DNA of 64,000 bases from Candidatus Oxydemutatoraceae bacterium (GTDB lineage Bacteria > Pseudomonadota > Gammaproteobacteria > Poriferisulfidales > Oxydemutatoraceae). Under the pieces are notes generated by a model, which saw only the letters and a list, made by a program, of their open reading frames with translations, was not told the DNA's origin and did not search any database. The stretch spans positions 1,504,001 to 1,568,000 of the forward strand of contig CBDCOZ010000003.1 of the NCBI GenBank assembly GCA_965220085.1, written 5' to 3'. Below are positions 1 through 64,000 of the stretch, piece after piece. The position numbers and the translations under genes were made by a program. Every line of letters begins with the position of its first letter. Position 1 is the first letter of the stretch.

Positions 1-720
1 AAGAACTTCGGCTGCGTCAAATCCGCGCACACTTGCGCACTGGGCGCTTTGCAATCCGAAGCCATCCCGATGTTGGGCGCATCGCATTCGCACCGATTCG
101 CATCCCGGTTCAATGTCGCCGCCCCGGCGCATTCCGGAATATCAACGCACACTGTCTCGCTAACGTCAAAGAACTTCGGCGGCATCAATCCCGCGCACAC
201 TTGCGCGCTCGGCGCACGGCAATCCGAAGCCGTCCCTTCGTTGGGCGAAGCGCATGCGCACTGGCCCGTCTCCGCGCTCAATGTCGCCGGCGCAGCACAC
301 GAAATAGCAACAACGCAAGCCTGTGCCGCGGCGTCGTACACCTTGCCCTGCTCGTCGCATTCGCAACGGCGCGACCCCGTGCTGGGATGCGTTGTCGCCG
401 GACATCTGTGACCGGCGACGCAGGTCGTCCCGTCAAAAAACAGCGAAGTCTGCGCCCCGCTCAATTCCCCGCAAACCGCCGGCGACGGCATCTGGCAGCC
501 CGAGGATGTTTTGACATACGAAGAAACGCATTCGCAGGTGTTGCTTGTCTCGCGCAATTCCGTCGGATGTTCGCAGGTCAAAAACGGATCGCACCGCGCC
601 GCGCCCGCGTTGTAAAACCGCGGCGGCATCAACTCCGCGCACACCTCCGCGCTTGGCACTCGGCAGTCCGCCGCGTTGCCCGTGCTGCATTCGCACGTAT
701 TCGTCGCTTCGTTCAATGTC
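1..720. repeat. Coding repeats of ~168 bp (56 aa, Cys-rich) in the Cys-rich protein
   Basis: 1-125 aligns with 169-293 (period 168); a third diverged copy lies at ~618-720. Motif C.AxATLxxxxNxCECxxPNxGxAxDCxAPSAxVCAxLxPPxF. Confidence 0.8.
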
Positions 721-2086
721 GCCAATGTCGCCGCCGTCGAGCACGTCGCAACGCAAACAAACCCGTTGTAAACCTGCGGCGGATTCAAACTCCCGCACAC
801 CGGCCCGCTGGGCGTTTGGCATTCGGTCGCGCCGTTGGTGTTGAATCCGGACGGCTCCATGCCGTCCTGACAATAGGCCACAAAACAATCATCGGCGTTT
901 TCCGCCGTCCATTGCGGAAGGTATTGCAGGGTCGGGCCGAAGTAATGGCGCAGGGTGGTATTGCCATCGGCAAGGCTGAAGCGGGAGGAAAGGTCGGGGT
1001 CGGGACATGTTGATGCGGTTGTTGCGTCCCGCACATTGATGTCGCAGTAGCACACGTCAAATCCGGAGTCAAAGGCGGGATGCTTTCTTGCCCCCCATCC
1101 TTTCGCCGCGCAAGCGTCAAATTGCATGGAAACTTGTTGCGCCCTCTCCTGATCGGTGTATGTGCTTGCTATCTCGCTGAACTCGCATGCTTGCGGGTTG
1201 CGCGCGCATGCGGTCGCGCCGTCGGTATTTTCCCGCGGCGGAATCATGTTCGGACCGCAGTTGTAGACAAACCGCGCGGCGGTGTCGGTCGAAGGGTTTG
1301 GAAACGATGGATCCGGTCCGAACACATCGGCGCATTGCGGACTGCCGTTGCCGTCCAAGAAGCATCCGTCCTCCTCGCCGTCCGGGGAAAGCAGGGGGAT
1401 GACGCATTGGTTGTCGGCCGAGACCGTCCATCCCGCCGCTTTGCATCGGTTTTCCGGCGTGTTAGCAACGCAGGCATCGCCCAGCAGGATGGTTTGCGCC
1501 GGACAAACGGCGCAAACGCCGTCCGCGTTTTCCGTCTCGCCGGCGGGACACTCGCACATCGTGCGCCCGTCGGCGAAAGTCTCCGGCAGGTGGCCGGTGG
1601 TTCCGTCCGGGTCGCAGTTGAAAACATAGCGCGGGTCGCTCTCGTCTTCCGCTGTTGCCGGGTCGTCCGCCGGACGTTGCGGAAAGTCAAGGTTCGGACC
1701 GAAAATACGCGTACAACCGGAGGCGCCGCCCAAAACGCAAAAGTCCAAGGAGCCGGAGTTTATTGACGTGTCGTTGTTTTTTATGAGGCAAACGGATAAG
1801 CTGACAAAACCGGTCGACAGTCGCGTTGTCCATCCTTTGGCTTCGCATTTGTTCGCGCCATCGATGCGCGCACTTTCAATGCATACGCGGTTTTGGGTGG
1901 TGGCGGTAAATCCGGCGGGGCACTCGTCCATGCATTCGGTGCCGTGGATAACCGCCGCACAGCTGTTGGCTTGTGCGTGGGCGGCGTTCGTGGCAAAGAT
2001 GCAAGCGCAAGCGAACAATGCCGCACAAACCCACTCAAGGGTCAGGGAGGGGGGGGGGGGGGGGGTATTATAAACTTCTGATTCAT
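1..2086 (-). CDS. Large secreted Cys-rich repeat protein (runs off window start); out of frame at a poly-C tract after the start codon
   Basis: RBS CAGGAGGA and ATG at 2086 (MNQKFIIPPPPP). The 17-C tract leads to TGA at 2042-2044. The frame starting at 2048 reads a signal peptide (SLTLEWVCAALFACACIFATNAAHA) then Cys-rich repeats. It appears open to position 1 by manual translation, and the track lists no stop-terminated ORF in that frame. Confidence 0.8.
2049..2065. repeat. G17 homopolymer (poly-C on coding strand), candidate phase-variation tract
   Basis: 17 consecutive G, 7 codons after ATG 2086; 15 or 18 would restore the frame. Confidence 0.85.
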
Positions 2087-2533
2087 GCCTATTCCTCCTG
2101 ATAACATATGTTTCTGTTTGGCAAACGCAACCGTACGATGAGCGCCGTGCCATATCACAAGGTGCGAGTCATCTGCAAGTGTCATATCTCCTGTTTCTAG
2201 CAAGCGTAATTATACGATACATGCACACAAACAACATTTAATGAGGGCATAAACTGTTTGTGATTGTTTAATGTCGCACTATACCATAAAGCGCAAGTCA
2301 TTTGCAAGCGCCTCCGTATCCTGCCTCGCTCCCCTTGTCTGCGCCCCATAATACTCCCCTGCTCTGCCGCAGGATACCCGCATTATTGCAAGGGTCTTGA
2401 AGGAAAAGGCGCAGGCGCAGGGGCGACGGGACAGGGTCGGTTAAGCCGTTCATGCCATCGCGCGGATATTTGTGCCGCCACGCAGAGCGTGATGAGCGGC
2501 TGAGGCGGCAGGCATCCATGCCGGCTTTTATCC

Positions 2534-2685
2534 CGTGCTGATGCCGACAATCCGCAATGTTTCCGGCATGATTCAATCTCTGCGACCGCCTCCGGCGGCC
2601 GGTTGCGTCGGCATCGCCGATGTGTTGATACTACGGCAACTCGTGCTGATGCCGGGAGTTCGGAATGTTTCCGGCATCACTCATA
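2534..2685. repeat. Two ~42-bp direct repeats resembling the terminal end of the IS at 12158-12199
   Basis: cgtgctgatgccg...aatgtttccggcat..tca at 2534 and 2642; compare gctgttgaagccaagaatccagaatgtttctggcattatgca at the IS end. Confidence 0.55.
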
Positions 2686-2718
2686 ATAGTCCTCCGCACT
2701 CTCCTCTTATGCTCGGCG

Positions 2719-5031
2719 CTACGTCGCGGCTTTTGCGGAAACGACATAAGCGGCATCCGCGCCGCGCCACTTGGGCGGCAATTTCCGCCCGCGCCGCCCG
2801 CGCTCGCCCGCGTATTCAAGCACATCTTTGTAGGCAAACTTTTTCTTGCGCTTGCCCGCCGCGAGCACGAGAGTCGCGCCCGGCTCAACGCACAACAAAT
2901 AGCTCAGGCGTTCGGCATCGTCCGGCGCCCGCGGAATATTAATAATCTTGGTGCCTTTGCCTTTGGCGAGCTCCGCCAATGCCCGCGCTTTGACCGCCAG
3001 GACATGCCCGGCCGATGTGATGGCAACGACCAGCGCATCCTTTGACCGCGCGACCGGCGCGGCCGCCAGCGCATCCGCGCCGGCGGGCAAACTCATCACT
3101 TGTTTGCCGCCGCGAGCGCGGGTCGCCAGGTTGCCGAGTTCGGTTACGAAGCCATAACCGGCGGTGTTGGCGAGCGCCCATTTGCTGTCGTCGGCGCCCA
3201 TCATCACGCTCGCAAAATCCGCCTTGCCCGACGGCGTCAGGCGGCTGCTAAGCGGCTCGCCTTGCTTGGCGCCGAATTCCAGATCGGCGGCGGGCAGGCA
3301 ATAGCCGCGCCCGGCGGCATCCAAAAAGAATACATTTTGATCGCTTTGCCCGCGCGCCAGCGAAGCAAAGCCGTCGCCGATGCGATAATTCAGCGCGCCC
3401 TCGTCCGCCTCATGCGTTTTGAATCCGAAGATCCACGACTTGCGGGACAGCACCACGGTCACCGGGTGCGCTTCGATATGCGGTCGGATAAGCCGCGCCT
3501 TGCGCGCTTTGCCGCCGCCGACTACGCGGCAACGCCTTGCGTCGCCGCAGTTCTTGGCATCGGTTTTGAGTTCGCTGCGAATCAGCGTACGCAGCCGGCG
3601 CGGCGATGACAGCAACTTCTCGATCTCGGCGAGTTCGCCTTCCAGCGTCTCGGTCTCGCGCCTGATCTCAATCTCTTCCACTTTTGCCAACTGGCGCAAG
3701 CGCATGGCGAGGATGGCATCGGCCTGCTTCTCGCTCAGCCCCAAGCGTTTCATCAAAACCGGCTTGGGCTTGTCCCGATGGCGAATGATCTCTATCACCG
3801 CATCGATATGCAGATGGGCGATCAAAAAGCCGCGCAAAATTTCAAGCCGCTCTTGGATTTTCCGCAGCCGCCACCGCAAGCGCTTTTCTACCGTGTCGGT
3901 TCTAAAAGCGATCCACTGTTTGAGAATCTGCGCGATGCCCATCACCTTGGGTTTGCCGTCCAAGTCAATGATGTTGAAATTAATCCGGCAGTTTTGCTCC
4001 AGATTAGTGGTCGCAAACAGGTGCGACATCAGGGCATCGGCGTCGGTCGCGCGCTTTGTGCCGAGCGCCAAGCGCACCGGGTTGTCGCCGTCGGACTCGT
4101 CGCGCAGATACCGTATCTCAAGGCTCTTGTTGCGCTTCATCTCCTCGGCGATTTCGGTCAGGACCTTGGCCGCCGATACGCGATACGGCAACGCCGTGAT
4201 GATGATCTGATCCTTCTCCTTCGCATAGGTTGCGCGCAGCGTAATCATGCCGCCGCCGTCTTTGTAAATCCGCCGAATCTCCTCTGGCGGCGTGATAATT
4301 TCGCCGCCGGTCGGATAGTCGGGGGCGCGGATGATCTTCAACAACTCGTCTTCCGACAGGCGCGAGTTCTGCAAAAGCGCATCACAGGCGGCGGCGACTT
4401 CGCGCAGATTATGCGGCGGGATATCGGTCGCCATGCCGACGGCGATGCCGGTGGAGCCGTTGAGCAGGATATTCGGCAGGCGCGCCGGGAACTGCCGCGG
4501 CTCTTGCAACGCGCCGTCAAAGTTTGCCTGCCATTCGACCGTGCCCTGGTCCAATTCGGCGAGCAAGGTATCGCAGTACGGCGTCAGGCGCGATTCGGTA
4601 TAACGCATGGCGGCAAACGATTTGGGCGCGTCATGCGACCCCCAGTTGCCCTGCCCTTCGATTAGCGGATAACGGAAACTGAAACTTTGCGCCATCAGCA
4701 CCATCGCTTCATAGCACGCGCTGTCGCCGTGCGGGTGAAACTTGCCGATGACATCGCCGACCGTGCGCGCCGATTTTTTCGGCTTGCTCGGCGCTTTGAG
4801 ACCGAGCTCCGACATCGCGTAGATGATCCGGCGTTGCACCGGCTTCAGACCGTCGCCAAGAAAAGGCAAGGCGCGGTCGAGAATCACATACATCGAGTAG
4901 TTCAGGTAGGCCTGCTCGGCAAACTGCTGAACCGGCACCTGTGTTATTTGGTCATCGGCAAACGGCAGCTTGGTTTTGCGGGCGGCGGCGCGCCGGGTCT
5001 TGCGTTTGGCTGTGTCGGCTTGCGCGGGCAT
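2719..5031 (-). CDS. parC: DNA topoisomerase IV subunit A
   Basis: [30 protein letters not shown] and AAMRYTE motifs; 770 aa. Confidence 0.96.
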
Positions 5032-5966
5032 CTACTTGTCTTTTGCGCCGGGAGCGTGGGTCGGCGCGCGGCCAAAGGTAGCGGCTAATTGAGCTTCCCG
5101 CCTCTTCGCAATCGCATCGGCGAGTTGGCGCACTTTTCGTTCCAGCCACATGGCGGTATCGCTGTCGGGGCGATAATCGGCTTTGCCGAAATGCTCCACC
5201 CGGCCTTGTTCGCGCAAATTGAAGTTATTGTCATAGCTGTCTTTCGTCGCGGAATTATAGACGGCATATCCCACCCCGCCATAGCGTTTGATAACGGAGA
5301 AAACCGGCACATCGCTGGGGCCGTCGGCGATGTATATCATCTGGCTGATCGGCACCCGCCGCTTGCCCTCCTCGATCGCGTCGTTGACCTGAAACTTGTC
5401 CGGAAACTTGTTGATGCCCTTGTTGATTTCAAACACCGCCCGCGTCTTGGTCGTATCGTCCAGCACATAGGCGATGCGATCGAGACACCGACCCCCTTGC
5501 GACAAATCTTTGTCCAAAAACTCGCACCCCCAGACGCCATCCAGATGCTTCGCGACAAGGCTGCCTTCGATCACCTTTTGCAGGCCGGTGCTGACGACAT
5601 AGTGCTCCAGTTTCAATTCATAATCCGCATACCCCTCGATGACGACAGACTTCAGATGCGGCAGAAAGTCCATCACCCCGGGGTAGAACTCCAACCGTTG
5701 CCCCAGCTGCCTGAGCTTGTCGTTGCTCAGGTCTTTGAAGCGCCCGTCGCGCACATAGTCCAGAATATGGTTCAAGTAAAGCAACTCGTTGGTCACATTC
5801 TTATAACCTTGGCGGCGGTATTTGGCGGGCAGCGCGTTCACTTCTTGCCAGAAGGTTGCGCCGTCCGCGCCGTATTCGTCAAAGATGACCTGTTGCATAT
5901 TGCCCGGTATCAGGGTTTTGTCAAAATCCCAGATGACGGCGATGATGTTCTGCGGAAACGGTTGCA

Positions 5967-5967
<1 letters not shown>
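5032..5967 (-). CDS. HAD-superfamily hydrolase
   Basis: WDFDKTL motif I, VVSTG, and YIADGPSD motif IV; ATG overlaps the parE stop (TGATG). Confidence 0.85.
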
Positions 5968-7868
<1,901 letters not shown>

Positions 7869-8067
7869 TTACTTCGGGTTCATGCCCGGCGCTTTCTGAC
7901 GAAGCGGAAAGAATTTCCGACCAACGCCGCCGCCCGCGCACCGCCTCCTCGCAACGGCGCTGGCAGCGGGTGTCACATCGCTATACCGACGCCACCGCTC
8001 GCCTCCTCGCAGAAGCCGGCCGGGGAGTGTCTCGTGCGCACACTCAGAAGCCATCGTGATGCGGTGC

Positions 8068-8293
8068 GAGGGCAAGCCTCGCACTTGCGCCCATCGTCGT
8101 CCCCCGTTTCGGTGAGGGGGCAAGTCTCGCGCTCGCGCCCGTCATCGTTCCCCGCTACGGTGCGCTTGCGGGGATAGTGCGAGGCGTGTCGGAGTAACTA
8201 CCGCCCTACCCGCCAGACCATCCCTCTTCGCTTGCCGACTCCCCCACAAGGGGAAAGTGTCATAGTGCGAGAAGGAATGCCGGTCGGCGCCCG
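8068..8293. repeat. Conserved palindromic intergenic module, copy 1 (REP/BIME-like)
   Basis: gcaagcctcgcacttgcgccc..tcatcgttccccg..gtgcgcttgcggggatagtgcgagg..ggagtaactaccgccctacccgccag, shared with copies at 9038, 12200 and 20439. Confidence 0.75.
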
Positions 8294-8829
8294 CTACCGC
8301 AACGGCCCTTCCAAGAAGAGACGCAAGCGCAAGCGCACATCGGGAGACACCAGGTTGATGGTCATGGTGGCATCAGACCCGGAACTCAGCTCACCGCCGG
8401 CCCTGACATAGAAAGTAAAGTCGACGAATTCGGGAGTCGCAGGGTGCAAGACCAGAGGATGATAGGTTATGGTGCCGATGTCATCCGCTAACACAGTCTG
8501 GCTCACAACGGCGGCGGAGCCGCGCACCCGCAACCTGCCAAGACCATTATCAGGGATACTGCTGATGGTTACGCTATCCAGGGGATCGCCATCCGCATCG
8601 GTAAAAGAAAAGTCGGCCTTTTTGAATACATAGGGGTTGTCTGCGGTGGCGTTGGTGAACACATCTATGCTGCTATCGATGACCATCGGCTTAGCCGCCT
8701 GAGCCTCGGCGCAGAGCGCAAACAGGAGCGGCAGAACGAGCGACCAGAGGCTAAGCCGGGTTACCCTTGCCCGACAATGCGGGGGGGGGGGGGGGGGGGG
8801 GTATTTATATTAGTGATTATGTAATTCAT
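8294..8829 (-). CDS. Secreted single cadherin-like domain protein with FLEGPLR tail; out of frame at poly-C tract
   Basis: RBS AGGAGGAG and ATG 8829 (MNYIITNINTPPP). The C21 tract puts the ATG out of frame with signal peptide HCRARVTRLSLWSLVLPLLFALCAEAQA and ORF 8294-8686. Leader is homologous to the in-frame gene at 20232. Confidence 0.8.
8781..8801. repeat. G21 homopolymer, candidate phase-variation tract
   Basis: 21 G; ATG 8829 to ATG 8686 is 143 nt, so 19 or 22 G would be in frame. Confidence 0.85.
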
Positions 8830-8868
8830 AGTTCTCCTCCTAATAGTAAAAGATAGAAAAAACATTAT

Positions 8869-8952
8869 TAAGCATCCTGCTAAGTCTCTTGTTAAGTGCT
8901 CCGCTAAGTATCTTGCTAAGTCTCCTGTCAAGTCTCCTCTTAAGTATCCAAA
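8869..8952 (-). repeat. 7 x 12-bp degenerate tandem repeat in putative 5' UTR (RCAGGAKACTTA on mRNA strand)
   Basis: Plus-strand units taagcatcctgc, taagtctcttgt, taagtgctccgc, taagtatcttgc, taagtctcctgt, caagtctcctct, taagtatccaaa. Confidence 0.8.
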
Positions 8953-8996
8953 GTCACACCAGATGTAAGAGTTGATTGCTTAAATATCCTCTATAC

Positions 8997-9043
8997 GTAT
9001 TCGTGTGAAGCCTGCATTATACAGAATATCTCTCCGAGCGCAA
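8997..9043 (-). promoter_or_regulatory. Putative sigma70 promoter (TTGCGC-N16-TATAAT); 47-bp block identical to 20398-20444
   Basis: Perfect TATAAT at 9016-9021 on the minus strand; exact duplication upstream of the paralog. Confidence 0.65.
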
Positions 9044-9272
9044 ACTTCGTACTTGCACCCGTCATCGTCGCAGATTGTACACGGTGTTTGCATTGCCCAA
9101 GCGCAAGCCTCGCACTTGCGCCCGTCATCGTTCCCCGTTGCGGTGCGCTTGTGGGATGCGCGCGCGCGTGCCGGAGTAACTACCGCCCTACCCGCCAGGC
9201 TACCTCCTTCGCTTGCCGGCTCCCGCGAGCAGAGCATGCCGCATAGTGCGAGGGCGTGTCGGGCGGCGCCCG
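9038..9272. repeat. Conserved palindromic intergenic module, copy 2
   Basis: Includes hairpin gcgcaag-cctcgca-cttgcgc (9101-9121) and ggagtaactaccgccctacccgccag. Confidence 0.75.
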
Positions 9273-10778
9273 CTACCGCAACGGGCCTTCCAAAAAGAGA
9301 CGCAACCGTAGCTTGAGCGCAGAGGGCCGTTCCGGCAATACCAGAAAGATGTTCAGGGAACTGGAATTAGCGCTGATCCTGTTGCTGGCGCCATCGCTGC
9401 CATCATCGGTCACTTTGAAGGTGAAGAAGCTGTATGCCGCCATCGGATTGTCGGGATTTTTGGTGGGCAACTGGTTCGGCGCCGGATAATAGGTCAGAGT
9501 GCCGGCCTCAAGTTGCGCCGCTGTTACGGTAGTCGCTCTGGCGATAGCTACGCCGTTCAGGGACATGGTTCCGGGGCCGTCCAGGCTGCTGATGCTGACT
9601 TCAGCCAGCATGTCTTTATCGGCATCTTCGAACGGAAAGTCGGATGGGCGGAACACATAGGGGTCAGCGGAAGTGGCGGTGGTGGATACCGGAATCCTGT
9701 TGGTCAGTGACATCGGCGCATCATTGACATTGATGACGACGGCGGCGGGGGCGTTGCACAGCGGCCCCTCGGGGTTGCCATCGTTGTCGTCGAAGCTGAC
9801 GCAGACGCGCAGATAGCGGCCGGACTCGGCATCGCCGGGGGTGAAAGTGGTGCTGAAAGTGGAGCTGGTTTGGCCCGCGATGGGGGCATAGTCGTCATCG
9901 GCGGGGGCATTTGCGTTGTCTGCGGGCACATCGGCGGATTGCCATTGCCACATCAATGTGCTGGTGCTGATGCCATCGGGTTCGGTTATGCCGGTGTCGC
10001 TGGCGGTCAGTTCGACATCCTCGGCGGCGGCGGGCGTCACTGTGGGCGCGCCGGTGGCGACGGTGTTCGGGGGCGTGGTGCCCATGGCCTGCACTATGAC
10101 ATTGGCATTGAAGGCGGTAAGGTCGGTTGGCACACCGCCGGTATTGCTACCTGGGTTGATGGTGGCGTGGTGGTAATTACCTGTGGAGCGGTCGGCTTGC
10201 CTGGTCTCGTCAAAGTACACCAGGGCGTAGATGCATTTGCCCTCATCCTCGGCCGCCACTGTGTAGGTCTGGTTGCTGTCGCGGGCGGCAAAGAATGTCA
10301 CGGAGCTGGTGACCGCGGTATCGTAGGCATCGGCATTGCCGGAGGGGACACTCTTGGCGCCGGTGGCGGCGGGGTCGCCGGCGCAGGAGCCGCTGTCGCC
10401 GACCGGCTCTATGACCCAGCGATATCTGGCGTTGCCGTGGGGGAGCCCCGTGTGGTTGATGGCACCGGGGGCGCGGGTGCTATGAATGGACTTGTTGTTG
10501 GAGAAGTGGGGGCTGTACTGTGAGTCGGCGCCGTAGGGGGTCAAGACAGAGTTGGTAGCCACGCGACAGACCTCGCCTACGGCCACATGGGGACTCAGTG
10601 GGTCCGGGTCCATGGATACGGCGCTGGCGTCGGCCTCGCATATCAGTTGCAGATACTGATTTCTGTACTGGTCGGGGGCATCGTTGCGGTGGGCATCGGC
10701 CGCGGATGCGAGAAGCAACAGCGCGGCGAGGGCTGCGTACGCGGCGGCGGCAAGGATGGGGGTGATTTGCCTGGTCAT
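9273..10778 (-). CDS. Secreted modular adhesin-like protein (unique N-domain + Ig-like + cadherin-like) with FLEGPLR tail
   Basis: Sec signal peptide; WQWQ...YLRVCVSFxD domain; NDAP...FPFxDAD...LTYYP...FTFKVTDDG cadherin-like domain; ends LKLRLRLFLEGPLR. Confidence 0.85.
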   Translation of the reverse strand: MTRQITPILAAAAYAALAALLLLASAADAHRNDAPDQYRNQYLQLICEADASAVSMDPDPLSPHVAVGEVCRVATNSVLTPYGADSQYSPHFSNNKSIHSTRAPGAINHTGLPHGNARYRWVIEPVGDSGSCAGDPAATGAKSVPSGNADAYDTAVTSSVTFFAARDSNQTYTVAAEDEGKCIYALVYFDETRQADRSTGNYHHATINPGSNTGGVPTDLTAFNANVIVQAMGTTPPNTVATGAPTVTPAAAEDVELTASDTGITEPDGISTSTLMWQWQSADVPADNANAPADDDYAPIAGQTSSTFSTTFTPGDAESGRYLRVCVSFDDNDGNPEGPLCNAPAAVVINVNDAPMSLTNRIPVSTTATSADPYVFRPSDFPFEDADKDMLAEVSISSLDGPGTMSLNGVAIARATTVTAAQLEAGTLTYYPAPNQLPTKNPDNPMAAYSFFTFKVTDDGSDGASNRISANSSSLNIFLVLPERPSALKLRLRLFLEGPLR

Positions 10779-11530
10779 GGCATGAACTCCGGTTAGCGGG
10801 TTAGCAGAAAATCCGTCGCCGCAAGCCCGGGAGCCGGAGGCGATTTAGCGGAACCTGGTCGCCACTGCACACTGTTTACACTGTCGGCGCAACGGCGTGT
10901 ATGGCGCCAGCACATATTGGAAATTTGGGGCGGATATTGTGTAATTTGTGCCATGGGCGCTTGAAGTTCCAGTCCATAGTGTGGTCGTTGGGTATTAAAC
11001 CATAGCGGGTAGTTTATCATACGCTCATTGAATTCCCGCATATCGGTCAGCAACAAGCCATCTTCAAACTCCGCGAACTCTTCCTGAAGCGCGCGGTTAA
11101 AACGCTCATTGAATGCGTTCATCTTCGGGCATTTCGGATACGTGCAGCAGTGGCGGATACCTTGCTCTTGCAGGCAGCGATCAAACGCGCCGCAGAACTC
11201 GGAGCCGTTGTCGGCGAGCGCTTGCTCTATCTCGGCGGGAAAAACTTGCATCACCAACTTCACAAAGAACTCGGCAGCGACCGTTACTATGAGGGACGCC
11301 GATAGCGAAGTTAAACCGGTCATCAAACCGGCTATGCGAGCATGGTACGCAAACAATTTATCGGTTTCGCCGGCAATCAATCGTGCGATGATGCGCGGCT
11401 TGGGACAACGCAAGCCGCGCTCGCCACACCACGGTTGAATCAGCAGGTATGGCTTGGGTGCGCAAACAATGTTTAATGAGGCACAATAATAAGAGGCACA
11501 AACAACTTTGTTGTTTGTGGCTTCTTGATG

Positions 11531-11622
11531 AGAGCACAGTAATAAGAGCACAGTGATAAGAGCACAGTGATAAGAGCACAGTGATAAGAGCACAGTGATA
11601 AGAGCACAGTGATAAGAGCACA
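11531..11622. repeat. 14-bp tandem repeat AGAGCACAGTGATA x6.5
   Basis: Units at 11531, 11545, 11559, 11573, 11587, 11601 and a partial at 11615; flanked by palindrome cacaaacaac-ttt-gttgtttgtg. Confidence 0.95.
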
Positions 11623-11631
11623 AACAACTTT

Positions 11632-11775
11632 GTTGTTTGTGTGTCCTTAGATTTGTTGTTTGTGTGTCCTTAGATTTGTTGTTTGTGTGTCCTTAGATTA
11701 GTTGTTTGTGTGTCCTTAGATTAGTTGTTTGTGTGTCCTTAGATTAGTTGTTTGTGGTTTCTTAAGTTGTTTGTG
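11632..11775. repeat. 23-bp tandem repeat GTTGTTTGTGTGTCCTTAGATTW x5 plus partials
   Basis: Units at 11632, 11655, 11678, 11701, 11724 and a partial at 11747. Confidence 0.95.
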
Positions 11776-12199
11776 TTCCACAAACTGTTTGCGGGTTGTT
11801 TATGGGGTGCGCCATGGAAGATAGCTTGGGGGATAGTTTTCGCGGTGTCGCCGAATCTCTGCGATTATCTCCGGAGGCCAGTTGCGCCGGCGTGGCTGGC
11901 GCGGGCAAGCGCTCTGGTTGACTAAGCCGTTAATGCCATAGTCCTGGTATTGTTTCCGCCACCTATAGAGTGATGAGCGGCTGACATGGCAAGCGTCCAT
12001 AGTGGCTTCTATGCCGTGTTCCTCCCATAATGCAAGGGCTTCAAGTTTCTGTTTGGTTTTATAACTCATAGCTGCCTCCTTTGTTGCCAAAGTAGCTATT
12101 TTATAGAAACCTTTGACGCCGTAGCCGATGTGTTGTAATTGCACGTCGGCTACGTCTGCTGTTGAAGCCAAGAATCCAGAATGTTTCTGGCATTATGCA

Positions 12200-12401
12200 G
12201 CCTCGTGCTTGCGCCCGTCATCGTCCCCCGTTGCGGTGCGCTTGCGGGGATAGTGCGAGGGCGTGTTATGGAGCACAAACAATACTCAATTGTTTGTGGC
12301 TTCTTAGGAGTCACTACCGCCCTGCCCGCCAGAATATCCCCCCTTCGCTTACCGACTTCCGCGAGGGGAATCATAGCGCGAGGCTTGTCGGGCTGCGCCC
12401 G
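12200..12401. repeat. Conserved palindromic intergenic module, copy 3, with an inserted CACAAACAA palindrome
   Basis: Same module as the other copies, with an extra ~40 bp gagcacaaacaatactcaattgtttgtggcttctta at ~12271-12307. Confidence 0.75.
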
Positions 12402-14381
12402 CTATCGCAGCGGGCCTTCCAGGAAGATGCGCAACCGCAGGCGCAACCCCGTCAGATTGATGGACATGTGGCGGTTTCCGCTGGACCGGCTGCCATCGCT
12501 TACAGAGAATATGAAGCTGGCATAGTTGGCGGTGGGGGCGGTGCCCGCCGGGGGATACCAGGTGAGGCCGCCCAGATTGTCGGCGGGCACTCTGATTCCG
12601 CCGACCACTGGGTCGCCGCCGTAGCGGAATGTGCCTGCTTTTGTGGTGGTGGCTATGCCGATTTGGTCCAGGGCCGCGCCCTCATCCTGGTCCATGAATG
12701 GGAAGTCGGAGATCTTGAAGATGTATGGATTATCGGCATCTGCCGAGATGGGCACATCCACCGAGGTATCGGTGCTGGTGGGCGCATCATTGGCATTGGT
12801 CACCTGCTCCCCGGCGGAGCACAGGGTGGGGGCGGCGATGGTGCCGCCCTCGGATGCCGGGGTGGCATGGCTGTCCATAAAGAATACGCAGACCCTTATG
12901 TACATGCCCACCTGGGGTTGGTCGGGGACGAATACGGCATCATCGGCCGCGTCTATGGGCGCATAGTCGGCGGCGGCCGGGGTGCCGCTGGCGGGGGCGG
13001 CGGCCTGGTACCATTGCCAGCGTTCGGTGTCGGTGTTTATGCCGTTGGGTTCGGTTATGCCCATGGTGCTGGCGCGCAGCTCTTCATCCTCGTCGTAGGC
13101 GGTGCCGGTCAGGGAGATCACTGAGGGGCTGCCGGTGGCGGCGGCCTGGGTTGCGCCCAGCAGGTCTATGGTGAGGGTGGATGCGTCCACCGCGGTGTTG
13201 GCGGCTCCGGTGCTGTCATCGCGCACTCTGTAGGTGAAGCTGTCGTAGGCATTGCCGGGGGTGGCACCAGTGGCGGGATAGTATGCCAGGGCATTCAGCT
13301 GGGTCAGGCTCAGCTGGGTGTTTGCGGCTATGGTGACGCTGGAATCGCCCGCCACCACCAGGGTGCCGCCGGTCGGCGGGCTGGCGATGGTGATTCCGTC
13401 CAGGCTGTCGCCGTCATCGTCCATGAATGGGAAGTCGCCGCTTGCAAAATCATGCGGGCTGGCAGCGGTGGCGGTGGTGGACACCGTCACAGTGGAATCG
13501 TCGCCGATGGGGGCATCGGCAACCTCGGCGATGATGGTGCTGGTGGAGCACAGGGGGCCTTCGCTGGTGGGGGTGGAGAACATGTCCATAAAGCTGGCGC
13601 AGACGCGGATATATTGGCCGACATGGGCCTGCAGGGGAGTGAATGTGTTGTCGGTGGCCCCGGCTATGGCGGCAAAGGTGCCGCCGCTGGTGGCGGATTG
13701 CTGCCACTGCCACATCAGGGTGGCGGTGTTTATGACATTGGGTTCGTTGATGCCTGCGGTGCTGGCGGTCAGCTCCACATCCTCGTTGTGTGCCGTGCCG
13801 CTGCCCGCTGCGGCGACAGTGGGCGCGCCGCTGGCGGTGGTTGCCGGCGCCGCCACCAGCCTGATGCTGAGGGTGCCGCCACTGGCAGACTTCTCGCCGC
13901 CAGCGGTCACACTGTATACAAAGTTAGCGTAGGGTTGCGCGGGCGGGGATGGGGATTGGCCCGCTGCCGGATAGTAGGTTATGGTGCCGATGTCGGCCAG
14001 TGCCACATCCATCATGGATGAGGCGGAGATGACGGTGGAGCCCACCCTCAGCGTGCCGATCAGAGTGCCACGTTCCAGATGCACTATTTCCAGCGCATCG
14101 TCATCGGCATCTTCGAATGCAAAATCAGCCGCCTTGAAAGTGTACGGAAATTCTGCGGTGGCACCGGTGAATACCTCTACGGTAGCGCCACTGGGCGCCG
14201 GCTTGGCCTGGGCGACCGGACCCCCTGCGGGTGCTGAGTCGCTATGCGGTTGCACCGGTGCGTGACCGCAGAGCACAAACAGGGCGAGCAGGGCTGGCGG
14301 CCAGAGGCTGCGCCTGCTCAACCGTCGCCCAGAGGTCCCGGGAGGGACATCGCAGATAGCGGGGGATATGCGGATATTCAT
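12402..14381 (-). CDS. Secreted modular adhesin-like protein (3 cadherin-like + 2 Ig-like domains) with FLEGPLR tail
   Basis: Signal peptide RRSLWPPALLALFVLCG; alternating domains; ends GLRLRLRIFLEGPLR. Confidence 0.87.
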   Translation of the reverse strand: MNIRISPAICDVPPGTSGRRLSRRSLWPPALLALFVLCGHAPVQPHSDSAPAGGPVAQAKPAPSGATVEVFTGATAEFPYTFKAADFAFEDADDDALEIVHLERGTLIGTLRVGSTVISASSMMDVALADIGTITYYPAAGQSPSPPAQPYANFVYSVTAGGEKSASGGTLSIRLVAAPATTASGAPTVAAAGSGTAHNEDVELTASTAGINEPNVINTATLMWQWQQSATSGGTFAAIAGATDNTFTPLQAHVGQYIRVCASFMDMFSTPTSEGPLCSTSTIIAEVADAPIGDDSTVTVSTTATAASPHDFASGDFPFMDDDGDSLDGITIASPPTGGTLVVAGDSSVTIAANTQLSLTQLNALAYYPATGATPGNAYDSFTYRVRDDSTGAANTAVDASTLTIDLLGATQAAATGSPSVISLTGTAYDEDEELRASTMGITEPNGINTDTERWQWYQAAAPASGTPAAADYAPIDAADDAVFVPDQPQVGMYIRVCVFFMDSHATPASEGGTIAAPTLCSAGEQVTNANDAPTSTDTSVDVPISADADNPYIFKISDFPFMDQDEGAALDQIGIATTTKAGTFRYGGDPVVGGIRVPADNLGGLTWYPPAGTAPTANYASFIFSVSDGSRSSGNRHMSINLTGLRLRLRIFLEGPLR

Positions 14382-14431
14382 TGAATTACTCCATGGGTTG
14401 ATGAACAGGTTTGTGCGCCGGGCTTTTCGCT

Positions 14432-14462
14432 ATTCTACCACAGACGCGGAATCATTTTGCAA
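14432..14462 (-). promoter_or_regulatory. Putative promoter (extended -10 TGGTAGAAT, TTGCAA upstream)
   Basis: Motif match ~50 nt upstream of ATG 14381. Confidence 0.4.
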
Positions 14463-14481
14463 GTGACCGGGCCCGGGCAGG

Positions 14482-14511
14482 CAAAAAAGGACCCGGCGCA
14501 GACCACCGGGC
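14482..14511 (-). terminator. Putative intrinsic terminator
   Basis: CCCGGTG-gtctg-CGCCGGG followed by TCCTTTTTT on the minus strand. Confidence 0.45.
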
Positions 14512-14750
14512 TTTCGCTCAAAGAGATCGGACTGCCATCGCAGGCGGGCCCGCAGGCGCAGGTCGCTCTGCGAGGCCTGCAGGCTGAATTTGCGGGTGTT
14601 GCGTTACCAGTGCGGCTGTGCCATTGAGGGCGGCCGCCGAGGCTGTCGCAGTTGCTGCCCAGAGAGGCGGTTATGCCGCTCCGCCGGTCTGGTTGGGCCT
14701 GGCGGCTATGTCCGGGCTCAGGACTGTCACGCTTGTGGGTGTCGCTTATC

Positions 14751-14858
14751 TGGCGGGCGGCGCCTGCTATCGCAACGGCCCTTCCAAGAAGATGCGCAAG
14801 CGCAGGAGCAGATGCTCCGCCAGATTGATCGTGATGGCGGCGGCGGCGGCAGAGGTTT
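14751..14858 (-). pseudogene. Orphan 3' fragment of a FLEGPLR-tail gene; direct repeat of 18624-18731
   Basis: Encodes TSAAAAAITINLAEHLLLRLRIFLEGPLR-stop (stop 14767-14769); first 76 bp identical to 18624-18699. Confidence 0.85.
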
Positions 14859-15337
14859 ACGCGCAAAGGGAAAGTTTGGCAGCGATTGCGATATTTGTTA
14901 ATTTTCGCCTTGCGCCGATGACGGCGCCGCTACTGTCGCTGATTGGGCGGCGGCATTAGTTTTGCTTTGCCATTTCATCGCGATAACGGGATGGGTTTGC
15001 ATGATGCGCGCCAAGGCGGACATTCCGCCGGCGCATTGGTTTGCGTATTTTGCTCGGCTGGGCTTCGGACTGATTGCGCTTGCGACCTTGGCGACGACAG
15101 CGGGGCATTTTGCGGCGGACGCTTTGCCGCCTTTTGCGGTGACGTGTTTGCTGTTTTTGAGTCCGTCTTATTTTTTGCGCATGGTGACGCGGGATGACAA
15201 AGCGGGAGTCGGTTTTGCGGAAGGATTCTTCGGGGATTAAAACTCTCGTTCCGCGCGGGCTGGCGCGGACGAAATGGGAAACGCACGGGAGCATTAATTT
15301 TGCATTTTTTACGGAGAGGCACAGACTCCGGGATACT

Positions 15338-15346
15338 TGTTATAAT
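15338..15346 (+). promoter_or_regulatory. Extended -10 promoter (TGTTATAAT) 9 nt before ATG; near-leaderless transcript
   Basis: TATAAT at 15341-15346, ATG at 15356, no Shine-Dalgarno between them. Confidence 0.55.
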
Positions 15347-15355
15347 ATCCCCGTC

Positions 15356-16606
15356 ATGAACACCCTTGCATTTGAATCCGCCCCATCCGTCGCCGCCGCC
15401 CTTTTTGGGGAACGGGCGGCGCTGTTGCCGTCGGTGACCGAAGTTTTTGAGTTGGAGCTTGCCTTGCTGGAGCTTGGTCAACTCGCGCCCCGCGAAGCCA
15501 TTGAGCGCGGAGCGTATTTTATGAAAATCGGCGGCAAGCCCACCCGCCATTTTTCCATGTGCGCCGCCAATGGGGTCGCCCGCAAGGGACAATCCGCCAT
15601 GACGCGGGATTACTTTGAGGCGGGGCGGTTTTCCACCGGATACTCCACCCATTCGCTGTTCCCCTATCGGGGAAAGTTCCACCCGCAATTGGCGAAAGCG
15701 CTGATTAACATTATCGGCATCCGCCCGGGGCATCTCCTGCTGGATCCGATGTGCGGGAGCGGCACCGCCAATCTGGAGGCGGCGCTGTTGGGAATCAATT
15801 CGGTGGCGGCGGACAAAAGTCCGTTTTGCCGCTTGATGACCCGCGTTAAGCGCGAGTCACTCGACATTGGGCGCAAGGATGTTGAATCTCTGCCCGCCCG
15901 GGCGGACGAATTGTTCGCCTTTTTTGGCGAGCAAGGTGTCGCTCAAAAATATTCCGAAGTTCGCGACGAGAAAAAGGGGCGCATTTTTGGACTGTCGATG
16001 CTCGCGTAGTTGGACGCGATGGGCTATGCGGAGCGGGTGAAAAAATCCGGACATCGCGAGTTGTTCGCCAAGGTGTTGGCGCGATACGCGGCCACCGTCG
16101 AGCGGGCGTTGGATTTTTTGCCAAAGAGCGGGCTGGGGAATGTGGACATCCCCGAAAACGGCGATGTTCTGGACATACCGCTGCCGGACAAAAGCGCGGA
16201 CGGAATCATCACCTCTCCGCCCTACTCTTTCGCCATTGACTACGCCGCGAACGATTCGCCGCAACTCTCCTACTTGGGGTGCGACATCGCCGCTCTGCGC
16301 GAGGAAATGATCGGGTTGCGCGGGCGCGGCAAAGCGGCGCGGCTGGAAAATTACTTTGCCGACATGAACCGCGCCTGCGCGGAAATGGGGCGGGTTTTGA
16401 AGCGCGGGAAGCACTGCGTCATTGTCATCGGCTCCAACACCAATCAAACCGGCGGCATTCGACTGGAGGGCAAGGTGATAGAGGGGTGCGAAGCGGCAGG
16501 GATGAACTTGATACGAACCGTGCTGAAACCCATCAAGGGCATGCGCAACACGATGAGCGAAGAGCATATCCTCTTCTTTCGCAAGAACGGGGGAAAACGG
16601 CAATGA
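15356..16606 (+). pseudogene. DNA methyltransferase (probable N4-cytosine, SPPY) with an in-frame amber stop
   Basis: PYRGKFHPQL, LLDPMCGSGT (motif I) and ITSPPY (motif IV); both halves in the same frame, separated by TAG at 16007-16009. Confidence 0.82.
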
Positions 16607-17605
16607 CCGCCCCCCTGTTGACCGCCGAGGAAAAGTGCGCCCGGGTGTTCGCAAAGAACACCTATTACTTTTTCGACTCCGACGAGCAGGATTCGCACGA
16701 GGGACACATTCACGCTCTGCGGGAGATTTTGACGGGACTGAAAGCCCGGGTCGAATCCTGCCGCGACGAAGAAGGCAAGAAGCGGGCGTTTGACGACATG
16801 CTGGCGGAGCGGGAACATGGGTTGCGCGCCCTGCTGGCGTTGACCGGCTTTTCCAACGAATCCCTGCGCCGGATTGTCACGCTGGCGCGCATTCGGGACG
16901 ACAGGGAATTTGACCGGATAGTGAATAAGAGCGAATGGCTTGGGCCCGGCGACAAGTTTGGCGCAAATGGAAAGGAGTGGAAGGATGCGAAAATTGCCGG
17001 GCTCATCCGGAAAAATCCCGCATTCCGGAGGGGCATTGTCAATTTGTTTTTTGAGGGCGCATCGGTGCCGTTCTTGGCGCGGACGCTGCCGCCCTTTGAG
17101 TTGCGGAAATTTTCGCTGGGCAAGTTGAATTTCGATCCCGCCGAGATGCTGGACACGCTGGTCCGTTACAAGGAAAAAGGGCCGCATGCCGCCAAGGGCG
17201 GCAACAATGCGGAAACCGCGATTGCCCTGCGTCATAGAGGCGCGGGGACTCCCCTGCGAAAGGGGGGACTTGCCCAAATTGGCGGAGTTTGAACCCTCGG
17301 CGAAGCGGACGATGGACTTCATCATTCCCGACAAAAACAATCCGAAGGTCGTCATTGAATGCTCCTACCTGACCACCACTTCGTCCGGACAAGGAGACAA
17401 GGCGAAAACCGAACTGGCGATTCGGGAGTTGCTGGCGCGACACTACCCCGCTTGCAAGTTTGTGGGGTTTCTGGACGGAATCGGCTGGATGGTTCGCCGC
17501 TCCGATTTGAAGCGCATGGTTGGCGCTTTTGACGATGTGTTCACCCTGCGCAAGGACGAGTTGACGCGCTTCGCCGCCCTGCTGGACAAGATTGGGGGCA
17601 AATGA
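16603..17605 (+). pseudogene. DpnII-like type II restriction endonuclease, frameshifted
   Basis: MDFIIP...IECSY...TTSSGQGDK...GFLDGIGW; ATGA overlaps at both ends; one extra C at ~17225-17227 separates the halves. Confidence 0.75.
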
Positions 17606-18597
17606 CAATGTCCGCCAAATTGATACAGGAGGGGATCCGCGAGGGCGACTGCTTGGCGGGGATGTCGCGCCTGCCGGACTCGTGCGCGGACATGGCGTTC
17701 GCCGATCCGCCGTTCAACCTGCGGAAGAAATACAAGGCGCACAAGGACCGAATGGAGATGGACGACTACCTCCGCTGGTGCGAGGAGTGGCTACGCGAAA
17801 TGGTTCGCGTTGTGAAGCCCGGCGGGGCGATTTTCGTCCACAACATTCCCAAGTGGCTGACTTTCTACGCCGCGATTCTGAATCGCCTGGCGGTTTTCAA
17901 GCACTGGATCGCCTGGGACGCGCCCACCTCCCCGATGGGGAAATCGCTGCTGCCGTCGCATTACGGCGTGCTGTATTACATCAAGGACGGCGAGCGCGCC
18001 AAGTTCCGCGACACGCGCTTTCCGCATCCGCGCTGCCGCCGTTGCGGAGGGCTGCTGAAAGATTACGGCGGAAAAAAAGACGGGCTACATCCGTTTGGCC
18101 CGCTGGTTTCGGATGTGTGGACCGACCTGCATCGCATTCGCCACAGCCGCCATCGGGACGACCATCCGTGCCAATTGCCGGTGCCGTTGCTAGAGCGGCT
18201 GGCGCTGATGAGCACGGACGAGGGCGACCTGATTCTGGACCCGTTTATGGGAACGGGAACAACGGCGATTGCGGCGGCGCGTCTGGGGCGTCGGCATTTG
18301 GGGTTTGAACTGTCGCCGGAATACGCCGAGATTGCGCGCGACAAAGTTGACCGCATTTCGGCAAATTCGCGGCTGGGCGACGCTTGGGTTTCTTTTCACC
18401 TGAACCAGCCGGTCACCATTCGCGACGCCGATTGGGAGAGCATCGCGCCCTTTTTCATCATTCCGGAGCCGCGGCGGGAAATTGACCGCGTCAAAATTCA
18501 ATTGCGCGGAAAGTTTGACGCAACAGCGGCTTGCGAGTGCAAACAGGGATATTCGCAGCCCTCTCTGGTGCCAATAGCGGCAAAAGCGGGCGGATAG
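17602..18597 (+). CDS. Beta-class N6/N4 DNA methyltransferase
   Basis: FADPPFN (motif IV) precedes HPCQLP and LDPFMGTGTT (motif I); intact. Confidence 0.9.
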   Translation: MTMSAKLIQEGIREGDCLAGMSRLPDSCADMAFADPPFNLRKKYKAHKDRMEMDDYLRWCEEWLREMVRVVKPGGAIFVHNIPKWLTFYAAILNRLAVFKHWIAWDAPTSPMGKSLLPSHYGVLYYIKDGERAKFRDTRFPHPRCRRCGGLLKDYGGKKDGLHPFGPLVSDVWTDLHRIRHSRHRDDHPCQLPVPLLERLALMSTDEGDLILDPFMGTGTTAIAAARLGRRHLGFELSPEYAEIARDKVDRISANSRLGDAWVSFHLNQPVTIRDADWESIAPFFIIPEPRREIDRVKIQLRGKFDATAACECKQGYSQPSLVPIAAKAGG

Positions 18598-18639
18598 GCC
18601 GTCTCCCGCTCTTCCCCAAGGCGTGGCGGGCGGCGCCTG

Positions 18640-20232
18640 CTATCGCAACGGCCCTTCCAAGAAGATGCGCAAGCGCAGGAGCAGATGCTCCGCCAGATTT
18701 ATCGTGATGGTGGCAGCGGTGGCGGAAGTTTTGTTGCCGCTGCCATCGCTGCCATCGTCGGTTACCTTGAAGGCGAAGGCGGCGTAACCGGGCTGGGCAC
18801 TCTGCTCGGCCGCCGGCCAGTAGGCGATGGCGCCGATGTTGGCGGCGGTCACGATCCGACCGACAGTGGCGTCAGCGCCATCCACTTGCAAGGTGCCGGC
18901 GCCCGGCAGGCTGGCAATCTCCACACTGACCAGATTGTCGTCGTCCTCATCGGCAAAGGGAAAGTCGGCGGCGGTGAATCTGTAAGGCTCGCTCATGGTG
19001 GCATCCGCCGACACATTTATCGCGCGGTTTTGGGCCCGAGGCGCATCGTTTACGTTGCGCACCCGGGCGGCGGCGGAGCACAGATCCTCCACAGTCTCTG
19101 GGGTCTCGTGGAGATCCTTAAAACTGATGCAGACCCGGATGTACAGTCCCACATGCGCCTGCAGGGGGGTGAATAGTACCCCGGTCGCGCCGTTTATGTC
19201 GGCAAAAGCGCCATCGCTGGCGGGGGATGACTGCCATTGCCACCTCAGAGTGCTGTTGTCTATTCCATTGGGTTCGGTGATGCCATCGGTGCTGGCGGTC
19301 AACTCGGCATCCTCAGCGTAGGTCGGGTTGTCCGCGGTGGTAGCCGGGATTATTGAGGGTCTGCCAGTGGCGGCGGTCTGGTCCGGCGATGTCAGAGTGA
19401 TCCTGAGGTCGGCACCAACGCTGGTTTTATTGTCAGTGCCATCGTCGCCATCATCCACCACTCTGGCCTGGAATGATGCTGTGAATGGTGATCTTCTCTG
19501 GGCTGGCGGTGGCGGATAATAGGTCAGGGCACCGGCGGCCAGTTGGACCACGGTTATGGTTCTTGTGGGCGTGTTGCTCTGGGTCAGGTCTGTGTCATCC
19601 AGGGTCATGATGCCACTGGAGGGCTGGCTGTGTATGATGACACCGGCCAGCATATCGCCATCGGCATCGGTGAACGGAAAGTCGGATGCCCGCAACGGAT
19701 GCGGGTTGTCGGCATCGGCGTTTGCATTTACCGTAACAGTGGCATTTTGTGACACCGGCTTGTCATTGACATTGGCCACAGCGGTGGCTATCTGCAGGCA
19801 TCGCTGCTCGGCATTGCTGGCGGTGTCGGTGAAAGACGCGCAGACCTGCAGAAACTTGCCCACCTCGTCATCGCCCGGAGTGAATGCGGCATTGGTCGCC
19901 ATGGCGATGGCGGCGTAGGCGCCGCCATTGGTGTCGGCCGCGCTCCACTGCCAACTGAATGTGCCCAAGCCATCGGTGTCGGCTATGGCGGTGGAACCGT
20001 TGCCGCCGTTGGCGGTGATGGCGGAGTCCTCAGTGGGAACCATTATTCCGCTGGCGTAGGCCACCGCTGGCATGCCGGTGGCCGGGCTGTTGGTCTGCGC
20101 CTGCACCTGACCGCAGAGCGCAAACAGGAGCGGCAGAATAAGCGACCAGAAGCTATGCCGGGTTACCCTTGCCCGACAATGCGGGGTAGGGGGGGGGGGG
20201 GGGGTATCGATATTAAGTATTTTGTGATTCAT
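18640..20232 (-). CDS. Secreted modular adhesin-like protein (2 Ig-like + 2 cadherin-like) with FLEGPLR tail; poly-C tract in frame
   Basis: RBS GAGGAGGAG, ATG 20232 MNHKILNIDTPPPPPTPHC, signal peptide; ends LLRLRIFLEGPLR. Confidence 0.87.
   Translation of the reverse strand: MNHKILNIDTPPPPPTPHCRARVTRHSFWSLILPLLFALCGQVQAQTNSPATGMPAVAYASGIMVPTEDSAITANGGNGSTAIADTDGLGTFSWQWSAADTNGGAYAAIAMATNAAFTPGDDEVGKFLQVCASFTDTASNAEQRCLQIATAVANVNDKPVSQNATVTVNANADADNPHPLRASDFPFTDADGDMLAGVIIHSQPSSGIMTLDDTDLTQSNTPTRTITVVQLAAGALTYYPPPPAQRRSPFTASFQARVVDDGDDGTDNKTSVGADLRITLTSPDQTAATGRPSIIPATTADNPTYAEDAELTASTDGITEPNGIDNSTLRWQWQSSPASDGAFADINGATGVLFTPLQAHVGLYIRVCISFKDLHETPETVEDLCSAAARVRNVNDAPRAQNRAINVSADATMSEPYRFTAADFPFADEDDDNLVSVEIASLPGAGTLQVDGADATVGRIVTAANIGAIAYWPAAEQSAQPGYAAFAFKVTDDGSDGSGNKTSATAATITINLAEHLLLRLRIFLEGPLR
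20189..20204. repeat. G16 homopolymer, candidate phase-variation tract (ON)
   Basis: 16 G; reading frame continuous. Confidence 0.85.
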
Positions 20233-20272
20233 GAGTCTCCTCCTCATAGTAAAATCTTATATAAGAGCTATT

Positions 20273-20406
20273 TAAGTCTCCTGTTAAGCCTCCTGCTAAG
20301 TATCTTGTTAGGTCTCCTGCAAAGTATCCGTACGAAGCATCCTATTAAGCATCCTGCTAAGTATCTTAATTAAGTATCCTGTTAAGTCTCCTGTTAAGTA
20401 TTCGTG
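20273..20406 (-). repeat. ~11 x 12-bp degenerate tandem repeat in putative 5' UTR
   Basis: Units taagtctcctgt, taagcctcctgc, taagtatcttgt, taggtctcctgc and others; 8 carry GGA on the mRNA strand. Confidence 0.82.
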
Positions 20407-20444
20407 TGAAGCCTGCATTATACAGAATATCTCTCCGAGCGCAA
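20398..20444 (-). promoter_or_regulatory. Putative sigma70 promoter, identical to 8997-9043
   Basis: TATAAT at 20417-20422 (minus strand), TTGCGC at 20439-20444. Confidence 0.65.
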
Positions 20445-20560
20445 GTCGCACTTGCGCCCGTCATCGTCCCCCGCTGTGGTGCGCCTACGGGAATCGCGCG
20501 AGGGGCGTACCAGAGTAACTGCCGCCCTGCCCGCCATGCTACCCGCCAGACTGCCCCTGC
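20439..20560. repeat. Conserved palindromic intergenic module, copy 4 (diverged)
   Basis: gcgcaagt-cgc-acttgcgc hairpin, ccgtcatcgtcccccg, and gagtaactgccgccctgcccgcca. Confidence 0.7.
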
Positions 20561-20697
20561 TCTGGCGCGGGGCACTCGCACTATGCTTGTCTGTCGCAGC
20601 CGCAGCCGCGGAACCGGCACGGTCAATTCCCGCTTGTGCGGAAGGGCGCATATAATAGCGTTTTCCGCAGAGCGGAGTATGTGTTAAGCGGGTAATC

Positions 20698-23600
20698 ATG
20701 ACAAAGGCTGTTTTAGAACCTGAGCGCAGCAGTCTGGTGTCGGCGGCGGCCGGCACCGGCAAGACTTGGCTGATCGTATCGCGTATCTTGCGGCTGTTGC
20801 TCCGCGGCGAGAAGCCGGATTCCATCCTTGCCGTCACCTTTACCAACAAGGCCGCCGATGAGATGCGCGAGCGGCTGATGCAACGGCTGTTTGAGATGAG
20901 CGCGGCATCGCCCGCGGAGTTGCGGCGGTCTTTGCAAGAGATCGGCATCGATGCTCCCGACAGTTGTCGCAAGCGCGCCGAAGACCTGTACGAGGAAATT
21001 CTCTATCCGGACAACCCCGTCCGGATAACGACTTTCCATTCTTTTTGCCAGCAGGTTGTCGCCATCGCTCCGCCGTCGTTTGAAGTGCCGGCGAATTTTC
21101 AGATTGCCGAAGATACCGCCCCCCTGCTTGATAAAGCCTGCGACATATTGTTCAAACAGGTTTCGCAGGAGCCCGACGGCGAGTCGGCCAAGGCCCTGAC
21201 CGAGCTGTTCGCCGCGTGCAACGGCATCGGCAATGCGCGTCAGAGTCTGATGGATTTTCTGCGCAAGAAAAATGACTGGCTCGCATATCTGGCGGGCGGC
21301 GACGCGCAAACGGCCGAACGCAGACTGTCGGAGTTGCTCGACATAAACGAATCGGACATATCGCCTCGGGATGCATTCTGGAGCGAACAGATGCGCCGGC
21401 GCATAGCCGACTACGCCGTCTTGCTGCGCGCATACGCGAGCGCCGGGAAAAGAGCCAAAGCCGCCGCGCAGGTCAAAACCCTCGCGCATATCCTTGCGCA
21501 AGAAAAGTTGGACGCCGGATTATTTAAGCAACTCAAAAATTGCTTTTTAACCGGCAACAACACCCCGCAAATAAAAGCGAGCGAGACCTTGCGACAGGAA
21601 CTCGGACTTGCGAACGCCGAAAAACTGGTCGAGGAGTGCGAGCAGATCGCCGCGCGGCTGCGCGCGACCGAAGAGCGCGCTTTGCGCCAATCAAACTACC
21701 GCGCGAATGTGGCCTGGTATCGTCTGGGACAAGCCTTGCTGGACATATACCAGCGGATAAAACAGGAACACGGCGCGCTGGATTTTGATGACTTGGAGTG
21801 GCTGGGACGCAAGTTTCTCGGCGCCGACGCGGGCGATGCCAAGTGGCTGCAGTATCGCCTCAGCGCCGGAATCAAACACATCCTGATAGACGAGTTTCAA
21901 GACACCAACCCCAACCAGTGGCGCCTGATACGGCCGTTGCTCGACGAGATTACGGCGCAACAACAAGGAAGCATCTTTATCGTCAGCGACGCCAAGCAGT
22001 CCATCTACGGTTTCCGCGGCGCCGATTCCGCTTTGCAGAAGGTCGCGCAGAAGTGGTTGCGGGAACACGCCGACGGCGAGGCGTTTGAGATGACAAAATC
22101 ATACCGCTCGGCGCCGCCGATCATCGACTTTGTCAACGGCGTGTTTGAAAACGATGCCAACAAACGCTTGCGCCCCGAATCTTTCGCCGCCCACGAGACA
22201 TTTAAGCGAACCAAGGGGGGCGTTTGTCTGCTGCCCGCCATTGAGCCGCGGGCAAAGGAAGAGCCCGTGGCGTGGCGCAACCCGTTGCGCCAACCGCTGG
22301 GGAGCGCTTTGCTTGTGAAAAAGAAAGAAGCCGAGGCGGTGGCCTCTGTCATTGCCGGACTGAAAGAAGACCGTTTGCAAATAGACGAGGACGGGAAGGA
22401 GCGCGATTTCCGATACGGCGACGCGCTGATTCTTGCGCGGCAGAAAACCCACTTTCACTTTTTTAACGCGGCGTTGCAAAAACTCGGCATCCCGTATGGC
22501 AGCGCGCGCGAAGCAAATCCGTATGCGAGCCCGGAGGCGTCGGACATCCGCGCCCTGCTCGAGCTCATCCATAACCCCGAACGCAATGACGCGCTCGCCC
22601 AAGCGTTGCGCTCGCCGATATTCGCGCTGGATGAGCAAGACTTGCTGGAATTGGCGAGCCTCAAAGGCCGCGACTGGTTTTACAAGCTCTCCGTCGGCAA
22701 ACCTCTGTGGCAAGACATACACAAGAAGATCAAAGAATGGAATTACAACTGCAACAAGATACCGGTGCACGACCTGATCGATGACATCTACGACCAGACC
22801 GACCTCGTCGCGCGTTACCTCGCCGCCACTCCGCCGTCCATGCGCGAGTCGCTGCGCAATAATCTCAGCGCGCTGCCGGAAGCGGCGCTGGACTGCCGCA
22901 GCGGTCGCTACCCCGACATCGCCGACTTTTTGCAACACATCCGCTCGCAGGCCGCCAATGCCGAAAAGACGGCAGCGGCGGCGAGCGATAACTGTGTTCG
23001 GCTGATGACGATACACGCCGCCAAGGGGCTTGAGGCGCCGGTCGTGTTTCTGGCAGACACCGCCACTGTGGTGACGCCGAAGGATACCTACCACGCGCTA
23101 TCCGATTGGTCGACAGATGCCGACAGGCCGCAATCTTTCGTGCTCCTGACCGAGAAAGAGAAACGCAGTCAGGCGATGGAACGACTGAACGAGAAGCGCA
23201 AACAACGCGAAGCGACGGAAAATGCCAACCTGCTCTATGTCGCTCTGACGCGCGCCCGACAATATCTGTTCATATCCGCCAGCGGCGGGGTCAAGGAGAA
23301 CTGCTGGTATGCGGCGCTTGGCAAAGCGGACGCCACGCTGTATCAACACGGCGCGGCGGATGTCAGCCGCTCGCGCGCCGAGGCGGCTGCCGGGGCTGCG
23401 GCGCCAGCGGACACCGCCGCGGACAATATGTTGCCGCCGGCGGGGGCCGCGCTAACGATAGCGGTTGAGCATAGCCCCAGTCTTCACAACCGGCGGGAGC
23501 CGAATATGCGGCGCGCCGAAACCGGCGACGACGGTCGCGTCTATGGCCAGGTCTTCCACCGCGCGCTGGAATTGCTGGCAAAAGCGCGCGGCGATGACAG

Positions 23601-24006
23601 CGCGGCCATCAAACAGCGGGCGCTTGAGGAATTTCCCGACTGCCGGCAAAGCGCACAATGGTTTGATGAAGCCGTCGCGCTGTTCAATGCCCCCGACTTT
23701 GCGGAATTGTTTGATGACACCCGCTATGTACGGGTATATAACGAGATGCCCCTGCTCTACCGGGACACCGACGGCAAACAGGTTGCGGGCATCATAGACC
23801 GGCTATGCGTCGGCGCGCAGACGGCGTGGATTATTGATTACAAGACCCACAATGTGGACGCACGCACGGCCAAAGCGGTCGCCGAAGGCTTCCGTCGGCA
23901 GATGCGGCTCTATCGGGACGGTGTCGGCTTATTGTATCCGGATTTGCGGTTGCGCAGTTCGGTTCTGTTTACAGCGCCCGGAATCATTCACGACTTTTCT
24001 TTCTGA
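20698..24006 (+). CDS. AddA/RecB-like ATP-dependent helicase-nuclease (UvrD family + PD-(D/E)XK domain)
   Basis: AAAGTGKT, TFTNKAA, IDEFQDT, MTIHAAKGLE, LYVALTRA; C-terminal GIIDRL..IIDYKT. Confidence 0.9.
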   Translation: MTKAVLEPERSSLVSAAAGTGKTWLIVSRILRLLLRGEKPDSILAVTFTNKAADEMRERLMQRLFEMSAASPAELRRSLQEIGIDAPDSCRKRAEDLYEEILYPDNPVRITTFHSFCQQVVAIAPPSFEVPANFQIAEDTAPLLDKACDILFKQVSQEPDGESAKALTELFAACNGIGNARQSLMDFLRKKNDWLAYLAGGDAQTAERRLSELLDINESDISPRDAFWSEQMRRRIADYAVLLRAYASAGKRAKAAAQVKTLAHILAQEKLDAGLFKQLKNCFLTGNNTPQIKASETLRQELGLANAEKLVEECEQIAARLRATEERALRQSNYRANVAWYRLGQALLDIYQRIKQEHGALDFDDLEWLGRKFLGADAGDAKWLQYRLSAGIKHILIDEFQDTNPNQWRLIRPLLDEITAQQQGSIFIVSDAKQSIYGFRGADSALQKVAQKWLREHADGEAFEMTKSYRSAPPIIDFVNGVFENDANKRLRPESFAAHETFKRTKGGVCLLPAIEPRAKEEPVAWRNPLRQPLGSALLVKKKEAEAVASVIAGLKEDRLQIDEDGKERDFRYGDALILARQKTHFHFFNAALQKLGIPYGSAREANPYASPEASDIRALLELIHNPERNDALAQALRSPIFALDEQDLLELASLKGRDWFYKLSVGKPLWQDIHKKIKEWNYNCNKIPVHDLIDDIYDQTDLVARYLAATPPSMRESLRNNLSALPEAALDCRSGRYPDIADFLQHIRSQAANAEKTAAAASDNCVRLMTIHAAKGLEAPVVFLADTATVVTPKDTYHALSDWSTDADRPQSFVLLTEKEKRSQAMERLNEKRKQREATENANLLYVALTRARQYLFISASGGVKENCWYAALGKADATLYQHGAADVSRSRAEAAAGAAAPADTAADNMLPPAGAALTIAVEHSPSLHNRREPNMRRAETGDDGRVYGQVFHRALELLAKARGDDSAAIKQRALEEFPDCRQSAQWFDEAVALFNAPDFAELFDDTRYVRVYNEMPLLYRDTDGKQVAGIIDRLCVGAQTAWIIDYKTHNVDARTAKAVAEGFRRQMRLYRDGVGLLYPDLRLRSSVLFTAPGIIHDFSF

Positions 24007-24677
24007 AGCAGACCCAGCAGTTGTTCGGGCTCCATATAGCCGCCGAGCTTGGCGCCGTTGGGATGGAACACGGCGGGCGTCCCGCGCGCGCCGAGTTTGC
24101 CCATCGTGCTCAGGTTGGCGTCGATCGGGGTGGAGCAAGTTTTTGATGCGACCTCTTGACCGAGCTTTGCCTGCGTCAAGGCTTGCGCGCGATCGCCCGA
24201 ACACCACACCGCCTGCGCCTGGTCGGCAGATTTCTGTCCCAAAACCGGGCTCAAAACATAGTCCACGGCGATGCCCAGTTCGTTCATCTTGTCCATGCCG
24301 GCGTGAAAGCGGCGACAATAGCCGCAACGGACATCCGTGAACACAATCGCGCGGTGCGGCGCGTCTTCCTTGCCGAAAGAGATGAAACTATCGTCCAGAC
24401 CGGCAAGCACTCCGGCGTGTAGCTTCGCCTTTGTTTCGGCGGTCAGGTTCTTGCCGGCGTTGATATCAATCAAGTCGCCGCGGAGAAGGAAGGCTCCGTC
24501 CGCGCTCATATAAAAGACACTGTTGTCGCTGTCGCTGGTCACTTCATACAGCCCTTCCATCGGTGTTTGCGCAACCGAGAAGCCTTCCGGCATCAGTGTG
24601 GCAAGCCGCTTGTGGATAGCGTCCTGTGCCAGTGCCAACGGCGCTAACAACAATAAAATTATTTGTAAAAATCGCAT
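23988..24677 (-). CDS. dsbC: Thiol:disulfide interchange protein DsbC
   Basis: Signal peptide, FTDxxCGYC, GTP; xerD-dsbC synteny. Confidence 0.9.
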   Translation of the reverse strand: MRFLQIILLLLAPLALAQDAIHKRLATLMPEGFSVAQTPMEGLYEVTSDSDNSVFYMSADGAFLLRGDLIDINAGKNLTAETKAKLHAGVLAGLDDSFISFGKEDAPHRAIVFTDVRCGYCRRFHAGMDKMNELGIAVDYVLSPVLGQKSADQAQAVWCSGDRAQALTQAKLGQEVASKTCSTPIDANLSTMGKLGARGTPAVFHPNGAKLGGYMEPEQLLGLLQKEKS

Positions 24678-24679
24678 AT

Positions 24680-25582
24680 TTACCCCCTGGGGTGATGTAT
24701 TTTATGTAATTCTTTCAAGCGCTGATTCGCTATGTGCGCATATATCTGCGTCGTTGAAAGACTGCTATGACCAAGGAGCGTTTGAACGGTCCGCAAGTCC
24801 GCTCCGTGATTCAATAAATGCGTCGCAAAAGCATGCCTTAAAGTATGCGGCGACAGAAACTTTTTCAAGCCCGCCCGCAACGCAAGTTTCTTTAGCATAT
24901 ACCAGAATGCCTGCCGTGTCATGCCGCGACCGCGCGAGGAGAGAAAGATATGCTCGGTCTTAGCGGCGGACTTTGCCAATAAAGGGCGGGATTCGGCGAG
25001 ATAACGCGCCATCCAATCGCTTGCCTGCTCGCCGATCGGCACCAATCGCTCCTTGCTGCCTTTGCCGATAACCTTGACATAACCGGCCTCCGTCACGAGT
25101 TGATCGCGTGTCAGCCCGACCAATTCCGACACCCGCAGGCCGCTGGCATAAAGCAACTCCAACATCGCTTTGTTTCTGAGCCCGGCCGCGTTCGACACAT
25201 CGGGCGCCTCGAGCAAGCGATTGACCTCCTCCTCGCTGAGCGTTGCCGGCAAGAGCCGCCCGGTCTTCGCCGCATGCCCGTCCGCGCAGGGATTCTCCGC
25301 GATCATATTCTCGCGACTCAGCCAGCGGTAAAATCTTCGCAATACAGAAAATATGCGCGCGTTTGAACGCGGCGAATAACCGCGCTGTATCCGATGCGCA
25401 ATATACGATCGGACAACCCTGCTATTGACTTGCGTCAGCCCGGGCGCGCGCTCGGCTTCCAGCCAATCGCAAAAAAACTTGAGGTCGGAGCGATACGCGC
25501 TCACCGTGTTGCGCGAAAGCCCCTCTTCGGAAATCATCGCGGTGACAAACCCCGCTATCAAGTCAGTGTCGCGCTCTCGCAT
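24680..25582 (-). CDS. xerD: Tyrosine recombinase XerD
   Basis: LYASGLRVSEL, HTLRHAFATH, LLGHSSLSTTQIY. Confidence 0.92.
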   Translation of the reverse strand: MRERDTDLIAGFVTAMISEEGLSRNTVSAYRSDLKFFCDWLEAERAPGLTQVNSRVVRSYIAHRIQRGYSPRSNARIFSVLRRFYRWLSRENMIAENPCADGHAAKTGRLLPATLSEEEVNRLLEAPDVSNAAGLRNKAMLELLYASGLRVSELVGLTRDQLVTEAGYVKVIGKGSKERLVPIGEQASDWMARYLAESRPLLAKSAAKTEHIFLSSRGRGMTRQAFWYMLKKLALRAGLKKFLSPHTLRHAFATHLLNHGADLRTVQTLLGHSSLSTTQIYAHIANQRLKELHKIHHPRG

Positions 25583-25702
25583 AGCCTCATTGTCTCCGCC
25601 GTTCCCGCATAAAATAAATCGTCGCCGATGCCGCTATCAAGTATAATCCCTTATTATGCGTATCCCGCCTTATGCAGACAACATCCCGCCCGCTCAAAGC
25701 AC

Positions 25703-26089
25703 ATGAAGCGGCATAAAAAAGTCGGCGTCGCCGCTACTTTGGCCGCGAGCGCAAGCGCGGCGCAAAGAATCATCCGCGCATGGCGCGCCGTCTATAAGGC
25801 TTCGCCGGAAAACCCTTGGCGCGACGGGCAACGGAAGAAGTATCTTATTTTTGACCGGCATAAGCTGGTTTTTCTCGATGTCGGCGGTTCCATGTCGACA
25901 GCGGTGCGCGCGATGCTCTTGCCTTTGCTGCCGCGCCGCGAGGACGGCGGACATCCGAATTGGCACACGAGCGATGCGTTGGGTACCGGGCAACGCGATT
26001 ACCACTGCTTTGCCTGCGTCGATAACCCGTTTGAACGGCTGGTTCGGTATTTGTACCCGTCGCAGATCGAGCCCTTTTTACTTCCGTGA
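25703..26089 (+). CDS. N-terminal part of a degenerate sulfotransferase-family domain (probably frameshifted from the next ORF)
   Basis: KLVFLDV..SMSTAVR and FACVDNPFERLV resemble sulfotransferase-2 PAPS motifs. Confidence 0.5.
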   Translation: MKRHKKVGVAATLAASASAAQRIIRAWRAVYKASPENPWRDGQRKKYLIFDRHKLVFLDVGGSMSTAVRAMLLPLLPRREDGGHPNWHTSDALGTGQRDYHCFACVDNPFERLVRYLYPSQIEPFLLP

Positions 26090-27432
26090 CGGGCTACCCG
26101 GGAGAGGTCGACAGTCACTACGCGTGCGCGCTCAAGGCCACGGTGAAATTAATCCTTTCGCTGCCCGACCATGCCCTGCCTGTCGGTCTTAGAACGCAAT
26201 ATCACTTGTTGCATGAGAATGCCCGGCGGTTGTGCCAAACGCTCTGCCACTCCGAGACTTTCGCGCGGGATATTGCCGCGATAAAACAACAGTACGGCTT
26301 GTCTTGCAACCGGCCTTTGTCCGACGAAACAGAGCGGACTGATATGCTGATCCCGCTCACAGACTACCGCTCGCTGTACACGCCCGAACTCATCGACTCG
26401 GTGGCCCGGCGTTATCGCAAAGACATCGATGCTTTCGGGTATCACAATGCGGCGGACGCGCTTCGTCAATACGCCGAGCGCAGGCATCTCAAGAGCCGCG
26501 CACCGCGGCAGACGACGCCCGCCAAGAGCCAGGACGCGCCGGCCAAGACGCCGAGCAAGGCGCAACAGAGGAGAGCCATTATTTCCTATTGTGTCGGCAA
26601 TCTGGGTTGCTTCTTGCGGGCGATGTTGTGGTTTTCTTGCGCGACCGAGCAACGGCCGCTGGGGCCAAGATATGTCGTGACCAGCGAGGAATATCCGGGT
26701 TTGTTTTATGTCGTCAATCACAAATGCGCGAGCACCAGCATACGCACTATCATGCGCGGGCATGTCGCCCACCCGGATGCGCGCGAACCCGCCCGCGCCG
26801 CTTTCTCTCGCGCGTACCGCCGCATGCGGCGCTCATTCCTCATGCGCCTGTTTGAGAAACCGCCGTCATTGAACGCCGCGATAACGCGCATGGCGCGCGA
26901 AACGCCGATGCCTCTGCGCTTTGGCTTCGTCAGAGACCCGTTTCACAGACTGGTGTCTTGCTATCGTGACAAGGCGCTCAAGTTGCGCGAAGAAGACAAG
27001 TTGTGGAACCTCCCCAAATATGAAAAGGCTCTGGTATCCGTCCCGCTATATGATCTTTTGCGCTATCAAAAGTGGCCGGACTCGTTTGCGGACTTTGTGG
27101 GTTTGGTCGCATCCACGCCCGACCACCTCGCGGATGCGCACTTCCGATCGCAATATGCGAGTTTGCATGAGAACGGCGAATTGCTGGTCGACCACATCGG
27201 CAAGGTGGAAAATTTTGCCGAAGACATGCGCCGTATCGGCGAACAATTCGGCTTGACCATGCCCGAAACCAATGCCGCCGACCGCTCGACGGGAAAGTAT
27301 GATTATCGCGACTACTACACGCCGGAACTCGTGGAGATCGCGGCGCAACGCTACCGGCAAGACATCGAGACCTTCGGCTATCAACAAGCGCTCGCCGAAC
27401 TCCGGCGTCATGTAGCCGCGCGCAACGCATAA
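26086..27432 (+). CDS. Sulfotransferase family 2 protein (half domain + full domain)
   Basis: HKCASTSIR, FVRDPFHRLVSCY, HFRSQY; DYRxxYTPEL...YxxDIxxFGY occurs twice. Confidence 0.8.
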   Translation: MTGYPGEVDSHYACALKATVKLILSLPDHALPVGLRTQYHLLHENARRLCQTLCHSETFARDIAAIKQQYGLSCNRPLSDETERTDMLIPLTDYRSLYTPELIDSVARRYRKDIDAFGYHNAADALRQYAERRHLKSRAPRQTTPAKSQDAPAKTPSKAQQRRAIISYCVGNLGCFLRAMLWFSCATEQRPLGPRYVVTSEEYPGLFYVVNHKCASTSIRTIMRGHVAHPDAREPARAAFSRAYRRMRRSFLMRLFEKPPSLNAAITRMARETPMPLRFGFVRDPFHRLVSCYRDKALKLREEDKLWNLPKYEKALVSVPLYDLLRYQKWPDSFADFVGLVASTPDHLADAHFRSQYASLHENGELLVDHIGKVENFAEDMRRIGEQFGLTMPETNAADRSTGKYDYRDYYTPELVEIAAQRYRQDIETFGYQQALAELRRHVAARNA

Positions 27433-27446
27433 CGGGGGGCGACACG

Positions 27447-27866
27447 GTGCGTATCAGGCCGGGCGATCGTTCGTTGTTGTTGCTCAAACGTTTCGGCGCC
27501 GGCGTCTATGACTGGATATTGACGGCGGCGATTCTTTTGCTGGCGTTGCTGCCGTGGACGATTGCGGGGGTCGATATCGATCATCCCTATCATCCGGCGA
27601 TGCAGGTTTATGCTTGTGCGATCGCGGCTTTTTACTTCGTGTGGTTTTGGACGCACGGCGGGCAAACGCCCGGCATGAAAGCGTGGGGGCTGCGCTTGGT
27701 CGGCGCGGATAAGGACAGCGTGGGCGTTGTCGATGCGTGGCTGCGTCTGTTTGCAATACTGCTGTCGCTCTTCGCATTGGCTTTGCTCGCGGCGGTGTTT
27801 CATCCCGACAAGCGCGCTTGGTATGACAAGCGCTCGCGGTGCCGGCCTATCGCGGCGAATGTTTGA
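27447..27866 (+). CDS. RDD family membrane protein
   Basis: KRFGAGVYD, GQTPGMKAWGLRL; adjacent to lptG. Confidence 0.85.
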   Translation: MRIRPGDRSLLLLKRFGAGVYDWILTAAILLLALLPWTIAGVDIDHPYHPAMQVYACAIAAFYFVWFWTHGGQTPGMKAWGLRLVGADKDSVGVVDAWLRLFAILLSLFALALLAAVFHPDKRAWYDKRSRCRPIAANV

Positions 27867-28896
27867 GCATCCACAAACCGATCAGGCCGAACACGAACGG
27901 CGGCAAAAACGCCGCGATCTGCGGCGCAAAATCCCATGCCACCGACGCGCTGCCGGCGGCGCGGCTGAGCAATACGTAAGCGATGCCGAGCAAGATGGCG
28001 ATAAATATGCGCGGCTTGGAACGGCCGTCGGACAAGGGGTTGGTCACCCACGCCAGCGCCAACAACAGCATGATCGGCACCGCCAAAATGGCGCCGAATC
28101 GGTTCCAGAACGTCAATTCATACATCTCGTCGCTGAGGAGGCTGCGGCGCAAGAAGTTGCCGTGTTGATATAGCTGCCATACATTCATGGCTTGCGGAAT
28201 CGTCGCCCGCGTCGCCGCCACATCCATGACGAGGTCGTAGCGCGGGCGGCGATATATTTCGTGCGCCGCGTTATCATTCAGCGCTATCACTGTTGCATCT
28301 TCAAGTGATATGCGATCACCCGCCAGACGGATATGCCGGGCGCGGATGATCCGTTCCAAATGACGGCTTGCGTCCACTTGGTATATTCTGGCATCGGCGC
28401 CGCCTTCGGCGGTCGGTTTGAAAAATATGTAATGATTGCCGATGCGTGTCCAATTGCCGTTTGATGTCTGATGGAAAACGTGCCGCGGGCGGTCGGAAAA
28501 TTTGATCGCATACGCCTTGTCCGCAGCCGCCGACGCGACGACTTCGCCAAACAGAAACATTCCCAGCATCAATATCACGCTAAGCCCGGCTGTAATCAGG
28601 CCGAGTTTGTAGCGCGAATAGCCGAGCGCTCCCAGAGCGAGCAACTCAAAGCGTTCCGCCAGTCCGCTCAGGCTGATGACGCTGCCGATCAAAACCGCTA
28701 TCGGAAACAACTCGTAAGCGCTTGCGACCATGCTCAGCAGCGCATAGGCGACGGCATCGGCGACGGCATAGTTGTCGCTGCCGGCGTCGTCGATCTCGCC
28801 GATGAAGTCCACCACGCTGTGCAATGCGGTCAGAGCGAGCAGCGCCACCGCGATGGCGACAAATAAGTCGCGGCTGAGGCAGCGAAAGACAATCAC
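27847..28896 (-). CDS. lptG: LPS export ABC transporter permease LptG
   Basis: GTG start overlaps the lptF stop; YELFPIAVLIG...EL; six-TM layout. Confidence 0.85.
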   Translation of the reverse strand: MIVFRCLSRDLFVAIAVALLALTALHSVVDFIGEIDDAGSDNYAVADAVAYALLSMVASAYELFPIAVLIGSVISLSGLAERFELLALGALGYSRYKLGLITAGLSVILMLGMFLFGEVVASAAADKAYAIKFSDRPRHVFHQTSNGNWTRIGNHYIFFKPTAEGGADARIYQVDASRHLERIIRARHIRLAGDRISLEDATVIALNDNAAHEIYRRPRYDLVMDVAATRATIPQAMNVWQLYQHGNFLRRSLLSDEMYELTFWNRFGAILAVPIMLLLALAWVTNPLSDGRSKPRIFIAILLGIAYVLLSRAAGSASVAWDFAPQIAAFLPPFVFGLIGLWMLKHSPR

Positions 28897-29936
28897 CGTC
28901 CGAACCTCCGCCGATAACACGACCACGCAACCATGCCGAGCAATAATATGAGCGGCACCGTCCATACTCCGGGCACAGTCGGCAGGCGGCTGTCCTCGAC
29001 CAACTTTGAACTCAGCGAGATCAGGTTGACATACACCAGAAAGATGATGACGCCGAGCACCAAGCGCCGGTAATTGCTTTGCCCCGGCGGCATACGGCTG
29101 ATGCGTTCGGCAAGAAACAGCAACAGCAACAGAGACAGCGGGATGACCAGCCGTTGCTGCAACTCGGCAACCGCCCGCGGGCTTTGTTCTTGCCACAGCG
29201 AAGCCAAGTCCATCATATCCGGCTCTATGCGTATATCGACCTTGGGCTCGGGTATCCAAATTTTGTGCGCGCGGTAGGAGAAGGTCAGATAGCCTTCGTC
29301 CGCATTGTCCTGATATATCCGCCCGCCGCGCAACTCAAATGTGCTGCCGTCGCGGTCGGCGGCGACTTGACGGCCGTGGGTCGCGGTCTCCACCGTGCGA
29401 CCGTCGGCGTCCGACAAGAAGATACCGCGCACTTCATTATCATCGCGCCGCTCAACAAATATAATTCCGTCATTGGGAGTCTCTATAAACTGTCCCGGCG
29501 CAATCATGCTGATGCCGACGTGTTGCTTGCCTTGTTCTTTGAGCAGTTGGTATTGCGTATTGAGGTTAGGAATCGTTTCCGCTAACAGGTAGAAGAGCAG
29601 CAGCGCCAACGGCACGCCAAAATACATCAACACCGCATAGATGCGTCGGCGGCTGATGCGCACAGAGAATGCGGCATGAATCTCACCGTCATAATAACTC
29701 TGTCGCAGCGCCCACATCACCGCAAACATGGCGCTGAAAGGCAACAGATATACCATCGCATTCAATGCCCCGATTGATAGCAACGGAAGCAATATATCCG
29801 CCGGATAATCATTGGTAATCACGCGATCCAGCAGCCTGACAAACAAGCGACCGACGACTATCAATAACGATAACGGGATGATAGCGGCCAAACAGACTAG
29901 CAGCTTTTGCAGAAAGTAACGCTCAAAGACGGACAC
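28893..29936 (-). CDS. lptF: LPS export ABC transporter permease LptF
   Basis: FERYFLQ, YYDGEI, AELQQRL; divergent from pepA. Confidence 0.85.
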   Translation of the reverse strand: MSVFERYFLQKLLVCLAAIIPLSLLIVVGRLFVRLLDRVITNDYPADILLPLLSIGALNAMVYLLPFSAMFAVMWALRQSYYDGEIHAAFSVRISRRRIYAVLMYFGVPLALLLFYLLAETIPNLNTQYQLLKEQGKQHVGISMIAPGQFIETPNDGIIFVERRDDNEVRGIFLSDADGRTVETATHGRQVAADRDGSTFELRGGRIYQDNADEGYLTFSYRAHKIWIPEPKVDIRIEPDMMDLASLWQEQSPRAVAELQQRLVIPLSLLLLLFLAERISRMPPGQSNYRRLVLGVIIFLVYVNLISLSSKLVEDSRLPTVPGVWTVPLILLLGMVAWSCYRRRFGR

Positions 29937-30006
29937 GATATAGAGATAAAATAAATAACGGGGTAAAATAGGCCATTCAAATTAACCAACATAATAGAGG
30001 CGGACT

Positions 30007-31482
30007 ATGCAATTTACGATTACTTCAAAAGCTCCCGATCAAGTCAGCAGCGCTTGTTTCATTATACCGATGTTTGAAAAGCAGCGGGATATTGCGGACA
30101 AGGTCGCGGATAAGAAAAGCCGGGAGCAACTCGACAAAATCATCGAACAATCGGGGTTTGACGGGCAACTTGAAAAACATTTGCTGGCGCATACGCCCGA
30201 ATCGCGACACAAAGCCATCATGCTGGTCGGGCTCGGCAAGAAGAGCGAATGGAATCAATCGCTCTGCGGCCGCGCCGGCAAAGCGGCGAGCGAGCATATT
30301 ATGGCGATGGACCCGCAAAACATTCTGATCGATTTCTCCGGCGTCGCATCCGAAGAGTTCTCGGAAGCCGATGCGGTGCGTCAGTTCGCGCTCGCTCTGC
30401 GACACGCGAGTTACCGTTACGACGAAACCAAGAAGGCGACCAAACCAAAATTGCAAAAATGCGCCTTGTATTCGTCGGCCGATGCCGGCGCGTTGCGACA
30501 GACCTTGCGCGAAGCCGATGCCATCGCCTATGCGAGCGATTACTGCCGCGACCTCGCCAACCTGCCGGGCAATATCTGCACTCCGTCGCACATCGTTGAG
30601 CGGGCGCGCAAGCTCGGTCGCAGTTCGCAAAAACTGAAAGTCAAAGTGCTCAAGGAAAGCGACATGGAAAAACTCGGCATGGGCGCTTTTTTGTCGGTCA
30701 GCCGCGGCAGCCGGGAACCCGGTTTTATCGTCTGCCTGGAATACAAAAACGCATCCGCGCGACAGGCGCCGATCGCGCTGGTCGGCAAAGGGATTACGTT
30801 TGACACCGGCGGCATATCCATCAAACCGAGCGCGACGATGGATGAAATGAAGTTTGACATGAGCGGCGCCGCCAGCGCGCTGGCGACGATGGCGTTCTGT
30901 GTGCGCATGAAATTAAACATCAACCTTATTGCCGTCCTCGCCTGCGCCGAGAACATGCCCGGCGGCAATGCGAGCAAACCCGGCGATGTCGTGAAAACGA
31001 TGTCCGGTCAAACCGTCGAGATATTAAACACCGATGCCGAAGGCCGTCTGGTGCTTTGCGATGCGATCACCTATGTTAGCAGCCGCTATAAGCCGGAGTG
31101 CATCGTCGATGTCGCGACACTGACCGGCGCCTGCGTGGTGGCCTTGGGGCAGGAAGCCTGCGGCTTGATGACGAACGATCAGGAGCTGGGCGATGAGCTG
31201 CTCGCCGCCGGCAAAGCGAGCGGCGACCGGGCGTGGCAGTTGCCGATGTGGGACGAATACCAGCCGCAGTTGGATAGCAACTTTGCCGATATGGCGAACA
31301 TCGGCGGACGCTTTGCCGGCACGATTACCGCCGCGTGCTTTCTGTCGCGTTTTGCCAAAGGACAACGCTGGGCGCATCTTGATATCGCCGGAACCGCTTG
31401 GCTGACCGGCAAAGCCAAAGGGTCTACCGGCCGGCCGGTGCCGCTTTTAACCCGCTTCCTGCTCGATCGCAGCGGAAAATAA
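30007..31482 (+). CDS. pepA: Leucyl aminopeptidase
   Basis: GKGITFDTGG, MKFDM, NTDAEGRL. Confidence 0.95.
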   Translation: MQFTITSKAPDQVSSACFIIPMFEKQRDIADKVADKKSREQLDKIIEQSGFDGQLEKHLLAHTPESRHKAIMLVGLGKKSEWNQSLCGRAGKAASEHIMAMDPQNILIDFSGVASEEFSEADAVRQFALALRHASYRYDETKKATKPKLQKCALYSSADAGALRQTLREADAIAYASDYCRDLANLPGNICTPSHIVERARKLGRSSQKLKVKVLKESDMEKLGMGAFLSVSRGSREPGFIVCLEYKNASARQAPIALVGKGITFDTGGISIKPSATMDEMKFDMSGAASALATMAFCVRMKLNINLIAVLACAENMPGGNASKPGDVVKTMSGQTVEILNTDAEGRLVLCDAITYVSSRYKPECIVDVATLTGACVVALGQEACGLMTNDQELGDELLAAGKASGDRAWQLPMWDEYQPQLDSNFADMANIGGRFAGTITAACFLSRFAKGQRWAHLDIAGTAWLTGKAKGSTGRPVPLLTRFLLDRSGK

Positions 31483-31497
31483 TTACGCTTTTCCGTC

Positions 31498-34260
31498 GTG
31501 GAAAAACGCTACCGCCCCGCCGACATCGAGCAACGCCTGTATCGGGCGTGGGAAAAATCCGGCGCCTTCCGCTGCGGCCGCGAAGGCGAGCCCTATTGCA
31601 TCATGTTGCCGCCGCCCAATGTCACCGGCACCCTGCACATGGGACACGCTTTTCAGGTTTCGCTGATGGATTGTCTCATCCGCTATCACCGTATGCGCGG
31701 CAAGAATGTGCTGTGGCAACCGGGTACCGACCACGCCGGCATCGCGACACAGATGCTGATCGAACGCAAGTTGCACGCACAAAATACATCGCGCGCGGAA
31801 ATCGGACGCGAGCAATTCATTGAAGAAGTCTGGGCCTGGAAAGAACAGTCCGGCAACTCCATCTGCAAGCAATTGCGGCGGCTCGGCGCGTCTTTGGATT
31901 GGGAGCGCGAACGCTTCACGATGGATGAGGATTTGTCGGCGGCGGTGCGACACGCTTTCATCGAGCTCTACCGCGACGGCTTGATCTTTCGTGGCCAACG
32001 CCTCGTTAATTGGGACCCGGCGCTAAAGACGGCGGTTTCCGACCTTGAGGTCGTCGTCAAAGAAGAACAAGGGCGCCTGTGGCACATCCGCTATCCGATC
32101 AGCGGCGGCGACGGATATGTCGTCGTCGCTACGACGCGGCCCGAAACGATGTTCGGCGATACCGCCGTTGCGGCACATCCCGAAGATGAGCGTTACCGCA
32201 AGCTCATCGGCGGGCGGGTTGAGTTGCCGTTCAGCGGGCGGACGATTGCAATCATCGGCGACGAGCATGTCGACCCGGAGTTCGGGTCGGGTTGCGTCAA
32301 AGTCACACCGGCGCACGATTTCAACGACTATCGGATCGGGATGCGCCACCGGCTTGAGTCGATCAATATCTTCAATCCGGATGCGAGCTTGAACGACGCC
32401 GTTCCGCCCGACTACCGTCGGCTTGACCGCTATGTCGCGCGAGACAAACTGCTCAAGCAACTGCGAGAAACGGGATTGCTCGAGCGCGAGGAAGAACACA
32501 CCCACTCGGTGCCGTATGGCGACAGGAGCAACAGCGTCATCGAACCGTTGCTGACCGACCAGTGGTTTGTCGATGCAAAAGCGCTTGCGCAACCGGCAAT
32601 AGAAGCGGCAAACGACGGGCGTATCCGTTTTATCCCGCAACACTGGACGAAGACCTATCTGGAATGGATGAACAATATTCAGGACTGGTGCATCAGCAGA
32701 CAGATATGGTGGGGGCACCGCATTCCGGCGTGGTACGACGAAGATGGAAATATATATGTCGGCGCGTCGGAGGCGGCGGTGCGCGAAGAAAACGGGCTCG
32801 CGCCCGATGTGCCCCTGACTCAGGACGAAGATGTTTTGGATACCTGGTTTTCGTCTTCGCTGTGGCCTTTCTCTGCGCTGGGCTGGCCGCGCGACACCGA
32901 CGCGCTGAAGACGTTTTATCCGACCGCCGCATTGGTCACCGGCTTTGATATTATTTTCTTTTGGGCGGCGCGGATGATTATGATGGGGCTGAAACTCACC
33001 GGCGAGGCGCCGTTCCGCGAGGTCTGTATCCACGGCTTGATTCGCGATGCCGAAGGACAGAAGATGTCCAAGTCAAAAGGCAATGTGCTGGATCCTCTGG
33101 ATTTAATCGATGGCATCGGCGCGCGAGAGTTAGTGGAAAAACACACCGCCAACCTGATGCAACCGGAGATGGCGGAGCGGATTAAGAAGCACACCCTCAA
33201 ACATTTCCCCGATGGCATACAGGACTTTGGTTGCGATGCGCTACGCTTTACTTTTATCGCGATGGCTTCGACCGGGCGCGACATACGATTTGATATCGGG
33301 CGCATTGAGGGCTATCGCAATTTCTGTAACAAACTGTGGAATGCGACCCGCTTTATCACCATGCTGTGCGGGGAGAGGCCGTCCGCCGAAACCGCTTCCT
33401 CCCTGTTACCCGACCGCTGGATACGCGCGCGTATCGCGTATGCCGCTGCGCTTGAACCGCTTGCTTTTGACCTGCTGGCAAATGAAATTTATCAATTCGT
33501 CTGGCACGATTTCTGCGATGGCTATCTGGAATATGTCAAACTGATACAGAACGGCGATGTTGCGGACAACGACAAGCAAGCCTGTCGCGCGAATATGATT
33601 GCGGTGATGGAGACTGTGTTGCGGCTATTGCACCCGATTATTCCTTATGTCAGCGAAGAGCTCTGGCAAATGCTCAAGCCATTGACCGGACAACAGGAAC
33701 AGTGGCTTCAACAGAGGCCGTGGCCGCAAACGGATGCGGCATGGGATGCGCCCGATGCGCTGGAAACAATGGAACGCATCCGGGCATATACCGATGCGAT
33801 CCGCCGACTGCGATCGGAGACGGAGATTCCTCCGAGTACTCCGGTCACCTTGTGCCTGAAACAATGGCAAGAAGATGATCGGCAACTGTTTCAACAACAC
33901 GGAGAGATGATCACAGCGCTGACACGGGTCGCCGAAATTAAATGGCTGGCGGACGATGAGGCGGAACCGGTATCAACGGCAAGGCTGGTCGGGAATGCGA
34001 AAGTGTTGATTCCGCTGGCGGCACGGCCTCAGGATTCGCCGCAAGCGAGACAGGAAGCGCGGGCGCGTTTGATTAAGGAAGTCGCCAGAATCAACGGCCT
34101 GCTGAAGAAACTCCATAGCGAACTCGGCAATGAGAACTTTATCAACAAAGCGCCCGAACGGGTGGTCGCAAAGAAGCGTGAGCAAGCGGATTCCTTTGCC
34201 AGACAACTGGGGAAATACCAAGAACAAATTGTAACATTAGAAACAGCACAAGATAGTTGA
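31498..34260 (+). CDS. valS: Valine--tRNA ligase
   Basis: PPPNVTG.LHMGH, DWCISRQ, KMSKS. Confidence 0.97.
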   Translation: MEKRYRPADIEQRLYRAWEKSGAFRCGREGEPYCIMLPPPNVTGTLHMGHAFQVSLMDCLIRYHRMRGKNVLWQPGTDHAGIATQMLIERKLHAQNTSRAEIGREQFIEEVWAWKEQSGNSICKQLRRLGASLDWERERFTMDEDLSAAVRHAFIELYRDGLIFRGQRLVNWDPALKTAVSDLEVVVKEEQGRLWHIRYPISGGDGYVVVATTRPETMFGDTAVAAHPEDERYRKLIGGRVELPFSGRTIAIIGDEHVDPEFGSGCVKVTPAHDFNDYRIGMRHRLESINIFNPDASLNDAVPPDYRRLDRYVARDKLLKQLRETGLLEREEEHTHSVPYGDRSNSVIEPLLTDQWFVDAKALAQPAIEAANDGRIRFIPQHWTKTYLEWMNNIQDWCISRQIWWGHRIPAWYDEDGNIYVGASEAAVREENGLAPDVPLTQDEDVLDTWFSSSLWPFSALGWPRDTDALKTFYPTAALVTGFDIIFFWAARMIMMGLKLTGEAPFREVCIHGLIRDAEGQKMSKSKGNVLDPLDLIDGIGARELVEKHTANLMQPEMAERIKKHTLKHFPDGIQDFGCDALRFTFIAMASTGRDIRFDIGRIEGYRNFCNKLWNATRFITMLCGERPSAETASSLLPDRWIRARIAYAAALEPLAFDLLANEIYQFVWHDFCDGYLEYVKLIQNGDVADNDKQACRANMIAVMETVLRLLHPIIPYVSEELWQMLKPLTGQQEQWLQQRPWPQTDAAWDAPDALETMERIRAYTDAIRRLRSETEIPPSTPVTLCLKQWQEDDRQLFQQHGEMITALTRVAEIKWLADDEAEPVSTARLVGNAKVLIPLAARPQDSPQARQEARARLIKEVARINGLLKKLHSELGNENFINKAPERVVAKKREQADSFARQLGKYQEQIVTLETAQDS

Positions 34261-35204
34261 TGAACACACGTGAATTGCAGAAATGTCCCGATACTTATAT
34301 GCCTGCCGACTGCCCGGCAGTCTGCCTGCTTGAATCTTTCGGCTTGATCAAAGTCAGCGGCGAGGATGCCGGGACTTTCTTGCAGAACCTTTGCAGCAAT
34401 GATTTTGCCGCAATGCAAGACGGCGCGACATCATTGGGCGCGCTATGCAACCCCAAGGGACGCATGCTGGCGACATTCCGGGCGGTTCGTTGCGCTGATG
34501 CGTATTACCTCGCGTTGCCCCGCGAGATTGTCGACAAGACGATTCGCCGCCTGACTATGTTCGTACTGGCGGCCAAGGTCGTATTGGAAGATGTCAGCGA
34601 TGGCATGCCCGGCATCGGCGTCATCGGCGACGCAAAAGGAGCGGACATAGCCGATGTGCCGGTCATACGCCTTGACGACGGCTTGTGCCCGCGGCGGATG
34701 ATATATCCGCAAGCGATTGATTCAGTGTGGCAACAACTGGTCGCCGACGGTTACACGCCGATGGAGCCCAAGCTGTGGCGGCAATGCGATATTCGCTCCG
34801 GATTCGCACAGGCGCTGGCCGCAACCGATGCCAAGCTGGTACCGCAGATGGGCAATCTGGACTTGTTGGGCGGGGTCAGTTTTTCAAAGGGATGCTACCC
34901 CGGGCAAGAGATCGTCGCGCGGATGCACTATCTTGGCAATCTAAAAAAACGTACGTATATATTTTCCACGCCCGATAATGCCCTGGCAACGGGCGATGAG
35001 GTATCGCGCGCAGATTCTGCGACCGCCTGCGGAACGATCGTCGACTTCTGCGCGGGCGAGACGATTTCTTACGGGCTCGCAACACTCGCGATTGCCGATC
35101 ACAACGCCCCGCTGCGCGCAACGAAGACGGATGCCGCGCTGACACTAGAGCCCTGCCCTTACGAGATTCGCAGCAACAGCCACGACCCCGAAAAAGCGAC
35201 CTGA
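34257..35204 (+). CDS. ygfZ: Folate-binding protein YgfZ
   Basis: KGCYPGQE motif. Confidence 0.9.
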   Translation: MMNTRELQKCPDTYMPADCPAVCLLESFGLIKVSGEDAGTFLQNLCSNDFAAMQDGATSLGALCNPKGRMLATFRAVRCADAYYLALPREIVDKTIRRLTMFVLAAKVVLEDVSDGMPGIGVIGDAKGADIADVPVIRLDDGLCPRRMIYPQAIDSVWQQLVADGYTPMEPKLWRQCDIRSGFAQALAATDAKLVPQMGNLDLLGGVSFSKGCYPGQEIVARMHYLGNLKKRTYIFSTPDNALATGDEVSRADSATACGTIVDFCAGETISYGLATLAIADHNAPLRATKTDAALTLEPCPYEIRSNSHDPEKAT

Positions 35205-35210
35205 CGGCGG

Positions 35211-35498
35211 TTATTTCGGTTTCCAGATGCCGAAAGCCTGCTCGGGATCGACCGGCGCCGGCGCGGGCTGTTGTTGCGGAGCGCGCAGATCGTCGTAGAC
35301 ATGACGGAGAAAGGCTGTCAGCTCGCCCAACAACTCCTGTCCGTCGCTATCGGACATCGGTTGCGAGGCCAGCAGATAGCCGGTGACCGCGGTCATGTAC
35401 TGGGTCGCGACCAGGCGATCCTCGCACATCGGTTCGTGTTCGCACAGGACCGCGACCACTTTGTCGGCCAGTTCTTTGGTTAGTTTAATTTCATTCAT
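35211..35498 (-). CDS. Hypothetical protein
   Basis: 95 aa, RBS GGAAGGA, overlaps the lptE stop. Confidence 0.65.
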   Translation of the reverse strand: MNEIKLTKELADKVVAVLCEHEPMCEDRLVATQYMTAVTGYLLASQPMSDSDGQELLGELTAFLRHVYDDLRAPQQQPAPAPVDPEQAFGIWKPK

Positions 35499-36042
35499 GG
35501 ATTTGTTCCTTCCTCTTGTTACGAATGGTCGCCAGACGAAAAACCATTTGCTCGCTGACTTTTTGGTATAAAAATTTAATCAACTGCTTGCGTTCGTTGG
35601 CATTGCGCGGCGGGTCCAGCGAGTCGTACAAATAGGTATCCTCGACCCGGATTGTCTGAGCCGGCAACAAGTAACGACCGGAGCCGCTGTCCTCGACATG
35701 AAAGGCGATGGTCAGAATCAGCAACTTCTCTCTGGTCTTTGCATAATCGCCGATGACGAGATCTTTCTGCCGCGCCGAGTTTTTTGTAATGACAATACGG
35801 GCGGAAGCATTCTGCGGAGAGCGGATGCGCATGCCGTATGATTGCAGATGCTCTTTGATGTGCCGCCGCAACGGGCCATAGCGCTTCAGACCTTGCAACG
35901 ATACGGTCTTGAGAACGGGATCAAACTGCCGCACTTGGTCTGCGTTGTCGCCGCTCAGGCGGTAACCGCATGCCGACAACAACGATACGGCCAGCAACGC
36001 CGCCGCCGCCCGGCGCCAGTAACATCGGCTAGCGAACGACAA
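35491..36042 (-). CDS. lptE: LPS assembly lipoprotein LptE (start uncertain, 36042 or 36066)
   Basis: Lipobox LSACGYRL; directly downstream of leuS. Confidence 0.8.
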   Translation of the reverse strand: MSFASRCYWRRAAAALLAVSLLSACGYRLSGDNADQVRQFDPVLKTVSLQGLKRYGPLRRHIKEHLQSYGMRIRSPQNASARIVITKNSARQKDLVIGDYAKTREKLLILTIAFHVEDSGSGRYLLPAQTIRVEDTYLYDSLDPPRNANERKQLIKFLYQKVSEQMVFRLATIRNKRKEQIHE

Positions 36043-38461
36043 AATTGAGCAACCTGTCTTTGACATGAACCACCTTGACAATCTCTTTGCCGGCGATAAA
36101 AGGCCGGAGCTTTTTGTCTTCCATGGCGGCTTGTTTGACGGCATCCTCGGTCTCGCCCGCCGCGACATGGATCCTTGATCTGAGCTTGCCATTGACTTGC
36201 AAGACGAGCTCGCAGCGCTCGCTGCGGGCCAGTTCGGCATCGGCAAGCGGCCACGGGCAATGAACGATCGCTTCCTTATGCCCCAACCGATTCCACAAGC
36301 AGTGAGCGATATGCGGCACGATCGGCGCGAGCAACTTGATGATGGCTTCAAGACCTTCGCCCTTGGCATCATACCCGGCGGGTGAAATATCATCATACTT
36401 GCCTAAGGCATTGAGCAATTCCATCGCCGCTGCGATCGCGGTGTTGAAAGTTTGATTTTGATAATCGTTGTCGATTTTGATAATCGCGCGGTGTATGCGG
36501 CGACGGAGGTCGCGCAGGGTGTCGGCAACGGCGGTGAGATTGGCATCGGGCTCAAGCCGCGTGTGCGCGAGCGTCATCGTCCACAGCCGTTTGAGAAAAC
36601 GCGCCGCCCCCGCGACGCCTTCATCCGACCATTCCAGCGTCCGTTCCGGCGGCGCCGCAAACAAAACAAAGAGACGCAAGGCATCGGCGCCGTATTGATC
36701 GATCAACTCATCGGGATTGACCGTATTCCCCTTTGACTTTGACATCTTGGCGCCGTCCTTGAGCACCATCCCCTGAGTCAGCAAGCGGACGAACGGCTCC
36801 TTGCTTTTCACCATCCCCATATCGCGCATCAACTTGTGGAAAAAGCGCGCGTACAGCAAGTGCAAAACGGCGTGCTCTATGCCGCCGACATACTGGTCCA
36901 CCGGCAACCAGTAGTCGGCTTCTTGGCCTATCATCTCATCGTCGTTATCGGCACAGCAAAAGCGCGCGTAGTACCAGGCGGATTCAAAGAATGTGTCAAA
37001 GGTGTCGGTCTCTCTGAGCAGTTCGGCCCCATCGCGCATATCGCCGGTATGGCGAAACTCGGGTATCGCCGATAACGGCAGGATGCCCCGATGAATATCG
37101 GGCTGCGGAGGGAGTTCTACCGGCAACTGCCGGGCGGGCGCCGCCTCAAAATTCTCTCCGTGCCACAACACCGGTATCGGCGCGCCCCAGTAACGTTGTC
37201 TGGACACACCCCAGTCGCGCAGACGATATTGGGTCTTGATCGTCGCTTTATCGCCGAGGTCTTTTGCGATGCGCTCGAATGCGGTTGCAAAATCCATGCC
37301 ATCGTAGCGGCCCGACCGGCACAATACGCCCTTGTCGACAAAGGCTTTCTCTGTGACATCGGGAATGTCGCCGCCCTGAGGGCGAATGACACAACGAATG
37401 TCCAGATTATAGGCATTGGCAAATTCCCAGTCGCGCTGGTCGTGCGCCGGCACCGCCATGATGGCGCCGAAACCGTACTCCATCAGAACAAAGTTGGCGC
37501 ACCATATCGGCAGCCGTTCGCCGCTCAGCGGATGACGCGCAAACAAGCCCGTATCCGCGCCCTTTTTTGCTTGCGTCGCGATCTCGCCTTCGGCGGTGGA
37601 CTGGTTGGCGCGCGCTTTGACAAAATCTTTTAGCGCGGCATTATCGCGAGCCAGTCGTTCTATCAGCGGGTGTTCCGGCGCCAGCGCGAGGTAGGTCGCG
37701 CCCGGCAAGGTGTCGGGTCGGGTCGTAAAAACACGCAAGCGCTCGTCCGAGTCCGACAGTTCAAACTCGATCTCAAGACCGCGCGATTTCCCGATCCAGT
37801 TGGTCTGCATCTGCTTCGCCTGTTCCGGCCATGCATCCAACTCGGCCAAATCATCCAGCAATGCTTCGGCATAGTCGGTGATGCGCAAGAACCATTGGGG
37901 AATCTTGCGCCGCTCAATCGGCGCTCCGGAACGCCAGCCTTTGCCGTCGATGACTTGTTCGTTGGCGAGGACGGTCTTATCGACCGGATCCCAGTTGACC
38001 CATGACTCTTTGCGGTAGGCGATGCCGCGCTCCAGCAAGCAATTAAAAAACCACTGTTCCCAACGATAATATGACGGGTCGGATGTCGTCAATTCGCGCG
38101 ACCAATCATAGGCATAGCCCAGTCTCTTCAGTTGGGCCTTCATATGCTTGATGTTTTCCCGCGTCCAGTCCGAGGGGTGCGCCCGCCGCTCCAGGGCGGC
38201 GTTTTCCGCCGGCAAGCCAAAGGCGTCCCAGCCCATCGGTTGCAACACATTCTTGCCCAGCATGCGCTGGTAGCGGCTGATGGCATCCCCTATCGTATAG
38301 TTTCTGACGTGCCCCATGTGCAAGCGTCCGCTCGGATATGGGAACATCGACAGGCAATAGAACTTCTCCCGTTTGTGATCCGGCTGCGCGCGAAAACTGT
38401 CGTGCCGCTCCCAGAACAGCCGGGCTTCCCGCTCAACCTCCGCCGCCCGGTATTTATCCAT
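36029..38461 (-). CDS. leuS: Leucine--tRNA ligase
   Basis: MFPYPSG.LHMGH, WGVSRQRYWG, KMSKS; start approximate. Confidence 0.96.
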   Translation of the reverse strand: MDKYRAAEVEREARLFWERHDSFRAQPDHKREKFYCLSMFPYPSGRLHMGHVRNYTIGDAISRYQRMLGKNVLQPMGWDAFGLPAENAALERRAHPSDWTRENIKHMKAQLKRLGYAYDWSRELTTSDPSYYRWEQWFFNCLLERGIAYRKESWVNWDPVDKTVLANEQVIDGKGWRSGAPIERRKIPQWFLRITDYAEALLDDLAELDAWPEQAKQMQTNWIGKSRGLEIEFELSDSDERLRVFTTRPDTLPGATYLALAPEHPLIERLARDNAALKDFVKARANQSTAEGEIATQAKKGADTGLFARHPLSGERLPIWCANFVLMEYGFGAIMAVPAHDQRDWEFANAYNLDIRCVIRPQGGDIPDVTEKAFVDKGVLCRSGRYDGMDFATAFERIAKDLGDKATIKTQYRLRDWGVSRQRYWGAPIPVLWHGENFEAAPARQLPVELPPQPDIHRGILPLSAIPEFRHTGDMRDGAELLRETDTFDTFFESAWYYARFCCADNDDEMIGQEADYWLPVDQYVGGIEHAVLHLLYARFFHKLMRDMGMVKSKEPFVRLLTQGMVLKDGAKMSKSKGNTVNPDELIDQYGADALRLFVLFAAPPERTLEWSDEGVAGAARFLKRLWTMTLAHTRLEPDANLTAVADTLRDLRRRIHRAIIKIDNDYQNQTFNTAIAAAMELLNALGKYDDISPAGYDAKGEGLEAIIKLLAPIVPHIAHCLWNRLGHKEAIVHCPWPLADAELARSERCELVLQVNGKLRSRIHVAAGETEDAVKQAAMEDKKLRPFIAGKEIVKVVHVKDRLLNFVVR

Positions 38462-39923
38462 CCCGCTGTTTGGCGCGGCCATACACATCATCAAACCTTT
38501 CTATGTCATCTTCGCCCAAGTACTCGCCGCACTGCACTTCGATGACCCACAACGGTTCGTCGCTTTGATTCTCCAGACGGTGTTTTGTGCCGATCGGGAT
38601 ACAGACGGACTCATTGACACGCACATCAAAAGATTTCTCGTCTGTCGTCACTCTGGCAACGCCTTTGACCACCACCCAGTGTTCGGAACGCCGCCGGTGC
38701 CGTTGCAGAGACAGTTTCTGTCCCGGGTTTACCACCAGCCGCTTGACCTGAAAGTTTTCGTCCATATCAACGCCCTCGTATGACCCCCACGGGCGATACA
38801 CTTTGCGGTGAAAATCGCCCTCGCCGCGCAACTCTTGTTTCAGGTTTGCGACCAGCTGTTTCACCGCTTGGTAATCGGATCGGTCCGCCACCAACACGGC
38901 ATCCGATGTCTCGGCGATGATGTGGTTATTGATGCCGGACAAAGCGACCAGACGATAAGACGAATATACGATATTGCCCTGCGAATTATGCGCGAGCACA
39001 TCGCCGGTAACGAAGTTATCGCCGCTGTCGCGCTCAAACAACTCGGCGATCGATTCCCACGATCCGAGATCCGACCAGCCGAGATCGGCCGGCACGACGA
39101 CGACATTGGGCGCTTTTTCCATGATCGCATAATCGATGGATATGGCCGGGTTGGCGGCAAAATGATCGCCGGCAAAATGGGTGACGTTGATACCCATCAG
39201 TTGATCCCGGCGCTTGTCGGCCCAGGCGGCCGAGCACGCGCGCATGATTTCGGGCGCGTATTTCTCCAGCGCCGCGCGGTAGACGCTGCTGCGGCACATG
39301 AAGACGCCGCTGTTCCAGTAGCAGTTGCCGGCGGCGATATATTTCTCGGCTTGTCGGAGATCGGGTTTCTCGGCAAACGCGCTTACTTTATGCGCGCCGT
39401 TGTCCGATTTGTCCGCGCTCACGATGTAGCCATACCCGGTTTCGGGTCGCGTCGGTTTGATACCGAAGGTCACAAAAGCCCCTTCGCGGGCGTATGCCGC
39501 CGCTTGTTTGACCAACTCGACAAACGCCGGCTCATCGGTCATCAGGTGGTCCGACGGCAACAAGAGCAACAAGGGGTCGTCGGCCTCCTCGCAAGCGAGC
39601 AGCGCAAGGGCAAAGGCGGGAGCGGTATCTCTGGCGCACGGTTCCAGCAATACTTCGTATCGGTCGCCGTCGCTTTTGCTCAACTCTTCGGCGGTAAAAA
39701 ACCGATGGGACTCGTTGCAGACGACGATGACTTTCTTGCTCTGCAAGCGATTGACGCGCTTTAAGGTATGGGAAAACAGACTCTCGCCTTTGACTTGCAA
39801 GGCAAACTGCTTCGGATATTTGCTCCGCGACAGCGGCCACAAGCGGGTGCCGCTGCCGCCGCTGACGATCACCGGTATCACATTATCAACAGAGCTGCGC
39901 GAAGCGTTTTTGTAGTCGGTCAT
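38454..39923 (-). CDS. manC: Mannose-1-phosphate guanylyltransferase/mannose-6-phosphate isomerase
   Basis: GGSGTRLWPLSR, WSDLGSW, RPWGSY cupin domain. Confidence 0.92.
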   Translation of the reverse strand: MTDYKNASRSSVDNVIPVIVSGGSGTRLWPLSRSKYPKQFALQVKGESLFSHTLKRVNRLQSKKVIVVCNESHRFFTAEELSKSDGDRYEVLLEPCARDTAPAFALALLACEEADDPLLLLLPSDHLMTDEPAFVELVKQAAAYAREGAFVTFGIKPTRPETGYGYIVSADKSDNGAHKVSAFAEKPDLRQAEKYIAAGNCYWNSGVFMCRSSVYRAALEKYAPEIMRACSAAWADKRRDQLMGINVTHFAGDHFAANPAISIDYAIMEKAPNVVVVPADLGWSDLGSWESIAELFERDSGDNFVTGDVLAHNSQGNIVYSSYRLVALSGINNHIIAETSDAVLVADRSDYQAVKQLVANLKQELRGEGDFHRKVYRPWGSYEGVDMDENFQVKRLVVNPGQKLSLQRHRRRSEHWVVVKGVARVTTDEKSFDVRVNESVCIPIGTKHRLENQSDEPLWVIEVQCGEYLGEDDIERFDDVYGRAKQRDG

Positions 39924-41401
39924 CTTGTTTTCCCGGCTGACACAAAAAATGATAGCGCCAGCAATGATACGAAGCCGATGACGGGCCAATCGCCCCATCG
40001 GCTATATGGTGTCGCCCCTCGCCGGGGTTGTATTTCTCCCGTGAGTGTTTGCTGTTTAAACAATTCGGTACGGGAGATAACCCGCCCATCCATGTCAATC
40101 AGCGCCGATATTCCGGTGCTGGTAGCGCGCAGGAGATTACGCCCCGCCTCCGCCGCTCGTAACCTCGTTATCTGCAACAACTGATGCGGCGCATAGGAGC
40201 GACCGAACCACGAATCGTTGCTTATATTAACAAGGTAACGCGCTTCTGGCAATGCATCGCGCATAGCATGGCCGAATACGGACTCATAGCATATGGAAGC
40301 GCCGACCGCATGGTCGGCAACCTCTATCAGCGGGGCATTTTGCGAACTCTTGAGATCGGACATCGGCATATGAACAAAGCGGTCAAACAAGTTAAAAATT
40401 CCGCGCAGCGGGATATACTCCCCGAACGGCACCAAGCGACGTTTGTGATAAATATCGCCGCCGGTAACATTCATCAAACTGTTGTGGTAGCGCCCGTCAT
40501 CCGAGCGATAAAACACCCCCGCGAGCAGGTCGCTGTCGGTTTGTCGCAACGCTTTGCGCAACGTCGGAAACAGCCGCCGCTCCAGCGCGCCGACCGGCGC
40601 CGGCAACGCGGTCTCCGGCCAGATAATTAAGCGGCGCTCCGATTGTCGCAGGGTTTCGCTTTTGTACAATGCGACAATGTCTTCATAGCGCTCGCGACTG
40701 AACTTTATCTTTTGGTCGGTATTGGATTGTATCAGCGCAAAGCGAACCGGCGAGGATACCGGTTCGGTCCAATCCGCCAGCTTTGCGGCCGCGCTGCCCG
40801 CCAATAAAATAATCGCGCCGATGACGGCAAACAACCGCGCATAGATATTTCTGCAACAAAAGAAACACACGATTGTGCCGGCACAAAACACAGCGAGAAA
40901 GCTCGCGCCGTATACCCCGGTGACGGCCAGCAGCGGACTGAACGGGGAGTCGATCAGGGCTTGTCCCAGCAGATTCCAAGGCAGACCGAACGGGGTGACA
41001 CTGCGCAACCACTCGGCCAAGACCCATGCTGCCGGGCAGAGCAACAGACTGAGCCGCCAGATGCCGGAACGGCGCGCGGCAAACGCGGTGAGATATGCGA
41101 GCGCCGCGTAATACAGTCCGATGACAGCCGCCATCAGCAGTACGGCTGTGACGGAAAATATCGGCGATGCGCCGCCGTAGTCGTGCAAGCTGTAATAAAT
41201 CCAGTACACGCTGCCCAGCGAATAGACGTATCCGAACAAATAGCCGTGCCAAAATGCTCGGCGCGGAGCGGTTTGAGACCACAGGAACAAGGTCAGCGCG
41301 GGGATAAAAAATACCAACGGGTACCACGACCACGGCGCAAACGCCAGGACGGTCGTCCCCCCGGCAAGAATATTTAGGACTGGATATAGGAAAGCCCGCA
41401 C
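39920..41401 (-). CDS. lnt: Apolipoprotein N-acyltransferase
   Basis: WPETA, KRRLVPFGEY, ICYE, SNDSWFG. Confidence 0.95.
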   Translation of the reverse strand: MRAFLYPVLNILAGGTTVLAFAPWSWYPLVFFIPALTLFLWSQTAPRRAFWHGYLFGYVYSLGSVYWIYYSLHDYGGASPIFSVTAVLLMAAVIGLYYAALAYLTAFAARRSGIWRLSLLLCPAAWVLAEWLRSVTPFGLPWNLLGQALIDSPFSPLLAVTGVYGASFLAVFCAGTIVCFFCCRNIYARLFAVIGAIILLAGSAAAKLADWTEPVSSPVRFALIQSNTDQKIKFSRERYEDIVALYKSETLRQSERRLIIWPETALPAPVGALERRLFPTLRKALRQTDSDLLAGVFYRSDDGRYHNSLMNVTGGDIYHKRRLVPFGEYIPLRGIFNLFDRFVHMPMSDLKSSQNAPLIEVADHAVGASICYESVFGHAMRDALPEARYLVNISNDSWFGRSYAPHQLLQITRLRAAEAGRNLLRATSTGISALIDMDGRVISRTELFKQQTLTGEIQPRRGATPYSRWGDWPVIGFVSLLALSFFVSAGKTR

Positions 41402-41406
41402 AAAAC

Positions 41407-42261
41407 TTACGGCCCGGGCTGTTGGCTGACTATCAGGGAATATATCCGCCTTTGATCCGCCTGAAAGACTTCAAAGGTGATATCTTTTATCGACACTTTC
41501 TCTTCGCATTTGGGCATCCTGCCGAGTCTCTCAATGACGATTCCGCCAATCGTATCCGCCGACTTGCTTTCTATCGCGGCGGAGAAGAAACGGTTGAAAT
41601 ACTCCAGCGGTGTCATGGCCTTGACAATATAGCGACCCTTGTCATCGGCATAGACATAGTGATCATCGGCCAGATCGTGCTCATCGCTGATCTCGCCGAC
41701 AATCTCTTCCAGCACATCTTCGATCGTAACGACACCGCACACGCCGCCGTATTCGTCGACGACAACCGCCATGTGATTGCGGTTTCTGCGAAACTCATCC
41801 AACAAGGCATTGAGATGCTTGCTCTCCGGTACAACCACGACTTGCCTGATATGGTTATGAATATCAAAGCTGTCTTCGCTATTGAGGTATTGCAATAAAT
41901 CTTTAGCCAGCAATACGCCGCATACATTATCAAGATTGTTATCAATGACCGGAAATCGGGAATGGCCGCTGTCGGTGATGGTTTTGACAATATCGTTGAG
42001 CTCGGCATCTTCGGAAATGGCAACGACACTCGGTCGCGGCACCATGATGTCTTTGACTCGCATATCGGATATGCGCCATGCCCCTTCGAGCATCGCGTGC
42101 GTATCGGCATGCAATAACTGTTCCTTCTGCAACCAGCGCAGGGAGTCCAGCGCGCCGTCGCGGTCGATCGGTTTTCTGGACAAAAATGCGCGAATACGCA
42201 ATGCCCAGCGCGCAAACAGCCGCTTCTTTTTGTCACGCCACTTTGCGATGGATTGCTTCAT
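41407..42261 (-). CDS. corC: Mg/Co efflux CBS-domain protein CorC (YbeX)
   Basis: HSRFPV, VVDEYGG, TIEDVLEEIVGEI. Confidence 0.9.
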   Translation of the reverse strand: MKQSIAKWRDKKKRLFARWALRIRAFLSRKPIDRDGALDSLRWLQKEQLLHADTHAMLEGAWRISDMRVKDIMVPRPSVVAISEDAELNDIVKTITDSGHSRFPVIDNNLDNVCGVLLAKDLLQYLNSEDSFDIHNHIRQVVVVPESKHLNALLDEFRRNRNHMAVVVDEYGGVCGVVTIEDVLEEIVGEISDEHDLADDHYVYADDKGRYIVKAMTPLEYFNRFFSAAIESKSADTIGGIVIERLGRMPKCEEKVSIKDITFEVFQADQRRIYSLIVSQQPGP

Positions 42262-42728
42262 GGTTTTTCCGCGACGGGCAATTGATACGGATTCGGGAAA
42301 CCGAGACGCCGCATAATGCCGATCTCGCATCCTTCCATCGCGCTCGCTTGCGCTTCGTCGTCGTGGCGATAGCCTTGCAAATGAAGCACGCCGTGAATGA
42401 AAAGGTGCGCCCAGTGCTGTGGCAGAGGCTTGCCCTGCGCGACCGCTTCCGCCGCGATCAGCGCTTCCGCCAACACGATATCACCCAGATAGGCCGCCTC
42501 GGCGGTATGTTGCCGCGCGTCAAACGGGAACGACAATACATTGGTCGGCCCCGATTTTTTGCGATAGGTCTGATTGAGCCGCGCCGATTCTTCGTTGCTG
42601 CTTATGCGCACGCCCACGCGCGCGGTAATCTCCGTAATGGCTTCGCCCCAGGCGCGGAAACATTCCTCTCCCGGGCGCTCGCTTCGGGGCGCGACATCTT
42701 CGCCGTATTGTAGCAACACCTCAATCAT
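42258..42728 (-). CDS. ybeY: rRNA maturation RNase YbeY
   Basis: TNVLSF, HGVLHLQGYRH. Confidence 0.92.
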   Translation of the reverse strand: MIEVLLQYGEDVAPRSERPGEECFRAWGEAITEITARVGVRISSNEESARLNQTYRKKSGPTNVLSFPFDARQHTAEAAYLGDIVLAEALIAAEAVAQGKPLPQHWAHLFIHGVLHLQGYRHDDEAQASAMEGCEIGIMRRLGFPNPYQLPVAEKP

Positions 42729-43711
42729 GAGTCTTCCGACCGCGCGTCTTTGTCGTAGGCGGCAATAATCTTTTGCAGCAGCGGATGACGGATCACATCA
42801 TCGGGGTCAAAGAAACTGAAACCGATGCCGCCGACGCCTTGCAACACTTTCATGGCGTGCTTCAAACCCGATATTTGGTTATCCGGCAAATCGACCTGCG
42901 TCAAATCCCCGGTGACTGTCGCTTTGGAACAACTGCCGATGCGGGTCAGGAGCATCTTCATCTGTTGCTTGGTCGTATTCTGCGCTTCGTCCAGAATAAT
43001 AAAAGCGTCATTCAAAGAGCGACCGCGCATATAGGCCAGCGGCGCGACCTCTATGATGCCCTGATCGATCAGATGCTGTACTTTCTCAATCCCGACCATC
43101 GCGTGGAGCGCATCATACATCGGGCGCAAATACGGGTCGGCTTTCTGCATCAAATCGCCCGGCAAAAAGCCGAGACGCTCCCCCGCCTCCACCGCCGGCC
43201 TTATCAAAACCAGTTTCTGAACCATCTGCTTCTCCAGCGCCTCGATCGCTTTTGCGACAGCCAAATATGTTTTGCCGGTTCCCGCCGGGCCGACACCGAA
43301 GGCGAGGTCAAACGCGTCGATATTGCGGATGTACCGCCTTTGGTTCTCTCCGTAAGGCTTGATGACACGGCATTGGGTGCGTATTGCCAAGTCGCTATCG
43401 TCGCCGCGATCGCCCCGGCCGTTGCCGTATGCCAGTTCCCGCACATTATGCCGTTGCAGATCAATGTGGATATCGGTCATCGTCAATTGTTTCTCCGCTT
43501 TGCCATAGAGGCGCTTCAGGACATAAGCGGCGGTCTGGCTTTTCTCGCTGTTGCCGACCACCGAGAAGTGGCAGCCGCGGTTGTTGATCCGCACATCAAA
43601 ATGGCGCTCTAACTCTTGGAGGTGGCAATTCAGCGGCCCGCACAGATTTGAAAGGCGGGTAACGCTCTTGGGCTCCAGCACAAACTCTTCGTTTACTAAC
43701 TGACTTTTCAA
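42725..43711 (-). CDS. ybeZ: PhoH-like ATPase
   Basis: GPAGTGKT, RPAVEAGE, LDEAQN. Confidence 0.92.
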   Translation of the reverse strand: MKSQLVNEEFVLEPKSVTRLSNLCGPLNCHLQELERHFDVRINNRGCHFSVVGNSEKSQTAAYVLKRLYGKAEKQLTMTDIHIDLQRHNVRELAYGNGRGDRGDDSDLAIRTQCRVIKPYGENQRRYIRNIDAFDLAFGVGPAGTGKTYLAVAKAIEALEKQMVQKLVLIRPAVEAGERLGFLPGDLMQKADPYLRPMYDALHAMVGIEKVQHLIDQGIIEVAPLAYMRGRSLNDAFIILDEAQNTTKQQMKMLLTRIGSCSKATVTGDLTQVDLPDNQISGLKHAMKVLQGVGGIGFSFFDPDDVIRHPLLQKIIAAYDKDARSEDS

Positions 43712-43727
43712 GGCGGTACGGAGTGAT

Positions 43728-45053
43728 TTATGTAACCAATCTGCCGCGCAGGGAATGGCTCAGCGCTTGGGTTATCTCTACGTCAACGAAGCGGCCGACC
43801 GTATCGCTTGCGGCGCGGAAATTAACCACGCGGTTATTTTCCGTCCTCCCCTGCATACACGCTGCGTCTTTCTTTGACACGCCGGCGACCAATACCTTGC
43901 GCACTTTGCCGACCATGTTTTGCGAAATAGCCCGCGCCATCCCGTCGATGCGCGCCTGCAGAGCGGCCAGGCGGGCTTTCTTGGTCGCCAGAGGCGTGTC
44001 ATCGGGCAAGGCGGCGGCCGGGGTTCCCGGTCGCGCGCTGTACAAGAAACTAAACGATTGGTCGTAACCGAGCTCTTCGATTAGGTCCATCGTCTGTTGA
44101 AAATCGGCGTCGCTTTCTCCCGGGAAGCCGACGATAAAGTCGGATGACAGCGACATATCGGGTCTGGCCCGCCTCAGTTTGCGGACGATCGATTTGTACT
44201 CCAAGACCGTGTAGCCGCGTTTCATCATCGCCAGGATTCTGTCGGAGCCGCTCTGCACCGGCAGGTGCAGGTGATTCGCTAACTGCGGTATTTCGGCGTG
44301 CGCTTCCGCCAACTCGTCATTAAATTCTATCGGGTGCGATGTGGTATAACGGATGCGGTCTATGTTCGGGATCGCGGCGATGTGATACAACAGCAACGCG
44401 AAGTTCGTCGTGCCGTCGGCGGCTTCGTATCGGTAGCCGTTTACATTCTGTCCGAGCAGGGTAATCTCCCGCACGCCTTGCCGGCTCAAAGATTCCGCTT
44501 CTTCCAAGATGCCGCCCAAGGGTCTGCTGACTTCCTCCCCGCGCGTGTACGGAACGATACAGAATGCGCAGTATTTGCTGCACCCCTCCATAATTGAAAC
44601 GAAGGCGGAAACCCCTTCCTTGCGCGCCGGCGGCAGATTGTCAAATTTTTCTATCATCGGGAAGGAGACATCGACGACCGCTTCGCGCGCGCGCTTGACC
44701 GTGTCTATCATCGCCGGCAAGCGGTGCAGGGTTTGCGGGCCGAATACGACATCGACATAGGGCGCTCGTGTTCTCAGCGCGCCGCCTTCCTGGCTGGCAA
44801 CACAACCGCCGACGCCGATGACGATGCCGGGGTTTGCGAGCTTGCGTTGACGCCACCGCCCGAGTTCGGAAAACACTTTCTCTTGCGCTTTTTCTCGCAC
44901 CGAGCAAGTATTCAGGATCAATACATCGGCGGCGTTTGCATCGTCGGTTTTTTCCATTCCGCGCGCCGCCGACAATACATCATAGATTTTGCCGGAATCG
45001 TATTCGTTCATCTGGCATCCGTGTGTTTTCACGTGCACTTTGAGTCGCTTCAT
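43728..45053 (-). CDS. miaB: tRNA-2-methylthio-N6-dimethylallyladenosine synthase
   Basis: [23 protein letters not shown] domain. Confidence 0.95.
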
Positions 45054-46936
45054 TTGCTCTCGGGCGCCGCCGGGTCCCGGGCATCAAAACCGGGCATGAG
45101 TTTTGCAAAAAGATGTTTCAGACCTTCTATGTCTCTCGCTTCTAACATTGACTCTATTCTACCAAGAGTTGCCATAAAATCGTCGTAGTTCAATGTGGCC
45201 TGTTGTATATCTCGCATAATTTTAGGGTGATAGGTCTTCGCCGGCCGGGTATCCGAATAGAGGCTTTCGTGCAACTTCTCTCCGGGCCGCAAACCGGTAT
45301 AACGTATCTCAATATCGCCTTCGCCGTTAGGATTGTCGTTTTTCAAGCGCAAGCCGCTCAGGTGAATCATCTTTCTGGCCACATCGACGATCTTGACCGG
45401 TTGCCCCATATCGAGCAGAAAAATATCGCCGCTATCGGCCATGGCTCCGGCTTGGATTATCAAGTCCGTGGCTTCTTCTATGGTCATGAAATAACGCTCG
45501 GCTTGAGAATCGGTGACGGTTACCGCTTCGCCTTTTTGTATTTGCTCGCGAAATATGGGCACAACCGATCCGGACGAACCGAGCACATTGCCAAAGCGCA
45601 CGATGGCAAAGCAGGTGTCTTGGTATCTCTGCGCCAGCGCTTGTACCGCTATTTCCGCAAGACGCTTGCTGGCGCCCATAAAGCTGATAGGGTTCACCGC
45701 CTTGTCGGTGGACACGAGCACGAAGCGCTTCACTTGTTTCTCGACGGCCACTCTGGCCGCATTTGTGGTGCCGATTGCATTGTTTCTTATAGCGGCCAAA
45801 ATATTGCTTTCCAGCAGAGGAACGTGTTTGTAAGCCGCGGCGTGATAGATAATATCAATGGAATGCTTGACGACGTTATCGGCCATGAAGTCGCTGTCCT
45901 CCGCCGAGCCCAGGCAGGCGACGATCTGCGGAACGCTATCCGCTTTGCCGCCGGCGCCAATTTGTCGGAGTTGCCGGTGTATCTCAAACAGCGCATATTC
46001 CGATTGCTCGACCAGCACGATCACTTCGGGATTCAGCGAAAATATCCGGCGACAGAGCTGGGCGCCGATTGAGCCGCCGGCTCCGGTCACCAAGACGCGC
46101 CGGCCGGTCGTGCCGCTTTCGAGCAACTCTTGGTCCGGCGCGACTTTTTGTCGCCCGAGCAACTCTTCTATCTGCACATGGCCGAAACGATCGAGCTCCA
46201 GCGGACGATTGACGAGCTCGGAAACCGAAGGAATATTGACGACTCGGACCGGATGCACACTGAGAAAGTTCAACAAAGTCCGGCGATCTTCGTTGCCCAC
46301 ATCATCGGTAATGAGGAAATCTCTGATTCTGTATTTTGCGATCAACTCGCCCAAGCGTTCCAGAGGATATACCCGCAAGCCCGCAATTTCTCTGCCGTAC
46401 ATGGTCAAATCGCCGCCGATAAAGCATACCGGGGTGTAGCTGGACGCGCTGCGCAATGTGGCCGCTATCTGTATCGCCGACTGCCCGGTGCCGTATATCG
46501 CGACCGCATGAGCGCCGGCGTTCTGACGATACACGACAAATGTGGCGTGCATGATAAAGCGGGTGAGGAAGGTCAGCACAAACAATGCCAACCAGCCGAT
46601 CAATATGACCGAGCGCGGGAACCCTTGTATGCCGCTCGCCAAGGCGACAAAACCCCACAAACCTATGCTGACGCTGGTCGCGATGACGATGGCTTTCACC
46701 GAATGCAAACTGAAATGTCTGATGACCGCGCGGTAGAGGCCGGTGCGAATGAAAATCGGCGTGGTGATCAACGGAATCGCCGCGAACAGAGGCCACCACT
46801 TGCCGTCCAGCGCGATGAATTCTTCAAAGCGCAGGGAGAAAGCGATCCAGATTGAGAAAACGCCGATAAAGATGTCCGTCGCCACCATAATCAGTAAGCG
46901 TATCGAACGGGAAGAACTTGCCAGTTTTTCTATCAT
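45050..46936 (-). CDS. Membrane-bound nucleoside-diphosphate sugar dehydratase (WbpM/CapD/PglF type)
   Basis: Four TM helices, [35 protein letters not shown]. Confidence 0.9.
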
Positions 46937-46940
46937 GAAA

Positions 46941-48011
46941 CTATCTCATCGTTTTAATATCGCGCCCGCTGCCGGCGCCCAATGCAAATGCTACCACGAC
47001 CAGCGGCAGGAGCGCGACACATGTCAATATGGCTCCCCATTGAGGGCGCAGGGCGGCCGCCAACGCAAACGGCAATAGCCAGATTATATTGATGGCGGCA
47101 ATTGCCGCTGATACATTGCGATGCGCGACGGCGCGGCTTTGCGAATATTCTTTGTCGGACTTCGCCTGCCACATCATCGCGGCGCGCTGGTATGCGTGAT
47201 CGCAGTGTGCGGCGTGTATTTTACGCCGCCCGGCCAATCGGCGCAACACGGTAACCGTCGCATCGGTGAAAAATACGCCGAATAAAATAAACCACGCCCA
47301 GATATTCATACTTTGGTCGATGCTCGTTATGATCGTCGCCAGGCCGAGCACCAATCCCAGAAAACCGCTCGCCACATCGCCCATAAAAACACGCGCCGGC
47401 GGATAGTTCCAGATCAGGAAACCCGCGGTGGCGGCAACGAGGCAGATCAACGGCGCAATCATTTCGTGCGCCGGCGCGGTGAGCGCCAATATCAGGGTCG
47501 CGCCGAGCGCAATGGAGATCGCTTCAACGCTTGCGATCATATCGATCCCGTCCATGAAGTTGAAAAAGTTCACCACCCACAGCAACACGATAAATTCAAG
47601 CATATAAAGCCCCCGCCATCCGGCTTCAAATATATATTCGCCGACCGGCACCGACGGTGTGCCGAGAAAGAAAACACAGCCGCCGACGATTAGGATGTGC
47701 AAGGCAAAACGCAAAGGAACGGACACACCGCTGATATCGTCAAGAAAACCGAGGATGGCAATCGCCAAGCCGGCCGCAAACAAGACTGTGAAATGGAATT
47801 GATTGACCGCAGGGTCGGCGATGAAAAACAGCGACACAGCCGAAAAGATGATGACGATAGACAAGCCGCCGCTGCGCGGAACCGGCGTGACGTGCAGGCT
47901 TCTTGCGTTCGGATAGTCCATGATCCGATACCGCGACAGGAGCGGAATGAGGCGGTTGGTCAACACGCACCCCGCGGCAAAAACAACCAGTCCGATTAGC
48001 ACATACAACAT
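46941..48011 (-). CDS. Polyprenyl-phosphate HexNAc-1-P transferase (WbpL/WecA, MraY-like family)
   Basis: GFLDD, NFFNFMDGID, FMGD. Confidence 0.88.
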   Translation of the reverse strand: MLYVLIGLVVFAAGCVLTNRLIPLLSRYRIMDYPNARSLHVTPVPRSGGLSIVIIFSAVSLFFIADPAVNQFHFTVLFAAGLAIAILGFLDDISGVSVPLRFALHILIVGGCVFFLGTPSVPVGEYIFEAGWRGLYMLEFIVLLWVVNFFNFMDGIDMIASVEAISIALGATLILALTAPAHEMIAPLICLVAATAGFLIWNYPPARVFMGDVASGFLGLVLGLATIITSIDQSMNIWAWFILFGVFFTDATVTVLRRLAGRRKIHAAHCDHAYQRAAMMWQAKSDKEYSQSRAVAHRNVSAAIAAINIIWLLPFALAAALRPQWGAILTCVALLPLVVVAFALGAGSGRDIKTMR

Positions 48012-48014
48012 CGC

Positions 48015-48980
48015 TTATCGCTCGTTAAGCCGGCGTTCCCAGCGCAATGCATCGGCGATCATTGTTTCCAAGTCATCGTGCCGCGGTTGCCAATCGAGCG
48101 TTTGTTTGATCCGGCTGTTGTCCGCAACCAACTCGGGCGGGTCGCCCGCGCGGCGCGGCGCGATAACCGCAGTCAAAGCGCCTCCGACTCTTTCGGCCGC
48201 GGCGCAAACCTCGCGCACGCTATAGCCGCGCCCGTAACCGCAGTTGAGCGCGACCGACTCGCCGCCGGCGAGCAGATACGCCAGCGCCGCGATATGCGCG
48301 GCGGCGATATCCAGAACATGTATGTAATCGCGCACGCAAGTGCCGTCTTTTGAATCGTAATCATCGCCGAATATCTCCAGATGCGGAGCCTCCCCGCACA
48401 AGGCGCGGCAGATGTTTTTAATGATATGCCCGCCTTCGCGTTGCCCGATGCGGGCGGCGGGATCGGCGCCGGCAACATTAAAGTAGCGCAATGCGACATA
48501 GTCTATGGCGCCGGATTGAGAAGCGGCGGCCAGCATCCTTTCGCAAAATAATTTGGATTCTCCGTACGGGTTGACCGGCAACAGCGGCTCGTCTTCGGCG
48601 ATCGGGATGTTTTGCGCCGCGCCATAGACAGCGGCGGTCGAAGAAAAGACGAACTTGTCAACGCGGTATTCCTGACACAGTTGTAACAGGCGCAAGGTGG
48701 CGGCCGTGTTTTGTGCGTAATAGAGCAGCGGTTGTTCCATCGATTCGGGGACACTGCAAAAAGCGGCGAAATGCATGACCGCATCGAAGCGATGCTTGTC
48801 AAATAATTCTTCGCAACACGGATGCGCAATATCGCAGCGGTGAAACTCGCCCCCGAGCGCCATCTCACGGCAACCGCGCGACAGGTTATCGCACAGGACC
48901 ACTTCCGCATTGTCTTCAAGCAGTTTGAGCGCCGTATGGCTGCCGACATAACCCGCTCCGCCTGTTACCAGAACTTTCAT
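48015..48980 (-). CDS. galE: UDP-glucose 4-epimerase
   Basis: TGGAGYVGSH, FSSTAAVYG, YGESK, LRYFN. Confidence 0.92.
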   Translation of the reverse strand: MKVLVTGGAGYVGSHTALKLLEDNAEVVLCDNLSRGCREMALGGEFHRCDIAHPCCEELFDKHRFDAVMHFAAFCSVPESMEQPLLYYAQNTAATLRLLQLCQEYRVDKFVFSSTAAVYGAAQNIPIAEDEPLLPVNPYGESKLFCERMLAAASQSGAIDYVALRYFNVAGADPAARIGQREGGHIIKNICRALCGEAPHLEIFGDDYDSKDGTCVRDYIHVLDIAAAHIAALAYLLAGGESVALNCGYGRGYSVREVCAAAERVGGALTAVIAPRRAGDPPELVADNSRIKQTLDWQPRHDDLETMIADALRWERRLNER

Positions 48981-49010
48981 CCGTCTATCCCCGCATTTTC
49001 AATGGCCGTT

Positions 49011-50117
49011 TTAGCGCAAGTACATTTCATGCATTTTTACGCACATCCGCTCGCGGCTAAACAAATCCTGCAAACGCCGCCGCCCTTGTCGCCCCAGCCG
49101 TTTGCGCAAAGACGGGGTGGCGGCCAGCGCTTTGATCGCGGTCGCCAAGGCATCGGGGCTGCAAGGCGCGACATTGACGCCGCTCACCATATTCGCATTC
49201 ACCCAACTGACGCCGGAACCGGCAATCGTCGTCGCAATGATCGGTTTGCCAAACTTCATCGCTTCCAGTTGCACGATACCAAACGCCTCGGAGGCATGGG
49301 TGGAACTCAGGCAAAACACATCGCAGGCGGCGTAATACGCCGCGACTTCCCGCGACGACAAAGCGCCGGGGAGGAAAACCCGTTTTGACAGACCGAGTCG
49401 CTTCGCCAGATTGCGCAACTCATCCAGCAAAGGCCCGCTTCCGCCGATAACGATATGGGTGTGTTCGTCCAACTGTGACGCCGCCTTGATCAAATACTCA
49501 AAGCCCTTGTAATACACCGCGCGTCCCAGAGCAAAAACCAAAAACTTGCCGGCGTGGCGCGATCCGATGCGTTGCGCGATTTGGCTGTCGGGCGGCGGCG
49601 GATCGGTCTCTATCCCCAGCGGTATGACCGCTATCTTGTTGCGCACCGCTTGCAAAAACCGCGACCTCGCATACATCGGCGTCGTGACGATGATATGGGC
49701 GGCGGTATTTAACAGCCAGGTTTGCAACGGAGCAAACAGCTTCAAACCCAGTTTCTGACGCACGATATCGCTGTGCCAATGGACGATTATCTTCGCTTTG
49801 GTATCGGCCAAAAACAAAGCCAAAGTCGCCATCGGATCCGGGTGATGTATCTGTATGACATCGTATCGGGATGCAATTTTTCTCAGCGTCAGAACTATTG
49901 CCGGAGACAGAGAGGTCGATAAAAAAACGCCGAAACTGCCGGCGCGATATATCGCCCCGCCATCGGCGCGCTCTGTGACGGAAGAAAATGTGTCGCCGCA
50001 ACACAGCACATCACATTCCACTCCGCGAGCGACCAGCCCTTCCCGAATGTTGCGTATCGCCGTCTGGGTTCCCCCAACCGACGGAGGATAAAACCTCCCC
50101 AGCTGAAGAACTTTCAT
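49011..50117 (-). CDS. GT-B glycosyltransferase (family 4)
   Basis: HWHSDIVRQK, EAFGIVQLEAM. Confidence 0.88.
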   Translation of the reverse strand: MKVLQLGRFYPPSVGGTQTAIRNIREGLVARGVECDVLCCGDTFSSVTERADGGAIYRAGSFGVFLSTSLSPAIVLTLRKIASRYDVIQIHHPDPMATLALFLADTKAKIIVHWHSDIVRQKLGLKLFAPLQTWLLNTAAHIIVTTPMYARSRFLQAVRNKIAVIPLGIETDPPPPDSQIAQRIGSRHAGKFLVFALGRAVYYKGFEYLIKAASQLDEHTHIVIGGSGPLLDELRNLAKRLGLSKRVFLPGALSSREVAAYYAACDVFCLSSTHASEAFGIVQLEAMKFGKPIIATTIAGSGVSWVNANMVSGVNVAPCSPDALATAIKALAATPSLRKRLGRQGRRRLQDLFSRERMCVKMHEMYLR

Positions 50118-50131
50118 TTAACAAGGAGTAT

Positions 50132-50617
50132 TCAAAAGGGAATCTCATCGTCAAACGCGGGCTTTTTGCCGCTGTCGGCGCTCTCCGTGCCCGCGCTTTT
50201 CTCTTTGTCGCCCGCGGCGCTCTCCTTGTTGCCCGCGTTATCCATCGGATCATACTGGGCGGTAGATGCGCTGCCGCCCGGACGCCCGCCCAGCATCCGC
50301 ATATCCAACACAATCACTTCCGTGGTATAGCGGTCGATGCCGGACTGATCTTGCCACTTGCGTGTCTGCAAACGTCCTTCGGCATAGATTTGAGACCCCT
50401 TATGCAGATACTCGCCGACAATCTCGGCAAGCCGGCCAAAAAATACCAGCCGGTGCCATTCGGTTTTCTCCTGACGGTCGCCGCTCTCGCGGTCTTTCCA
50501 CGATTCCGTCGTTGCCAGCGACAGATTGCAGATAGCCGAGCCATTCGGAGTGTAGCGAACTTCGGGATCTTGTCCGAGGTTGCCTATCAATATTACTTTA
50601 TTTACGCTTCTTGCCAT
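50132..50617 (-). CDS. ssb: Single-stranded DNA-binding protein
   Basis: [11 protein letters not shown]; C-terminal FDDEIPF. Confidence 0.96.
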
Positions 50618-50747
50618 AAAAATTATCCTCTTAAAATATAAATTCGGCATTTATACCCAATGGCATAAACACACTTGCATTAAACCAGAAATCGGAACGC
50701 CTTATTATAACTAACCCGACCGTCCCGATCGCCGCTATCCCGTATTA

Positions 50748-51929
50748 TCACGACTCTTTCGTCGCCGCAACCTGCTTCATGCCGAGCGCGTAGAAAAACC
50801 AGACGAATAGCAGCGATAAGGTGAATAAGGCAATCCAATCCGCGCCAAAATACTCAATGACAGCCCCCGCTCCCATAGCGCCGGAGAACACCCCGATAAA
50901 CTGTGCGGTCGAAAAGACGCCCATCGCGCTGCCCTTTCCGCGTTCATCACACAGGCGGGTGACCAATGCCGGCAGATTCGCTTCCAGATAATTAAACCCG
51001 ATAAAGAATAGCGTTGCGCCGGCGACAAACCATGCCATGTTCTCCGACTGCGGCCACAGCGCTTGTCCGGCTATGATCAATACGAGAGACAAAAGAAACA
51101 TCTGTTTGACCAGCGATTTCTTTTCGCCAAGGAATAACATCGGCAACATCAGCAGAAACGACGCGCCCAACACAAACAGATAAAAAAGCCAATGCTGCTC
51201 GCTTGCCAGTTGCAAGCGCCCGACTAACATCTTCGGCAGGATCATGAAGTTTGCCGCCACCACCGCGTGCAGAAAAAAGGCGCCGACATAGAGCCTGACC
51301 AGCTCGGCGGAGGCCACCGCCAGACGGGAGTCGGGACGGGTGCGGCGCGCCGGGTCGCGAGGCGCATACGGTATGCCGATACCGACCAACCCGATCGCGA
51401 TCGCGCCGCATACCGACGTAAGAACAAAGAGGCCGGACATGCCGATAGCGGCATGCAACAACGGCGCGAAGATCAGCGACAAGATGAACGCCATCGCGAC
51501 CCCTATCCCGATTACGGCCATCATCTTGGAACGCTGCGCCGCGCGGCTCAGGTCCGCGGCCAATGCGGCCAATGTGGATGAAATCGCTCCGGCGCCTTGC
51601 AATGCCCGCCCGGCAATGACCTGATAAATGGACTCCGCCGATGCGGCGATGACGCCGCCGATGCAGAACACCAGCAGGCCGCCGATGATGACAGGTTTGC
51701 GGCCGAAGCGATCCGACAAATTGCCCAAGGGCAGTTGGAAAACCGCCTGCGTCAGGCCATAAATTCCCACTGCCAAGCCTATCAATACCGCAGTCGCTCC
51801 CGCATATTCGCCGCTATACAAAGAAAATACCGGCAATATAATAAATAGGCCGAGCATACGCACCCCGTATACTATGGCCAATATGGCTGCTGCGCGTCTT
51901 TCGGCGCCGGTCATCGTTGATTCTGACAT
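50748..51929 (-). CDS. MFS transporter (YajR-like)
   Basis: LSDRFGRKP; conserved uvrA-MFS-ssb synteny. Confidence 0.88.
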   Translation of the reverse strand: MSESTMTGAERRAAAILAIVYGVRMLGLFIILPVFSLYSGEYAGATAVLIGLAVGIYGLTQAVFQLPLGNLSDRFGRKPVIIGGLLVFCIGGVIAASAESIYQVIAGRALQGAGAISSTLAALAADLSRAAQRSKMMAVIGIGVAMAFILSLIFAPLLHAAIGMSGLFVLTSVCGAIAIGLVGIGIPYAPRDPARRTRPDSRLAVASAELVRLYVGAFFLHAVVAANFMILPKMLVGRLQLASEQHWLFYLFVLGASFLLMLPMLFLGEKKSLVKQMFLLSLVLIIAGQALWPQSENMAWFVAGATLFFIGFNYLEANLPALVTRLCDERGKGSAMGVFSTAQFIGVFSGAMGAGAVIEYFGADWIALFTLSLLFVWFFYALGMKQVAATKES

Positions 51930-52026
51930 GTCGATTGAAACCTTCGGTCGGTATGCAAATAAATATGCGATAAAAGGGTCGGTTTGGTTTAGTATATCTG
52001 TTTAACCCAACGGCGGCAATATAGCG

Positions 52027-54837
52027 ATGATAAAAATAAAAGGCGCTAGAACGCATAACCTGAAGAATATAGACCTTGAACTTCCCCATGACAAGCTCAT
52101 TGTCATCACCGGGATTTCCGGATCGGGCAAATCATCGCTCGCATTTGACACCTTGTTTGCCGAAGGCCAACGCCGTTATGTGGAATCGCTGTCGGCCTAT
52201 GCCCGACAATTTCTGACACGCATGGAAAAACCGGACGCCGATTTGATCGAGGGGTTGTCGCCAGCAATCTCCATCGACCAAAAGACAACCTCGCACAATC
52301 CGCGCTCCACCGTCGGGACGATTACAGAAATACACGACTACTTGCGCTTGCTCTATGCGCGCATCGGGGTGCCGCATTGCCCCGAGCACGCCGAACCGCT
52401 CGCCGCCGATACGATCGATCAGATGGTCGAGCGCCTGATGGCGATGTCGGAACAAAGGCTGATGATACTCGCCCCGATCGTGCGCGAGCGCAAAGGCGAA
52501 TATACGCGCCTGTTTGACAAGATCAGATCGGAAGGCTTCTTGCGCGCGCGCATCGACGGGGAGTTGTATGAGATAGACGATACCCCGAAACTGAGTCTGC
52601 GCCGCAAACACACGATCGAGGTCGTGGTGGACAGGCTCAAGATCAAACCCGGCATGGAGTCGCGGTTGGCGGAATCGCTTGAAACGGCATTGCGACTGAC
52701 CGACGGTATCGCGCATGCGCAACCGATGGACGATGACCGCCCGCATCTGGTACTGTCGGAAAAGTTTGCCTGTCCCTTGTGCGGTTATACATTGGACGAA
52801 CTGGAACCGCGCCTGTTCTCGTTCAACAGCCCGGCAGGGGCCTGCGAAGCCTGCGAGGGGCTCGGAGAAATTGAATACTTTGATGTCGACAAAATCGTCA
52901 ACCCCTCGCTGACCTTGCTCACCGGGGCGATAGACGGTCGCGATAAACACAATGCGCAATACCTCGCCGCTATGAACTCGCTGGCCAAACACTACGGCTT
53001 TGCGCTCGATGTCCCGTTCAAGAAGTTACCGCTTGCAATCCGCGATATCATTCTCTATGGCAGCGATGACGAGGAAATTGATTTTGACTATCGCACCGCG
53101 GGCGGGCGAAAATTCGCGCGCCGCCATAGTTACAAAGGTATCATTCCGGCGCTGGAAGACAGCTACGAGAACACCCATTCGGAACAAGTCAGAATGCACC
53201 TGCGGCGGTTTCTGTCATTGCAGGATTGCCCGCAGTGCGACGGCGCCCGCCTCAATGTGTCCGCTCGCAATGTTTTTATTAACGAGACCTCCCTGCCGCA
53301 AGCAGCGGCGATGTCGACCGAGCAAGCGCTGGATTTTTTCCGACACTTAAAATTGGACAAACAGCAAACCGAGATAGCGACAAAAATTCTGGAGGAAATA
53401 AAACACCGCCTGAATTTTCTGATCAATGTCGGGCTTGATTACCTGACGCTCAACCGCAGCGCCGGCACCCTGTCCGGCGGCGAAGCGCAACGCATTCGCC
53501 TCGCAAGCCAAATCGGTTCCGGGCTGGTCGGGGTGATGTACATCCTTGACGAACCGTCGATAGGCCTCCACCAGCGCGATAACCGACGCTTGTTGGATAC
53601 TCTGTTTGATCTGCGCAAGCTGGGCAATACCGTCATCGTGGTCGAGCACGACGAAGAGGCCATTCGTCACGCCGATTATATTGTCGACATCGGCCCGGGC
53701 GCGGGCAGACACGGCGGCGAGGTCGTCGCTTGCGGCGGCATACGTCAAATTGAGAGCAACAAAAACTCTCTGACCGGACAGTACCTGTCGCGCAAGCTGC
53801 GCATCGCGGTGCCCAAGGAAAGAACCGCATACCGGCGCAACAACCACATCGTCATAGAAAAGGCGTCGGGCAATAACCTCAAAGATATAAGCGCGCGCAT
53901 CCCGCTCGGCCTGTTTGTCTGTGTGACCGGTGTCTCCGGCTCCGGCAAATCTACGCTGGTCAATGAAACCTTGCACAAACAACTGGCGAATATGTTGCAC
54001 CGCAGCAACCTCAACTGCGCGCCGTGCAAGTCTGTCAAGAATTTGGAAAAAGTAGACAAGGTCGCAGACATCGACCAAAGCCCTATCGGCAGAACGCCGC
54101 GTTCCAATCCCGCGACCTATGTCGGTGTGTTCACGCCAATCAGAGAGTTATTCGCCCAAACCCAAGAAGCGCGGGCGCGCGGTTATACCCCCGGTCGCTT
54201 TAGTTTTAATGTCAAAGGCGGACGCTGCGAGGCGTGCCAAGGCGCCGGTGTGAAGCGGGTTGAGATGCACTTTCTGCCCGATATTTATGTCAGTTGCGAC
54301 GTCTGCAAGGGCAAGCGGTATAACCGGGAGACCTTGGATATTGGCTATAAGGATAAGAATATTCAGGAAGCATTGAACATGACGATAGAGGAAGCGCACA
54401 GCTTTTTCAGCGCTGTCCCCGTCATCCGTTCCAAGTTGCAAACCTTGGTCGATGTCGGTTTGTCCTACCTGACACTCGGTCAAAACTCTACTTTGCTATC
54501 CGGCGGCGAAGCACAGCGGGTGAAACTGGCGCGCGAGTTGTCAAAACGGAATACCGGAAAAACACTCTATATACTGGACGAGCCGACGACCGGTTTGCAC
54601 TTTCACGACGTGCATCAATTATTAAAAGTGTTGCACGACCTGCGCGACAAAGGCAATACCATCGTCGTGGTCGAACACAATATGGATGTCATCAAAACCG
54701 CGGATTGGATCATCGACCTCGGACCCGAAGGCGGGGAAAACGGCGGCGAAGTGGTAGCCGTCGGCACGCCCGAGGAGGTCGCCAAGAATCGCAACTCGTG
54801 GACCGGTCGCTATCTGAAACCTTATCTGGAGGAATGA
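52027..54837 (+). CDS. uvrA: Excinuclease ABC subunit A
   Basis: Two ABC domains with GSGKS and LSGGEAQR; zinc fingers. Confidence 0.97.
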
Positions 54838-54873
54838 GAGACCGTATATCCGCAGCGCAAAACACGCTCTGCG

Positions 54874-54904
54874 GTGAAATAATATTGTCATAATAAACTG
54901 GCAT
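54874..54904 (+). promoter_or_regulatory. Possible Pho box upstream of pstS
   Basis: GTGAAAT-AATA-TTGTCAT then CTGGCAT half-sites resembling CTGTCAT; the last spacing is non-canonical. Confidence 0.35.
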
Positions 54905-54946
54905 AGTACGCGCTTCCAAATCTTTATTCTTTTGAGGAGAAATACA

Positions 54947-55999
54947 ATGCAAAAGTTCATACACAGCGCTTGTTATGCAAGCCTTGGTTTGCTGATAATC
55001 GCCGCGAGTCATGCCGTCGCCAGAGAACAGATAAACATCGTGGGTTCTTCCACCGTTTATCCTTTCTCGACGGTTGTTGCCGAGCAGTTCGGGAAGAGGA
55101 CGCGCTTCAAAACCCCGAAAGTCGAGTCTACCGGATCCGGCGGCGGTCTGAAGCTCTTTTGCGAGGGGGTCGGAGAGAATACTCCGGATATTGCAAACGC
55201 ATCCCGGCGCATCAAGCAAAAAGAGATAGACAAGTGTCATCAGAACGGTGTCACCGATATCATTGAGACAAAATTTGGTTACGACGGCATCGTCGTGGCA
55301 AATGCAAAAACGTCTCCGAAAATCAGCCTCAGTCTGAAGCAGATATTTCTGGCCTTGGCCAAAGAGGTACCGGCCCCGAACGGAGCGGAAGCGTTTGTCG
55401 CCAACCCTTATGAAAAATGGAGCGATATGGATGCAAGCCTCCCCGATACCGCCATTGCGGTGTATGGTCCGCCGCCGACTTCGGGCACTCGCGACGCTTT
55501 CGTTGAGATTGCGCTGGAAGGCGGATGCAAGAAATTCGCATGGATTAAAGCCATCAAAAAGACCGATAAAAGAAAGTACAAAGAGCATTGCCATACGATC
55601 AGAGAGGACGGCGCCTATATTGAGGCGAGCGAAAACGACAATCTGATCGTGCATAAGCTCAAAGCCAACCCGAACTCATTCGGTATTTTTGGCTATAGTT
55701 TTCTCGACCAAAATACGGACTCCGTCAAGGGCGCCGAGGTAGAAGGCGTTGCGCCCGAATTTGAAGCCATCGTTGACGGCAGCTATCCGATATCCAGAGC
55801 CTTATATTTCTACGCCAAAAAGGCGCATATCGGACTCATTCCGGGGATCAAAGAATACCTGCAAGAGTTTGTCAGCGACAGGGCTTCGGGCGACAGCGGC
55901 TATCTCCTCGACAAAGGAATGATTCCTTTGTCAGAAGACGGTCGGCGGAAACAAAAAGAGATGGTTCGCTCTCTGGCTATCGTTCCGGCAAAGATATAA
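54947..55999 (+). CDS. pstS: Phosphate ABC transporter substrate-binding protein
   Basis: Signal peptide, GSSTVYPF, STGSGGG, SGTRD. Confidence 0.88.
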   Translation: MQKFIHSACYASLGLLIIAASHAVAREQINIVGSSTVYPFSTVVAEQFGKRTRFKTPKVESTGSGGGLKLFCEGVGENTPDIANASRRIKQKEIDKCHQNGVTDIIETKFGYDGIVVANAKTSPKISLSLKQIFLALAKEVPAPNGAEAFVANPYEKWSDMDASLPDTAIAVYGPPPTSGTRDAFVEIALEGGCKKFAWIKAIKKTDKRKYKEHCHTIREDGAYIEASENDNLIVHKLKANPNSFGIFGYSFLDQNTDSVKGAEVEGVAPEFEAIVDGSYPISRALYFYAKKAHIGLIPGIKEYLQEFVSDRASGDSGYLLDKGMIPLSEDGRRKQKEMVRSLAIVPAKI

Positions 56000-56029
56000 G
56001 ACTCGGGATCGCCGATCCCGCAACAGGCG

Positions 56030-56431
56030 TCAGTCCCGGCTCGTAGCCGTTGCCTCGGCATCGGCTTCGGGCTTGGGACGACCGACCAGACCGACCCACG
56101 CCAGCGGGGCATTATCGCCTTTGCGAAATCCGTGCTTCAGTATGCGCAGGTAGCCGCCCGGGCGATTCTTGTAGTGCGGCCCGAGATCGGCAAAAAGTTT
56201 ATGCACCGCAGACCTGTCGCGCAACTTTGAAAAGGCGCGGCGGCGCGAAGCGACGCTATCGTTGGCAGCCAGCGTGATGAGGGGTTCGACGACTCCCCGC
56301 AAGCGTTTGGCGCGTGTCAGCGTGGTCACGATCTCCTCGTGTTCGATCAAAGAGACTGTCATATTGGAGAACATCGCGCGCCGATGGCTCGGCGCACAAT
56401 TGAGTTGTCTTTTGTCTTTGCGATGCCTCAT
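56030..56431 (-). CDS. rplQ: 50S ribosomal protein L17
   Basis: MRHRK..., RPGGYLRI. Confidence 0.96.
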
Positions 56432-57450
56432 TTGAGCAACCTGTGGCTGTGCATCCCCGGCGACGGCGGCGGCAGATCGACCGGCGGCCAGTTTTCAATC
56501 TGCATATTGAGCGCAAGCTCGTGAACCGCCAGCACATCCTTTATCTCGGTCAATGATTTGCGCCCCAAATTAGGCGTCGTCAGCAGCTCTTTTTCCGAGC
56601 ACTGTACCAGATCGCCGATGTAATATATCTTTTCCGCCTTCAGACAGTTTGCCGCTCTGACGGTGAGTTCCAGATCATCAATCGGCCGCCGCAAAATTGA
56701 CTTGAACGGCGCTTTGCCTTTTTCTTCGGCGACAAAATTCACCTGATCAAAATTAACGAACACGCTCAACTGCGAATAGAGCAAGGTCGCGCCCTGCTTA
56801 ATCAAATCCTCGGCGCTCACCGTTCCGTTCGTCTGAATATTCAAAACCAGTTTGTCCAAGTCGGTGCGGTCGCCGACGCGCGTGCTCTCCACTTCGTACG
56901 ACACCTGCCTGACCGGGCTGTAACTGGCATCCAGCAACAAACTGTCGGCGCTCAAGAGCCGGGTGCCCGAGATTTTGTCCCTCATGGAGACCGGCTTATA
57001 TCCGAACCCGCGACGGATGCCCAGCATCATGTTTAATCCGCTCTTGTCATCCAGATGCGCAATCACATAATCTTTGTTGACGATTTCCACATCGCCATCG
57101 CATTGGATATCGCCGGCGGTTACCACGCCGCCGCCGCGCTTGTTAATTTTTGCAATCGACTGCTCTTTGTCGCGCAACACGATAGCCACGCCTTTGAGGT
57201 TTAGCAATATATCTATCACGTCTTCGCGGATGCCTTCAAGAGCGGTATATTCGTACTGCACGCCTTCAATAGCGACTTCCACGATGGCCGCGCCGGGAAT
57301 AGAAGACAGCAGAACGCGCCGCATCGCATTGCCGATGGTATGCCCGAAGCCGCGCTCCAAGGGTTGCAATACCACTTCCATGTGCGTATCGGACAGGTTT
57401 TGTACGTCTGTCAGTTTTGGTTTTAACAAATTATCTGTATAGGTGCCCAC
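56428..57450 (-). CDS. rpoA: RNA polymerase alpha subunit
   Basis: [21 protein letters not shown]. Confidence 0.97.
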
Positions 57451-57476
57451 TTTTGCTCTGCCTCCGATTACAAGTA

Positions 57477-58100
57477 TTACTTAGAGTACAACTCAACGAC
57501 GAGAGACTCATTTATTTCCTGGGGTAGTTCCGACCGCTCGGGATAAGCTTTCAGTTCCCCCTTCAGCGCTTTTGAATCCACGCTGACCCATTCGGGGAAT
57601 CCGATTTCCTCGGCAATTTTTACGGCATCCTGGATGCGCGATTGGCTGCCGGCTTTTGCGCTCACCGAGATGATATTCGACACTTTGACTTGATACGAAG
57701 GAATGTTAACCGTGTTGCCGTTCACTCGGATGGCCTTGTGCGAAACAAGTTGGCGACACTCGGCGCGGGTTGCGCCGAAGCCCATGCGATACACGACATT
57801 ATCCAAACGCGCTTCCAACATCGTCAATAAATTCTCGCCGGTCGAACCGCGCATCGCGGCGGCTTTCTTGTAGTAGTTTCTGAATTGACGCTCCAGAACC
57901 CCGTATGTTTTCTTCAGTTTCTGCTTCTCACGCAACTGCAAGCCGTAATCCGACAGACGCACGCGGCGATCGCCGTGTTGTCCCGGCATCTTGGTCATAT
58001 TGCATTTGTCGTCCAGGTTTCTGATGCCGCGGCCTTTCAGCGCCAGGTCGGTGCCTTCGCGGCGACTCAGTTTGCAAGTTGGACCTCTGTATCTTGCCAT
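57477..58100 (-). CDS. rpsD: 30S ribosomal protein S4
   Basis: [21 protein letters not shown]. Confidence 0.97.
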
Positions 58101-58105
58101 CGTAA

Positions 58106-58495
58106 TTAAATCCTGCGGCGCTTGGGCGGACGACAACCGTTGTGCGGCAAAGGCGTCACATCATGAATGCTGACAATCTTGAAACCGGCGGCGTGCAGCG
58201 CGCGGATAGCCGAATCGCGCCCCGGGCCGGGCCCTTTGACATGGATAGTCAGCGCCTCGACCCCGTGCTCCTGCGCTTTTTGACCGGCCTGACGCGCCGC
58301 CATCTGTGCCGCAAAAGAAGTGCTTTTGCGCGAGCCTTTGAAGCCGACCATGCCCGAACTCGCCCAGCATATCGCCCTGCCCTGCAAATCGGCGATGGTC
58401 ACCAATGTATTATTAAAAGACGAACTGATGTGAGCGACGCCGTGGCTCACATTTCGTTTTGCTTTCTTCCTTGCGGAACCTTCTTTCTTTGCCAT
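58106..58495 (-). CDS. rpsK: 30S ribosomal protein S11
   Basis: [18 protein letters not shown]. Confidence 0.97.
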
Positions 58496-58497
58496 GA

Positions 58498-58857
58498 TTA
58501 TTTCTTCGTTAATCTGCGCACGGGCCCTTTGCGCGTGCGCGAGTTCGTTCGCGTCCTCTGGCCCCTGACCGGCAAACCGCGACGATGACGCACACCGCGG
58601 TAACAATTCAAATCCCTCAGGCGTTTGATATTGAGATTGATCTCACGGCGGAGATCGCCCTCGACGGTAAAATTATTAATCTCGTTGCGTATTTTTTCCA
58701 AATCGGCTTCGGAGAACGCCCCCATTTTTGCGCTTGCATCAACGCCCGCGGCGGCGCATATTTTGCGGGCGGCAGAGCGACCGATACCGTAGACTGCGGT
58801 CAGGGCGACCTCAGCGCACTTGTGATCGGAAATATTGATGCCTACGATTCTTGCCAT
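58498..58857 (-). CDS. rpsM: 30S ribosomal protein S13
   Basis: [12 protein letters not shown]. Confidence 0.97.
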
Positions 58858-58930
58858 GTATATTAAAAGCCCGCTATTATAACTTCTTTGCGCAATAAAT
58901 GCATATCCGCTTTCGTAACAAAACGACCCA

Positions 58931-59044
58931 TTAGCCCTGCCGTTGCTTGTGACGGGGATTTTTGCAGATAATCCTGACCACCCCTTTGCGCCGCACCAGC
59001 TTGCAATGCCGACATATTCTCTTTACCGATGCCTTGACTTTCAT
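58931..59044 (-). CDS. rpmJ: 50S ribosomal protein L36
   Basis: [14 protein letters not shown]...HKQRQG. Confidence 0.95.
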
Positions 59045-59046
59045 TT

Positions 59047-60372
59047 TTAGCGCCTCTTGCCGCCCTTCAGGTTGGCTTTTTTCATCAGGCCTTCGTATCT
59101 GTTGGACAGCAGTTGGGTCTGCACTTGGGACATGAAATCCATCACCACAACGACGATAATCAACAGCGATGTGCCGCCAAAATAGAAAGGCACATTCCAC
59201 GAAAGAATCAGGAACTCCGGCAACAAGCAAACCAAGGTGATGTATATCGCGCCCATCACGGTCAGACGACTCAACACATTGTCAATGTAACTCGCCGTCT
59301 TCTCTCCGGGCCGAATACCCGGAATGAAAGCGCCGCCTCTTTTCAAATTGTCCGCGGTATCCCTCGCATCGAATACGATCGCGGTGTAGAAAAAGCAAAA
59401 GAATACGATCGCAAGCGCATAAAACCCGATATACAAAGGTTGCCCCGGCGACAGCGCATTGGACATTTGATTCAGCCAGCCCATTCCTTCGGCGCGACCG
59501 AACCACTGTCCCAGTGTCGCCGGAAACAAAATGATGCTCGATGCAAAGATAGGCGGAATGACACCCGCCATATTCAATTTAAGCGGCAGGTAGCTGGACG
59601 GCGCCGCATACATCTTATTGCCCTGCTGCCTTCTCGCGTAGTTGATGACCAGTCGGCGGTGTCCTTTCTCGGCAAACACCACAAAACTGGTGACCGCTAC
59701 CGCGAGGAACAGTATCAGCAGAACCAAAGGCGGCGACAATTCCCCGGTATTGGCCAATTCAAGCGTCCCCCCGGCGGCCGCCGGAAGCCCCGCGACAATA
59801 CCGGTAAATATGATGATCGATATGCCGTTGCCTATCCCGTGTTCGTTGATCTGCTCGCCCAGCCACATCAGAAACATCGTTCCGGTGACAAGCGATATGG
59901 CGACGATAAAGACAAAGCTGCCGCCCGCTATATACGCCACATTCTGGCTTTGCAGCGCGATCGCCACGCCGATCGCCTGAAACGTCGCCAACACGAGGGT
60001 GCCGTAACGGGTGTACTTTGAAATGACGCGCCGCCCTTGCTCGCCTTCCTTCTTCAACTCTTTCATGGAGGGAATAATCGCCGTCATCAATTGCATGATA
60101 ATTGCCGATGAAATATACGGCATCACGCCGAGGGCAAAAAGACTCAGGCGTTCAAGCGCGCCGCCCGAGAACATGTTGAACATCGCGAGTATCGTACCGC
60201 TCTGTTGTTCAAAAAACTGCGCCATCAATACCGGATCAATGCCCGGCACCGGAATGAAACTGCCGATCCGGAAAATGACCATGACCATGAGCACAAAGAG
60301 GATACGTTTCCTCAGTTCGCTCATATTTCCCGCAGTCGAAAGATGGGAAACGCCCGAAGCCACCGCAGCCAT
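59047..60372 (-). CDS. secY: Preprotein translocase SecY
   Basis: [22 protein letters not shown]. Confidence 0.97.
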
Positions 60373-60818
60373 TACTCTACCTTGCCCCCCGCGGCTTCAA
60401 TCGCTTTGCGCGCGCCGCTGCTGGCGGAACACTGACGCACCGTAATCGGGCGATTCACCTCGCCCGACAGGATCAACTTCGCTTTGCGTGTCGCCATCGG
60501 CACGACTCCGGCCTCTTTCAATACATTCAAATCAACCGCATCCGCGCCCAGCTTTGCGAGTTCGCCGAGCCGCACTTCGGCGGTCAAATCCTTTTTCCGC
60601 GAGCGAAAGCCGATCTTGGGCAAGCGCCGGTTGATCGGCATCTGTCCGCCTTCAAAATTCACCTTGTGGTAGCCCCCGGAGCGCGACTTTTGACCTTTGT
60701 AGCCGCGGCCGCAAGTGGTGCCGTGTCCGCTGCCGTTACCGCGCCCGACACGCCGCGCGACACGGCGACTGCCCGCGGCGGGCTTTAACATATTGAGTTT
60801 TAGCCGTTCTTCAGACAC
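60372..60818 (-). CDS. rplO: 50S ribosomal protein L15
   Basis: GRGNGSG, FEGGQMP. Confidence 0.96.
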
Positions 60819-60999
60819 CTTCTTCGACCTTTAGCATATAGTTAATTTTGTTAATCATGCCCCGATTCTCCGGAGTATCCGTGACGTAAGACACATGATT
60901 CATGCGCCGCAACCCCAGCCCTCTCGCACAACAACGGTGCTTTTCAAGCCGACCGTTCATACTTTTGATTAAAGTTAACTTAAGACGTTTTTCTGCCAT
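60811..60999 (-). CDS. rpmD: 50S ribosomal protein L30
   Basis: [14 protein letters not shown]. Confidence 0.95.
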
Positions 61000-61502
61000 T
61001 GCAAAATTTCCTCTGTGCTTTTGTTACGTCTGGCGGCCACCTTCTCTGGTGTCTGCATCGCCGTCAAACCGTTGATCGTCGCCCGTACCACATTCAGCGG
61101 GTTTCTGGACCCGATACATTTGGTCAATACATTATGTACGCCCAATACTTCAAAAACCGCGCGCATCGCGCTTCCGGCGATGACGCCCGTGCCCTCGGAG
61201 GCCGGCGACATATACACCTTGGCGGCGCCGTGACGGCCGATGATCGAATGATACAACGTACCGTCATTGATCGGTATCTCCACCATTTGTCTGCGCGCAA
61301 CCTGCATCGCTTTCTGAATCGCTGTCGGCACTTCCTTGGCTTTCCCATAACCCATGCCGACCTTGCCGACACCGTCGCCGACAACCGTCAAAGCCGTGAA
61401 ACCGAATTGGCGCCCGCCTTTGACCACTTTGGCCACCCGATTGACCGCTACCAGTTTTTCCAATAAACCGTCTGTTAATTCCGCTGTTTCTATATTGGAC
61501 AT
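60975..61502 (-). CDS. rpsE: 30S ribosomal protein S5
   Basis: [10 protein letters not shown]. Confidence 0.96.
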
Positions 61503-61516
61503 ACTCTCCCTCGCCT

Positions 61517-61858
61517 TTATATTCTAAGCCCTGCTTCGCGCGCCGCTTCGGCTAACGCCTTGATCCGACCATGGTAAGGAAACCCGGAGCGATCGAACGC
61601 CGCTTGCTCTACCTGCTTGGCCTTGGCTCTCTCGGCAATCGCCTTCCCGACCAAGACCGCGGAGGCGCTTTTATTCGCTCCGACCAAGCTTTTCTCCAGC
61701 GTAGAAGCATTCGCCAGTGTGACCATGCCGTCCGCCGATATCAACTGCGCATAGATGTGCCGCGCCGTTTTATTGACGCACAAGCGGTGTTTGCCGGTAC
61801 GCTTGATTCTATGCCGAGTCTTGCGACTTCTTCTTAACCTTTGTTCTTTCGTATTCAT
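61517..61858 (-). CDS. rplR: 50S ribosomal protein L18
   Basis: [11 protein letters not shown]. Confidence 0.96.
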
Positions 61859-61864
61859 AGTTTG

Positions 61865-62392
61865 TTATTTCTTCTTCGCTTCCTTGCGGATAATCTGTTC
61901 GCCCGCATAGCGCACGCCCTTTCCCTTGTACGGTTCCGGCGGGCGAAAAGCGCGAATCTCAGCGGCGGTCTGCGCCACCATCTGCTTGTTGACCCCGCTG
62001 ACAACCACTTCCGTCTGACTCGGCGTCTCCGCCTTGATGCCTTCGCGCACCTTGTAATCTATCGGATGCGAAAACCCGAGTTGCAAATTCAAAGTCTCGC
62101 CTTTGGCTTGCGCCCGATAACCGACGCCGACCAACTCCAGCCGTTTCTCAAATCCGTCGCTGACACCGATCATCAGGTTGTTCACCAGCGACCGCATCGT
62201 TCCCGCCAGCGGCATCGCTTGCGCCTCGGCCGGTTCAAACCGAATCTTGTCACCGTCGCGCTCAAACGCAACCGACGCATGCACCGTCACGCTGTCGCTG
62301 CCTTTGGCGCCTTTGGCCGAGATTGTCCGACCGCTGATTTGCACCTCAACGGAGCTCGGCACCACAACCGGATTTTTAGCAATCTTTGACAT
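61865..62392 (-). CDS. rplF: 50S ribosomal protein L6
   Basis: PEPYKGKG. Confidence 0.96.
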   Translation of the reverse strand: MSKIAKNPVVVPSSVEVQISGRTISAKGAKGSDSVTVHASVAFERDGDKIRFEPAEAQAMPLAGTMRSLVNNLMIGVSDGFEKRLELVGVGYRAQAKGETLNLQLGFSHPIDYKVREGIKAETPSQTEVVVSGVNKQMVAQTAAEIRAFRPPEPYKGKGVRYAGEQIIRKEAKKK

Positions 62393-62398
62393 GACACA

Positions 62399-62794
62399 TC
62401 ACTCTACTATGCAGACCACCTCGCCGCCTTGCCCTAATTGTCGGGCTTCCCTGTCGCTCATGACCCCTTTGGAAGTCGAAACGATAACCGTGCCGAAACC
62501 GTTCATCACGACCGGCAACTCTTTTGCTTTGCGATACACCCTGAGCCCGGGCACACTGACGCGGCGGATGGTCAGTATCGCCGGTTTCCCTTCGTGATAA
62601 CGCAGGACGCATGTAATATTCTTGAAGCCGTCTTCCTCCCCGACGCGATAACTTTCTATATAGCCTTCTTCGCGCAACACTTTTGCAATCGCTTGTTTCA
62701 TATTGGAGAACGGAATGGCGACAGATTCCTTGCCCGCGCGTTGCGCGTTCCTGATTCTCGTCAGCATATCGGCTATGGGATCGCTCATACTCAT
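62399..62794 (-). CDS. rpsH: 30S ribosomal protein S8
   Basis: [13 protein letters not shown]. Confidence 0.97.
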
Positions 62795-62809
62795 GATATC
62801 GTCGCTCCT

Positions 62810-63115
62810 TTACCAACTCGACTTCACCAAGCCCGGAATATCTCCGGCCATCGCGTACTCGCGCAACTTGTTTCTGCCAAGACCAAATTTCCGGTAGTAG
62901 CCTTTGCCGCGTCCGGTCAAAGCGCAACGGTTGCGCAAGCGACACGGGCTTGCGTTGCGCGGCAACTTCTTCAGATTCTCTATCGCCTCCTCAACCTGCT
63001 CCGGGGCGGAAGCGGCGCTCTTGATAATCGCCTTCAGTTCCGTACGACGCTTCTGCCATCTCATGACGACCCGCTGCCGTTTCTTATTTCTTTCAATTAC
63101 GCTGACTTTTGCCAT
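62810..63115 (-). CDS. rpsN: 30S ribosomal protein S14 (long form)
   Basis: RNRCALTGR, PGLVKSSW. Confidence 0.96.
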   Translation of the reverse strand: MAKVSVIERNKKRQRVVMRWQKRRTELKAIIKSAASAPEQVEEAIENLKKLPRNASPCRLRNRCALTGRGKGYYRKFGLGRNKLREYAMAGDIPGLVKSSW

Positions 63116-63128
63116 TCTCTTGTCTCCG

Positions 63129-63674
63129 TCAATTCTTAAAAGGAAAGTTGAAAGCTGCGATCAACTCTCTGGCCGCATCATCGGAGTTCGCGCTCGTCAC
63201 GACCGTAATGTCCAGCCCGTATAACTTGTTGACTTTGTCATAATCGATCTCGGGGAATATGATTTGCTCCTTGATACCGATACTCAAGTTGCCCATGCCG
63301 TCAAAAGACCTGACACTAAACCCGCGGAAATCTCTTATGCGCGGAATAGCGACTTGGATAAGCCGCTCAAAAAATTCATACATCCGCTCGCCGCGCAGGG
63401 TCACTTTGCACCCGAGCGGCCAACCTTCGCGGATATTAAAACCGGCGATAGACTTATGCGCCCTCGTCACGCTCGGCTGCTGCCCGGCGATCAGCGCGAG
63501 CTCTTTGAGGGCGGATTGCAAAATATTCTTATCCCGGGCATCCGCTCCCAAACCGATATTGATCACGATTTTCTTAAGCCGCGGCGCTTGCATCGGGTTC
63601 TTGAGCCGCAGTTTGTTCATCAACTCGCCGACCATCGTCTCCTTATATGCCTGTTTTAATTGCGTCGCCATCAC
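63129..63674 (-). CDS. rplE: 50S ribosomal protein L5
   Basis: [16 protein letters not shown]. Confidence 0.97.
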
Positions 63675-63676
63675 AC

Positions 63677-63994
63677 TCAGCCCTTTGCCTCGGTGCCGTC
63701 TTTGAAGACGCGGGATTTCTTATTGTCTTCGCCGACCTTCATCCGCACACGCTCGCCTTTGCCCGTAGCCGGGTTATACAGCATCAAATTAGACAGCGCC
63801 AGCGGGCTTTCCTGTTGCACGATACCGCCGGCCTCATTGGTGTTCGGATTCGGGCGCGTCGCTTTGTATGTCATATTGACATTCTCAACCAGCGCTTTGC
63901 CGTCTTGCGGCAGCATCCGCAAAATCCTGCCGCGCAGGCCTTTGCTCCTGCCGGCAATCACAACAACTTCGTCACCTTTGCGTAATTTTTGCAT
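63677..63994 (-). CDS. rplX: 50S ribosomal protein L24
   Basis: [16 protein letters not shown] motif. Confidence 0.95.
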
Positions 63995-64000
63995 GACAGA

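Follow-up and report, generated by a model that had tools for sequence, protein, structure and literature searches.

The tripartite C-terminal sorting signals LPXTG/sortase, PEP-CTERM/exosortase and GlyGly-CTERM/rhombosortase each combine a motif with a hydrophobic transmembrane helix and a basic cluster. Outer-membrane proteins (OMPs) carry a β-signal with a terminal aromatic residue that is recognised by BamA/BamD, while the C-terminal domain (CTD) of type IX secretion in Bacteroidota is a folded domain of roughly 70-100 residues. Type I (RTX) substrates have no Sec signal peptide, and contain Gly-rich nonapeptide repeats and an uncleaved C-terminal signal. Terminal modules also act elsewhere, in the donor-strand complementation of chaperone-usher pili and in the dockerin-cohesin docking of cellulosomes, where dockerins may sit at either terminus. 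Here we describe a 14-residue terminal peptide from a small, uncultured Candidatus Oxydemutatoraceae bacterium, probably a hitherto undescribed and very short tag for surface sorting or docking.

Within the window, the whole 64,000-nucleotide stretch of DNA that was analysed, open reading frames 8294-8686, 9273-10778, 12402-14381 and 18640-20247 on the minus strand share a tail, ending in LRLRLFLEGPLR or LRLRIFLEGPLR followed by TAG; an orphan copy ends at 14767 in a 29-codon open frame, all as reported in the preliminary description. A degenerate FLEGP DNA pattern matches the window exactly 5 times, against a mean of 0.74 in shuffled sequences (1 of 100 shuffles reached 5). The features of the locus are as follows.

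8294..8830, minus strand: short family gene with a signal peptide and one β-sandwich domain; tag at 8297-8338, TAG at 8294-8296
9273..10778, minus strand: family gene, 501 aa, with a signal peptide; tag at 9276-9317, TAG at 9273-9275
10793..12171, minus strand: insertion-sequence debris between two family genes, two fragments
10793-11623, minus strand: rve_3 integrase-core fragment of this debris
11800-12171, minus strand: HTH transposase N-terminus of this debris
12202..12401 (minus strand), 8094-8293 and 9073-9272: three copies of a ~200-nt non-coding repeat directly 3' of the tag
12402..14381, minus strand: family gene, 659 aa; tag at 12405-12446, then TAG
14528..14779, minus strand: decayed, frameshifted barrel remnant, last ~80 codons (tblastn, E 4e-5 and 1e-3 against the P0032 barrel)
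14767..14856, minus strand: orphan 3' end, 29 open codons; tag at 14770-14811, TAG at 14767-14769
15194..18597, plus strand: restriction-modification island between the 18640 gene and its putative former 3' flank
15194-16606, plus strand: split N6/N4 methylase of the island
17186-17605, plus strand: DpnII-like endonuclease fragment of the island
17602-18597, plus strand: intact N6_N4 methylase of the island
18640..20247, minus strand: family gene, 535 aa; tag at 18643-18684, TAG at 18640-18642

N-terminal signal peptides were earlier ascribed to all four genes; N-termini resembling signal peptides can be seen in the 9273, 12402 and 18640 genes, and at 8294 in the body frame. The 130-aa frame at 8294 is not a fragment: it belongs to a whole short gene (8294-8830), whose ATG leader (8828-8830) is out of frame with the body in this assembly, across a 21-nt poly-C tract (8781-8801). 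The leader of the 18640 gene also contains a poly-C tract (20189-20204), which is read in frame. The 3' end of the 18640 gene recurs almost unchanged over about 100 nt at the orphan tag, and from this duplication we infer that the restriction-modification island inserted here, parting the gene from the orphan tag and the barrel remnant. Copies of the ~200-nt repeat differ by indels that are not multiples of three.

Across the genome, 216 reading frames close with the tag peptide directly before the stop codon (TAG 136, TAA 52, TGA 28), and together these frames span 478,809 nt, or 19.2% of the 2.49 Mb genome. The conserved peptide is [LIV]-R-L-R-L-R-[LIV]-F-L-E-G-P-L-R, with 201 of the 216 copies reading LRLR[L/I/V]FLEGPLR, 214 ending in ...PLR, and E, G, P, L and R each invariant in 213-216 copies. 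At positions -14, -12, -10, -8 and -6, between 197 and 214 of the 214 tails read per position carry Leu, Ile or Val, so that residues -14 to -5, drawn as a strand, place five Leu/Ile/Val on one face and R, R, R, F and E on the other; the invariant G-P-L-R follows this alternating part.

Selection acts on the tag peptide and not on its DNA, because 183 distinct 36-nt versions encode just 15 distinct 12-aa versions, synonymous changes make up 88% of the codon differences between versions (5.6% in the 12 codons immediately upstream), and TAG, TAA and TGA all serve as stops. Sequence entropy within the tag DNA is confined to third positions and Leu first positions, and the stop is fixed in position and variable in identity. 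The synonymous differences between window copies, from which selection had first been proposed, are real. Nearly all tag copies lie in one genome, where gene conversion could explain part of their uniformity; an excess of synonymous differences would not arise in this way.

The tag is modular and terminal, being C-terminal in 216 frames and N-terminal in three proteins. Compared by BLAST, the 80-aa stretches that precede the tag in 180 ORFs form 14 unrelated clusters (sizes 61, 42, 33, 14, 11, 10, 2 and seven singletons), a result that bears out the earlier suggestion of an independent module on varied bodies, which include PPC repeats, He_PIG and true Cadherin domains (PF00028, E 3.3e-73). 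The tag is present too on families other than autotransporter passengers, Cys-rich ones among them (more than 4% Cys in 38 of the 180). A crude rule of our own, applied genome-wide to tail ORFs of at least 150 aa, found a signal peptide in 91 of the 180. In the three proteins with an N-terminal tag, the signal peptide is followed by ~25 aa, LRLRLRVFLEGPLR, then GGS... and the body; two of them are PPC-repeat proteins, and another PPC-repeat protein carries the tag C-terminally. An AlphaFold2 model ends the sandwich with a strand at residues 106-113 and leaves the tail (115-128) as coil, with pLDDT falling from ~70 to 55, which predicts that the tag lies outside the preceding β-sandwich.

A search of 1.84 billion representative proteins with the tail profile gave 70 matches, 68 of them this genome's own proteins and two foreign, both of which end in the tail (...FLEGPLQ). 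The body of P0074 is 34.5% identical, yet the protein ends in ...LLLRLRLFLEGPLQ; P0115, an FN3 fragment from a MAG, ends in ...LRLRLRVFLEGPLQ. With no other proteins matching, the likeness suggested earlier to a 'KVFLEGP' strand of Bacteroidota proteins finds no support.

Comparison with relatives points to where the tag stands. ENA homologues P0021, P0028, P0032 and P0037 (46-56% identity) have PF03797 barrels according to precomputed matches, and the 12402 gene follows the passenger of autotransporter P0028 colinearly, at 47% identity, as far as ...HMSINL; beyond ...INL it has 16 residues, against 413 in P0028. PF03797 has no match in the four window proteins and none over the cut-off genome-wide, where the only match scores 18.7 bits against a 26-bit cut-off. 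Using tblastn with the relatives' barrels, we recovered only two remnants from the genome, 74% alike over 239 nt (blastn, E 1e-36). The window remnant begins 12-19 nt past the stop of the orphan tag, whose cassette abuts it at an illegitimate junction, and ends in ...SDLRLRARLRW. In the sister family, autotransporters occur in 11 of 11 genomes, with up to 32 matches per genome. The barrels of the closest homologues at the tag site, together with the remnant 3' of the orphan tag, show that the tag family descends from autotransporters and that the tag replaced the type V β-domain. This ancestry was absent from the preliminary description.

Our search of the genome identified no exporter, anchor or scaffold partner for the tag. 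Among 198 signal-peptide proteins lacking the tail (216 picked by rule minus 18 dropped, with polytopic membrane proteins filtered out), Pfam matches offered as receptor only housekeeping envelope machinery, namely BAM A-E, SurA, Skp, DegP, Lol, Lpt, Tol-Pal, the type II system and TolC. Of 18 genomes of the same family that lack the tag, 17 likewise encode a type II system, and therefore nothing known co-occurs with the tag. BamA is the single Omp85 protein, making BAM the only Omp85 machine. The usher model PF00577 has no match in the genome and is positive in the E. coli control; PF03865, the model for TpsB/ShlB-type transporters of two-partner secretion, likewise has none, but it reached its cut-off in no control genome either. 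Sortase, exosortase and rhombosortase are absent from the 198 candidates, a set filtered of polytopic membrane proteins.

The explanation we favour, with confidence a little above even, is that the peptide forms a terminal strand for sorting or docking, peculiar to this lineage, and that a shared envelope component recognises it in trans. The tag would then be a portable address on Sec-exported surface proteins, in the role of the autotransporter β-domain. Its strand would pair with an exposed β-edge or groove of that one component (β-augmentation), with specificity given by FLEGPLR, and this pairing would tether, and possibly help to export, more than 200 interchangeable, phase-variable adhesin-like proteins without barrels of their own. 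The lateral gate of BAM is a possible but unlikely receptor; export by the type II system with subsequent docking to a receptor in the outer membrane has a similarly low probability, and most of the weight falls on some other receptor or route. It is conceivable, though doubtful, that these proteins are barrel-less autotransporters, in which a strand, perhaps derived from the last strand of the barrel, suffices to hand the passenger in trans to a shared outer-membrane machine, be it the lateral gate of BAM or a receptor so far unrecognised. One translocator or anchor would in that case serve more than 200 phase-variable adhesins. Secretion across, or anchoring to, the outer membrane would then have a further, new mode, and no shorter sorting signal would be known from a diderm bacterium.

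Self-assembly by donor strands, in which the tag inserts into the β-sandwich of another protein of the family or of a scaffold, for example the PPC-repeat proteins, would lead to fibres or a cellulosome-like array instead of delivery to an envelope machine. The hydrophobic residues of the tag alternate as in pilin donor strands, the tag is modelled as a free extension beside Ig-like sandwiches, and PPC-repeat proteins bear it at either terminus, as if either worked. However, neither the domains before the tag nor the N-terminal domains are the same across the 14 contexts, leaving no common acceptor evident, no usher was found in the genome, and nothing would anchor such an assembly to the cell, making this reading quite improbable.

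We give equally little credence to a protein-free membrane anchor, in which a cationic amphipathic strand binds lipid A/LPS phosphates or sits in the outer leaflet. The two faces of the strand, one with three or four Arg and the other with five Leu/Ile/Val, would suit this role, as would the tag's independence of position and the lack of a protein partner among the scanned candidates. However, the near-invariance of EGPLR and the near-identical tail of the 34.5%-identical foreign protein argue for a specific protein-binding site, and a lone β-strand within a membrane would have unsatisfied backbone hydrogen bonds.

Very unlikely is a processing or degradation tag, read by a periplasmic protease that controls maturation or turnover, such that the tail would not belong to the functional protein. 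The signal-peptide proteins include a PDZ-containing S41 peptidase, which might be tail-specific, and several secreted trypsin-like paralogs, and the tail is Arg-rich. PDZ-type recognition, though, needs a free C-terminus, whereas the tag also occurs internally, between signal peptide and GGS linker; it is difficult to see why 19% of the genome's coding capacity should carry a degron, and the replacement of the barrel would be left unexplained.

Still harder to sustain is a DNA-level element, that is, a 3' recombination or termination cassette serving as homology anchor for gene conversion in the manner of the Sma/Cla repeat of neisserial pil loci, with the peptide incidental. Conservation among the window copies reaches ~19 nt past the stop, through a small GC hairpin, and the junction at the orphan copy is illegitimate. 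Against this, the synonymous excess largely refutes the idea, all three stop codons are in use, entropy genome-wide rises to ~2 bits within ~10 nt after the stop, and the N-terminal copies of the tag are read in frame. The sequence may still have a function as DNA alongside that of the peptide, but such a function cannot be the principal constraint.

Finally, an ordinary last β-strand of a cadherin-like domain common to recent paralogs, as a strand-like tail directly after a β-sandwich might suggest, is refuted as far as modelling and sequence context can show: strand 106-113 already closes the modelled sandwich, the tag also occurs at N-termini, and the 14 unrelated contexts and two foreign proteins reject confinement to recent paralogs.

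Returning to the favoured sorting or docking strand, the tag resembles the tripartite signals in that many secreted proteins encoded by a single genome, otherwise unrelated, finish at the C-terminus with a short and invariant motif. The tag differs from LPXTG, PEP-CTERM and GlyGly-CTERM in having neither a transmembrane helix nor a basic end cluster, and in occurring at N-termini too. As stated earlier, the tail is not an autotransporter barrel, RTX, PEP-CTERM or GlyGly-CTERM signal, no such model matching these genes, and with Arg at every second position of its 14 residues it contains no hydrophobic helix; sorting domains in NCBIfam or Pfam gave no match to tag proteins. Type I (RTX) substrates differ further, as tag proteins have signal peptides and window proteins have no RTX (PF00353) match. 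Like the type IX CTD, the tag is C-terminal on scores of (here predicted) surface proteins in one genome, but it is 14 residues long, modelled as coil, found in a proteobacterium and without an NCBIfam match.

Closer in form is the OMP β-signal, also a C-terminal amphipathic strand with alternating hydrophobic residues. Unlike it, the tag has no terminal aromatic residue: its Phe, which lies on the polar face of the pattern, is followed by six more residues (LEGPLR), whereas this genome's own OMP-like proteins end in ...F. As in donor-strand and dockerin systems, a terminal module could plug many 'heads' into a common acceptor, and like dockerins the tag may sit at either terminus; it differs in being far shorter than a dockerin and in that no usher was found and no acceptor domain identified. 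Compared with classical (type Va) autotransporters, the family is without their C-terminal 12-stranded barrel (PF03797), fourteen residues cannot form a pore, and the tag is also found on non-passenger families and at N-termini. In an ungapped alignment, the last strand of the barrel remnant (L-R-L-R-A-R-L-R-W) and the first nine residues of the tag agree at 6 of 9 positions, which for so short and periodic a pattern is only a hint. The tag family and classical autotransporters share a common passenger family and a Sec signal peptide, and the tag occupies the barrel's position in a genome that has kept barrel remnants.

The minus-strand reading frames at 8294-8686, 9273-10778, 12402-14381 and 18640-20247 each end in LRLR(L/I)FLEGPLR followed by TAG, as the preliminary description had reported, and reading the frames likewise confirmed a fifth, orphan copy, whose tag ends at 14767 inside a 29-codon open frame. 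A degenerate FLEGP pattern matched the window exactly five times, at these five copies (shuffle mean 0.74; one of 100 shuffles reached five). Across the genome (2.49 Mb, three contigs; the window is C3:1504001-1568000), a six-frame scan revealed F[LIVM][EQ]G[PA]L[RQ] in 221 frames, 216 of which stop directly after it (TAG 136, TAA 52, TGA 28). A codon-degenerate DNA pattern of the tag matched 212 times, and its reverse not at all; it occurred in none of 40 relatives from the same family and order. Open reading frames of at least 150 aa make up 180 of the tag frames, with eight exceeding 3,900 aa and the longest reaching 15,193 aa; counted from the first possible start codon, and hence as an upper estimate, the tag-bearing frames cover 478,809 nt, or 19.2% of the genome. 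Two further family members, at C2:77511-79106 and C3:360158-362104 (C2 and C3 being contigs of this genome), carry mutated terminal tags (...FLEDPLR and ...FLEGSLR) and might be natural loss-of-function alleles.

Conservation spans 14 residues, [LIV]-R-L-R-L-R-[LIV]-F-L-E-G-P-L-R, and three peptides, with L, I or V at position -8, account for 201 of the 216 copies. For the last 36 nt of these copies, 183 DNA versions encode just 15 peptide versions, and the synonymous share of codon differences between tag versions is 88%, compared with 5.6% in the 12 codons directly upstream, so that selection on the peptide, previously claimed from synonymous variation among the window copies, is borne out genome-wide. 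Entropy is close to nil at second codon positions of the tag and ~1 bit at its third positions, climbing to ~2 bits within roughly ten bases past the stop. The entropy, the synonymous excess and the many DNA versions together rule out a DNA element as the main constraint. Neisserial DNA-uptake sequences, a possible clue to the taxon, were essentially lacking from the genome, with no copy of seven of the eight dialects and one of the eighth. In the window copies, ~19 nt beyond the stop are also similar, and three of them have a non-coding repeat in common, which follows the tags and occurs again upstream of the gene ending at 18640. Different repeat types follow other tags in the genome. The intergenic features of the window array are as follows.

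Repeats and insertion-sequence debris
8094-8293, 9073-9272, 12202-12401 and near 20400-20500: ~200-nt non-coding repeat, holding a CCCCG...CGGGG inverted repeat
10793-12171: insertion-sequence debris between two family genes, with an rve_3 core fragment and the N-terminus of an HTH transposase

Searching a tag profile against 1.84 billion representative proteins (E <= 0.001) returned 70 matches, every one at the very C-terminus, and 68 of these are the genome's own proteins (tblastn identity at least 99.4%); the profile is short and at this cut-off misses the genome's own N-terminal copies, which means that it could also have overlooked diverged or internal tags elsewhere. The two foreign matches are both ...PLQ variants. 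One, P0074 (415 aa), carries a signal peptide, shares 34.5% identity with the family, ends in ...LLLRLRLFLEGPLQ, and at E <= 1e-5 has as relatives only the family itself and one JGI protein; the other, P0115, comes from a MAG and is a partial FN3 protein ending in ...LRLRLRVFLEGPLQ. At the DNA level, the exact tail was found in neither genome_contigs nor metagenome_contigs, and a relaxed pattern allowing R or Q at the end gave no match in genome_contigs and three in metagenome_contigs, which proved to be short chance frames in low-GC contigs. No relevant paper in the literature library searched contained the tag peptide strings, and a single hit was unrelated.

The tag is appended to very different proteins. 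In the 180 longer frames, the 80 residues preceding it fall into 14 clusters without BLAST links to each other, and bodies recognised by Pfam include PPC repeats, He_PIG and eukaryote-type Cadherin (seven stretches, E 3.3e-73). With these 14 unrelated contexts and the two foreign proteins, the tag is not confined to recent paralogs. Nor does it appear to be the ordinary last strand of a cadherin-like domain: an AlphaFold2 model of the last domain and tag of the 12402 gene product (11-sequence alignment, mean pLDDT 81) is a beta-sandwich whose last strand comprises residues 106-113, with the tag (115-128) left outside as coil of falling confidence. A Foldseek search of the PDB with the modelled domain yielded no match that reached E <= 0.001; what it returned was generic beta-sandwiches. 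Pfam and NCBIfam scans of the four window proteins gave nothing above cut-off (best, Cadherin_4 at 23 bits against a cut-off of 25.1). It is thus from weak Pfam hits, and from PF00028 in other members of the family, that the term 'cadherin-like' derives. Judged by these contexts and by the predicted structure, the tag is a separate module and does not belong to a fold.

This modularity extends to position. Five tag frames lack a stop directly after the motif. Two look like read-through accidents; the remaining three are paralogous leaders made up of a signal peptide, ~25 residues, LRLRLRVFLEGPLR, a GGS-rich linker and a body. Two of these bodies are PPC-repeat proteins (Pfam, E 4.6e-20 and 8.2e-35), and another PPC-repeat protein is tagged C-terminally. 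Within one domain family, then, either end can carry the tag, which fits a docking strand and not an enzyme dependent on a free C-terminus. The third body has no Pfam match, and its tentative reading as a serine protease comes from motifs seen by eye.

The tag occupies the place of the autotransporter barrel found in the closest relatives. Searching a collection of 5.8 billion proteins with the 18640 protein returned its own paralogs and ENA-only relatives, four of which (P0021, P0028, P0032 and P0037; 46-56% identity) carry the autotransporter beta-barrel domain PF03797; the tag terminates none of the 19 ENA relative sequences read. Residues 56 to 503 of the 12402 protein run colinear with P0028, as far as ...HTMTINL, beyond which the protein has 16 residues compared with 413 of linker and barrel in P0028. 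PF03797 has no match above cut-off in the genome, and tblastn with the relatives' barrels recovered two remnants, one of them beside the orphan tag.

Barrel remnants and the neighbouring island
Window 14535-14779: barrel remnant (tblastn) with a disrupted frame, immediately 3' of the orphan tag
C3:835582-836031: barrel remnant (tblastn)
Window 15194-18597: restriction-modification island within the gene array, with a methylase split into two frames, the C-terminal part only of a DpnII-like endonuclease and an intact N6_N4 methylase (E 3.9e-45)

The two remnants are 74% identical over 239 nt of DNA. Barrel homology begins 12-19 nt past the orphan tag stop, and the orphan shares ~100 nearly identical nucleotides with the 3' end of the 18640 gene, from which the island separates it. 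A plausible history is that the 18640 gene was formerly an autotransporter, that a tag cassette took over the stretch between the passenger end and mid-barrel of its ancestor, and that the island later parted the gene from its old flank. Derivation of the tag DNA from barrel DNA was rejected, as blastn and global alignment both start barrel homology only after the tag stop and leave the tag unaligned. At the peptide level, the last strand of the remnant (LRLRARLRW) agrees with the tag start at six of nine positions, a likeness too short and too periodic to prove a putative descent from that strand. Autotransporters above cut-off occur in none of 18 same-family genomes and in all 11 sister-family genomes, one of which (~2.0 Mb) has 32 PF03797 matches, while autotransporter barrels form the ends of frames of 8,845 and 12,365 aa in another. 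Thus, the tagged repertoire fills the place of the autotransporter repertoires next door.

Poly-C tracts on the gene strand lie in family-gene leaders at 8781-8801 (21 nt), 20189-20204 (16 nt) and 2049-2065 (17 nt). At the first of these the body is out of frame with the ATG leader, and at the second the two share a frame, an arrangement that would fit phase variation. A Cys-rich family member on the minus strand starts near 2100 and extends past the window start, its tag ending ~107 nt before the window, at C3:1503894.

If the tag is read by the envelope, the BAM complex might be the reader. BamA is the only Omp85 protein encoded, accompanied by BamB-E, SurA, Skp and DegP, a full type II secretion system, an S41/PDZ peptidase, TolC, Lol, Lpt, Tol-Pal, DsbA and DsbC. 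The domain replaced by the tag was BAM-dependent, the alternating pattern of the tag makes a ten-residue strand with one face all Leu, and its start has the six positions in common with the remnant's last strand; however, the tag lacks a terminal aromatic residue and its Phe lies on the polar face. Cys-rich bodies are also numerous (38 of 180 frames exceed 4% Cys), and with DsbA and DsbC these would fold before crossing. Such folding favours instead a type II route, with the tag as a tether, although giants of up to 15,193 aa speak against it. Co-occurrence with the type II system was discarded as a clue, since of 18 tag-less genomes in the same family 17 also have GspM.

Searches for a dedicated partner were negative. 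Pfam scans of 198 signal-peptide candidates (20 + 120 + 58), 18 of 216 having been dropped (11 paralogs or tail variants, six below 110 aa and one of 4223 aa), revealed none. TpsB/ShlB gave no match in the genome with a model whose control reached cut-off in no control genome; Slam/DUF560 gave no match, an uninformative outcome since its control gave signal nowhere; no usher was found in the genome, and TamB was found neither in it nor in its 40 relatives (0 of 41 genomes).

Two small OMP-like proteins, at C3:320869-321666 (...IIWFNFSLPR) and C3:1191560-1192315 (...LLFGYSWELDM), have a beta-signal-like end plus four extra residues. The former had no homologue in a word-indexed search of 5.8 billion proteins; it has a paralog, with weak relatives in one neighbouring genus only, and is a shortlist candidate for a tag partner. 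Six untagged paralogous secreted proteins of 319-351 aa lie at C3:189880-190851, 190862-191821, 216775-219025 and 335530-337636; two were scanned and showed weak Trypsin_2 matches below the curated cut-off. The genome also encodes Sel1, TPR, RCC1, TIR and pentapeptide-repeat proteins, as well as SoxY/SoxZ and flavocytochrome c sulfide dehydrogenase, which point to sulfur oxidation.

The tag is real and not an artefact of recent duplication, and on balance we lean towards reading it as a strand for sorting or docking, specific to this lineage, that replaced autotransporter barrels. It is carried by about one fifth of the genome, at the position of the relatives' barrel. Should it direct export or anchoring in trans, it would show how a symbiont can maintain a huge and switchable set of adhesins while sparing each gene the cost of a barrel, and the defined peptide would be a handle for fishing its receptor and could serve as a minimal surface-display tag; were the receptor BAM, it would bear on the minimal sequence for BAM client engagement. 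Dedicated envelope machines were discovered through each of several terminal sorting signals, namely LPXTG, PEP-CTERM, GlyGly-CTERM and the type IX CTD. The tag of this genome has no transmembrane segment, spans just 14 residues and is used at either terminus.
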